Source: the human T2T-CHM13v2.0 reference genome, Homo sapiens. Taken from it: 64,000 nucleotides of DNA. Where the stretch lies: NCBI RefSeq assembly GCF_009914755.1, contig NC_060938.1, one strand, 5' to 3'. The translations under genes and the position numbers were made by a program. How positions within the stretch are numbered: position 1 is the stretch's first letter; each line of letters starts with the position of its first letter. Of the stretch, positions 1 to 64,000 are shown piece by piece. A model generated the notes under the pieces. It searched no databases, had not been told where the DNA came from, and saw nothing but the letters and a program-made list of their open reading frames with translations.

Positions 1-136
1 TTCATCCCTAACAGGAGTCATGAGGTTTATTAGGCTAGAGTCATATTTACCATGCCCATGTTTTCGGAGAATCTTATTTGTATCTTCAAAGCATATCTAA
101 TCATAGAATTCAAAATAATTTAGCTAAGGGTGTTAA

Positions 137-482
<346 letters not shown>

Positions 483-3400
483 TGACGCATTATATTAAAT
501 AGCTACTGCCATCATGGAGGTTTAACTTTACAAGGGACATTATGAATATATCAAAGAAAGGTCAAGTAGGTTAATCTGAATAGCATAATACTATGTATGC
601 AATGTAAAAAGTGTGTATATGCAATATTCTGTATAAAAAATCGCACTGCTAGTGATACATTGATGAGCTAAAAAAACATGGATTCTGTTGATTAGCAAAC
701 TATATTTTGGTTAATCACAAATGACTTTTATTTTAAAGCTCAAACCTGATATTCAGAAAGATATTTTGACTGTCTCTCTGTTTTTGGTCTTCATAAAACT
801 CTAAAATAGGAAGTTTGTCATCACCTCTTCTCTGAGCCTTTCCCTCCACTTCATTACCTTTCTGAATTCTCTGTCCCATGCTGAGTTCTTATTCCTGGCC
901 ACACTCCTTTTTTCCCTGTCTACTCCTGACATTGTGCTATTCCAGGTCCAGAATAACGTAAAAATTGCTTTTTAGGAAGCCCTCTATACTGCAATGCCAT
1001 TGCTTTCAAGTCCTGGAAAAAAAAAAAAAACTCTTCAGACCTCACTTTTAGTTTACCCAACAGAGGATATTCTATGTCTGGCTGACATTACATTTCTCTG
1101 AATTCAACAATTTGGACTCTAGACTTAAGAATCATTCTCTTATTTTCTAGACTATTAAGAGCCATGTTTCTGAGGGCCGGTCCCCCTGAAAGGAAGCCCA
1201 CATCTCTGATCTGTGAGGGTGTAAGTGTGCTTATGCATGAGAAGAATCTAAGTAGTGTGAACTGAGCAGGTGCAAAACCAAAAAACTTATGTGAATAATA
1301 AAGAGCCAATGATTTGGGAACAGCAAATCGCAAGTTTGATTAAAGTGTGTCCTTAGAAAATTAGCAAAAGTGTTAGCGACTGAAGACCATGTTATATCAT
1401 GAGCAACTATGTATGTAGCTAGCTCCTTGTAGCCACCGATATTTCTGTCCACAAGTAAATGTCAGAGGAAAAATATAGATGTTACAAACTATAAATATTA
1501 AAATAACAAAGAGTGACTCTTTTATCTGCTATGATAATTAAAGTAATTAAAGAATGATATCCAAATTCACATTTTTACAGTAATTTTATTTTTATTCTTT
1601 CTTTTTTGTCATGTTTCTAATTCTGCACATCAACTCCCGTGGAGACATAACCATTGCAAACTAAAGTGATTTTCTCTAAATGAAGACAACACAATTGAGT
1701 CTTCTGTGCTACCTAGGTTCACAGTCTATTTCTAGCCAACAGAAAGACATTTGACCAAAAATTCCAAAAGAGAATCAATAGGTAAATAAAGAGCCAGGAT
1801 TGGGTTCTCTAATTCCAAGGAAAAGCTCAATGAATCTTTTCCCTAGTATCTTAAGGCTTGTAAAACTTGAAATAGCTGCTTCCTATGGAACCGAGTTTGC
1901 ATTACTCTTGTTAATAGTTAAAACATGTTTTTTTAAAAAAATTAGTGTCTCAAAGACAAGCTAAGAGTGTCCTTAAGAAATATGATATGAAACTGAACCA
2001 GAATTAAGGCTAGGATTCTGTGATTTATTTGGGGGCTGGGGGGACAGTGGCACAGGGTGATGCCATCCACAGAAGAGTGAAAAAAAAATGAAGATAAGTA
2101 ATAACTACTGTAATAAAGAATCTCTAAGCACACAAACCAACATAGCAATGCCTCCTCTGTTAAACAAAAACATCATCTACCTTGAGAAATTTAAACTGAG
2201 ATGTATGCAGATAAGCACTTTTACTTTTAGTGAATATTCTGTTAATTCTTAAAAATACACTTTTGCATAAAAGGTTCTTTTTCTCCCTTCACTCTCAATG
2301 TGCTTCTCCAAAAGCCTGCATATCTGGAAATGTAAATAGATATCCATCCAGTTAAATATGAATTAATTAGACAAATCTGCTTTTACCTACATGCTGTGTG
2401 TAAAACAGCTTAAACGTACAACGAAGAGAAGAGAACAGAAGTGAAGAAGAAAAGAGGATTTAAAAGGGAAGCAATCCAAGACTTCCATTTTCTTACTTCA
2501 GATAAACATATTTAACACCCACAAATTATACAGGAAGTTTCAGACAGCTTTAAGTGAGCCCCACAGAATTATTTACTAACAGACCCAAAATGTACATTTT
2601 ACTGCCTTTAACTTCCCGATTATATTTTTAATTACTGTCAAAGTACCTTCTGCAGACTACAATATCATCGTGTGAAAACCACACATTTCCTTTTAGTTCC
2701 CCCTGCTCAGAAAAGTTCTACATTCATTTAATCCTGAATCTGATTTCATCGGTCTAAAATTTTGAGTGTGTTCAACTACAGAGTGTTTTCCTTTTAGAAA
2801 ACCTGAGACAATAACCAGAATTCATAGCAAGTTTTCCCATTCAACCAGACATTTCTTGAGGGAATTGCAAAAGCTCTGCGAAGAAACAGTTAATATGTAT
2901 ATATCTCTCTGAAATTGGCAAATGTCTTTTATTTCCTCTAATATTCTAGCCAGAGATCTGAGCTCATTTTTTCCTGTCCATAGGCTCAAAAAAAAAAAAA
3001 AAAAAAGGACTGTATTCGCTAATTATACATCCTGAAAAGAATTTGGTTCAGTGTAAGATGATCCTAGTGATATGCTAATCCCTTTTTCTGCTTGGTGCTG
3101 CCTGAAGCTTGTGTCTGACATTTTTTTCAACTGTATGACAATAAAAGTTCTGGCAACAAAAGAAATAAATGGGCAGCTAAAGAAGGTATAGCTAAACACA
3201 TGGCAGGCCGTCTCTCCCTCTCCTTCTGGCTGCTCTTTTGTAGCCTCCAGTTTGGTATCCTCAAGTCAATAGCCGAAATCCAGCCACCTTAGCAACTTAG
3301 TATGACACCCAAGCCCTCTCTCTTTACATTCATGAATAGTCAGCACCCAGCAGACAAAATAGAACTAATCTTTTTTGACAGAATTGTTCAATTTTAGAGG

Positions 3401-4131
3401 AAAAGCTTTTGAGTCTTCCACACATTTGCAGAATATGAGACAACAATGGCTGCAATCAAATTTTAAAAACAACAGTGGCCAACAGGGCTGGAAAAAAGTC
3501 TCTTTGAATTAAATAGCACATTCAGTCAGTCCCAGTGGTCATAAACTTGGGGCAAACATTCATTTCAATACGTGAAAGAAAGAGATAAACAAATGAAGAG
3601 TATATCCAACGGTCCCATTCTGAGCTTCATGCAGTAATTCCTTCTGCTGTGATACATGCGTATATATTTTTTCTATTTTCTTTCCTTTTCTTTTTTCATA
3701 GACTAATACAAATATCTTTCCTCTCGAAAATAATTTTGTTTGGGGGGGTGCCCAACAAGTCTCAGTTTAAAATGCTTTTTATTCAGCAACCTTTTGTAGT
3801 CATTTGAAAGCAATTTTACCATATAGAAATCCTCTAATGTATCAGTCACTCGCAAGTCTAACATGTGTTAAAAATGAATCTTCTCTCCATTCCAACCCCC
3901 TCTATTTAATACAAGGCATCTCTATACCTTTGGAGACAATATGAACAAGAAGAAAATTCTACCCAGTTCATGGCAAAAACAGAAGTTAGCAACATGGTCC
4001 ATGCAGCTGCAACATTGCATTTAAAATTCAGTTTCCTCATAGGAAGAGGGCTAATCCTGCCCCCGTAATTCCCTACAGCCAAAATGTGCCCCCTCCCCGC
4101 GTGACAGTGCAATGCAAAGACACTAGCACGC

Positions 4132-4199
4132 TTATCTTGCCTAACCAGATGGCCGACTTGGATCAATGCACACACACCACGATCAATGGGAGAGATAAA
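4132..4199 (-). promoter_or_regulatory. Candidate GATA/E-box (TAL1-GATA type) composite site
   Basis: TTATCT-N8-CAGATG at 4132-4151 (CATCTG-N8-AGATAA on minus), second AGATAA near 4193; unique DNA with retained CpGs. Confidence 0.4.
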
Positions 4200-6299
4200 G
4201 AATTAGGAAAACAGTGGTACATGCTCCCAGAAAGCTTGTACACTGCATAATTATTTTATGATTCTACACATGGCTACATGTGATACTGAAGTAGAGAAGG
4301 AAAGGATAATTAGAGTGCCAGGAAGAATTTTGTAGTAGACTACACTTTGTCTGTCAGCACTTCCCACTCTAGCAAACTCACTGCCCTTATCTGAAAGTGA
4401 ATTTAGAAAAACATGAGCGAAAATGTCAGGGAAGGTATTTCCATTTTTGCCAGGTCCTGTCACGTCCCAAAGTTTAGTTCAAAGCCTGAGGAGGCTTCCT
4501 GGGATTTGGATATGCCTCTCATCATTAGCCACCCCTAGCTGCCCAGCCAAGGAAACCCACAGATAATAGTTGAATGTGATGCAGACTGTAACCAGGAAGA
4601 ATTTGGTCTCCAAGTGATTCAGGCAAGTTCATTCAGTAAAATAGAGCAGGACGAGGCAGTCCCTTAATTTCTGTTTCCTGATTGGCTAACCAAAGCAATG
4701 TTTTTCAGCAGGTTGGTTACGCACTTGAGACTAAGAAAAAAATAGGAACCCACATCCCTGTCACTCAGCCAGGTAATAAGGAAAGTATATGAGGCTCTGA
4801 AGCTGGCACATTGCTACTTTATCCTGAATTCAGACCAAGATCATAAACCAGAACAATAAACCACTGTAATTCCCCACTATGGTCATGTATTAATCAGAAA
4901 AAAAACAAAATGTTCCTTCAGCTCTTAGTACATGGTGGGTACTTATTAAATGATTATATTATTATTGTAAATATGAATAATCCTTTACCCTGTACTATTC
5001 CAACGTGTTACTCTCTTTTCACCTTGCATTAGATGCAACTAAAAATAGTGTTAGATTTTCCTTTGGATTTGAGACTCAGCTTGCATGCTAATTAAAACAT
5101 TCAATGAACTTTTTACACCATTTTTTTTTTTATGTAAAGAGAGACAGGAACTGAAATCTGGAATTAGACACAGCTCTCCACCACTGTCAACCTCAAAAAT
5201 CCTGTGGGTAAGCTAGTCATTCTAAGTAGCCTATTACATTTGAAATAGAGCAAATATTCAATATCCAAATAATTAAAATCACTATAAATTATTTCCTAAG
5301 GATAAATAAAATATAGGTTGGGTAAAAATTCAAAGGGAAAAATATTGACAATTGTGAAAAGCCATAGCCACCCTCTTTGTAAGTTATTTTAGTTGGGATA
5401 AATATTATGCTCTAAATTTTCATATGACTCCCTTGTTCTCTGTGGAGTTGTTTTGTTACATTATCCCTGGCCTATAACATTTCTCTCCTCAATGTTGGTA
5501 CAAAACGGATAGCTATATATAAGTAGCACTTAGCTTTGCTGCCCATTATCAGATTTGGAGAAAGAGCCTGGGTTAGGAATATGATGCATATTACCATATC
5601 TATTTTCAGTTCAAAACCCTTTAAAGGCAGGGCCATCATTTTACCTTTTAGGGCTTATTTTTCTTTTCTCTGAGACTAAAAAAGGTAAGTGTAAACATGC
5701 AGTATGACAGACTCATTGAGGCTCTTGCTGTAAAAATTGATTCTGCATGTACTATATTTTATACCATGTAGTTGAGCTTGCAAGATGGAGGGAAACTTTT
5801 GGATGTTGGGGTAAAGGGGAAGTTCATGAGTTGGAACTGGAACTTGTGAGTAGAAAGAGCATGCCGGGTTTCTCTGAGGGCAGGACCGAGGTGGACTCAA
5901 CTTTGGGCTGGGTCCTGCCATTAAACCAGAAAACCTGGTAGGAAATGGTGTGCCCTCAGCTCAGTAGTTCTCCTGGATCTCTTTCAAAGCAAATCCAAAT
6001 TCTGTCAGAAGTAAACCATCATCAGGTTAGACTCCCAGGTTTTCAGGGGATTAAGATTAATGAAATCTAATCTTACAACCAAAGATCACCAATCCCACAG
6101 GAAAATAATCCTCTGTAAGCGAGAGTCAGCAAAAAACAATAAATAACAGACTTGGATCTTCTAGGATGAAATTATCAGAATTTGTCAGATACAGAATGCA
6201 AAATAAACAGGTATAAAATGTTTTTAAAAATTAAAATAGGAATCACTAAAATGCATTAACAATAAGAAACTATCAAAATGACAGTAGGTTTGAAAATGA

Positions 6300-9060
6300 A
6301 CCAAATAGTACTTTTATTTTTTCAAACTGATTGAGAAATAATTTAATACAATACAGTGCACCCATTTTAAGGGTACAGTTCAAAGAGTTTTGACAAATGT
6401 ATATATCTGTGAAACCATCACCACCAGCAGAATGCAGACTATCCCCATCAACTGAAAATGGTACCTCATGCTTCTTTGCAGTGATTCCTCCCTCCACTCC
6501 TGGTCCCAGGCAACCCCTGATTTGGCTTATGTCACTATAACACACCTTGCATTTTCTAGAATATTATATAAATGGAATCATACAATTTGTACATCTTTGG
6601 ATCTGGTGTCTTTGACTCAGCATATTGATTTTTGAGTTTCACTCATTTTGTTGTGTATATCAGTAGTTCATTCCTTTTTGTTACTAAGTAATATTCCATT
6701 ATTTGGATATACCATGTTTTGTTTATCCATTGCCCAATTAGTGGATGTTTGAGTTGTTTCCAGTTTTTGCCTATTATAAATAAAAGTGTAAAGAACATCC
6801 TTGTAAAAGTCTTTGTATGAACATACGTTTTCATTACTCTTGGGTAAACACCTAGTAGTAGAATGGCTGGGTCTTACAGTAGGTATATGCTTAACTTTTG
6901 AAAAATTGCCAAAATGTTTTCCAAGGTGATTGTACTGTTTTACATTCTTACTAGTAGTGTATGAGAGTTCCAGTTGCCCCATGTCCTCTTCAACACTTGA
7001 TGTTGTCAGTCTTAATTTTAGCCATTCTAATAAGTGTGTTATAGAATCTCATTATAGTTTTAATTTGCATTTCTCTATGATGAATGATATGTTTATTCAC
7101 CATCCATATCTTATTTTGTGAACTGTTTGTTCAAATCTCTTTCCCACTTAAAATTTTTTTGTTTTATTGATTTGCAAGAGTTATTTTTGCATATATAAAA
7201 TGGGAGAAAGAACATTTTCTTCCATTCTGTGATTCACTTTTTGTTTATTTAATGGTGTATTTTGAAGAACAAACATTTTAAATTTTGATAAAGTCCAATT
7301 TATCAATTCTATGTTTTATACCGTGTGCCTTTTTATAGCTTATGTAAGAAATATTTGCCTATCCCAAGTTTGCAAAGATTTTTTTCCTCTACATTTTGTT
7401 TTAAAAATTTTATAATTTCACCTTTTACATTTAGGTAGGTGATCTATTTTAGGTTAACTTTAGTGTATGAGGTAAGATAAAAGTCTGTGTTTAATTTTTT
7501 TCCCATTCAGATAATCAATTATTCCAGCACCATTTGTTGAAGAGATTTTTCCATTCCCTATTGGATTTCCTGGCACCTTTATTGAAACATCAATTAATCA
7601 TATATATGGGTCTATTTCTGACTCCCTATTCTGTTTTATTGATCTATATATTTATCCTCTCATCAATTAAATTTTGTGATTTTATAGTAAGTGGAAATCA
7701 AGTAATGTTATTTTCCTATTTTTAATTTTTTTTATTTTCAGTTTTTGTGAGTACATAGTAGGTGTATATATTTATGGGGTATGTTTTGATACAGGCATAC
7801 AATGCAAAATAATCACATCAGGGATAATGGGGTATTCAACCTCTCAAGCATTTATCCTTTGTGTTACCAACAATTCAATTCTACTCTTTTAGTTATTTTT
7901 AAATGTACAATTAAGTTATTATTGACTATAGTCACCTTGTTGTGCTATCAAATAGTAGGTCTTATTTATTCTTTCTAACTTATTCATTCTTTCCAACTTT
8001 TTGTGTACCATTAACCATCACCCGCCACCCCCATACTAGCCCCCAACTACCCTTCCTGACCTCTGGTAACCATCCTTCTACTCTCTGTGTCCATGAGTTC
8101 AATTGTTTTGATTTTTAGATCCTGCAGATAAGTGAGAACATGTGATGTTTGCCTTTCTGTGCCTGGCTTATTTCACTTAACATAATGATCTCCAGTTCCA
8201 TCCATGTTGTTGCAAATGACTACATCTCATTCTTTTTTATGGCTGAATAGTATTCCATTATGTATATGTACCACATTTTCTTTATCCATTCATCTGTTGA
8301 TGAGCACTTAGTTTGCTTCCAAATCTTAGCTATTCTGAACAGTGCTGCAACAAACATGGAGTGCAGATATCTCTTCAATATACTGATCTCCTTTAATTTC
8401 CAGTTGCTTGAGACTAGTATATAAATATATAATTGATTTTGTTATATTAACGTTGCATCTTATGATCTTACTAAATTTACTTATTAATTCTAATTGTTGT
8501 GTTCTAGATTCCTTAGAATTTTCTATATAAATAATCATGTCTTTAGCAAATAAGGAATTTTAATTCTTTCCTATCTAATATTTATGACTTTTATTTATTT
8601 ATCTTGTCTTATTGCAATGGCGAGAGCCCCCAGTAAAATGTTAAGTAGAAGTAGTGAGAACAAACATCTGTACAATGTTCCCAATCCCAGAGGGAAAGCA
8701 TTCAATTTCTTATCATTAAGCATATTAGCTGTAGGTTTCCTATGAATGCCCTTTGTTGAATTAAAGAATTTCCCTTTTCCTAATTTGCTGACAGTTATTT
8801 AAAATCATAAATTGATGTTGAATTCTGTCAAAAGCTTTTTATGACTATGGAAATTATTATATGTCTTTTCTCCTTTAATTGTGATTAAATACATCCCTTG
8901 TATTCCTGGGATAAACCTTCCTTGGTCATAATGTGTTCATTTTAAAAATACATTGTTGAATATGATTTATTAATATTTTTGTAAGAATTTTTGCTGCGAG
9001 TTTAGAAGGGATATTGATGTTGTATTTTCCTGTTGTTTTATTTTTTACAATGTCCTTGTC
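6300..9060 (-). mobile_element. Old LINE-1 (L1M) 3' end and ORF2 remnant
   Basis: Minus-strand ORFs resemble the L1 ORF2 C-terminus (MKTYVHTKTFTRMF..., MIIYIENSKES...); typical T-rich L1 antisense composition. Confidence 0.9.
7720..8390 (-). mobile_element. Nested L1MA/L1PB-like 3' end inside the older L1
   Basis: L1 3'UTR motifs (gtacatagtaggtgtatatatttatgggg ... tggcttatttcacttaacataatg ... gtgcagatatctc) interrupt the surrounding L1M. Confidence 0.85.
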
Positions 9061-9594
9061 CATGTCAGTAGGGACATGATAGCTGTATAGCAGTGTGCTT
9101 ATTTATTAGCTCTATATATTTATAATAAAACCCACAAAGGCTCAAGTCTGAAATATAAAAGGTACAGTCTTTTAAAGGAACTGTTTATTAGGAATAAACT
9201 GTGAAGAGGATGTGTTATTAAGGCCTCTGCTGAAATGTTAATGCAGAGGCCTTCCTGACCACCCTATCTAATATAATACTATCTGTTCATCAATCTTAGT
9301 TTCTTGCCATATTTTATTTTTCTTCATAACCCTCATCATGACCCAATGTGCTATATATTCACTTGTTTATTTGCTATGGTCTGTCTTCCCCATTAACATG
9401 TAAACTCCATGAGAAAAACATCCTGCCTGCACCCCCCCAACCCCCCACTTTTTTTTTTTTTTTACTTATCTCAACTCTTGGCTATTGTCTAGGATGGATT
9501 CTGGTGGATTTCCTCAAATATCTAGGATGTTGAGAAAGACTGCAAGAAAAATAAAGAACTGACCTTCCAATTGAAATGAGATGCCAAAAGACTG

Positions 9595-9790
9595 TGTGCT
9601 CTGGAGCCAGACTGCCTAGATTTGAATCCTGGCTGCACCATGTACTAACTACATGACCTTAGGCAAATTACTAAATTAGTTTTTGCTTCAGTTTTTCAAT
9701 CTGTAAAATAGGCTATAGCACCCACCTCAAAAGGTTGTTATGAGAATTAAGTAAATTGATACATGTGAAACATTAAGAGCCTGACATCTC
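9595..9790 (+). mobile_element. MIR
   Basis: ggagccagactgcct...tttgaatcctggct...gcttcagtttttcaatctgtaaaat core. Confidence 0.8.
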
Positions 9791-10109
9791 CGTTAGAGAT
9801 CATAATAAATGGTCTCTAAATGTTTACAAAGTAAGTGATATGCATACCTTTCAGGTGGCCATGCATCTCTCCTGGACCCTTGGAATCAGAAGTTGGGCTG
9901 CCTTCACATCACGTATTCTTCTGGTGCATGCACTGCCAATCTTAGCTGCTTGATGCGTCTCCCGATCCATGCCTCAGCTCTAGAGTTGCAGTCCTTCCTC
10001 TAATGAAGATCAAAGTTTGCATTATCATTTCATGTCTGATAGGATGTTCCTTCTTTCTAAGATTTTTTATTTTATAAAGGTGTAATTTATATTTTTAAAA
10101 AATATCTTT

Positions 10110-10300
10110 TCTTTTTTTAACTTTTATGTTAAGCTCAGGGGTGCAAGTGCAGGTTTGTTACATAGGTAAACCTGTGTCATGGGGGTTTGTTGTACAGATC
10201 CTTTCATCACCCAGGTATTAAGCCTAGTACCCATTAATTATTTTTCCTGATCCTCTTCCTCCTCCCACCCTTTCACCCTCCAAAAGGCCCAAGTGTGTGC
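10110..10300 (-). mobile_element. L1PA-type 3' end fragment
   Basis: gtgcaggtttgttacataggtaaac...cccaggtattaagcctagtaccc L1PA 3'UTR. Confidence 0.85.
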
Positions 10301-11224
10301 TATCCATTTAAGCTGTACCTGAATGGGTACAATTAAGGTGTATCCCAGTTTAGATAGTCCACAGCAATGAAATCTAAATGAGGTTCTTTTATGAATAAAC
10401 TATTGGAAAATATCTGAATAACACCATGAGGGAATTTATATATAGAATGACTGACAATTAACTTAGATGTACCATGGTCTCATGTCAATATGAACTCTCC
10501 TTCCCTAGAGAGTTGATGGTGGACATCTTCTGCCAGGGTACTGCCTGTAGTTGTCTAGAGGTTTTACTGGGTCCCTCTGAGAATTGCTCCGTGTACTTTT
10601 ATAGTACAAAAGGTTGCTGCCCTAACAGCAAGAAATGCCCTCTGTTGCTTCTGCTTTGTCAATACTTCCACCATTTATTTGCCATACACATTCCATACAA
10701 TGCTAGGCTTCTCTCTCTTAGCTTATCAACTTCATGGCTGCTGAGCAAGAGGCAAATCTTTCTCAGTGGAGGAAACTATTTACTAAGTCCATTTAAAATC
10801 GAGCTAATATGAAGGATACTCCCTCCTCCAGAAAGTGAAAACAAACCTTACTGTAGTTTTTCCATTTTCCACTTCAGAGTATCCTCTTGGATGAAAGAAA
10901 AGAACTAGGAGAAAAGATGCTATTCAGCAATAAAATACCACCTACTTCTCTATTAACTTTTTGTTAATGATGATATGTGTTACATTTGTTTAAAAAAGTC
11001 TAGCCAGAATTTATGAAAAATTAAGTAACTCAGCTTTTATTTCCATCATATCTATGGGGCAGACTAGTTAGTTGCAAGTAGGATTAAAATGTTGCTTCCT
11101 TCCATTCTGGACACCTTAGGTCGTCCCTGTACTAAACTCATCCTTAAGGACATGGTTCTTAGAAGATCAACTCTTTTAAGTTTAGTCCCTCTTAAATTTC
11201 TTAATAATAATAATTTCAATAATC

Positions 11225-11505
11225 TTTTTTTTCTCCCAGAGACCAAGTCTCATTCTGTCATCCAGGTGCATCTTGGCTCACTGCAACCTCTGCCTCCTGG
11301 GTTCAAGTGATTCTCCTGCCTCAGTCTCCTGAGTAGCTGGGATTACAGACACCCACCACCATGTCTGGCTAAAGTTTATATTTTTAGTAGAGACAGGATA
11401 TTGCCATGTTGGCCAGGCTGGTCTGAAACTCCTGACCTCAGGTTATCTACCCACCTTGGCCTCCCAAAGTGCTGAAATTACAAGCGTGAGCCACCGCACC
11501 TGGCC
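11225..11505 (-). mobile_element. AluS
   Basis: Reverse Alu; TSD caataatctt on both sides. Confidence 0.95.
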
Positions 11506-11889
11506 TCTTCCAATAATCTTTAGATATCTAAGCCTGTAGTGGAAGAATCCAAAGAGACTGATCCATGGTCTAGCTAGGGATTGGCCTCAACTCCACAGTG
11601 TAGATATTTAAAAACAAAACCAGAAAACCCTACATAAGCTCTGAATCTAAGGTGTGGGATGGGCCTTAAGGTCCCAGAATGATAAGTTATTGCTAATTCT
11701 ATGAAGTCTTATCTTTCATTGAAGAAAAACCTTATTCCTAATATACTGCTAGATGCACTGAAATGCTATTTTCTATAAAGATCCACAAAAATGTAATCAA
11801 ATAAGAAAAAAGATTAGACTTATTGTCCAATAATCTTCAGTCTTATTGCCTTGTTTCTGTAAATACTTATACTAGGCATATCTATCATT

Positions 11890-12720
11890 GCCTTTCCTGG
11901 CATGGTCCCTGCTCAGAGGCCATAAGTTATATTAACCCATCCCACGGGCACAGCTGATGATCAGAGTCAGACATCTGACCAATGGGACCCACCCATTTCT
12001 TTATCTTGTGAATTTGAACTAAGAGACAAACAGAGCAATTGCTAGAACTGGAAGGCCATTGGACACAGGAGTGGTGCCATGTTTTGCCACATGTGAGATG
12101 AGTAGACACTGCGTGATATGGTTGGGCTGTGTCCCCACCCAAATCTCATCTTGAATTGTAGCTCCCATAATTCCCACACGTCATGGGAAGGACCCAGTGG
12201 GAGGTAATTGAATCATGTGGTGGGTCTTTCCCATGCTGTTCTCATGACACTAAATAAGTCTCCCGAGATCTGACGGTTTTATAAAGGGGAATTCCCCTGC
12301 ACAAGCTCTCTTGCCTACCACCATGTAAGACATCTCTTTGCTCTTCCTTCGTCTTCCACCATGACTGTGAGGCTTCCCTAGCCATGTGGAACTGTGAGTC
12401 CATTGAACCTCTTTCCTTTATAAATTACCCAGTCTCAGATATATCTTTATTAGCAGCATGAGAACAGACTAATACACTGCGAGTCAGTCAATATAGAGAA
12501 GCAGGCAAACAGAGAAGATGCTGGAGAAAAGTAAAGACAAGAGATCTGCAGCCTAAGACAGAACAGACTTCATTTCTGAGGCTTTCCAGTCACTACAATA
12601 CCACATTCAGCTTGATTTTCTATCCTCAGAGTCTGTAAGAACTAGATCTGTAATAAACTGCCTTTTATTTGTACCAGCTTGAGTGGGTTTATGTTACCTG
12701 CAAACAATAGAGCTTTGAAA
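11890..12720 (+). mobile_element. Old MLT1-type MaLR LTR split by a THE1 insertion
   Basis: MLT1-like 3' end (aataaactgccttttatt...ttgagtgggtttatgttacctgcaa) and a degenerate 5' part flank the THE1. Confidence 0.55.
12114..12476 (+). mobile_element. THE1 (THE1B-like) solo LTR
   Basis: tgatatgg...gtgtccccacccaaatctcatc start, ...cagactaataca end, 5-bp TSD ctgcg. Confidence 0.95.
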
Positions 12721-13344
12721 ACAGCATAGCTTTCAGTGCTTGAGAGCAGGCTTGGTGTCTTATTCAGCTCCACAGACCGACCAGAAGAGCACAGTGACAG
12801 ATACACAGTGAGGACTTGGCAAATGGGTTGAAATTCATGACTGTGACTATTTTTTTTATTTTCAATCTTTCTAAGTGTTTTCTACCATACAATTTCACTC
12901 ACCCTTAGAGTAACCCTGTTATGTTTATTTTCTTTAACAACAGAAAAATAAAGTTCCAAAAACCCACCAGTTTTATAAGTAAGAAGAAGGATTATGCATA
13001 GAGTCATTTGGGGGCAACAGGAAGGCCTCATAGCCACACTTCTCTCTTCCTTATCTTGTCGTTTCTGAAATATCATTAGAATTATTCCTGAAGTCACTTC
13101 GATCTTCCAAGTCTCTTACTGAAATACAAATATCTAGGCCAGTATTTCCCAAAATGTGTTCTGCAGAATTCCAATCTCTCAAGATCTTCCATGGAAAAAT
13201 AAGGGACAGAGACAAATGAGTAGGGAGCCACAGTATTCTATATTCTTATCTTGAGAGTCCCAAGGCCCTGTAGCATACTAAAGGCTCTGAGAAGTCTCAC
13301 GGTAAAAAAATGGTACTTCTGCTAGTTTCGGGGCAGGTGAATAT

Positions 13345-13535
13345 GGCACAGTCATTAAGGACACTGTCTGGCTTAGAACTGTGACTCTGCCACCCAACAG
13401 TTGTGTGACTTAGACAAAGTGAAGATTATAGTAGCCCCTCCCTCACAGGGGGTATTGGGACAATTCAATAAGGTGATGAGTATAAAACACTTAGCCCCTG
13501 ACCAGCTCTAAGAAGTACTTAAAATGTTAGCTGTT
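13345..13535 (+). mobile_element. MIR
   Basis: tgtgtgacttagacaaag...tataaaacacttagc...aaatgttagct. Confidence 0.6.
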
Positions 13536-13538
13536 TTT

Positions 13539-13613
13539 AGTGAGCCGAGATTGCGCCACTGCACTCCAGCCCGGGTGACAGAGCGAGACTCCGTCTCAAA
13601 AAAAAAAAAAAAA
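13539..13613 (+). mobile_element. Severely 5'-truncated young Alu (AluY-like 3' end)
   Basis: gtgagccgagattgcgccactgcactccagcccgggtgacagagcgagactccgtctc plus pure polyA; TSD gttagctgttttta; CpGs largely intact. Confidence 0.93.
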
Positions 13614-13920
13614 GTTAGCTGTTTTTATTATTAATGTCGCATTTTCTAAACTTAGACTGTGCCTGTTAAACGCAAATCACCTATTGACACCTCTCAGACT
13701 GCATTCTTTGGGGGATATTAGGAGGAAGAAAAGCTATTTAAGAAAGAAAGGGACCAAGAACCACTGAAATGGAAGGGAGTGAAATGAACAAAGGTGACTT
13801 TGCTAATTTATAATTCTGTTTAATTTAGCAATTGTAAATTTAGATATAGCCTTCTTTCTAATCCTAGTACAGTGCTAGGCTTACAGCAGGCATTTAATAA
13901 AAAGATCTGCCATTTAATTA

Positions 13921-14267
<347 letters not shown>

Positions 14268-15351
14268 TTAACTCTGCTGTGTGCTGTTATCTTCCTTCTT
14301 CAGAGCAAGAAAAACTTCCTGATCTAGAAAAAATCCTAGAAAGTACTGGCAATCCAGACGTTATAAAGTGGCCTTAGAGTTAGTCCAGAGCCACAGAAAT
14401 ACTTTCAGTGCTCCAGAGATGGCAAAGTGAAGGTAAAAGCATCTTCCTCACCATTTCTTACTTTCTTCAGGCTCTGAACATAAGGCCAAACTCCAGCACC
14501 AGCACTAAAGCAAAGTAAAACAGCAACAGCCCTGCTAGTTAGAAAACAAAGGGTAAACAAGTAGAGACTAGACTGATCCTAGCTTTGCTGCAGTTTTAAC
14601 TGCTTTTGTGTTGAGGCTATACACAGGGGTGTAACTAGTGTTACCTCAGTCTTATATAACAAATTAGCAGCATCTTTTCAAAAGAAAAATGATAATAACT
14701 CGGTGGGGAAAAAATGTAAAAGGCCTTTCATTGTATTGTTTCAGATACACCCAAATGAAGAACATATAATTAAGGGTAGAGAAACCCAGCTCTGGCTGAA
14801 GTTTGATAAATATCTCCAACTCTCAAACCAGTCTGCAAGTGTTCACTTCTCATTAAATGTGTCATTGCTTTTGTGGCCAGCACCTCTCCTTTGCTTTTCG
14901 TGAGATAGACAGGCAGACTCTCAGACACAATGATGCATACAGAGGAAATTTACGATGGCCATTCAAATATATTAACTCTTCAAAAGCCCCTTATGTGTGC
15001 TACATCTCTCATCATGGGCAGGTACAGGAAAGCGAATACACACTAAGGGCTTGAGAATGCATGGGAAGAAGGAAGACTAAACAGTTAAAGACAGTATGCA
15101 TTGGAGTGGAGAGCATGGATTTTATTTATTTATTTATTTTTTACTTCAAATATATAATTTTTTATTTTTTCCTTTTTCTTGCACAAAGGTAGCATATTAC
15201 ATGCTCTTTGTACTTCACCTTTTTTACTTAATAATATCTCTGGAAATCACTCCATATCTGTTGATAGAGATTTTCTTCTTTCTTTGTTTTTTTTTTCTTT
15301 TCTTTTCTTTTTCTTTTTTTTTTTGGTGTCTACATAATTCATAGTCATGTT

Positions 15352-15352
15352 A

Positions 15353-15383
<31 letters not shown>

Positions 15384-15652
15384 CTACTTTAAGTTCTGGG
15401 ATACATGTGCAGAACGTGCAGGTTTGTTACATAGGTATACATGTGCCATAGTGGTTTGCTGCACCCATCAACCTATCATCTACATTAAGTATTTGTCCTA
15501 AGGCTATCCCTCCCCTAGCCCCCAAACCTCCCAGTGTGTGATGTTCCCCTCCCTGTGTCCATGTGTTCTCATTGTTCAACTCCCACCTATGAGTGAGAAC
15601 ATGCGTTGTTTGGTTTTCTGTTCTTGTGTTAGTTTGCTGAGAATGGTGGTTT
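15352..15652 (-). mobile_element. L1PA 3' end fragment
   Basis: ttttaagttctgggatacatgtgcagaacgtgcagg...gtgagaacatgcg...gtttgctgagaatg. Confidence 0.92.
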
Positions 15653-15659
15653 CCAGGAG

Positions 15660-16010
15660 AGTATGGATTTTAGAATCAGAAATACCTGGAATCTCAATTT
15701 TGGTCCCACTACATAGTAACAACCTGGACAGATACCTCTCCAGCTTCGGTTTACTGAAGGTCATGATATCTAAGTTTCTAGGTCGTTATAAGGATGAAAT
15801 TAGATAGTATATGCGGAATGTTTAGGACTGGGCCAGGTACATAGCCATAATAGTGAACATTTAATGAGCACTGTGTTCCCAGAATTGTGCTAAATGCTTT
15901 AAATGAATTATTTCACTTAATCCTCAAGATAATCTTTCAGGAGTAGATGCATTGATTATCTCTTATTTATAGGCGAGGAATCTGAGGATTAGAGACATTG
16001 GGTAATTGGC
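15660..16010. mobile_element. Two MIRs in opposite orientation
   Basis: MIR-like segments on + (15660-15845) and - (15850-16010: cacttaatcctcaa...gaggaatctgagg). Confidence 0.6.
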
Positions 16011-16249
16011 CTAAGAAAATGCTTTGAGTCCACATTCAGCTCACCACAGAGAACTCACTCCTGGCTCCCATATATTAATGCAATAGAGTAAGATGGTGGT
16101 TACTTTATTTATGGAAAACTCACAATGTGGCTGGAGCTTTGCAAATTTCACAAGTAATTCATTTAATACTTACATTAAATATTCAATTTCACTTCCCATT
16201 CTGCAGATGAGGAAATTAAGGCATTAAGAGATCAAATATGACCCTCAAG

Positions 16250-16410
16250 CAGGGCTGGCCTCATGGACCTTGTGCTTTGAAGGGCCTAATGCTCATTTAA
16301 CGCTCTGCTATTGCCATCTTGAAATTCTCAAGCATCTTTGGAGAAGGGGACATATATATATAAATTGTTTTAATGTTTGCACGGGGCTCTGCAGGTTAAG
16401 CATCCAGTCC
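16250..16410. mobile_element. Short hAT-type MITE (MER91-like)
   Basis: cagggctggcc ... ccagtcctg termini; gctctgctattgccatcttgaaattc internal motif. Confidence 0.5.
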
Positions 16411-18331
16411 TGCCCTCAAATCTTTTCCTTCTGCACTGTACTCCCAAAGATTCTGGAATTTAACCTGGAGCAAGGGGGCCACTCCATTCTCTGAGGGCAG
16501 CATTAATAGCATCATATCTCTTTGGGATCCTAGAAACAGAAGCTCACAAATTAAAGTTTGCAATTACTGTCTAATGACAGGACAGTCTTAGAAAATGAAT
16601 GGAATGGTAATAGAGTTAGAGCAGGAAATAAAAAACATGCTTTTATACTGCATTCTTGTAAGTACTCTCTACAGGATAGGAAACTTTCTCTCTCTTTTAA
16701 ATGTTAATGGCATCACTAACATAAATTATACTATCAAAGAATAAATGCCCACCTGCACACTACCATTCTGGCCAGTAGAACCTGGAGAAAAAATGCCAAA
16801 CAGATAAGAAAATCAAGATTTATAGTGGCACTATGGCTAAGATGCTGGCTTAATGTGTATTATAGAGTAAGAACTTGGTGTCTGGTTCATTTAATACTAG
16901 TAGAAATAGAGCATTTAATCACTATCAAACTTTGGTACGAGACACCAAGAACACCTCCAAATAGAAGACATTGTCAGAGCATTTTCACTTGCCTTCATCT
17001 CCTGGTTCTTTGCACTTAGCCTTCTTCTCTCCTGCCACAGGAAGGCTCTCTACCAATGGCAGGAAGATGGCTGCAGCCTACCGAAGGCTTGCATCCTTGT
17101 TGCTTGTAATCCACTTGAAAAAGTAACCATCTCTCTCCTAGATCAAATTATATGGAAAGGCTTGAGTTGGCTTTAACTGAGACAAGTATTTATGTGTTAG
17201 GCCAATCAATGTGAACAAGGGACTAGGGTCACGTGCCAAGCCTGGGTCACATGCACACCTATCACCTATGAAGCAAGAAGTAGGTAGGACACTTTGATTG
17301 ACAAGGCCAGCAGATACAGTTGCTTTAGTTATTTCTACAGTATTTCGTTGTTTATCTGAAATTCAAATTTAGCCGGGCGTTCTGTATTTTATCACATGAG
17401 ACGGAGGCAGAGCAGTTGCTGATAGAACAAGAAGTTGTGGAGTAACAAAAACAATATTTCCGAAAGAGGGAATACAGCTTGGTCCTATTGGTTTCTTATT
17501 CGGGCCCAAAAGGCTTGATCTTAGTTCCAGATTCCAGGGCAAAATGCAGTCCTTTCTGGCTAAGTTCTAGCTATAACCCCCTTTTCAGGGTCAAATGATC
17601 CCCTTATGCACAGCATTACCATTTGATGCTCTAAGTGGATGATTTTTGCCATCACTGATTTCTACGTCCAAAAGCTGCTGAAATTCAACTTAAAACTTTA
17701 AATTCATTTTTTGTAATCAAATGAGTGTTAATGAATCCTACCAGATGACAGTGCTTATGCCATTAATGCCTTGGTATTTATGATGTTTAAAGTTCACTGT
17801 AACATTTTGTTTTTAAATAGAACTAAAAGATTTGTTGTCATTTTCTTTTCTTTGTTAACAAACCAGGATATACTTTTAAAAATGTCGAGGCAAAAAAAAT
17901 TTATTTTGCCAAAGGCCCATACTGTCAAATCCTATTGCAGAAATTAATCTATTTAATTAAAAAATATTTAAGGGAACTTTAGCCAATGGCTCAGATATTG
18001 CAAACAATATGGGATAAGACTTAAATTATTGCGCAAAAGAAAAACTTGGATGGTCCTCTGAAACATGTTGAAATGTAATTTATTCTTGAAAATCAGGCTC
18101 AAGTACTGTGACTTTTAGGTATATTTAAAAACGAAGATAAAAAATGTCCTTTTCTTCCTCTCTGTCTTCTGGCGGTTGTTCTGCCCTCCCTTGAATTCTC
18201 ATCCTCATGTAAAGCATGATAAAAATGTAGAAAAAAATCTAGAACTGCACAGTCCAATAGAAATATAATGTAAGCCAAATACATAATTTAAATTTTATAA
18301 TAGCCACATTTTAAAAAGTAAAAAGAAACAA

Positions 18332-19010
18332 GGCCAGTCACAGTGGCTCATGCCTGTAATCCCAACAGTTTGGGAGGCCAAGGCAGGCAGATCACTTGAG
18401 CCCAGGAGTTTGAGACCAGCCTGGACAAAATGGTGAAATCCCGTCTCTACAAAAAACACAGAAATTAACCAGGCATGGTGGCGAGCACCTGTGATCCCAT
18501 CTACTCATGCATTAGTTCATTCTTACATTGCTATAAAGACATACCTGAGACTGGGCAATGTATAAAGGAAAGAGGTTTAATTGACTCACAGTTCCACATG
18601 GTTGTGGAGGCCTCAGGAAACTTACAATCATGGTGGAAGGCAAGAGAGAAGCAAAGCCACCTCCTTCACAAGGTGGCAGGCGGGACAGAGTGATGAGTGA
18701 AAGGGGAGGTGCCCCTTATAAAACCTCCAGATCTCGTGAGAACTCACTGTCATGAGAACAGCATGGGGGAAACCACCCCCATGATCCAATCACCTCCCAC
18801 CAGGTCCCTCCCTCAATACATGGGAATTATGGGGATTACGATTCAAGATGAGATTTGGGTGGGGACACAGAGCAAAACCATATCAACTTGGGAAGTTGAG
18901 ATGGGAGGATCGCTTGAGCCCAGAAGGTTGAGGTCACAATGAGCTGTGATTGCGCCTGGATGGATGACAGAGGAAAAAAAAAACAAAAAAGAAAGAAAAG
19001 AAAAGAAAAA
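18332..19010 (+). mobile_element. AluJ interrupted by a THE1/MSTA LTR
   Basis: Alu 18332-18507 resumes at 18886 (acttgggaagttgagatgggaggatcgcttgagccc); TSD aaaagaaaca. Confidence 0.92.
18508..18885 (-). mobile_element. THE1D/MSTA-type solo LTR
   Basis: gacatacctgagactggg...gagatttgggtggggacacag...catatca; TSD actca/acttg. Confidence 0.93.
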
Positions 19011-19332
19011 GAAAAGAAACAGGTGATAGCAATTTTAACAGTACCTTTTATTTAACCTAACATATCCAAAACATTTTTATTTTAACATGTAATCAATATA
19101 AAAATTTTTAATATTTTACATTTTTTATACTTATGACACATCTCAATTTGAACACTCACCCTTGACTGGAAATAGTTAATCTACATTTAGATTTCATAAA
19201 ATTTACAGGGGGAAAAACTAGATTCACAAACCCAAGTTGCTCTAAAACTGTTTTATAATTTTCCAGGAACTGAATTGAGTATTAGTTTTAAATTTTAAAT
19301 GTAAATTAAAATTAAATGAAACTAAAAACCCA

Positions 19333-19655
19333 GGCCAGGCGCAGAAACTCACATCTGTAATCCCAGCACTTTGGGAGGCCAAGGCAGGAGGATCACTTGA
19401 GCCTAGGTGTTTGAGACCAGCTTGGGCAACAAGGGAGACTCCGTATCTACAAAATAAAAAAGAAATAAAAAGAAAACCTAGCTGGGGATGGTGGTATGTG
19501 CCTGTGGTCCCAGCTACTGGGGAGGCTGAGATGGGAGGATCACTTGAGACCAGGAGGACAAGCCTGCAGAGAGCCATGATTATGCCACTGCACTCTGGTC
19601 GACAGAGGGAGACCCTGTTTTAAAAAACAAAACAAAACAACAACAACAACAAAAC
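19333..19655 (+). mobile_element. AluJ
   Basis: ggatcacttgagcc in both arms, (AAAAC)n tail. Confidence 0.93.
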
Positions 19656-19837
19656 ACTTAAAAATTCAGTTCCTCAGTCACGATAGCCACATTTGGGTAC
19701 CACATGTGTCTAGTGGCTACCATATTGAATAGCAAAAAACTAGAGTCACTTCACTTTCTAATGGGATTTTGAAAAATTATTCCAACTTTAAATGAACCAC
19801 ACATGAACAATTTATTTATATGTTTAAGGATTCTTGC

Positions 19838-20130
19838 TGTATTAGTTTTCTATTGCTGCTGCAATAAATTACCACAACCTTCATAGCTTAAAACTGCACA
19901 GATTTATTATTTTGCAATTCTGGAGGTCAAAAGTCTGATACAGGTCTCATTGGGCTAAAATCAAGGGTTGGCAGGGCTGTGTTCCTTCTGGAGGTTCTGG
20001 AAGAGAATTCATTTCCTTTTTTTAGAGGCTGCCTACATCACTTGGATCATGGCCCCTGTCCCCTATCTTCTTGACCACCAGTAGTGCATCTCTCTGACCA
20101 GACTTCCATTGTCATATCTCCCTCTGACCA
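19838..20130 (-). mobile_element. MLT1B/C-type MaLR LTR fragment
   Basis: tgtattagttttctattgctgct...aattaccacaa...ctggaggtcaaaagtctg. Confidence 0.8.
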
Positions 20131-20332
20131 CATTTTAATAGGTGTGTGGTGGTATCTCATTATGGTTTTAATTTTCATTTCCTTTTCCATGTGATAATTC
20201 ACTATCTGTATGTCTTTTTTAGTGAAGTGTCTATTAAACTCCTTTGCCCATATTTAAACACTGTTTGTTTTCCTATGATTCAATCTGGAGAATTCTTATA
20301 TTCCAGCTGTAAGTCCTTTATCAAATGTATAA

Positions 20333-20792
<460 letters not shown>

Positions 20793-22875
20793 TAAGATAT
20801 TCTTTTAAGAATATCTTTCAAAGAGCAGACGTTTTCAAGTTTGAAGTCAAATTTATCGTAGTATTCTTTTCTGGATTGTGCTTTCGATGTCACATCTAAG
20901 AAATCTTTGCCTAGCTAAAGTCACAAAAATTTTCTCCTTTGTTTCCTTCTAAAGGTTTTGTAGTTTTACATTTAGATCTATGATCCATCTTGAGTTATGT
21001 TTTATATAATACATGGTGCAAGGTATGGATCTTTTTTGTGTATGTGGATATCCAATTGTTACACCATGTTTGAAAGACTATCCTTTCTTCACAATTGGGT
21101 TTGCACCTTTCAAATCAATTGGTTCCATTTCTAAACTCTATTCTGTTTCATTTTTATGTTGATATTACACTATCTTGATTACCATAGCCTTAAAATTAAA
21201 GTCTTGAAATAATGTAAATCTTCCAACTTTGTTCCTTTTCAAAGTTCTTTGGACTATTTTAGGTCCTAGGAATTTTAGAATTAGCATATGAATTTCTGAA
21301 ACAAAAAATACGTGGGGGATTTTGATTGAAAGTGAGTTGAGTCTACAGATCAGCTTGAGAGAAATGTACATCTTAACAATTTTGTGTCTCTGAGCTGTGA
21401 ACATGGTGTCTCTATTTATTTAGGTCTTCTTTAATATCTCTCTGTAGTATTTTAAAGATTTCAGTGTGTGGGTCTTGTCTGTCTTTTCTCAGGTTTATCA
21501 TTAAGTATTTACTTTTTGGTGTTTTAAAATATTCTATTCTTATATCTTCCAAACTTGCTAAACTCACTTATTAATTCAGTAACTTTTTGTGGATTTCATC
21601 ACATGCTCAACATAGATGATTTACGAATAAACAGAGGTTTACAGTTTCCTTTCTAATCTTGCTGCCTTTTCCTTTTTTTTCTCTTGCTCTATTGCACTGG
21701 TTAGAACCTCTAATACAATATTGAATACAGGTGGTAAGAGCAGGCATCTCTGTTAACTCCTGATCTTATGTGAAAAGCATTCACCCTTTCACTAAATGTG
21801 ATGTTAGCTATAGATTTTTCATAGACGCTTTTTATTAGATTGAGGAAGCTTCTTTCTATTTCTAGTTTGCTAAGAGTTTTGTGTTGTATGTGTGCTTTTT
21901 GTTTTTTTTTTTTTGAAATCAGCAATGGATGTTAGCTTTTGGTCAAATGCTTTTTCTGTATCATCTGAGATGATCATATGGTTTTTCTTTTTTAGCTTGT
22001 TAGTGTGATAAAATATTGATTGATCTTTGAATATGAAAGCAACCTTGCCTTTGTAGAATGAACTCCATTTGGTCATGATATGTTGCCCTTTTCATATACT
22101 GTTTGATTTGCTAGACTTTTGTGAAATTTTTTGCATCTGTGTTCATAAGAATACTGATCTGCAGTTTCTTTTCTTATAATATCTTTGGTTTTGGTATCAG
22201 GGTAACGCTGGCCTCATAAAATGAATTGGGAAATACTTTCCTTCAATTTTTCAGAAAGAGTTTATATAGAGTCAGTCTTTTTTTTTTCTCTCTCTCTTAA
22301 TTGTTGATCAAATTCATCAGTGAAACCATCTGGGCCTGGAGGTTTTTTTGTGAAAAAAAATTTAACTGTAAATTCAATTTTTTCATAGAAATAGAGTAGT
22401 TTGTATCTTTCAAGGGATTTGTTCATTTTAGAATTTTTTGACATAAAGTCTTTATAGTAATCCTCTACTGTCTTTCTAATACCAGCAAGATCTCTAGAGA
22501 TGTCACTTTTCTCATTCCTGATATCAGTAATTTGTGTCTTCTCCCCTCACCTCCCCAAAATCAGTTTGGCTAGGGGCTTATTGATTTTATCGATTTTCTC
22601 AGATAACTAACTTTTACTTTCATTGATTTTCTCTATTGTTTTTCTGTTTTCTATTTCACTGATTTCCCTTCTCATCTTTATGATTCCCTCTTTTATGTTT
22701 ACATTGGGTTTAACTTTCCTTTTTTTTAAAACTTCTAAAAGTGGAAGAAAAGTCACTGATTTGATACTTTCAGTGCTATAAATTTCTAAGTACTCTCTCA
22801 GCTGCATATTACCAAAGTTGATACACAATATTCTCATTTGCATTCACTTCAAAACATTTTGTAAATTCACATCTG

Positions 22876-23648
<773 letters not shown>

Positions 23649-24491
23649 TGATTTGAATCTTTTTAATATCCTCTGTGTCATTCCTTAACATGTCAATCTT
23701 TGTTGTAGTCTGATGAACACATGGAATAGAGTTATAACTGTTTTAATGTCCTTGTCTGTTAATTCCATCATGAGTATTATTTTCTGGGTCAGTTTCTATT
23801 AATTAATTTTTCTTCTCATCCATAAGTTATTAATATATTTTCCTGCTTCTTTACATGACTGGTAATTTTTTATCAGATGCCTGACATTCTGAATTTTAAT
23901 CTGTTGGATGCTGGATATCTTTGACTTTTATAAATGTTTTTGAGCTTTGATCTGGGATGGAATGAAGTTATTTGGAAATAGTTCGATCCTTTTAGGCCTT
24001 GCTTTTAAGCTTTGTTAGGTGGGACCAGAGCAGTATTTAGTGTAGGGCTAATTTTTCCCTACTACCTTTCAGAATACCCTACCAATGTTCCATGAATTAT
24101 GAGGTTTTTTTCACTCTGGCTGGTGGGAATAGGATATATTCCAGGCCCTGTGTGAGCTCGGAGGATTGTTCCCTATAATTCCTTTAAGTGGTTCTTCCCT
24201 CAGCCTCAAGCAGTTTCCTCACATTCATGTGCTGATCCTTTCTCAGCTGGAGCCTTAAGGGAGACCATCTGCAGATTTTCTGAGCTCCTTCTCTGTGAAG
24301 CTTTCTCCTCTCCAGTGCTCAGCCCTGTGAACTCTAGCCACGTTAGGCTTTCCAGACTTTTAGTTCCTTCTCCCCAACTTAGGGAAACTGGGGCTCTGCT
24401 TGGGTCCCTCATCCAAAACTACAGTCCAAATATCTCTCCAAACAGTAAGCTGACATCATCATGTGGATCACTTTGTGTGTGTGTGTATGTG

Positions 24492-24766
24492 TGAGACAGG
24501 GTATCACTCTGTTGCCCACACTGGAGTTCAGTGATGCAATCATGGCTCATTGCATCCTCAACCTTCTAGGCTCAGGCAGTCTTCCCACTTCAGCCTCTCA
24601 AGTAGCAGGGACCATAGATGCACACCTGGCTAATTTTTAATTATTTTTTGTAAGGATGGGATCTTGCCATGTTGCTCAGGCTGGTCTTGAATTCCTGGGC
24701 TCCAGTGATCCTCTCACTTTGGCCTCCTAAAGTCTTGGGATTACAGGTGTGGCCACTGCACCTGGC
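24492..24766 (-). mobile_element. AluJ
   Basis: Reverse Alu with (TG)n-derived tail. Confidence 0.9.
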
Positions 24767-25126
24767 CCAGATTATTTATTTTGTTTCCTGTCTCTCAGAG
24801 GTCACTGTCTTTTGTTACCTGCTGCCTGATATATTGTTTTGTTTTCCTTTCTATTATCATCCCTTATCTGGAGAAAGGGACCAGTGTTTTTATATCCAAT
24901 TAGTTTATATACTTTGTCTGGGTGGTTTTTCTGTTTTCTTTTGTTTTTAGTTATTTCATGTGGAAGATTAAGTCCTATCCCTATTATTCCATCTTGGTCA
25001 CATGTGAAAGTCTTAAAATACATATGACTGTATTGCATTTTTTCTATTAGGGATTATATTGATCTTCTACTTTTAAAATTATATTTATAAGCACATTTTA
25101 TTATCTATGAGTTTTATTTCAGGATA

Positions 25127-26487
25127 TGTATCAGTCAGGGTCCACTCAGGAGACAAAACCATACCAGTTATTTGAACAGAAAGAATTTGATACAAAGAAT
25201 GGTAAGCTATACAAAATTATCAACTCAGTAACTAAACAGCTAAAAAGGGAGACATATACCCTCTCACAGACACAGCAACTGTAGGCAGCAGCTACCACTA
25301 CTAGGGCTGGGAAAACAAAGAGAAGAGTTTGGAATTAATAAAACTTAGGAACATAGAGGTGGGGCCCTATGGAGATGAAACTCAGCCTCTGAGAAAGAAG
25401 CACTACCTGTCTAGTGCTGTGTTAGCATTGGGAGGAGGAGCCTTGTGGGGTTGAGGCCTGAACTTCTGAAGAATGATGCTGGTTGGCTGGTGCATGCATC
25501 TTTGAGCAGGAGTGGGATGAAGGGTTGGGAAAAACAGCAAGTAGGATCCAACCACTGATTTGGGAAGGAATTATCATTCCCAAGGTGAAGAAGCAAGCCT
25601 GGGTGATGTGCACAAGCAGACAGGAAGTCCACAGGAAATAGGAAGGAAAACATCCTTCTTCCTGTCCTAACCCCATCATTTCTCTTTAGTGCCCTTTATT
25701 GGCAGACTCTAACATGAAGCCAGCAAATAAGGCACAAATGTGGTTTTCAGAGTCCCAGATCCAGTACCACAAAGCAAAGTACAGAAAGGTGGATTTGGAG
25801 TTGAGAAAAAAGTTGTAACTGGCACCGTGTATGTGGCAGATTTGAACTGTGTCTATTTAGCTAAGCTAGAACTAATTTCCCCAAATTCTCTTCTCTGCAA
25901 TGTTCCAGATTAGTATCAGCTAAAAAAACAAACAAACAAACAAACAAAAAACAAAACAAAACAAAAAAACAAAAAAAGACTTTTGTGAGCAATTTGAAGG
26001 ATGGAAGTGAAAAAAAAAACGGCTTTATTTTTCTCATCCTCTGAAGATTGAAACAGGGAAAGGAGTGCTTTCACATCTCACATATGTGGTCCTTACCTGC
26101 TGACTTGCCAGGTTGGTGAGCCCACAGCAACTCCAGCTCCTGCAACTTCCTCTTTCAGCTTCCCTGATACCTGGGCCAGGTGCATGTTTAGCTTCATGGT
26201 AAAGAGCACCAGTTTCAGCAGGATGCCTGCAGGGTTGAACTGGAAGCCTGGAGGTTGTGAAAGTCAAATATGGAGTCTAGTCCATCCTCATGTTTCCAGC
26301 TCAGCCTCATAGATTCTAGTTTATCACTACTTTCCTTATTTCATATCCATCTTTGCTTCCCAACTACTTGCCCTGTGGACTTGAGGTTTTAGCACTAAAG
26401 ACACAACAGCCTCATATAGACTCTCACCAGATACCACAGTTCATAAGGTCAATAAATCCCCAATTTTCCACATGTGCTGTGTGTGTT

Positions 26488-26520
<33 letters not shown>

Positions 26521-26606
26521 AAGAGACTGAGAGACAGTGAGAGGAAGAGAGAATATATGTATCCCAGTGGTTCTGCTTTCCTTCTGATAAAATTCTTACA
26601 GACACA
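25127..26606. mobile_element. Old ERVL-type LTR sequence (probably two adjacent LTRs)
   Basis: tgtatcagtcagggtcc... start and ...agtggttctgctttcc...cagacaca end are typical ERVL/MLT2-like LTR termini; internal (AAAC)n and (TG)n(AG)n. Confidence 0.55.
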
Positions 26607-27149
26607 GTATAGAAAAGGGAGCGTTACAAAATGTTTATTGTTTAAAAGAGTACCATTGGCTCTCAGGATTCAGTCCCACTGTTTTAGGGCACTCTTTGGC
26701 CACACCATATGGTCCTAATAGAGCTGTCAATCATAATGATTCTCATTATGTCCAATTCTTCAGCCACAGTGATTGTTCATGGGGCTAACAAACTAGCTGT
26801 GCCAACCTTGCATGAAATTGCCTATATGGATGTTAACAAAGAGGTTTTTCTTCTCTTATTTTCATAAACTATAAGGATATCAGTTTAGGTTAGCCAGAGC
26901 CATCTTTCTAGCCATTTCCAGTAAGTCCGTTTTGTTTTTTTCAGCAGAAGTACATGAGATTGACAGAAAAGAGGAGAAACTAGCAGAAGAGAGAGTTGGA
27001 GAGAGTGTGAGTGAAGGTCTTGGTGCTTGGCGCTTCACCTGGACTACTAAATCCAGCTGTGCTGGTGTTCTTCCAGTTCCATATGCCAGTCACCTCCTTT
27101 TCTTCTAAAGCTCATTTGAGCTGGCCTTCAGTCAGTTGCAACAAGTGAT

Positions 27150-27491
27150 TTCTTTTTTTTTTTCTTTTACTTTTTGTGTTTTTAGAGACAGGGTTCCAGT
27201 CTGTCACCCATGCTGGAGTGCAGTGGAGTGATCAAAGCTCACTGTAACATCAAGTTCCTGGGCTCAAGTGATCCTCCCAACTCAGCCTTACAATGGTAAT
27301 AATTTGAAGGTGGCGTCTGCCACCATGCTCGGCTAATTTATGCATTTTTAGTAGAGACGGAGTTTCACCATGTTGGTCAGGCTGGTCTTGAACTCCTGAC
27401 CTCAGGTGATCCACCCGCCTTGGCCTCCCACTGGGATTACAGGCATGAGCCACTGTGCTGGGATTACAGGCGTGAGCCACTGTGCCCGGCC
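27150..27491 (-). mobile_element. Chimeric Alu (AluJ-like arm + filler + AluSp-like arm) with an internal 27-bp duplication
   Basis: Non-Alu filler ~27289-27312; ctgggattacaggcRtgagccactgtg present twice at 27431-27484. Confidence 0.85.
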
Positions 27492-30226
27492 AAGCTGTCC
27501 TAAAATGTTAAGACCTACATAACATCATCAAGCAAATAAATTTAAAACAGCCTGGTTACTGATATTCTCTCTTCTGAATTCAGAAATTCTATTTTAACTA
27601 TTTTTAAATATAAATGTAAAACTAGAGTATATTCACATATTCCTTTAAATGTTAAATTCCCTCAAAATAGAAGAACTAGTCAAAACAGCACAAGAAACAG
27701 ATAAATAAAAACTTTAATACATATATGGAGGAGTCTTCAGTACATATGGCGACATGTCTTATTCAGTGTCAAAGCCAGTTGCAGTGGAAAATTGTATTTA
27801 ATTTTCTATTCACTACATTAAAATTGCACAGTCTGAGAGATTATGGCCAAATAATTTTTACTAACATAATTTTTCCAGAAATGGGAAAAAGAGTGTTTTT
27901 ACTGTAAAGCTCTAAGATTTCTTTTTTAATTCAATAAGCTATTTAGGCTTCCATGTAGAAAGCTTATGTATTTAATTTGGGGTACTTAGGCAAAAGCCAT
28001 CTCTCTTCTTCTTCAGAGAGAAAACACATCATCTAGACTAGGCTTCTTAATGATTCCTTTTTATTGCCCTCCATTGAAAGTCACAGCCAGACACACAAAT
28101 ATGTAAGAGGCAAGTGAATAATTGCCTATGTTTTTCAGATCATAAACTAAACCAGTTCTGAAATTTGGGCATATTCCCTTAAATAGAAAGCTGACCACCC
28201 TGGGAATAATAAACTTGGTGACAGGGCTTTCTTTTCTCCTCCTCCTCCTTCTAATTTTCTTTAATGTGAATCGATGAAGAGCTGTTGGCATTCAAGTTCC
28301 GTGGGGCTGTGAGGTTGACAAAACAGAAAACCGTTATGAGACAGAAGGCAGAAAATATGAGAAAGGGAGAAAAATTCTCCTAGGATAATCAATGACCAGA
28401 TTTGTTGATCGTTAGCTGATTTTAAAAAGCAGTTTCTGTTCAGATACAAGGTTTGTTCCATGTTGGAAAGGCTGTGTTTTCAGTGGTAGTAGCTATGTGT
28501 GTGATTGGTGGTAAGGGTGAGAGGTGGGGATTTACATAATGAGAGGCATACGTCTTCATGTTCCCAGTTTCTATTAGTCTCTATTTTAATTGGGCCATGT
28601 ACTATATGCTAATGTTTTCATCAAGTGCCTTGGTGGGTGTTCAAGTGGTTTCCAGGTGGAGGTTTCTCCTAAAGGACATGAAAAACCAGTGAACAGAAGA
28701 ATTTGTCTTAATATATCCAGAAGTTTTCTGCAAGATCAAATTCCTGGAGCTGATTCTTAAACAGTGGTCAAATCTACCACCCAATCGGCGAGTAAACATG
28801 CTCTCTGCCATCAACTAGGATTCAAAGAAGAAACAAAAAAACTAGGCTATTCATTATAGTTTTGTTTGATTCATTCAAAAACTATTTTAAATTGGTCGTG
28901 TCACTGGAACCCAAGAATGCAACTAATGGAGTCAAGTAAATTATTGGACCATTGGAAAGAAGCACTAAACCATGCCCATTCCTTGATTCCCACTGTAGCA
29001 CAGTGCAAGACATGCTTTATCCCACAGTATGCGAGTTGGGATTTAATTGTTTCTTTCTTGTGTTCATAAAAGACCAAAGAACCAATCCTACTGTGGTAAT
29101 GTGGCAAAAAAGTACCTCCTAAAGCATGAAATGGCAATTGACAGTGGATATAAACTTGGATTCTATTGATAATAGTAGCTAACTTTTCGGAGAACTCACA
29201 ACCTGTCAGGCACAGCATTAGGCAGTTTGCTTGGATTATGTAATATCAGATTAGTGGAAAAAGAAAACTGAGCAATGTTTTGTTTATAAGAAAAAAATCT
29301 AAAAGTAACGTTTTAATGAGAGAAAAGGCAGGTTCAGGGTGAAGGAGGGGAATTTTGCTTTTGAGCTGTGTGTGCTGCATGTAAGACGACAATCTAGGCA
29401 GAAATGAGTTGTATGAGTCTTGAGCTCCGAAGAGAGATTTGGGTGAGAGATGTATATTTATTTGTGCTTACAGGAGGAGGAGAGGAAATCAGAATACAGA
29501 GGAACACGTACATTTAAGGAGTGGGCAAAGACATGGAGAGAAACTAGGAGACTGTGGCGTCATACAGGCTGGTACCAGGTAGCATTTTAAGAAGGACACG
29601 AATAGAGACAATTAAAAAGACAGTTTATAGAGGAGATGTGATAGTCACAAACATACACAGCAAATAACTTTGCAACCGAATATGTAAAAAGAGCTTGTAG
29701 AAATGCAAAAACCTAATAAAATTATAGTTGTAATTTTTAAAACATCTCTTCCAGAAGTAGAAAGATTCACTACACAGAAAGATAAGCAAGGACATAGAGG
29801 AATGGAATAATATAACAATAAAGTAGATTAATAAAATCAAATGTAATTTCAATCCTACTGATATAGAGTGTGAATTTTTGTAGGACTATAAATAGTACAA
29901 ATATTGATGATATATACATTTGACTACAAAGAAAACCCTTAAAAAACATTAAAACATAGAACACTCACAGGCCACAAACAAAATTAGAAGTAAGTAATAA
30001 AATGTTGACAAAAAACATTTTGGAAGCTAAGAAACACTCTCTTAACCCCAGCATCAAAGAGAAATTTAAAATTGAAATTATATGCTATCTAGAAAGCATG
30101 GAAAGGGGAAAGATTCACATTGAATATTTTATATTAAAACAGTTTAATTTATAGTCAGAGAAAAATGTATAGCCTCAAATTCCTTCATGTTTAAAGAAAA
30201 TAAAAAATAAAATAATTTAGACCCAT

Positions 30227-31739
<1,513 letters not shown>

Positions 31740-32576
31740 TTAGCTACCTAAGAAATGTAATTTAAAATCACAGTGAGATGGAACTATATATCCACTAGAA
31801 TTCACTAAAATTGAAAATACTGAGAATGCCAAGGATATACAATAATTGGAAATCTTGTACGGTGACAGTGAAAATGTAAAATAGCACAACAACTTTGGAA
31901 AACTTTTGACAGTTTTTTAAAAATTTAAAGAAGCCCCTACTATATGACTAAACAATTCTAATCCTAAATATTAACTGATGAAAAAAGAAATATATGTCTA
32001 ATGAAAGAATTGTACACTAATGCTTATGACAGCTTTATTATGAATAGCAAAAACTGGAAACAGCCCAAGTGTCCATAACTAGGTGAAGAGATAAGCAAAA
32101 TGTGGTAAATCCATGTAATTGACTTCTACTCATCAATGAAAATAAACTATTGAAACATTTAAAAAAACCTGATAAATCTCAAAATAATTATGCTAAAAAA
32201 GCCAGGCACAGAAGTGATTTTACATATTATTCCATTTTTATAAAATTATAGAAAATGCCAAATAATTTATAGGGACAGAGAGCAAATTTGTCCCAAATCT
32301 ATAGGGACAGGGTTTGGGGGAGAAGAAAATAATGAATTACCCAGTGACATGAAGAAACCTTTGAGGGTGATTAAAATGTTGTGAAATACGAGAATTTCAG
32401 GAATAAAGAGAAGCTTCTAAAAACTCATAGAAAAAAAGCAGAAGGGCTATAAAGGATCAAGAATTGGGAGAACATCAGAACACTCAATCATAATGACTCA
32501 AATCAAAATGATGTCAAACCTAGAATGTTATAACAAATTACCTTAATTATCAATTATGAGGAGTTACAAGAAGCGG

Positions 32577-32803
32577 TTTTTGGTTTTTGTTTGTTTGTTT
32601 TTTGAGGCAAAGTCTCACTCTGTAGCCCAGGCTGGAGTGCAGTGTGCGATCTCAGGTCACTGTAACCTCTGCCTCCCGAGTTCAAGAGATTCTCATGCTT
32701 CAGCCTCCAAGTAGCTGGAATTACAGGCACCCGCCACCACACCCAGCTAATTTTTGCCCTCCCAACGTGCTGGGATTTCAGGCATGAGCCACTGAACCTG
32801 GCC
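32577..32803 (-). mobile_element. Alu with an internal deletion of the left arm
   Basis: ...gctaatttttg|ccctcccaacgtgctgggat... junction. Confidence 0.9.
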
Positions 32804-33639
32804 AAGAAGCATATTTTTATTTCATCACTCATGCCTACTTCCTCAGAAAGCTACTGGAAAATGTACTCCTTCGAAATGAGTTTAAGCCAAATGAGAGTAA
32901 GACATGAGATCCAGGTAAGAGGAGCTAAAAACAGGTTAAAAAGCAACAGAATTCCCAGGAAGATCATGAAGCAGACTCACAAAACAACAGTAGTATGGCA
33001 GATCATGGAGAAAGAAGGGATCTAGGAGGATGCTTTCCAGGGGAAAAAAATGAATTCATAGATTATTCTATACACCTGGTTACATTGAGAAGCGATTTAC
33101 AGTTCTGCCAGAGAGTTTGAATAAGAATTAGTATTAAGTACCTGGGGAAGAAAAACAAGCAAAGAAAAAATGAAGCAATTATTAAGCCTAGGAAGTTTTA
33201 TAATAAGGAAGTAAGACAAAAAGTTTTACAAAAATAGGAAGTAAAGTCCTAGTACACTAAGGAAGTATGAATAATATTTGCATAGTCAAAATAATGTAAC
33301 CAAAATAATAAAAGTTGAGATATACCTACATTGGTGGAAGAAAGAGGAAGTGTGTGTTTGGGGTGTGGGTAGCTGTAGAAGAGCTAAATATTCCTCTGAA
33401 CTACTAGGACGTCATTGAAATTGACTGATGGTGTCCACAATTGAAATTTTAAAACTAGTTGTATTAGTATGTACTTTAGAGATATGGATGTAAATGACAG
33501 AAGAAAGAGCCAAAAAAATATAGAGCAGTTGCTGCTGGGGAACAGGTCCCATGAATAGGGAAGGGTGGGGCAATTTCTATTTTTCTCTGTAAGTGTTTAT
33601 AGTATAATTTGACTGTATTTTGATCATGAGAGTGACAGG

Positions 33640-34400
33640 ATGTTACTGATATTTTTTGAAGTCTTCACTGCCAGTTCTGTGAAAAGGGAAAGAACAGAAA
33701 TAGGGAGAATCTTTAGAAGGTGTAATAGGACAGGAAGAAGATGACAATGCTTGGTCTAGGTTGGAGCACCAGAGATGGTAAGAAGTGGTGGAATTAGAGA
33801 TATGTTTGTTGATAATAAAGTTGATAGAACTTGCTAATCTACTGAATATGGAGAGTGAGGGAAAAGGGAGCCGTGAACGATTCCTAGGTTTCTCACTCAA
33901 GCAGGTAGTTATGAATGGTAGAGTCATTTATTAAAATGGAGAAAGTCTAAGAACTAAATGTGACAGAGGAATCCATACTTCTGTTTTGGACATGTTGAGT
34001 TTGAGAAAGTGATTAAAGGCAAGGACTCTGGATGAAATGGCTTGAGTTTGAATCCCAGATTCACTGCCTACTAGCTGTGTGACCCTGAGTAAGTCATTTA
34101 ACCTCTCTGTGTGTCATTTTCCTATTCTGTGAAATACAATAGAAATAATAATTTGTCTGCTTCGTAAAGCTGTTGTAAGAATCAAACTGTTAATTAATTG
34201 GTAGGGATCATTGTGTGATTCACTGATTTATTCCAAGCTCCTAGAACAGTGCCTGGAAGAGAGTGGGTGCTTAATAAATACTGCTGAATGAAGGAATGGA
34301 TGTCTATTACACATTTGAGAGGAGAGGTTGAATAGATAGATATATAGACATACAACTCTGGAAATTAGAGCCAGACATAAGTTGGGAGTCATCAGTAAAT
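33640..34400 (-). mobile_element. L2 fragment with a nested MIR (34020-34200)
   Basis: ttctgttttggacatgttgagtttgag L2 motif; MIR core ctagctgtgtgaccctgagtaagtcatttaacctctctg. Confidence 0.7.
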
Positions 34401-34461
34401 AGATATTTAAGTTAAGAAAGAAGTTATAATATAAGGAAAGTTCTTTAGATCTTAAAACTTA

Positions 34462-34963
<502 letters not shown>

Positions 34964-35301
34964 TCAGATATTTATGTTAAATGATGGACAAAAAATTCAA
35001 CATAGGCGAAGGAATTGAAAGTAAAATATGAAAACAAAACCCCAAAATTGTTGAAGGAATTATGGGCAAATATTTACACTGATCTTGAGATGGGGAAGGA
35101 CTTATTAAATGTTAACGCCATGGAACAAATCACAAAGAAGAATAATAGATACTATTTTTAATAGATGACATAAACATTTAAAACTTCAGAACATTAAAAA
35201 GTCATAAATAAAATTTTTAAAATGACAAACTGGCAAAATATATTTGAAATATAATGGATAAATGATGAATATTACATCATTATAATTTATTAAGAAAAGT
35301 A

Positions 35302-37848
35302 GGTTTGCAGCTGCAGCACATCAAAGTTACCGATTTTTTATGATGTTTGGTGGCTATGAGACTATAGAAGCATATGAAGATGATCTTTATAGGGACGAGT
35401 TATCTAGTGAACTGAGTGTTGATAGTGAGGTGGAATTTCAACTCTATAGCCGAATTTATTATGCCCAAGATCTTGATGATGTCATCAGGGAGGAAGAACA
35501 TGAAAAAAAGAACTCTGGGAATTTGGAATCTTCGAGTAGTAAACCAAATCAGAAGAAGCTAATTGTCCTTTCAGATAGTGAGGTCATCCAGCTGTCAGAT
35601 GGGTCAGAGGTCATCACTGTCTGATGAAGATAGTATTTATAGATGTAAATGAAAGAATGTTAGAGCTCAAGCACAAGAAAATACCCATGGTCCTTCTGCT
35701 TTTCTTCAATCTAATGAGCTGTTTGATAAGAAATGCAAGAGTGATATTGAAGAGAGATCAGGTGTAATCCAAGAGGCCATGATTATAGAGGTCAGTTCAA
35801 GTGCAGAGGAAGAGAGCACCATTTCAGAAGGCAATAATGTGGAAAGCTGGATGCTACTGGGATGTGAAATAGATGATAAAGATAATGATATCCTTCTCAA
35901 CCTTCTGGGATGTGAAAACTCTGTTACTGAAGGAGAAGATGGTATAAACTGGTTCATCAGTGACAAAGACATTGAGGCCCAGATAGCTAATAACCAATAA
36001 CCTGGAAGATGGACCCAGCGATATTATTCAGCCAATGAAAACATTATCTGTAGAAATTGTGACAAACACGGCCATTTATCAAAAAACTGTCCCTTACCAT
36101 GAAAAGTTCGTTGCTGCTTCCTGTGCTCCTGGAGAGGACACCTCCTGTATTCCTGTCCAGCCCCCCTTTGCAAATACTGTCCTGTGCCTAAGATGTTGGA
36201 CCACTCATGTCTTTTCAGACATTCTTGGGATAAACAGTGTGACCAATGTCATATGCTAGGCCACTATACAGATGCTTGCACAGAAATCTGGAGGCAATAT
36301 CACCTCACGACCAAACCCAGACCACCCAAAAAGCCGAAGACCCTTCAAAACCATCAGCCTTAGCATATTGCTGTCACTGCATGCAAAAGGCCATTATGGA
36401 CACAAGTGTCCAGAAAGAGAAGTGTATGACCTGTCTCCAGTATCTCCATTCATCTGCTACTATGATGACAAATATGAAGTTAAGGAGAGAAAAAAGAGAG
36501 TAAAATAAAAAATAAAAGTACTCAAGAAGAGTGGGGATATCCCAGAGCCATCCAAGCTACCTTACATAAAAGCAGCAAATGAGAACCCCCATCATGATAT
36601 AAAGAAGGGCTGTGCCTCATTAAAAAGCAACAGGTGGCCTCAAGAAAATAAAGAAACACAAAAAGAAATGAAGAATAAGAATAGAAAACTGGGAGAAGCA
36701 CAGGAAGGCTGACAGACATCGTGAAGTGGATGAGGATTTTCCCTGGGGCCCCAAAACCTACTCTTCTCCTGGCAGTTTTAAAACCCAGAAGCCTTCCAAG
36801 CTCCAAGCCCTTTCATCATTCATCGCATTGCCATATATCGAGAGAAGACAAGTCTCCCAAGGAGGGTAAGAAGGGCAAGAGAAGAAAAAGGAGAGATGCT
36901 TGGAAGATGATGACAATGATAACTTATTTCTTATTAAGGAGAGGAAAAAAAAGTCTTAAACTGTCAGGCAGCCTCTAATGTGGCTTTCCGTTGTTCATTT
37001 GGCCTTTGCGTCCATAACCTTCTGGCAATGTGTTTATTATCTGTGATTAAATAAAGTCAGTTTGGGTTTTGCATTTTTAATTTCAGCCATTCCTAGAGTT
37101 GCTGGACATCCATGGAGATCTCAATTATCTATGTCCAACAGGTTATTAGGTAAGAAAGTAGAAAGATAAACCTGGACTTCTCCTGTTCCAATATGTCATC
37201 TTTACTCAGAATCCTAGGGCTAGGAAGAAGAACTCATCTTTTCAAGAAAGCTTTTTCAAAATCCTTTGGAAAAAAAACCGCATCAAAGGTAATTCATCCT
37301 CAGCATGAGTATGAAATTAAATCCTTGTAGGAAGAGAAATTAACACTAAGAAAAAGTCTTCAGTATTTTTCAACTTTTTTTTTTACATTGAAAAGGACAA
37401 TAACTATAAATTTACATCCAGCTTTTCTCGCTGCTGAAGTTGTTATCAGAATCTTCCTTTGGACAAAACATCACAAGCTGACTGTAAAAACAAAAGCGCC
37501 ATCATTGAAGCCCTGAAGAGGCAGGGAATTGGGCTTCAGCAAAATACAGGTAAAGAATCCATCCGGTATAAATATCAGAAGACAGATTTCCTAAAACAAG
37601 TGAAAGAGACATCAAAAATTTTAACGTAATCACAATGAAATCATTTTTTACCACTTTTACAGTGATGTTTGAAGTGGACTGTCACTCAGATCTGTAGAGA
37701 TGACTATTACTCAAAAAATTGTTTTGTTCTCTTGTATGTTTTTAACTACCACAAAGCTATATAGAATTTTTGGTACTTGTGGATCTTTTGTACTTCTCAT
37801 ACCCTAATGTCAGAATAAGAAAAATAAAATATCAAATAGGAAAAAAAA
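35302..37848 (+). pseudogene. ZCCHC7: Processed pseudogene of ZCCHC7 (AIR1/2-like Zn-knuckle protein of the TRAMP complex); CDS remnant 35340-36959, 3'UTR to ~37840
   Basis: Translation [20 protein letters not shown]...; CX2CX4HX4C knuckles ([14 protein letters not shown] etc.); C-terminus ...RKKKS-stop. No introns; several frameshifts and stops. AATAAA at ~37823, A-tract, and TSD AA(G/A)AAAAGTA at 35292-35301 / 37842-37851 at a TT|AAGA L1-EN site inside an old L1. Confidence 0.96.
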
Positions 37849-37851
37849 GTA

Positions 37852-38790
37852 TTAGCACACTGATAAAAGAATTGACAGAATAAATAAATGGAAAATTCAT
37901 AGAAGAAAAATACAAATAAATAACAAACATACGAATAACTTTAGTCTCTAGCAATTAATCAAAAACATATAACTGGGCAGAAAAATTTTTTGTATCAAAT
38001 TAGCAAAAACTATAAAAATTATAATATTCAGTGTTACCAAAGATGTAGAGAAATTAGTACTCACAACACATTTTAGATGGGAAAACTCTCCAGTAGGAGT
38101 CTTGAAAATAAATATCAAAAGCTTAAATTTTTTTAGCATCTTTCATTCCAAGGTTTCATTTTTAGGAAAATTAAAATATGCCATTAAAAGTAATGATGTC
38201 AATCTGGTATTTTTTAATATGAAAAGATGTCCAAAATAGATTACTAAGAGCAAAAAGGGTTCAAAACAGAGTATACTGTGGTTCCTGTTTTGTTCCAATA
38301 TGCTGTCTGAAAGAAAGATCAAAATGAATACATTGAAACCATAGAAATGATTATCTTTTGGTGGAAAAATTGGGGGTGATTTTATTTCAAATTTATACTT
38401 TACATATGCCAAATTTTCTGTAGTGGACACATTTCCTAATTATAAAACATTTCAGTTATAAATTCAATATAGTACTATGTAGGATATTTCTATTAGAAAA
38501 GTTTACTAAGATAGTTTGAGATTCAAAATAATGGTTGATGAAATGTAATATTATAATTGAAATTCATTCATGATAAAAAATGGATCTATGAAAAGATCAT
38601 CAAAGAATATGGAAGCCATGAGGTGAAAAATTGATGGGGAATGTTGTAATGGATATATCAGTTTGGCAACACCTGGGCCCCTGGATTAGTTTTAGCACCA
38701 CTAAAAGTAGAACAATCAGACATTAAGACATTATGTGTCTTGCACTGTGATACAATAGGATGTACCTGGCACTACCAATGAATATTCTTG
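37852..38790 (+). mobile_element. Old L1 (L1ME/L1MC-like) 3' fragments; host of the pseudogene, continuing from 34960-35290
   Basis: Degenerate L1 ORF2-end/3'UTR motifs on both sides of the retrocopy. Confidence 0.6.
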
Positions 38791-38931
38791 AAGAAAGAAA
38801 GACAGGAAGGAAGGAAGGAAGGAGGGAAGGAAGGAAAGAGGGAAGGAAGGAAAGGAAGGAAAGGAAGGAAGGAAGAAAGGAAGGAAGGAAGGAAGGAAGG
38901 AAGGAAGGAAGGAAGGAAGGAAGGAAGGAAG
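38791..38931 (+). repeat. (GGAA)n polypurine microsatellite
   Basis: ~140 bp nearly pure purine tract including 13 uninterrupted GGAA units at 38879-38930. Confidence 0.97.
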
Positions 38932-38942
38932 GGGGAACCTAA

Positions 38943-39405
38943 ATGGATGTCCAGCAACTCTAGGAATGGCTGAAATTAAAAATGCAAAACCCAAACTGAC
39001 TTTATTTAATCATAAATAATAAACACATTGCCAGAAGGTTATGGACGCAAAGGCCAAATGAACAACGGAAAGCCACATTAGAGGCTGCCTGACAGTTTAA
39101 GACTTTTTTTTCCTCTCCTTAATAAGAAATAAGTTATCATTGTCATCATCTTCCAAGCATCTCTCCTTTTTCTTCTCTTGCCCTTCTTACCCTCCTTGGG
39201 AGACTTGTCTTCTCTCGATATATGGTAATGCGATGAATGATGAAAGGGCTTGGAAGGCTTCTGGGTTTTAAAACTGCCAGGAGAAGAGTAGGTTTTGGGG
39301 CCCCAGGGAAAATCCTCATCCACTTCACGATGTCTGTCAGCCTTCCTGTGCTTCTCCCAGTTTTCTATTCTTGTTCTTCATTTCTTTTTGTGTTTTCTTT
39401 ATTTT
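38943..39405 (-). pseudogene. ZCCHC7: Inverted partial duplicate of the ZCCHC7 pseudogene (copy of 36645-37113)
   Basis: Reverse complement aligns to 36645-37113 with 4 substitutions and 2 indels by eye; same frameshifted C-terminal peptide KEGKKGKRRKRRDAWKMMTMITY. Confidence 0.96.
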
Positions 39406-39437
39406 GCTGGGATTACAGGCGTGAGCCTGCGCCCGGC
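39406..39437 (-). mobile_element. Alu 5' stub (first ~32 nt only)
   Basis: Reverse complement gccgggcgcaggctcacgcctgtaatcccagc, fused directly to the inverted copy. Confidence 0.88.
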
Positions 39438-41140
39438 TGAATCAGGAGCATTTGTAAGGCTGCATTCCTCTTCCAGGATACTGCATGTCTAAATCCAACA
39501 AGATGTTCTTTGAGATCTCTGAATTGGGAGGCTGTAAGCTAACCTCGCATTTTCTGTTACACAACTAGCTCAGCACACTTGCTCTGCACCTTTGCTGCCC
39601 ACTAGAATAAAAGTGTCATGAGGATAGGGCCCAGGCTTGTCAGAGTCACCCTCATGACCCCACCCCCTGCTACAATGCCTGGCACATAGTAAGTGCTCAA
39701 TGAATACTATTTGACTAATTGATGTAGTACCTTTTTGTTACAAAATGATTTCCCAATCCCCTCTACCCTATTCTTAATATAAAGATTTGTGTTTTTTTAC
39801 TGAGAAATGGCAAATAAAGGCTTTGGACCCCCTGAAGATTAAATACTAAAATCCCCATAACAATTTTTTTGGTGGTGTTCTTATGGGACTGCGTGAATTC
39901 GAAGGACGTTTATAATGCCTCATAATGCTCTAGGAAGTGAGCCAAGAACTCCACCATCACTAGGAGTTTCAAAACCTTGAGAACTTTTCTCCCGGTGTGT
40001 TTAAGAGTATGCAGGCTCATTCTGCGCAAGAAATGTACTGGCTTATGTTGACATTTTTGTCTTTCCCTACCTCCCCACTAAGTACCACGGCAGTTTCTTT
40101 TCAGGGTCATACACGATTCCAGCAGCCTTTTTGGTGAGTGGAAGATAGCCCTACATGCTTCCCCCAGCTCACACGGCTCTAATAAGAGACAATCCCCGCA
40201 ACACAGTACAGTTTCCCAGCAGGATAAAAACTAGTTTCTAAAAGGTAATATTTCTCTCTTGAGAAAGCATAGTTTGTAACTCTGGCACTATCAAATTTCC
40301 AGGTCATCTTTGCTTGCTGGGAAAAAGAATCCTTATGAAGAGAAGTTGCTCCCTGGAGGGAGAAGAAGGCAACAATTGCCCCCTGAACCGACCCAGTGTC
40401 CTGGAAGGATGGCTACAATGGACCCCAGGGAGGCCGCCAAGCTGTTGGTCAAAGGAGGCATGGGTGACCATAGAAGGGAAGATCCCTTAAATGGAATGAC
40501 TTGCGTGGCCCCTCAGGAAAGCTCTCACAAACCGACCAACGCGGTCACCAACCATGCTCTGATCATTTTCAAGTTGTTGAAGTTGCTCAGCGGATTAATA
40601 GGATATTGCACTGGCTTTCTCAAATGCACACACACAGAATCACTTAATGCCATTTTCAAGGACAAAAAAAAAAAAAGAGAGAGAGAGAGAGAGAGATCCA
40701 AAAGCCCTGCAAGTGAATAGAAAATAATAACAGCATAAAACAGACCCATCCTCCTCACCACCAAGCAGCGCTCCCCCACCAACCAAACAGCCAGCTCATG
40801 TCTCCTGTCTGTCCAGCAGGGAGAACACGTGATCTCCCACGGCATCTGCCTTGTACACTGTAAACCCTCTTCTGTCCCATTTCTTCTTCGTTGGGTCACC
40901 TCAGAAATAGAGAAGGGGGCTGTGCTAAGGAAAGTCCAGCTGAAAGTGCACACCCAATTTCCAGCCTCATTCTAGGCCAGAGAACACAACAAGGCAACTT
41001 CTTTGTGACCTCTGGAGTTTACCTTAATTTTTCAAAAGTCTAACTAGATCTAGTAAAGGGAGGGGGAAAAAAGTACTTGATGTAGAATTGCCTCCTGGAT
41101 GCCTGATTCAGGTAGAGGTTTACAACATAATTATTTGGTC

Positions 41141-41264
41141 ATATTTACCTAATGTCTTACCTGCTCTATTATCTGTTTTTTCAGATGTGTGCTGTTTTTG
41201 ATTTTTAATTGCTCTTATTTACCAAATGTCTTATTCATTATATTATCTGGTTTTTCAGATGTGT
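41141..41264. repeat. Imperfect ~74-bp-period tandem duplication, each unit carrying TTATCT-N7-CAGATG
   Basis: tatttacc(t/a)aatgtctta...tattatctg(t/g)tttttcagatgtgt at 41142-41190 and 41216-41264. Confidence 0.8.
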
Positions 41265-42359
41265 CCCCTTTTTTATTTCACTGTAAAGAGAGCCTGGCCT
41301 AGCACAACTGGCGACTCGCTTAGTAACCCAAGAACTGTCAAGCACCCTGTCCAGGTTGAGCTCAGAGATTTCATAGCTGTGACTGATGTTTCTTTTTATC
41401 TTATAAAAAGCAATGCTTTTTATAAGAACTAAATAGCTTGGCTTCAAAGGGAAAGTTTAAATACTGACAATTTTTGTGTAGCAAATGCCTTCAAATGTTC
41501 AAAAAGATTGTTTCTAAGGTATCCCCATCATTTTCTAAAAACAAACAAGCAAACACACAAACCTTCAGGATCTTTTGTAATTTAAAGAAGTTACATTAGT
41601 GCTTACATTTCCAAAAATACCCATATGGATAAATATAGTCTAGTGTGTCCATGGGAAAAGTTAACAAGGGAAACATATTTCCAAAAAATACAAAGTCAGT
41701 GACAGACTGAATGAATATAATATACTTGATAGTGTTTTGGATGTTCTATTTTATGTCTTGCCATTCTTTTTTTTTCACTCAAATACTAGACAGAAAAAAT
41801 ATTTTGGTATTTCTATTCTCTTCTAAGAAAGTCTAGGCTGCTTTACTTGCGGCCAAGCACAAAGTTAACTAGAATCCTTTAATAATATAGCTCACTGTAT
41901 AGATTCAGATAAGCTATGGGAAAAATCATGTCCAACAAAAGATCATAACGACATAGAGAAAATACCTGTAGCAGAGCATATTCCTGTTTTTCTTTTTCTA
42001 TCCAAACCAATGTTTAGAAGGAAGTGCATTATGTTCCCTCTTAAAGATTTTCCTTTCCTTCCTTTCCTTTCTTTTCCTTTTCCCTCTTAAAGCTTTTCTT
42101 CCTATCCTTTGTTTGACCGACGACATTATTCCTTGAGTTTTAATCAGCACTCACAAACTATATATACTGTCTCAGTCAGTTCAGTCAGTGTAATGCCATA
42201 GACTAGTTGGCTTAGCAAACATTTATTTCTCACAGTTCTGAAGCTGGAAGTCCAAGTCCAACATCAGACTGCCAGCCTATGCCCCTACACGGCCTTCCTT
42301 GGTGCATGCATATAGGGGAAGTCATAGCTTTTCTTCTCTTTTTAAAAAATTTTTATTGT

Positions 42360-42652
42360 GGCTGGGTATAGTGGCTCATGTCTTATAATGCCAGCACTTT
42401 GGGAGTCTGAGGTGGGAGGATCACTTGAGCTCAGGAGTTCAAGACTAGCCTGGGCAACACAGTGAGACCCATCTTTACAAAATATTTTTAAAAATTAGCT
42501 GGGCGTGGTGACATGTGCCTGTGGTCCCAGCTACTAGAGAGACTGAAGCAGAAGGATCTCTTGAGCCTGGGAGGCTGAAGCTTCAATAAGCCACGATTGA
42601 GCCACTACACTCTAGCCTGGGCAACAGAGCACGACTCCATCTCAAAAAATAA
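42360..42652 (+). mobile_element. AluJ
   Basis: Full diverged Alu dimer. Confidence 0.93.
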
Positions 42653-42669
42653 ACATGAAAGAGTATCAT

Positions 42670-42940
42670 CTTTTTAATTGACAAATAATGATTGCATCTA
42701 TTTATGGAGTAAATGTGATGTTTTGATACATGAATACATTGTGGCAGGATGTATATTCAAATCAGGCTAATTAACACATCTATCACCTCAAATATTTATC
42801 ATTCCTTTGTGGTAAGAACATTTAACATTTTCTCTTTTAGCTATTTTGAAATATACAATACATTATTATTAACTATACTCTTTATGCTGCTCAATAGAAC
42901 ACAAGAATTTAGTCCTCCTATCTAACTGAAACTTTGTACT
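42670..42940 (-). mobile_element. L1MA-type 3' end
   Basis: ttaattgacaaataat...tatcacctcaaatatttatc...ttttgaaatatacaatacattattattaactata. Confidence 0.85.
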
Positions 42941-44975
42941 CTTTTCCTCTTTTTATAACTACATTAACCCATCATGAGGACTTTACCCTCAGGAACTCAT
43001 CTTACCCTGATTACCTCCCAACGGCCTGACTTCCAAATACCATCACATTGGAGGCTAGGGTTTCAACATATGAATTGGAGGGGGCTGGACATAAACATCC
43101 AGCCCATAGCATATACAATCAGTTTATAGGTCCTTACAGTATAGATTCGTTAGGCTATTTTATGAACTCTCAACTATAAGTTCTCTGTGTGTGTATGTGT
43201 GTGTGTATCCAAATTACCAAAGGGTTCTTTTAAATTTCTCTGTCTCAAAACTATTTAAGAACTGACTGTTCTTGCAGCCACAACTATTAAGAAATAGCTT
43301 CATACATCCAATTTAACAAGGTGATGGTCTATGTGGTTATATTACATATTACAGGTGGATCATAAACTATTCTAAGGGTTTAAAATTTTTTCTTTTAACT
43401 TTGAGGCTTGACGTAACCCAGGAGGACCCACAGAAACCAGATGTCTACACACTCTCACATGTTCATATTTAACTCACTTCAACAAATATTCACTGAGGCT
43501 AGGTCCTGGGGTTCAAAGATGAGTAGGACACAGTTCTTCTTCAAAAAGCTCATAATCTGGGCAGAAATCAGTAAACAGATAGCCAACTGTTTTTTAATGT
43601 AATAAGTATACAGCTATCAATATGAAAGAAAGGATCTGTGGGTACACGAGAAAAATTGATCCCCGGAAAATGTGTGGCAAGATGGTGGGTTTGCTTTATC
43701 CATTGCTTCCCAATATTCAGCTTTACCGCTGGGTGGGATTGTGAGGAACTGACCACCCCCGCGGGGAGGGGGTAAGTTCCAGGGTAGGTTCCACAGGTAA
43801 GTCCCCATAAGTATAAGCCCTTCTGCACAAACCAAGACCTTTTCAAATGATTAGTTAAAAAATGGACTTTGTCTACTAGGGACTGATTCAAGGAACCTAA
43901 TTTGGTCCAGCCAGAGGGAAATCTGGGACTTATGTTTGAAAGATGCCCTATCTCTCCCACTCCAATTTCTTTCTATTATGAGACTTCTTAGTCTCTTTTT
44001 CCAGTCCACCCTTCTCCCAGACCTTTCAGTGTCTGAGGGATCCATGGCTCAGTCTTTGGTCTTCTTTTCTGCTCCTTGGTGATTCCTTCAGTCTTGCGAC
44101 TTTAATATTATGTGTCTGCTTTCAAATCTGAAATAGATATTGCCCGTCTAGATTTCTTTTCCAAATGCAGACTCCTAGAGCCCTCTACTCACTTAACAGC
44201 TACCCCAGGATGTCTAACAGGCTTCTAAAATTTAACGTGTCCAAAACTCAAGTCTGGATCTTCCTCCCAAACCTGTTCCTACCCACAGCCTTCCCCATCT
44301 CAGATAGTGGCTTAGGCAGAAATGCTTGGAGTGATTCTTGACTCTTCTGTCCTCTCTTTCATCCAGTCTGTCAACAAATCCTGTTAGCACTACGTTCAAA
44401 CTTTTCCAAAATCCTACCATGTCTATCACCTCCACAGCAACCACCCCAGCCCAGCCACTATCACCTCTTCCCTGGATTATTGAAAGAGCCTCCTGAGTGG
44501 TTTCTCAGATACCACTCTCACTCCCCTACAGTCCCTTTTCAACACAGCAGCCAGAGAGATCCTCTTACACTTGGAGTTGTATCATTTACTCTTGGGCTCA
44601 ACGCCCTGCTGATGAAAAGCCCTTGCCCTGGGCTCATAAATTTGGGCCTCTATTGCTTCCCTGATCTAATCTCCCACTACTACTCCTTCACTCATTCCAC
44701 CCCAGCTACACTGGCCTCCCTGGCTGTTCAGACGTGCTGGATGCTCCTGTCTGGGACCTTTGTGCTGGTTGTTTCCTCTGGCTGCAATACCCTTCCCAAA
44801 GCTATTCATGCATCTCACTCTGTCATATCCTCATGTCTGCTCAAATGCCACTTTCTTGGTGAAGCCTTTCTTGACCACCGTCTATAAATTGCAGCTGACC
44901 CCTTCTTATATTATCAATCTTCTGTACTCTGAACTGTTTTTCTTTTTTCATTGACTTTATCATCATTAAACATAC

Positions 44976-45325
44976 TGTATCAGTCTGTTCTCATGCTGCT
45001 AATAAAGACATACCTGAGACTGGGTAATTTATAAAGAAAAGAGGTTTAATGGACTTACAGTTCCACATGGCTGGGGATGCCTCACCATCACGGTAGAAGG
45101 CAAAGGAGGAGCAAAGTCACATCTTGCATGGCGGCAGGCAAGAGAGTGCCTGTGTAGGGGTACTCCCTTTATAAAACCATCAGATCTCGTGAGACTTATT
45201 CGCTATCATGAGAACAGCATGGGAAAGACCTGTCCCCATGATTCAGTTACCTCCCACCAGGTCTCTCTCACAACATGTGGGAATTATGGGAGAGATTTGG
45301 GTGGGGACACAGCCAAACCATGTCA
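44976..45325 (-). mobile_element. THE1 solo LTR
   Basis: tgtatcagtctgttctcatgctgctaataaagacatacc...gggacacagccaaaccatgtca; TSD catac. Confidence 0.95.
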
Positions 45326-45424
45326 CATACTATGATTTTATGTATGTGTCTATATATATATGTATATACATTTTTACAGGATATCTTTCCCCATTTGAAC
45401 ATATGCTCCACAAGGACATGAATC

Positions 45425-45549
45425 TTTATTTTTAGACATGGGGTCTTGCCAAGTTGCCCAGGTTGGCCTTAAATTCCTGGGCTCAAGCAATCTTCTTGCC
45501 TTAGCCTCCCAAGAAGCTGGGACTACAGGTGCATGCCACCACACCCAGC
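45425..45549 (-). mobile_element. FLAM / Alu monomer
   Basis: Single ~120-bp Alu-like arm. Confidence 0.8.
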
Positions 45550-46583
45550 ATCAAGGACAAGAATCTTTGTCTGTTTTATTTTACTGCTATATCTCAAGGG
45601 CCTAGAAAAGTTCTTGGCATGTAGTAGGTGCTCAATAAATATTTGTGGAATAAACTTAAAAAACTTGGAAGTCAATCTGAGGGCAAATCTAAGACACATA
45701 GGAAAAAATTATGAGAACTGGATCTAAAGCCTTGATCAAATCATGCCTGAAGCAGACATTATTGCTGGACTTTTTCAGTAGCCTAAATCCACTATTGAAT
45801 TTTACTTTTTAAGCCAGTCTGGGTTCTTTTTTCTGTTAATTACTAGCAAAGGCATCCTAAAAGATACTTAAGGTAAAGGAAATTTCAGAGATCTCATATA
45901 AGGAGGACCCTAAAAGGCAGAAAGGAGTTCATACTCCTTCACAGCCATGCCGCTTTTTAAGTGGCCTGTGCTCCCTGTCTGCATTTTCTCATCAACTCTA
46001 AAAAGAATTCCACACCTACCCCTGCACTGAAACTGCAGTCACTCAGCTCATCAGGGACCTCCTGACTGCACATTGTTCAACTCTTCTCTTGTTTATCTTC
46101 CCCGTAGAATCTGTCTTCTCTGCAGGGTTGGTCCCACCCATTTCTCCTCCCATGCTTTCTGTTACTTCACTTTTTCCTGGATTTGCCATTTTCATTCTGG
46201 GAATTCCTTCATTCCTCCATGAAAAAGGCTGGACATCTCATGAAAGTTGGTGTTCCCAGGGCTATGTCCATGGACTACGTCGCCTCCTACCTGTAGCCTT
46301 TCCGAGAGCAAGCTCATCCATTCCCATAACTTCATCACATACAGACAATGCGCTGCAAATTCCCAATGTTCTATGGCGATCTCAGACCACAGCACTCACG
46401 GATTTCACAGACTAACAGACCTCTCCTCTTAGGTATCACACAGAAATCTAAATCTAAAACTCAAGAAATAGGATTTATTTATTCTAAAACAAATTCTGTT
46501 CCCATCTTGCCTATTTGAATGATCCCACTTGACCCTTCATCCTTTCTTTTCCTACTTCTGGTTGGTTCTCCAGCCATTTCTAC

Positions 46584-46880
46584 TTTATTTATTTATTTTG
46601 AGACAGGGTCTTACTCTGTTGCCCAGGCTGGAGTGCACTGAGGTGATCTTGGCTCACTGCAACCTCCGCTTCCCGGGTTCAAGCCATTCTCCAGTCTCAG
46701 CCTCCTGAGTAGCTGGGATTACAGACACACACCACCAGGTCCGGCTAATTTTTGTATTTCTAGTAGAGACGGGGTTTCACCGTGTTGGCCAGGCTGGTCT
46801 CAAACTCCTGACCTCAAGTGATCTGCCCACCTTCACCTCCCAAAGTGCTGGGATTACAGGTATGAGCCACTGTGCCTGGC
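46584..46880 (-). mobile_element. AluS
   Basis: Full dimer, reverse orientation. Confidence 0.96.
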
Positions 46881-46892
46881 TACTTACTTATT

Positions 46893-47136
46893 TACAGACA
46901 GGGTCTGGCTCTGCCATCCAGGCTAGAGTGCAGTGGTGCAATCATAGCTACCCGTGGCTCAAGGGATCTTCCTGTCTCAGCTTCCTGAGTAGCTAGGACT
47001 ACAGGAGACAGGGTCTTTGTATGTCGTCCAGGCTGGAGTGCAGTGGCACAATCATAGCTACTTCTGGCCTCAAGCAATCTTCCTTCCTCAGCCTCCCAAA
47101 GGGCTGGGATTACAGTTGTGAGCCACCACGCCCAGC
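46893..47136 (-). mobile_element. Atypical AluJ-derived tandem of two shortened arms
   Basis: Both units read gacagggtct...ccaggctRgagtgcagtggYRcaatcatagctac; no A-rich linker. Confidence 0.8.
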
Positions 47137-47673
47137 TCCATTTCTATTTAAAATTGATCTCCCAACTTCAAGTACCAGTCTCTGCCTTTTTCCTGTGAAT
47201 CCTTTCACTAACTGCTCCTTATCACTGAAGACGGTACCACACCTAAGGGAGATTTTGAAAATGGGGGGCAGTATTTTTGTTATCACAAAGATTGTGAAGC
47301 AGTGTGAGTGTTTGATAGCCAGGTTCCAGGGAGCTAGATGCCCTGTAGTACCTGGGGCACCCACATGTCTTTCACAACTCTCAGATGTCTTGCCAGTTAC
47401 TAGTGTAGTGCTACCAAGCAATCACATATTGAAATAATTTTCTTTTCATTTCTTCTTTATAATTAGGCCTTAGGTTGACTTTTAAAATATTATGATTAAA
47501 TAGGTTGTACTATCTATACGTTTTATTTTAGCATAATGAAAATGATGACATGACTTATTTGCTATAAAAGACAACACTCCGCAGATAAAGTCTAGAATCA
47601 CCAATCAATACCACAAGTTGCCAACTGGTGGCTGACATACCTAATGTGATTCATGTGCATATTTTGTTTGATC

Positions 47674-47860
47674 TAGGGTTGCCAGCCAAGATACATTACA
47701 CCCTGTTAAATTCCAATTTCAGATCAATGGCAAATCATACTTTAATATATCTCATGCAATAGTTGGAATATACTTAACACCAAGAAGCATTCATTGTTTA
47801 TCTGATATTCGAATTTCACATGGCATCCTGTTCTTTTATTTGCTAAATCTGGCAATTCTA
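47674..47860. mobile_element. MER53-like palindromic hAT MITE
   Basis: TIRs tagggttgccag ... ctggcaattcta; attgtttatctgatattcgaattt motif. Confidence 0.85.
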
Positions 47861-48349
47861 AGCTTCTTGTTTTTGTTTTTGGTTTTCAGTCAATTTTTAA
47901 AATCAGTAGATTTTTACATTAAGATTTGATCTCTGGATTTCTTTGAAAGAGCAGAAGGTCTAGATTTGACCTACATTCTTGCACGAAAACAGACAGCTGG
48001 AGTGAAGTGGGGGCTGCTCCTCTTAGACGGGGCCTGCTCACCACAGTTCACCACAGTCCCCTACACTGTATTCCACCCAACACTGTGACAAGTAAAGCAC
48101 TGCCACTAATCTAAGTATTTTCTGTTATACTCTTACAGCTAAGAGGAAAGTGAAATATTTCTTTTAATCATTCATTGAATCTCTTAAAAATGAAAAAATA
48201 AAAGACAAACCAATAGGCCCACGTTTCTTAAAAAATGGGAGGAATACATTTTTCTTTGAAGAAATGAAGAATTTTCCTATGTATTTTCTTACCCTGGACC
48301 AGCTTCACTCATAAGCTGGGAAACATTTAAGTCTGTGATGTCTTCCCTA

Positions 48350-48885
48350 AGCTATTTTCAGACTGGTATACCCAAAGCTGCAAATATGATTATGTCACTT
48401 TCCCGCTTAAGTAGAAAAACCCTTCAGTAGCTTTCCATTTTCTCAACTTAAACATCCAAAAATTTTTAACATGACCCAAAAGCCCCTCCCAGCTTCATTT
48501 GTTCCTCCTCTCACTTGCTGTCAATTAATCCACTTTCGAAAGTTTTAAATTAGTTTCAAATATTCACCAGTTCCCTCCTTCCTTCATGCACGTCTAGGAA
48601 AACCTCTTCCTCCTTCCCATCTTTCAAGTCCCAGCTAAGGAATTACCTCCTATGAGAAGTCATCATTCCCTGAACCTCGCTTCCCTACCTCCAAATCTGG
48701 GGTAGGTCTCCCCTGTGAGCTGTCATAACTTACACACTCCCACTGTATTATAATTGCCCTTTTACCTCTTTGTGTGCCCCACCAGACTGTAAGCTGAATG
48801 TTAGAGACCTGGATGTATTCACCTTTCTAGCTCCAGGGCCTGGTACATAAGTAGGAGCTTAATATATGTGGAATTGACAAACAAA
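48350..48885 (+). mobile_element. L2 3' fragment
   Basis: accagactgtaagc...ggcctggtacataagtaggagcttaata. Confidence 0.6.
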
Positions 48886-50085
48886 TTAACAAAGAAAGGG
48901 AATTTCAGGCAAAAGGAACAGCATGAGCGAAGGCACAGAAGTATGATGGTGCATGTGTGTGTTTGGGAGATAGCAAGAAGTTAGGTGGCTGGTGTTGTAC
49001 ATGGTGACATGGCATAAATCTGGAAAGGATGTGGTATCAGACTGTACGTGTTTTGGAAAACAGAGACTAAGGAGGATGAACTTTCCTTTGTAGGCAATAC
49101 AAAGCCAAAGGTGGGTTTAAGTAGGAAAAACACATGAGCAGATGTATTAACATGTGGCAAAATTGATGATAAAACAGAAATTCCACATTTTCTCTTTCTT
49201 CTTTTCCTTAATTTTTCTCTCTAGCACTGATGAAATTGAGAAGATGGAGAGAGGGAATCTGGGAGAGAAGAGAGTGTACAAATATTTAAAAACACAGGAG
49301 TTAGAGTCAGACATATGTGAGGTTTAAATTTTTGGCTTTGTGTGAATTTTCTTAACTCAATTTCCAACACTGTTTCCCCAGCTAGAGATGTTAGGATGAA
49401 GATAGAGTAACACCCTCTAACCTTCTTCAGGGGGTTGCAAATGGCTAACTTAAACAATGTGTGCAGATTGCCAAGCACAGAGTTTATATAAAATAAGTGT
49501 ACAAAAAATGTTAGTTGCCTCGTGTAGTCCATGTGCAGGTCGCCTCCATGGGCTACTTCTGGGAGGAAAGCAAAGAAGAGAGAAAGTTGCAGTTGAAAAT
49601 GGAGGGAACTGCTCCTGCTCAGAAGAGAACAAATTGATACTTACTGATGCCTCCTCCTCTCTGCCACCAATTCAGTAACATTACTTTTGCTTTCCTCCTA
49701 CTTTAAATTGGCTCTCTAAAATAAGGATCGTCTTCAGGCAAAACTGTGGTGTGTAGACCTCACCAAGGATCTCTGCTCATAACTTCCTGGTCCCTGAGGC
49801 CATCATGAGTGATTCTGACCCAGGTGAGACACCCCTGGGGGGAAACAGTTCTCCTCTTGCCCCTGACTCCTGGGCAGTTGTTCCTCTGGCCTACTCTTTT
49901 CTGTGTCCTGTTCCCTCCAGTTCTACAGATGTGAGCGAATGCAAACCAACCAATTCATTCACAGTGAAGGGGACAGTGGATGGATGCGAGCCCCCTCTCC
50001 CATCCCAATGAAGGATTGTTGAGTCTCTCCGTAAGGAAATGAATGTTCTTGGGTTTTCAGACACCAGAGGGAGGTGTGAGGGGAA

Positions 50086-51631
50086 TGTGTCCGGAATTGG
50101 TGGGTTCTTGGTCTCACTGACTTCAGGAATGAAGCCGCGGACCCTCGCGGTGAGTGTTAACAGCTCTTAAGGTGGCGCGCCTGGAGTCTGTCCCTTCTGA
50201 TGTTCAGATGTGTTCGGAGTTTCTTCCTTCTGGTGGGTTCGTGGTCTCGCTGGCTCAGGAGTGAAGCTGCAAACCTTCGCGGTGAGTGTTACAGCTCTTA
50301 AGGTGGCGCGTCTGGAGTCGTTCGTTCCTCCTGGTGGGCTCGTGGTCTCACTGGGCTCAGGAGTGAAGCTGCAGATCTTCGCGGTGAGTGTTACAGTTCA
50401 TAAAAGCAGCGTGGACCCAAAGAGTGAGCAGTAGCAAGATTTATTGCAAAGAGCAAAAGAACAAAGCTTCCACAGTGGTGAAGGGGACCCCAGCGGGTTG
50501 CCAATGCTGGCTTGGGCAGCCTGCTTTTATTCTCTTATCTGGCCCCACCCACATCCTGCTGATTGGTAGAGCTGAGTGGCCTGTTTTAACAGGGCGCTGA
50601 TTGGTGCGTTTACAACCCTGAGCTAGATACAAAGGTTCTCCACGACCCCATCAGATTAGTTAGATACAGAGTTTCCACACACAGATTCTCCAAGGCCCCA
50701 CCAGAGCAGCCAGATACAGAGTGTTGATTGGTGCATTCACAAACCTTGAGCTAAACACAGGGTGCTGATTGGTGTGTTTACAAACCTTGAGCTAGATACA
50801 GAGTGCCGATTGGTGTATTTACAATCCTTGAGCTAGACATAAAGGTTCTCCACGTCCTCACCAGAGCAGCTAGATAGAGTGTCGATTGGTGCACTCACAA
50901 ACCTTGAGCTAAACACAGGGTGCTGATTGGTGTATTTACAATCCCTGAGCTAGATATAAAGACTCTCCACGTCCCCACCACACTCAGGAGCCCAGCTGGC
51001 TTCACCTAGTGGATCCTGCACCGGGGCTGCAGGTGGAGCTGCCTGCCAGTCCTGCGCTGTGCGCTCGCATTCCTCAGCCCTTGGGTGGTTGATGGGACTG
51101 GGTGCCGTGGAGCAGGGGGTGGTGCTCGTCGGGGACGCTCGGGCGCACAGGAGCCCATGGAGTGGGTGGGAGGCTCAGGCATGGCGGGCTGCAGGTCCCG
51201 AGCCCTGCCCCGTGGTAAGGCAGCTAAGGCCCGGCGAGAAATCGAGCGCAGCGCTGGTGGGCCAGCAGTGCTGGGGGAATCAGTACACCCTCTGCAGCCA
51301 CTGGCCCGGGTGCTAAGTCCCCCATTGCCCGGGGCCAGCAGGGCTGGCTGGCTGCTCCGAGTGCGGGGCCCACCAAGCCCACGCCCACCGGGAACTCCAG
51401 CTGGCCCGCAAGCGCCGCACGCAGCCCCGGTTCCCGCTCGTGCCTCTCCCTCCACACCTCCCTGCAAGCTGAGGGAGTGGGCTCCAGCCTTGGCCAGCCC
51501 AGAAAGGGGCTCCCACAGTGCAGTGGGGGGCTGAAGGGCTCCTCAAATGCCACCAAAGTGGGAGCCCAGGCAGGGGAGGTGCCGAGAGCAAGCGAGGGCT
51601 CTGAGGACTGCCAGCATGCTGTCACCTCTCA
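50086..51631 (-). mobile_element. Complete LTR12C (ERV9) solo LTR
   Basis: Minus strand starts TGAGAGGTGACAGCATGCTGGCAGTCC and ends CCAATTCCGGACACA; CpG-rich U3, tandem CCAAT/GATA repeats; flanks ggaa/gaaa (imperfect 4-bp TSD). Confidence 0.98.
50490..50935 (-). promoter_or_regulatory. ERV9/LTR12 enhancer-promoter: NF-Y (CCAAT) array and AATAAAA TATA-like box, firing towards lower coordinates
   Basis: Repeated gattggt (CCAAT on minus) at 50561-50931; cctgcttttatt at 50520-50531; known LTR12 promoter layout. Confidence 0.8.
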
Positions 51632-52899
51632 GAAACACAGGGAGCTGAAGTTTTCCAGGAGAGACCTTGGAGCTCAGAGCAGCTCTGCCTGTATTTGTTT
51701 TAACTTGGGAACTGCAAGATTTCCTTTAGTTCTGAAGATGGGAAAAAGAACGTCAAAAACCAGCAACCCGATTCAGACATTTTACACCAAAGGAAACTGA
51801 AGACCAGAGAGGTTACATGGCTTGAACAAGGCAACTCAGCAGCAGAATGAGGACCAGAACCCAGGTCCAGCTGACACTCAGCCCAAGGCTCTCTGAGCCG
51901 AACACCTCTTCAAGGAAATGGCTGTGCCCATGGCTCAGACTGTGGCAGGGCTGCAAAGCCCCTGGTTAGTTGACAACATTGCCAATTAGCTAGGGCCTCC
52001 CCTGACCAGTTCCAACCCACGAGCTGGGTTAGGACTGCAACTTTGACCTGTGTCCAAGGGCCCAGGGATACCTTGAAAGCTCAGACCTGCTGTGCCTGCT
52101 ACTGAGGCCCTTGGCATTTTTGCCATACTGTGCACATCGCCACATAACCAGGGCAGAGTTCATTTGGGAAACTCCATTTCTGAAAATGACTGCATTAATA
52201 GAATTGAAAGGAATGTTGCATTTTCTAAAGAGGGCAGACAGGAAGGATCTGTGACTCTGATGGAGTGAATGAATGAATGAACATTGTTGAGTGGCTGTTT
52301 GTGCCAGTGGCTCTCCAACATGCTTCCGGAGTTCTGAGTATAATCTCATCTGTTCCCTGTGACCCAAACCTCCTGCCAAGTCTAATCTTATTCCCATTTA
52401 ACACGTGAGGACACTGGGGATCAGAGGGTTAAAGTGACTCGCCCAGTATTACATCAGATGTTTATTTTGCCCAACCCCCAACTGCATCTGAGTGCCCTGT
52501 TACCCAACAGCTGCCACCCCAGGTGGCGTTTTGGCTGATGGATAAGGTCACTCATACAGACTCTTTCTTGCCAAATATTGTATGTGCACTGCAATGACTT
52601 ACTGAAAAAAAAAGTTTCCAATAATACTGTTCCACTAAATATCTAGTAGGAATGGTGGAAGGGCTTCTTCCCTGTTGTTGGGGAAACTCCTCCCTTTTGA
52701 TCCACATTTTTCCTTAAATTGCCTGGGGTATTCAGTGGGGTGGCGCCTGCTCCTGCAGCTGTCTGGTTGCCTGACTGCGATCATGGTACTTGGACACTGA
52801 TCTGGAGTAACTCTCTCTGCTTCACCTATAGAAAGAGAGTGAATTGGGTTCTCTCTCTCCTCCCACCTTTGTATGTATAAAATATATTTGTGGTCTCCA

Positions 52900-53285
52900 T
52901 TAGTGCTGTTCAACTATTTCCAGCTCTCTGCCTCCGGTACATCCGCCTTCTTGCCCCGTGTGAGTAGGTGGGGTCATAAGACTGGTTCTGGCCAATGAAG
53001 TTTGATGATAGGTGATATGTGTCACTTGTAGGCTGAGCTTTTCATAATTGCTGGAAGAAAAACTGCAGACTGCACTTCTCCTCTGCATGTAAACAACAAA
53101 ATCTGAGGGGTGGCTGCTCCATCGCCTGGATCCCTGAATGACTTCGATGGGCAGACAACCACTGGCACCCCACAAATCTGCAGTGGACATCAGCATCAAC
53201 AAGAGCTTCTCAGTTGTTTTAAGCCCTTGAGAATGTGGGGCTGTGTGTCAATGCTGTATAAGCAGCCTTGCCTGGCAGATACACA
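52900..53285 (+). mobile_element. Old MLT1-type LTR
   Basis: tctggccaatgaag...gtgtcactt...gttgttttaagcccttgagaatgtgggg...gcagataca. Confidence 0.7.
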
Positions 53286-53334
53286 TTTACAGACCCAAAC
53301 GCTTTTTGTGCAAATCCCATTTCTTTCTCCAAAT

Positions 53335-53480
53335 AAACCTAGGAGGTAGGTACTATTGCCATGCCCATTTTACAGATGAAAAAGCCCCAGCTGAGAGAAG
53401 TTAATTAAGTTGTCTAGGATCACTGCAGATGGCTGAGACAGTTTTCCATTCCATATCTCTGTAGCTCCAACTCCTGCTCT
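53335..53480 (-). mobile_element. MIR
   Basis: gaggtaggtactattg...cccattttacagatga. Confidence 0.7.
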
Positions 53481-54884
53481 TAATCAACACACTCCCTCTG
53501 TTCTCTCTGCCTAGGTGCTTTCTAAGCCAGGAAGCAAATAACATTTGTTACACATTTTCCCAAAACATGTTTTTGCTTCATCATGTCACTTACCCTCACT
53601 CAACTTTCTTACTGTATTCAAAAGCCACATTAAAGAAAGAAAATTTGGTTTTTAACAAACTATTATAGCATCAAAAATTATAGTTCGATGGTTGACATTC
53701 TATCACTTTCTAGAAAATGTGATTTGGCAAATATAAATCCTCCTCACAGCAAGTAGCCCTCAGCTAAGAAAATTACTTTTATTAACCAAAAAATTATTCT
53801 TAGAATTGATGGCTGTGTAGATGACCTTTGGCTTACTGTAATATAGCAATGTGTCTACCACAGTAAAAATGCCAGAGCAAGACAGGTCCCACAAAAGGCA
53901 ATAAAGGAACAACATTCCAAAGACAAATACACTTGAGACACATATGACAGCCATGGGAAGGGGAGAGTAATCAGTTATAAGAAATGACAGTGTTTTGGCA
54001 GCCTCAGTTACTTTAATTGACAGGACAAATAAAATTAATGTAAAAATTTTTTTTATAAAAGAGCAAGTCATAAGAGTTACAGATATAAATCAAAGTAAGT
54101 TTTGGCCTTTGATTTAAATCTGTTGGGCATCCCTCTTTTTTCAGGGCACTGAGGGTGGTGTTTCCCTGTTACAGACATTAAAATGTTTCTAGTTCTTCTA
54201 CTAATTTTTCCTTGGTTATCTGATTTAATCTGGATTTTATTCTGCTGTTAATCCTCTCAGACTTACTTTGCCCTTCAGATACTCTCTTTAAGGCATGTCC
54301 TCATCTGAGCATGTTTATGGCTAAATGCAAATCCTCTGTGAATTTAGGCGAGAATATAAAGGACGATCCATTAAAATAGTCATTGTTTTTTCAAATGCAA
54401 CTGGCTCTAAAGAGATTGTGAGATATTGTATTGTGACTTTTGGACTTTCTCAATTTGGACCCCAAAATATTAACATGACTTACTTTAAAATTCCTTAGAT
54501 ACTCTCAGAGAGGCAGAAATGAAAGTCTTTCTTAAGTAATGTTCACATTTATTCTGTGAATAAAAATAAGAACTCCAAATAAAAAGTCTTGAAAACTGTA
54601 GGGAAATATTTCCTTTGATTTGTTTCTTGGGAAGCTTATCTATTAAAATGCATCAAGCGCTATAAATACCCTCCTCTTGATTATTATTCTTCACCTAGCA
54701 TATCACTACTAGAATTGGGACAAACAAGCCCCACTTTATTTGTTGGTCAAAGACAAGGGTATTGGGATTCTTGCTAAAGAACAGGACATAAATCCAGGGC
54801 TTTTGAAGTCTTTAGTGGCTTAATGTTAAAACTTTGCTTCCTCAAGATGAAAGTTCAAACACAATTTAGGTCAAAGGTTAAAGA

Positions 54885-55170
54885 AGTCTGCCACTTCAGT
54901 GGGCAGATAAGGGTTTTGAAGGTTTCAGCTGAGGCCTAGTGACTGGGCCAGGCAGGGAAGAGGGAGGATAAAGGAGACCCGGCTCCACCCTCAGTTATCT
55001 GCCTCCTGTTTCCTTAAGAACTAATGTTCATTAAACTCCTCTGTTTTGATAAAGAAACAAAAATTCACAACCAAAAAAGTAAATCCTACCTTTGTTCTGG
55101 CAAACTAGGTCAGCATTCTCTGTTCCTGCTGTCAGTTTTCTGCAGCTTGGGTTTCACAATGAGTCACAGG
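54885..55170. promoter_or_regulatory. Candidate enhancer: GATA + KLF/SP (CACCC) + ETS + AP-1 cluster
   Basis: agataa 54905, gataaa 54967, ggctccaccc 54981, ttatct 54995, tttcct 55009, tgataa 55047, tgagtca 55160. Confidence 0.45.
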
Positions 55171-56375
55171 TATGTATGAAACTGCTTGATTTAACTTTTC
55201 GTTTTTCCCTATCTGAGGACTCCAGGTTCTCTTAGTCAGACAATGATTGAGTTGGCGGGTGTTTCTCTTGGAAGACGCCTAAGTGCAGACAGCAGATCTG
55301 AGGTCTACCTTTGCACAAGCTTGACTTGGAACTGAAGCATCCCACACATACAAGCTGCGTGCAGAGATGCCACGGCCACATAAAAGCAGCTTAGCAGCAT
55401 GGAAACTTTATTTTTTTACAACCCGTTTCAATGGGATTGGATCCAGTGGTACAAATTTCACTAAGCCTGCCTTTTAAAAAAAGAGATTCATTCACATTTT
55501 CCCTAGATTTCTGGTTCTTTTCTCAAACTCATCAATATTGCCATTTAGCACTTCTGTGTTAATTGTAAAGCCAAGATAAGGATTTTCTTACATAAGCTGT
55601 AAGACAATGGCAGCCTTTGGATATAGTTCTGAGGCATCAAAGACTATAGACACAGACTGTAGATGTCAGTGCAAATACAGAAAGTAAATCTTTCCCCTAC
55701 ACAGCAGATGAGGTGGCATTCATGATTTCCTCCATGTGCATAGCCTCAGGGATGGAGACAAGGGGTCCCAGGGCAAGATTTTTGTAAGGGGGGACTCAAT
55801 AATCTGTAAAAAAGATGATTTCACGTGTGTGGTCCCATAGCTAGAGCCAGGGAATAAGAGCTAGGAATTCTTGGGTCTTATGATTACATCTATTGCCAAC
55901 TCACTGTGCACTCGAGTCTTGGTTATTCTCCTCTGTTTCATGACTATAAATGAGTATGACTCAGTCATCAGGCCAGTGTAAGAAATCTATGGGTGGCGCT
56001 ATATTTCCCCTCCATATTAGCCACCCTCTTAGAAATGCCTTTATGTACTCCTTCCCCTGTTAGCACTGGTAGAAAACAGTGCAGGGTATGGCGGGACCTG
56101 GAGCTGGCATCCCGGAGTGAGCAAATATACTTCAGGTCACACAGCTGTGACCCCAGTTCCCCACTTCTCTTCTTATGTGTCCCCAAAGCTTTCTTTAAGC
56201 TGTGTTAGAAAGATGCATTGCCATTGGTTAGAAGTGCTTCTGTCTTAAAACAAAAATTTTTACCTCAAACCACAGATAAGTCTATTTGAGAGGAAATTTA
56301 AGAATGGGGGCCTGAAGGCTAGTGTTGGGTTTAATTACATGCACTTACACAGTACTCTTCACACCTGGACTAGAG

Positions 56376-56523
56376 CAGCGCTTCACAAGCACATGAAACA
56401 CCTGGACATGTTGGTAAATGCAGATTCTGATTCAGGAGGCCTAGGCGGCTCTGAGATTCAGCATTTTTAGCAAAGTCCCTGATAATGTGATGTTGCAGGT
56501 CTCTGGCCCACACTTGAGTAGCA
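56376..56523. mobile_element. MER5A-like hAT-Charlie MITE
   Basis: aaatgcagattctgattcag...ctgagattcagcattttt...cacacttgagtagca. Confidence 0.8.
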
Positions 56524-56809
56524 AAGAAATAGAATATACCATCTAATTGCCCCCTTCCTTTTCCCAAAACAGAGACGTGGTATAATTTGTGCTTAAGAGT
56601 GAGGATCCTAGAGCTGGACTTCCTATGTTCAAATCTTGGTACCAGCAAGTGTCATCATAAGCAATAATTACTTAATGTCATTAAGCTTCAGTTTTTTTCT
56701 TCTGGAAAATGGGCTGATACAAGTATTAACCAAGATGATACCTTGGAAATCCAGATGAAAATTGATGAGGGCCTAAAATAAGGCTCTGGTAACAGGGGTT
56801 GAGAGAAGA

Positions 56810-57250
56810 GTATATGCTCCAGAGACACAAAGGAGTTCTGATTGACAGGACTGACCGAGTGTGGGAAGCGAGTACGGGAAGGAGTCAAGGGTGATTCCCA
56901 GATTTCTGGAGTGGATGCCTAGGCATTCATTCTAGCCACTGAATACACAAAAAGGTGCATGTGGTGAGTGGGGAGAGGGTGGCATTGGGGAGAAATGATG
57001 AATACAGTGTTGGACACAGTGATTTCGGGATCTGGGCTGGAGACACAGGTTTGAGAGAGCTCACCATGGAAAACCAAATGGGATGACAAGAAAGAAGAAG
57101 CTGGGACAGAACTCCAGCTAACACTGATGTTCAGGGAGTGAGCTGCAGAAGAAGATTGACAAAAGAGACTGAGAAAGAAGTATTGGAAAAGTAGGCAGAA
57201 AACCTGGAAAATGTGGTACCATTTCAGCGGGGAGGTTGGAAAATGGTAAC
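56810..57250 (-). mobile_element. L2 fragment
   Basis: ggagtcaagggtgattcccagatttctgg...gttggacacagtg...ggctggagac. Confidence 0.6.
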
Positions 57251-57291
57251 ACTGGCAGAGAAAGGGTGAGCAGAAAAGGAAGCACGTTTAG

Positions 57292-57549
<258 letters not shown>

Positions 57550-58583
57550 TAGGGATTTTGAAACACACTGTAGATGCCTCAGTAGAAGTAGGCAAAGACC
57601 TCTGACAGATAGCAACATTTAGATGCAATCATACAAGACCAGAGAAGTGAGGGGGGAGCAACCAGAAAACGTCTCGGGAAGAGAGGCCAGAAAATACACA
57701 GAAAAGGTATTCACAGAGGGTGGTCAGTGGTGGGTACAGCAGCTAGAAGAAAAAGGAGGACTTGTGTGTCATAGGCAATTTTTGTTTTTAAAATGTGACA
57801 ATTCGAAAAGCTAAAAAACAAGCCCTTCCTCCATGAAAAAAATTAAAAATCTTAAAAATTGTTTAATATAATGTTGTAAGTACTAGAGATTGAAAACATC
57901 AGTGAAAATTTGGAGGAAACCTTTAAAATCTGCATCTGTATAACAACCACTCCACTAATTAAAAAGTTCAATAAAGCAAGGCTTGTAAGCAAAATAGCAA
58001 ATAATTGGCCTGGATACTTTTTGACAGAATAGGCCAAACTGCTAGATAAGTTTTAACAGTGCACGTGTGCCTGAGACCTCAGTTAGGCTCCTTTTAGCAC
58101 AGAATTTTTGGGTTTTCTTTTCCACATCAGCTGTGGTGATCCACTTTGGATAACAGCCTCCACTGTTCTTCTAATTTTTCTTGCTTTTGTAGTGACCAGA
58201 GAAAATCAACATCAGTCCCTAGATCTGGAAATACTGAACTAAAAATTCTGTGATATAATTAAGAACATAGCCTGGGCTGATGGCAAAATGAACAGCAAGA
58301 CTTGGGAATCTGACCTTGTCCTGTTCATCTTGACATCCCAGCCTTTTGCGAACCCGGAACCCAACCCACAGGGGCACTTCACAAATGTTTGTTGAACGAA
58401 AGGCAACATAAAATATTGCATTTAACAAGCTCTGCTCAAATCCCACTACTTCAGAGGGCTTTTCCTGACGAATCCCACTCTCGGAAGGCACTTTGTACTC
58501 ATGGATTTCTATATAAGCTTTTAATCTTGCCATCTTGCAATTATTATTATTCATGTGTTGTTTTTAATTATTCTCTTATTAAT

Positions 58584-58606
58584 TTGTGTGTGTGTGTGTG
58601 TGTGTG
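58584..58606. repeat. (TG)n microsatellite
   Basis: About 11 TG units. Confidence 0.9.
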
Positions 58607-58933
58607 CTTGCACATGTACGCGGGCTTTATTTCCTCAATTCACTACAAGTCCTCTAAGTCAGATCCCTTATTTTCCTCTGCTTTGAATTCCCAAAGTGCC
58701 TTATGCAAGTCTGGGGACAGTAGTTACTTGTAGTTGAAATATCTCTCCTCCACTTCGACTGCACTGTTAAATATTTCAATCGTTGCCAATAGTTCTTTTG
58801 TCCCTGGTATGCATGCCATTTTACTTCACAGAAAAATAAAAGGCTTGACATATTTGAGTGCTAAGATTTCATAATAGAATGAATTTCTAAAAGAGTAAAT
58901 ACTTAATTCTTCTTTGTAAGTCTGGTAGAGACT

Positions 58934-58936
58934 TTA

Positions 58937-58972
<36 letters not shown>

Positions 58973-58992
58973 TATTTTATTTTATTTTTTTT
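58934..58992. repeat. (TTA)n/(TTTTA)n microsatellite
   Basis: Direct inspection. Confidence 0.9.
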
Positions 58993-61387
58993 CCCAGAAA
59001 ACCTCCATGTATACCTAAAGGCTAATGCCCAGCAGGTGCTATGAGACATTCAAGTGGGGGCTCTTACACATCAGACACACCCTGCGCTTTAATTCTGTAG
59101 ATCACAGGTGAAAGCACACTCCCTGGCTTCACAAAAAACAAAGATATTATGGGAAAGAGCCAAAGCAACAATCATATAAACTAATGAATTCTTTATGGTT
59201 TGCTTAAAAATAGACGTTTCCCTGGTGAGGATTCATTTAAGAAAAATCTTCTTCGGAAGCAGAAAGTTTTCCAAGTCAGGGAAGAATAAATCAGTTCTGC
59301 TAGATGCAAGAACATTTTAAAAGGGTAGGTGCTGCTGGTTCACACTTAGGGAAGTGCAAACATCAAAAGGCAGTATCTGTTTTCACTTTGATAACCATAA
59401 TTACCATCTTCATGTAATAAATACCACTAAAATTTATGCCCTTTATCAGCTTAACATAATATTCATTTATTCATTCATTCAACGAATATTTATTGGGTTC
59501 CTACTACATGTCAGGCACTGATTTAAGTGCTGAGGATACAAGAGAAGAGGAAACAAAATCCCTGTCTCTAGCTACCACATTCTGGTTTAATAAAATAATA
59601 TTAGCACAGCCGGATTATATATGTAAACTATAAGAAATTACTAAGGGGTTAAATTTTTTTGAAAATTGCTGAATATTTAAAATTTAAAATAACACTGCAG
59701 GAAATTGAGGACATAATTTTCATTTTATATAAACATTTTAAATCATTTTTGATGCAGTATTTTAAGCCCACAAAATAATAACCATCTAAAAGAACTGCTA
59801 CCTAATTCTTACACAAAAGGCATGTTGAGCCTCTTGGGAAGTGCACATTTTCCTAATTTTTAGGCTTTTAGAACCGATTACTTGGGGTCTTCTAGAATAT
59901 ACAGCATGATCACATATCGGGTTAATTAAAATAGAACCCTTTCTGAGATTAATAATAAATAATTTACTTACAAAACTTTAATGACATATCAAAAATAAAT
60001 TTCAATCCAGGCAAACTAGTTTTATTTATATCTATGAAGCTGCTAGGATGAACAAAGGCTTCTGGTACAAAGCACTTAACTCTAGGTCAACACAGATAGC
60101 TGGGTTTTCAAAAGAAGACCATTTGACTGATGGATTCTTTTGGCCTACGTGTTGACCCTGTTGTTGTTTCCCAAAGCTGTTCATGTTGTGGTTATTGTAA
60201 TAAAGCTCAGCTATTGAAAATCTGAAGCCACGCATCATAGCATATGCTTATTGTATGACATGTTTATTATTTTTCTTTCTGTTGGTTTTATGGTACATTC
60301 CCATGGTGGCACATGAATAACTATTATATATTTGTTTTCGAGGTGTGTGGGTTGGCTCAAAAGACAACTTTTGCCAGCTTCACCTGTGGTTGTAAGCTCA
60401 TTAGAATTCCAATATCCATGAAGGACTAGAGGAATCCTAGTACCTTTGAGCAATATGGCTTGATTTTCCTAGCCAAAGACTTTAATTCAAAGCTCTTTTA
60501 TAAATAGTACTGTCAACTGGTTTATTTCCTTCCTCTGTTACAAACAATAACATATTAGTTATGTTATGGAAATATCAATGTTCTAAACTTTCTTTATTCA
60601 CCCTTTTTGGAATACTAGATCCTTTAGAGGAATCATTTATTTTGGTGTTTCTTCTTAAGAAAAAAAAAGTCCACACTTACTGATTGCTGTGAGGATAGAA
60701 AAGCCAACTCTATCGTTTGTTCATACTATCTGTTTAATATAGAAGCAGTAATCCCGGAAAAAAATACTTTTAACATTTGCTTACAAACATTGTTTAGAAA
60801 ACAGTTTGCGTTTAAAGTATCAAATATTAGAGAATCTACTTGGTTAATATTTTTGAGATCTGCTACTTTGTCACATTTTTTTTTTTTTCAACCAGAGACT
60901 TTGGCTTTCTCATCAGTTCTTCATTAAAAGTCCCTGGATTGCCTTAAAGTGCAATCCCTTAGACAAATTTGGTTGCCTTTAAAAAAAACACCAGCAACAG
61001 AAAACCCAGTAGGAAAACAAGCATTATTCTAGAAAGCAGCAACCCTGGAAAGACAGTTTTGTTAGTGGAAACACATTAGTCTTTCACAAACTAAGCAATG
61101 ATGATATTTACAGAGCAGTTTGTAAAAGGTCAAACGCTCATCTTCTGCCAACAAATGCAAGGAAAAGCAGGTACTCCGGCAGGTTTTTCAAGCAGGGATC
61201 TATGGACACGTTTTCAGGAGTCTGAGACTTTCAGGATATTTAAGATAATTTTAATAGTTTTGTTTCAATAGCAGAGTAAAGATGTAAAAACTCAACCTTT
61301 TAGCAGTTCTAAAGACGGAACTTTTCTTTGCAGTGATAATTCTCAAATGTAAGCCATTTTAATAGAATAAGATTCTAATTTTTAGGT

Positions 61388-61490
61388 CAGCATTTCTCAA
61401 AGTGGACTCCACTGACGTGTTGTGGGGTTTCTGAAGATGATTCTATCCTTCCCAAGGGTGTCCAGGCATTATTCAAGTTTGAGAACCGGT
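61388..61490. mobile_element. Short hAT-Charlie-like MITE remnant
   Basis: Inverted termini cagcatttctcaaa ... tttgagaaccggtg. Confidence 0.45.
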
Positions 61491-63914
61491 GCTCTGCGGC
61501 GTGAACCGTTCCGTGCTGCAGAAAGGGCCGGCAAAGGCAGAGGGCGCCACCGTGAGGCCCCCATTTCAACGCTTGTCATTTCAATTGTGGTGGGTTAGAG
61601 ATCACAGGGAAGCAATGCTATCTGCTGAAGAGACATCAGACAGTGTAGTAAAAAGGGTAATCCATTTATTTTCAGAGAAGTTTTCCACTCAGAGATCATA
61701 CACGCTGCAGATCACAGAAACACATGCAAGCATGAAATTTAATTTTTAGTAACTCTTTCCTGGGGCTTCTATAGAAAGCAACAGTGAAAGGAAAATGATA
61801 ATCATGACAAGGCAATTACAGAGAGGTTTGGGGAAAACGAAAAACTTTGAAAACATGTAGTTTAAAATTGCTTTAATTAAAAAATAATGCAAGCTGCATT
61901 ATTTTAGCTCAAAAAACCAAAGTCAACATCACAGAGACAACACTTTTAAACTTTGAAATAGTTGAGAATGATAGATGCACGTTTTTTCCCAGAAGTGATT
62001 TTTTTCCCCTAGTGATTCAGAATCTATAAATGTGATAAATATTGACTTACTGGGCTCCCAACAGATGGAATGAAACATGTAGTAAAACAAAAGCAATACA
62101 CTTGTGTTTTGGCATGAAATGAGTGAGAGATTAAGCTGAGGCTTCCCTGTATTATTAAGAGGAAACAAAGTGGATAATATTAATGTTTATGCACAACTGC
62201 ATGCCATTTGCAGCAAATAAATATGGCAAACTCGAAAAAGAAGAAAAGAAATAAAAAGACCCAACCATTCTTTTTTTCCCAGGGCAATTATTCCCTTTCC
62301 TTTAATTTTCAAAAAAAATTAAAGGAAAATATTTTTTAATTACTGAAAAACAATAATTAAAAAGTTTCTATTCTTCTTAAGTTTTCTGACCACTCCTTTT
62401 GATTGCATGTTTTCAAGTATACACTGAGTGCACATTTATTTCAAAAGAAAATTATGATTTGGCTTGTCTAACAGTGCTAAGAAGGAATACTAATACAGTA
62501 AAATACTGACTTGAATTCCTCAATACTTACTTAAACACCTCCAAGACAGGATGGCATTTTTCCTGAAGGTAAAAGGTACAAAGCAATGAAAATTCAAATT
62601 ATAGAAGAACTATTTCATAACTATGACATGATATTGTCATACTAACACATAGGTGATTTTCCTCTATAAAAAAAAAATCTTTGGAAAGAATTTTTAGCTG
62701 AAATATGGGCCAAAATGGCAAGTTTTCCTTGAAAGCACCAGATGAAATAATATTTTTTAAATACATATATATATATGTATATATAAAATGTAAAAATCCA
62801 ATTATCAATGTTTTGGTTTTGGTTGTTACCTTTTGTTGCAATGATATAATGCTCTCTAGGGCCAGTGTAAAGAAGCGAAGATCAAAGAACTAAATTCTTA
62901 CATGTCAGGTTTTCCAAACCATCATCACTGCAACAAAATAATTTGTCAAATTGTCAAAATTTACAGGCATCCCAGACACAGGAAATTTTGACTGAGTTTG
63001 TGCCTTCACACAGTGCTAATCTCACTCCCGGAGCTGTAAACATGATGGCCGAAGTGACAGCCTGGCTACAAATCCGTCTGGCAGCTTCATTAGACATCTC
63101 TCGCCTGACTGATTAAACTGCATTTAAGACCCACTTTTATTTTTTCAAGCCTTTTGTTTAAATTAAAAGGTCGTGTTTTCAAGCAAATGATCCGCTGTTC
63201 CCTTCCATCCAGGACCATAATACAGTTACATTATTACTAGTGTTACCCAAAGGAGAGTGAGTCAGATGCCCTGCACACCAGCCAGGGGCTCCTCCCCTGG
63301 GGAAGCCGGGACACTGGGGAGGGGGACTGTTTATTTATTTGCAGAAGAACCTAGTGAGGAGGCCTGGCTGGGGAACATTGAAGTCGTCATCAAAGTCCTA
63401 ATGGCCTCCTAATGGGAAAATTTGGGGTTCAATATTAAGGACATACCAGCAATTTCAACAGTCATCCTTTAAAATTGTAGCAGTAACTTTATCTTGAAGT
63501 GGATGCCTTTTCACAAATCTTGATATTTTATCACTGTCCATGCTTAAAAAAACAACTAAAAAGTCAGCTTTCTAAGAACCCAGATCGCTGCATCAAGAAA
63601 ATATAATGGAAACACATGCTACACTGTAAATAATATTTGCTAACTTTTGCTGTAATGTATCAGGAGGTTCATATTATAAATAAAACAGAGGGCAGCTCCA
63701 CGCTCCTGAGCCCCTATTGCAGGCATTCAAGCCAAACAAGGAAAAATGCAGGAAACTTCACTGATTCTTTCCTGTGGTTTTTCTGTTGGTGTGTGTGGCA
63801 AATACAGAAGAGGCGTCTGAGAAATAAACCATTCCTGAGCTGTCTTAACTTCATGGGCAACCACTAAAGACTGTTTCCCATACATTTCACAGCAGGCACA
63901 AGAGCAAGAATATG

Positions 63915-64000
63915 GGCCAGGCGCAGCGGCTCACACCTGTAATCCCAGCACTTTGGGAGGCTGAGGTGGGTGGATCACGAGGTCAAGAGTTCGAGACCAG
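63915..64000 (+). mobile_element. Alu 5' end, cut by the window edge
   Basis: ggccaggcgcagcggctcacacctgtaatcccagcactttggg. Confidence 0.95.

What the first reader, a model, noticed from the sequence alone, without database searches (positions are those of the whole stretch)
36645..39405. Near-perfect 463/469-bp inverted repeat of pseudogene DNA with a 1.83-kb spacer
38943-39405 is the reverse complement of 36645-37113, with only 4 substitutions, a 1-nt indel and a 7-nt micro-duplication (ctccaag, arm 1 only) by manual alignment. This is far more identical than typical inverted Alu pairs and is made of mRNA-derived sequence spanning the ZCCHC7 stop codon. Any transcript across it folds into a long stem, a substrate for ADAR, Dicer, PKR or MDA5. 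At DNA level it can mediate inversion of the spacer or arm-to-arm gene conversion.
Basis: seen in the sequence. Interest (0 to 1): 0.8.

Follow-up and report, generated by a model that had tools for sequence, protein, structure and literature searches.

The report
Late inverted copy of ZCCHC7 retrocopy piece
A 463-base piece of a dead, reverse-transcribed copy of the ZCCHC7 gene was later copied backwards 1.8 kb downstream, giving a real but probably inert inverted repeat in a gene-poor stretch of human chromosome 14.

Summary
The inverted repeat is real and as described: 36645-37113 against 38943-39405, with 458 matches, 4 substitutions, one 1-nt indel and one 7-nt tandem duplication. In the whole genome the sequence occurs only here twice and in the last exon of ZCCHC7 on chr9.

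- **Arm 1** lies inside an L1-type processed retrocopy. This retrocopy runs to about 37848, some 690 nt beyond the RefSeq end, so 720 nt of the "spacer" is also retrocopy.
- **Arm 2** lies about 1.1 kb beyond the retrocopy's A-tail. It sits between an (AGGA)32 tract and a 33-nt Alu stub.
- **Origin of arm 2:** both arms share 31 substitutions and 3 indels against the parent gene, so arm 2 was copied from the retrocopy, not from ZCCHC7.
- **Best reading:** a late DNA-level template-switch or fold-back repair patch, roughly 4-9 My old if there was no gene conversion. The main rival is an older copy kept alike by gene conversion.

No transcript is annotated here. Two long-read inversion callsets (44 sample columns; 65 genomes) list no inversion at this site. 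No paper names the locus. This is an ordinary member of a known kind, of modest interest.

The parts
35303..37833 (+). Processed (intron-less) retrocopy of ZCCHC7 mRNA. The coding part is broken into short ORFs.
   Evidence: 35321-36560 matches eight separate chr9 exons (37150047-37380603) joined without introns, at 91-97% identity; the last exon matches 36517-37833 = chr9 37380560-37381866 at 90.1%; the longest ATG ORF in the retrocopy is 94 aa. RefSeq ends the pseudogene at 37156. The origin of 35303-35320 was not found.
37834..37848 (+). Remnant of the retrocopy's A-tail (13 of 15 bases are A)
   Evidence: homology to the parent stops at 37833, just after AATAAG/AATAAA signals at 37814-37828. 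The window then has an A-rich run where the parent has unrelated sequence.
35292..35301 (+). Putative target-site duplication, 5' copy (AAGAAAAGTA), preceded by TT
   Evidence: Read. It matches 37842-37851 at 9 of 10 bases. The match is weak because it overlaps the A-tail.
37842..37851 (+). Putative target-site duplication, 3' copy (AAAAAAAGTA)
   Evidence: Read.
36645..37113 (+). Arm 1: the source copy inside the retrocopy. It holds the last ~104 codons of ZCCHC7, the stop codon (36957-36959) and 154 nt of 3'UTR. It carries 3 derived substitutions and a 7-nt tandem duplication (36795-36801).
37114..38942 (.). Spacer, 1829 nt. 37114-37833 is retrocopy 3'UTR, 37834-37851 is the A-tail and putative TSD, and 37852-38803 is essentially single-copy flank with only weak old-repeat matches.
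38804..38932 (+). (AGGA)n polypurine microsatellite of 31.8 units, ending 10 nt before arm 2
   Evidence: It is one of only two long purine/pyrimidine tetranucleotide tracts in the 64-kb window.
38943..39405 (-). Arm 2: the secondary, inverted copy of 36645-37113. It carries 1 derived substitution and 1 extra A.
   Evidence: It shares 31 substitutions and 3 indels with arm 1 against the chr9 parent.
39406..39438 (-). 33-nt stub of the 5' end of an Alu, in antisense orientation. The rest of the Alu and its other flank repeat are missing.
   Evidence: the reverse complement aligns by eye with the first ~35 nt of the window's own Alu at 34560; there is no second copy of the 16 nt that follow the stub, so no Alu target-site duplicate is left.

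Best explanation
An L1-made processed retrocopy of a long-3'UTR ZCCHC7 mRNA inserted here tens of millions of years ago (35303 to about 37848). Much later, a DNA break or stalled fork just past the (AGGA)32 tract, at 38942/38943, was repaired by copying. The free 3' end of the + strand used the + strand of the retrocopy 1.83 kb behind it as template. This could have been by folding back on itself or by switching to the lagging-strand template. The end copied 463 nt, from 37113 back to 36645, and was then joined to the other broken end inside an antisense Alu. Most of that Alu was lost and only 33 nt remain. The product is an inverted repeat with a single-copy spacer.

Shown here: the anatomy, the direction of copying (arm 1 is the source) and the late timing relative to the retrocopy's divergence. 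Inferred: the break, the role of the purine tract, the loss of the Alu in the same event and the type of repair.

Today the repeat most likely does nothing. It could pair as RNA if transcribed, and it could invert the spacer by recombination, but neither is seen.
For: 1. Arm 1 is contiguous with the retrocopy on both sides. Exons are fused upstream, and the 3'UTR continues for 720 nt downstream to polyadenylation signals, an A-rich tail and a putative 10-nt target duplication. Arm 2 lies about 1.1 kb beyond that end, so it is not part of the original insertion.
2. Both arms differ from the chr9 parent in the same way at 31 substitutions and 3 indels. They differ from each other at only 4 substitutions and 2 indels. 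At every one of those 6 sites one arm still equals the parent: 3 substitutions plus the duplication are derived in arm 1, and 1 substitution plus 1 A in arm 2. This is the pattern of a copy taken from the already diverged retrocopy, followed by a little independent decay.
3. Arm-arm divergence is 4/462 = 0.87% (Poisson 95% range 0.24-2.2%). Retrocopy-parent divergence is 7.4% (34/461) in arm 1 and 7.6% (54/706) in the 3'UTR beyond it.
4. Both edges of arm 2 are sharp. It has no A-tail and no flanking duplication. One edge is 10 nt from a 129-nt polypurine tract. The other cuts an Alu down to its first 33 nt, and no Alu target duplicate is left.
5. The geometry is that of fold-back copying: position 38943 is the complement of 37113 and the spacer is the loop. 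Spacers of 766-70,466 bp (median 3,428) were found at all 21 sequenced human fold-back inverted duplications (Hermetz 2014, section read). The 1,829 nt here falls in that range. Fold-back templated inverted insertions at breaks, with the other end captured by end joining, are documented in yeast (Yu 2024, abstract).
Against: No pre-event allele or ape orthologue was available, so neither junction microhomology nor the age could be tested. As the sequence stands, only 1 nt (A) is shared at the outer junction, and nothing can be said about the inner one. High arm identity is equally what gene conversion between older arms would give. Known human fold-back duplications are large and terminal. The yeast fold-back patches are mostly 5-34 bp. 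A 463-nt interstitial patch lies between these documented sizes. The closeness to the purine tract is a post-hoc observation (roughly 1 in 1,000 for a random point in this window, my estimate). The tract could also have grown after the event.
Confidence: 0.55

Rival explanations
1. The inverted copy is old, made soon after the retrocopy inserted and perhaps tens of millions of years ago. The two arms have been kept 98.7% alike by repeated arm-to-arm gene conversion, as in the large human palindromes.
For: Shared differences against the parent (31 substitutions and 3 indels) are equally expected under conversion. The longest perfect arm-arm run is 210 nt, which is long enough for homologous pairing. 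The 1.83-kb spacer keeps the arms close together.
Against: Both edges are sharp, with no lower-identity fringe outside the arms. All 6 arm differences are simple one-arm-derived states. The arms are short compared with the palindromes in which conversion is documented (recalled). The junction cuts an Alu whose 33-nt stub still keeps 3 CpGs (weak evidence), which places the event after that Alu inserted.
Confidence: 0.25
2. Arm 2 is a captured cDNA. A transcript of the retrocopy, or of ZCCHC7 followed by conversion, was reverse-transcribed and used to patch a break without L1 endonuclease. This would explain the missing A-tail and target duplication, and the small Alu piece as a second template.
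For: Arm 2 has no A-tail or target duplication and is joined to the very 5' end of an Alu. This resembles the chimeric, 3'-truncated patches described for endonuclease-independent L1 insertion (recalled, not read here).
Against: Arm 2 carries the retrocopy's own differences, so the RNA would have to come from an unannotated transcript of the retrocopy and land 1.8 kb from its source. A local DNA template is simpler. After the Alu stub comes unique flank that looks like the Alu's own insertion site, with an A-rich start on the Alu's strand. This fits a resident Alu rather than a copied fragment.
Confidence: 0.07
3. The duplicate arms are the footprint of an inversion made by staggered breaks, or of later recombination between the arms, so that the spacer has been flipped at least once.
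For: Inverted duplications at inversion breakpoints are a known signature (recalled). Inverted repeats are known to mediate recurrent human inversions (titles and abstract starts of Aguado 2014 and Giner-Delgado 2019, search listing only).
Against: In CHM13 the spacer starts with the 3'UTR running straight on from arm 1, in the same order and orientation as in the chr9 parent. The spacer is therefore in its original orientation. No inversion is called here in the 44 sample columns or the 65 genomes, although those sets list inversions as small as 866-874 bp.
Confidence: 0.05
4. Arm 2 is an assembly artefact of T2T-CHM13.
For: None from my calls.
Against: The arms differ at 6 places and are separated by 1.83 kb of unique sequence, with unique flanks. 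A chimeric fold-back read would give a perfect palindrome with no spacer.
Confidence: 0.02

Closest known systems
Fold-back / template-switch inverted duplications (Hermetz 2014, human; Yu 2024, yeast; FoSTeS/MMBIR models)
   Same: An inverted copy is separated from its source by a single-copy spacer, and the copy starts exactly where a fold-back primer would start. The spacer of 1,829 nt lies within the human range of 766-70,466 bp. The far end is joined with little or no homology.
   Different: The human cases are large terminal duplications that pass through a dicentric chromosome. The yeast patches are mostly 5-34 bp. This one is a 463-nt interstitial patch fixed in the germ line. Junction microhomology cannot be read without the ancestral allele.
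Inverted-repeat pseudogene loci that give hairpin RNA and endogenous siRNAs (mouse oocyte loci as cited in Chan 2013; human psiPPM1K)
   Same: Both are partial retrocopies carrying an inverted repeat that could fold into a hairpin (passages of Chan 2013). One strand of the stem is antisense to the parent mRNA. 111 of 443 21-mers of arm 2 match the parent exactly, with a longest run of 58 nt.
   Different: No transcript or small RNA is known here. The psiPPM1K hairpin is a short miRNA-like fold (MFE -40.4), not a 460-bp stem with a 1.8-kb loop.
Human inverted repeats that mediate polymorphic inversions by non-allelic homologous recombination (Aguado 2014; Giner-Delgado 2019; Porubsky 2023)
   Same: Two highly identical inverted arms flank a short unique segment.
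   Different: No inversion is called at this locus in the two callsets checked. The arms are short, at 463 nt.
L1 twin-priming inversions of retrocopies
   Same: Part of a retrotransposed sequence lies in inverted orientation next to the rest.
   Different: Twin priming (recalled model) puts the inverted part at the 5' end, inside the target duplications, with little or no overlap. Here the inverted part is a true duplicate. It lies 1.1 kb beyond the 3' A-tail and shares the retrocopy's later mutations.

Membership tests
L1-mediated processed pseudogene (for the element that holds arm 1) | Exons joined without introns | tested here: met
   eight chr9 exon matches spread over 230 kb lie end to end in the window.
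L1-mediated processed pseudogene (for the element that holds arm 1) | 3' end at a polyadenylation site followed by an A-tail | tested here: met
   homology ends at 37833, after AATAAG/AATAAA at 37814-37828, and a 15-nt A-rich run follows.
L1-mediated processed pseudogene (for the element that holds arm 1) | Target-site duplication at a TT|AAAA-like site (motif recalled) | tested here: inconclusive
   9 of 10 bases match between 35292-35301 and 37842-37851, and the 5' copy is preceded by TT. The match overlaps the A-tail, and the exact 5' end of the retrocopy is unresolved.
L1 twin-priming inversion | Inverted segment at the 5' end of the insertion, inside the target duplications | tested here: not met
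   Arm 2 lies about 1.1 kb beyond the A-tail and putative duplication.
Independent second retrocopy of ZCCHC7 | Own A-tail and target duplication; own divergence history from the parent | tested here: not met
   There is no A-tail on either strand. Arm 2 shares 31 substitutions and 3 indels with arm 1.
Fold-back / template-switch inverted duplication | Inverted copy separated from the source by a single-copy spacer | tested here: met
   spacer of 1,829 nt, within the published 766-70,466 bp.
Fold-back / template-switch inverted duplication | Inverted microhomology between the spacer end and the start of the copy, read against the pre-event allele | not testable with these tools
   Only the derived allele is held, and no ape genomes are available.
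Inverted-repeat-mediated polymorphic inversion | Both orientations of the spacer seen among haplotypes | tested here: not met
   There is no call at chr14:51.2 Mb (T2T) or 56.9-57.1 Mb (GRCh38, my estimate from anchors) in Porubsky 2023 Table S1 or Logsdon 2025 sheets 37 and 38. Callset sensitivity for small repeat-flanked inversions is limited, and the Logsdon file was cut when stored.
Hairpin-RNA / endo-siRNA pseudogene locus | Inverted repeat of pseudogene sequence able to form a long stem | tested here: met
   461 of 469 arm-1 bases pair with arm 2, and the duplex is -871 kcal/mol.
Hairpin-RNA / endo-siRNA pseudogene locus | One transcript spanning both arms, with small RNAs or A-to-I editing mapped to them | not testable with these tools
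   No expression, small-RNA or editing data were available. The supplied gene table shows no transcript.
Palindrome maintained by gene conversion | Arms older than their divergence implies (orthologous arms in other species; within-species identity above between-species identity) | not testable with these tools
   No primate genomes are held. Paper reading closed before the ape structural-variant tables could be opened.

The most novel reading that the evidence does not exclude
The repeat is a hominid-age hairpin gene in the making. If a transcript runs through 36645-39405, it forms a ~460-bp double-stranded stem, and the arm-2 strand of that stem is antisense to ZCCHC7 mRNA (111 of 443 21-mers match perfectly). 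It would then feed ADAR editing or Dicer, and could damp ZCCHC7 in some germ-line or early embryonic cell type. ZCCHC7 is recalled to be a nuclear RNA-surveillance factor. This would be a primate counterpart of the mouse oocyte pseudogene hairpins.
Probability: 0.04. Interest if true: 0.6.

Novelty: new member of a known kind. Interest (0 to 1): 0.25.

Why it matters
This is a clean, datable example of a small templated inverted patch. The source, the copy, the loop, a neighbouring purine tract and a truncated Alu are all readable in one haplotype. Ape genomes could turn it into a worked case of how short inverted repeats arise in the germ line.

It also corrects the annotation: LOC440180 extends about 690 nt further than RefSeq shows. 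Beyond that there is no sign of function. The site lies in a gene-poor region, no transcript is annotated, and no inversion is called in 65 genomes. The RNA-sensing and inversion scenarios remain hypothetical.

Tried and rejected
- **Twin priming and an independent second retrocopy:** rejected on position, the lack of an A-tail and the shared mutations.
- **False target duplication at 37157:** my first guess was a target duplication at 37157, the RefSeq 3' end. It was wrong, because parent homology simply continues there.
- **Origin of 35303-35320:** a 19-nt pattern search with up to 2 mismatches gave 83 genome hits but none in the ZCCHC7 region of chr9. The exact 5' end of the retrocopy stays open.
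- **Second copy of the Alu stub's flank (its target duplicate):** none within 3 mismatches apart from a chance-level hit at 3770 (44 of 100 shuffles do as well).
- **Rfam on 34000-41000:** 0 matches at gathering score.
- **Literature:** 0 papers for LOC440180 and 0 for 'ZCCHC7 pseudogene', 'ZCCHC7P1' or 'ZCCHC7P'. These searches cover the full text of the held library only.
- **Inversion tables:** nothing at this locus in Porubsky 2023 (its PDF supplement was unreadable), Logsdon 2025 (file cut when stored) or the small supplements of PMC13721702.
- **Ape structural-variant tables:** not seen. Kronenberg 2018 is not held, and paper reading closed before I could open the bonobo-genome supplements.
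- **Junction microhomology:** cannot be judged without the ancestral allele.
Full report
**Observation.** The repeat finder reports two blocks, 36802-37113/38943-39254 (312 nt, 99%) and 36645-36801/39248-39404 (157 nt, 97%), offset by 7 nt. A global alignment of 36645-37113 with the reverse complement of 38943-39405 gives 458 matches, 4 mismatches and 8 gap columns. The gaps are a 7-nt tandem duplication at 36795-36801 in arm 1 and one extra A in arm 2. The arms are 1829 nt apart.

A search of the window's own genome found this sequence at only three places: arm 1, arm 2 (E = 6e-227) and chr9:37380688-37381197 at 91% identity. Of the 25 inverted pairs shown (40 found) in the 64-kb window, the other 23 are 72-89% complementary.

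**What the arms are made of.** The chr9 match is the last exon of ZCCHC7. The gene name comes from the supplied annotation of the pseudogene, and the chr9 locus is as I recall it.

- Window 35321-36560 matches eight separate chr9 exons spread over 230 kb, laid end to end at 91-97%. The element is therefore a processed retrocopy.
- Its reading frame is broken, with a longest ATG ORF of 94 aa.
- In the parent's last exon one frame is open up to a TAA. The equivalent TAA is at 36957-36959, inside arm 1.
- The arms therefore hold about 104 codons, the stop codon and 154 nt of 3'UTR.

**The retrocopy is longer than annotated.** RefSeq ends LOC440180 at 37156. Homology to the parent's last exon in fact runs unbroken from 36517 to 37833 (chr9 37380560-37381866, 90.1%). 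It stops just after AATAAG/AATAAA signals at 37814-37828. Then comes a 15-nt A-rich run where the parent has unrelated sequence.

A 10-nt motif at 35292-35301, preceded by TT, recurs at 37842-37851 with 9 of 10 matches. This is a plausible but weak target-site duplication.

Two consequences follow:
- 720 nt of the "spacer" is retrocopy 3'UTR in its original order and orientation.
- Arm 2 lies about 1.1 kb outside the retrocopy.

The rest of the spacer is essentially single-copy, with only weak matches to old repeats.

**Direction and timing of copying.** In the three-way alignment the two arms differ from the parent in the same way at 31 substitutions and 3 indels. At each of the 6 arm-arm differences one arm still equals the parent. 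Three substitutions (36676, 36830, 37043) and the 7-nt duplication are new in arm 1. One substitution (opposite 37041) and one A are new in arm 2.

Arm 2 was therefore taken from the already diverged retrocopy, not from ZCCHC7 mRNA. Alternatively, it has been homogenised with the retrocopy since.

- Arm-arm divergence is 0.87% (Poisson 95% range 0.24-2.2%).
- Retrocopy-parent divergence is 7.4-7.6%.
- With recalled primate substitution rates of about 0.5-1.1e-9 per site per year, the retrocopy is roughly 35-60 My old.
- If there was no conversion, the duplication is roughly 4-9 My old (1-22 My at the Poisson limits).
- Per arm, about 2 changes followed the copying, against 31 shared differences before it. 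The copying therefore falls in the last 6-11% of the retrocopy's history.

**Junctions.**
- *Inner junction (38942/38943).* It lies 10 nt after a 129-nt (AGGA)32 polypurine tract. Only two such long tetranucleotide purine/pyrimidine tracts occur in the window.
- *Outer junction (39405/39406).* It abuts a 33-nt stub that matches the first bases of an Alu in antisense orientation, compared with the window's own Alu at 34560. The Alu body, its T-run and its other target duplicate are missing.
- *General features of arm 2.* It has no A-tail on either strand and no flanking duplication. One A could belong to either side of the outer junction. The inner junction cannot be judged without the pre-event allele.

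**Mechanism (inferred).** The geometry is that of fold-back or leading-to-lagging template switching. A + strand 3' end at 38942 that primes on the + strand at 37113 and copies back to 36645 gives arm 2 exactly, and leaves 37114-38942 as the loop.

Human fold-back inverted duplications all show such a single-copy spacer, 766-70,466 bp long with a median of 3,428 (Hermetz 2014, section 8 read). Yeast breaks acquire fold-back inverted patches whose other end is captured by end joining (Yu 2024, abstract read).

I infer three further steps:
- The purine tract, a known kind of fork obstacle (recalled), set the break or stall.
- The other end was resected into the Alu.
- The 463-nt patch bridged the two ends.

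None of these steps is shown.

**Rivals.**
- *Gene conversion between older arms* fits the shared differences equally well and cannot be excluded without orthologues. The sharp edges and the simple one-arm-derived pattern lean mildly against it.
- *A cDNA patch* would need an unannotated retrocopy transcript landing next to its own source.
- *A staggered-break or recombinational inversion* is not seen. CHM13 has the original spacer orientation, and no inversion is listed here. In Porubsky 2023 Table S1 (T2T coordinates, 44 sample columns) the chr14 rows jump from 28.76 to 54.81 Mb, although calls as small as 866-874 bp are listed. In Logsdon 2025 (65 genomes, per the abstract start) there are 0 IDs starting chr14-512 in the T2T sheet, and 0 starting chr14-569 or chr14-570 in the GRCh38 sheet (file cut when stored). 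The GRCh38 position of 56.98-57.05 Mb is my estimate from two anchor pairs.
- *An assembly artefact* is unlikely, given 6 arm differences and a unique spacer and flanks.

**RNA-level claim.** A hypothetical + strand RNA of 36645-39405 folds with an MFE of -1213.5 kcal/mol. In that fold 461 of 469 arm-1 bases pair with arm 2, and the arm duplex alone is -871 kcal/mol. With DNA parameters the duplex is -578 kcal/mol. Arm 2 would be antisense to ZCCHC7: 111 of 443 21-mers match the parent exactly, with a longest run of 58 nt.

This resembles hairpin pseudogene loci that give endo-siRNAs, such as psiPPM1K and the mouse and fly cases cited there (Chan 2013, passages read). However, the supplied table has no transcript here, Rfam finds nothing, and I had no expression or editing data. 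The claim is a possibility, not a finding.

**Novelty.** No held paper names LOC440180, 'ZCCHC7 pseudogene', ZCCHC7P or ZCCHC7P1. The repeat is a new member of a known kind, a small templated inverted duplication. Its anatomy is unusually legible, but there is no evidence of function.

**Limits.**
- Aguado 2014 and Giner-Delgado 2019 are cited from the search listing only.

Noticed in passing
window 37157-37848: RefSeq ends pseudogene LOC440180 at 37156, but homology to the ZCCHC7 last exon continues to 37833 and is followed by an A-rich tail. The retrocopy came from a longer 3'UTR isoform, and the annotation is about 690 nt short.
   Followed up: yes
window 38804-38932: (AGGA)n microsatellite of 31.8 units (TRF score 212), with degenerate AAAG/AGGG units to its left from 38790. 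It is likely length-polymorphic. GGAA tracts of this length are recalled to act as EWS-FLI1 binding sites in Ewing sarcoma.
   Followed up: no
window 39408-39461 and L009 (chr18:30727931-30727986, minus strand): The Alu stub plus the 24 nt of flank after it match a chr18 locus at 50 of 56 bases, including 19 of 24 beyond the Alu. This could be chance among about a million Alus (number recalled) or a shared older repeat at the insertion site.
   Followed up: partly
window 35303-35320: The first 18 nt of the annotated pseudogene lie upstream of the first exon match (35321). They found no counterpart in the ZCCHC7 region of chr9 within 2 mismatches. They may come from a 5' exon, or they may not be retrocopy at all.
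   Followed up: partly
window 20367-20501, 41131-41278, 50708-50954: Other tandem arrays in the window: (TTTC)n of about 30 units, a 74-nt unit x 2, and a 41-nt unit x 6.2 at 67% matches.
   Followed up: no
window 36825, 36840, 36990, 37009: At four sites both arms keep a CpG where the present chr9 parent has CpA or TpG. This suggests these differences arose by CpG decay in the parent lineage, not in the retrocopy.
   Followed up: no
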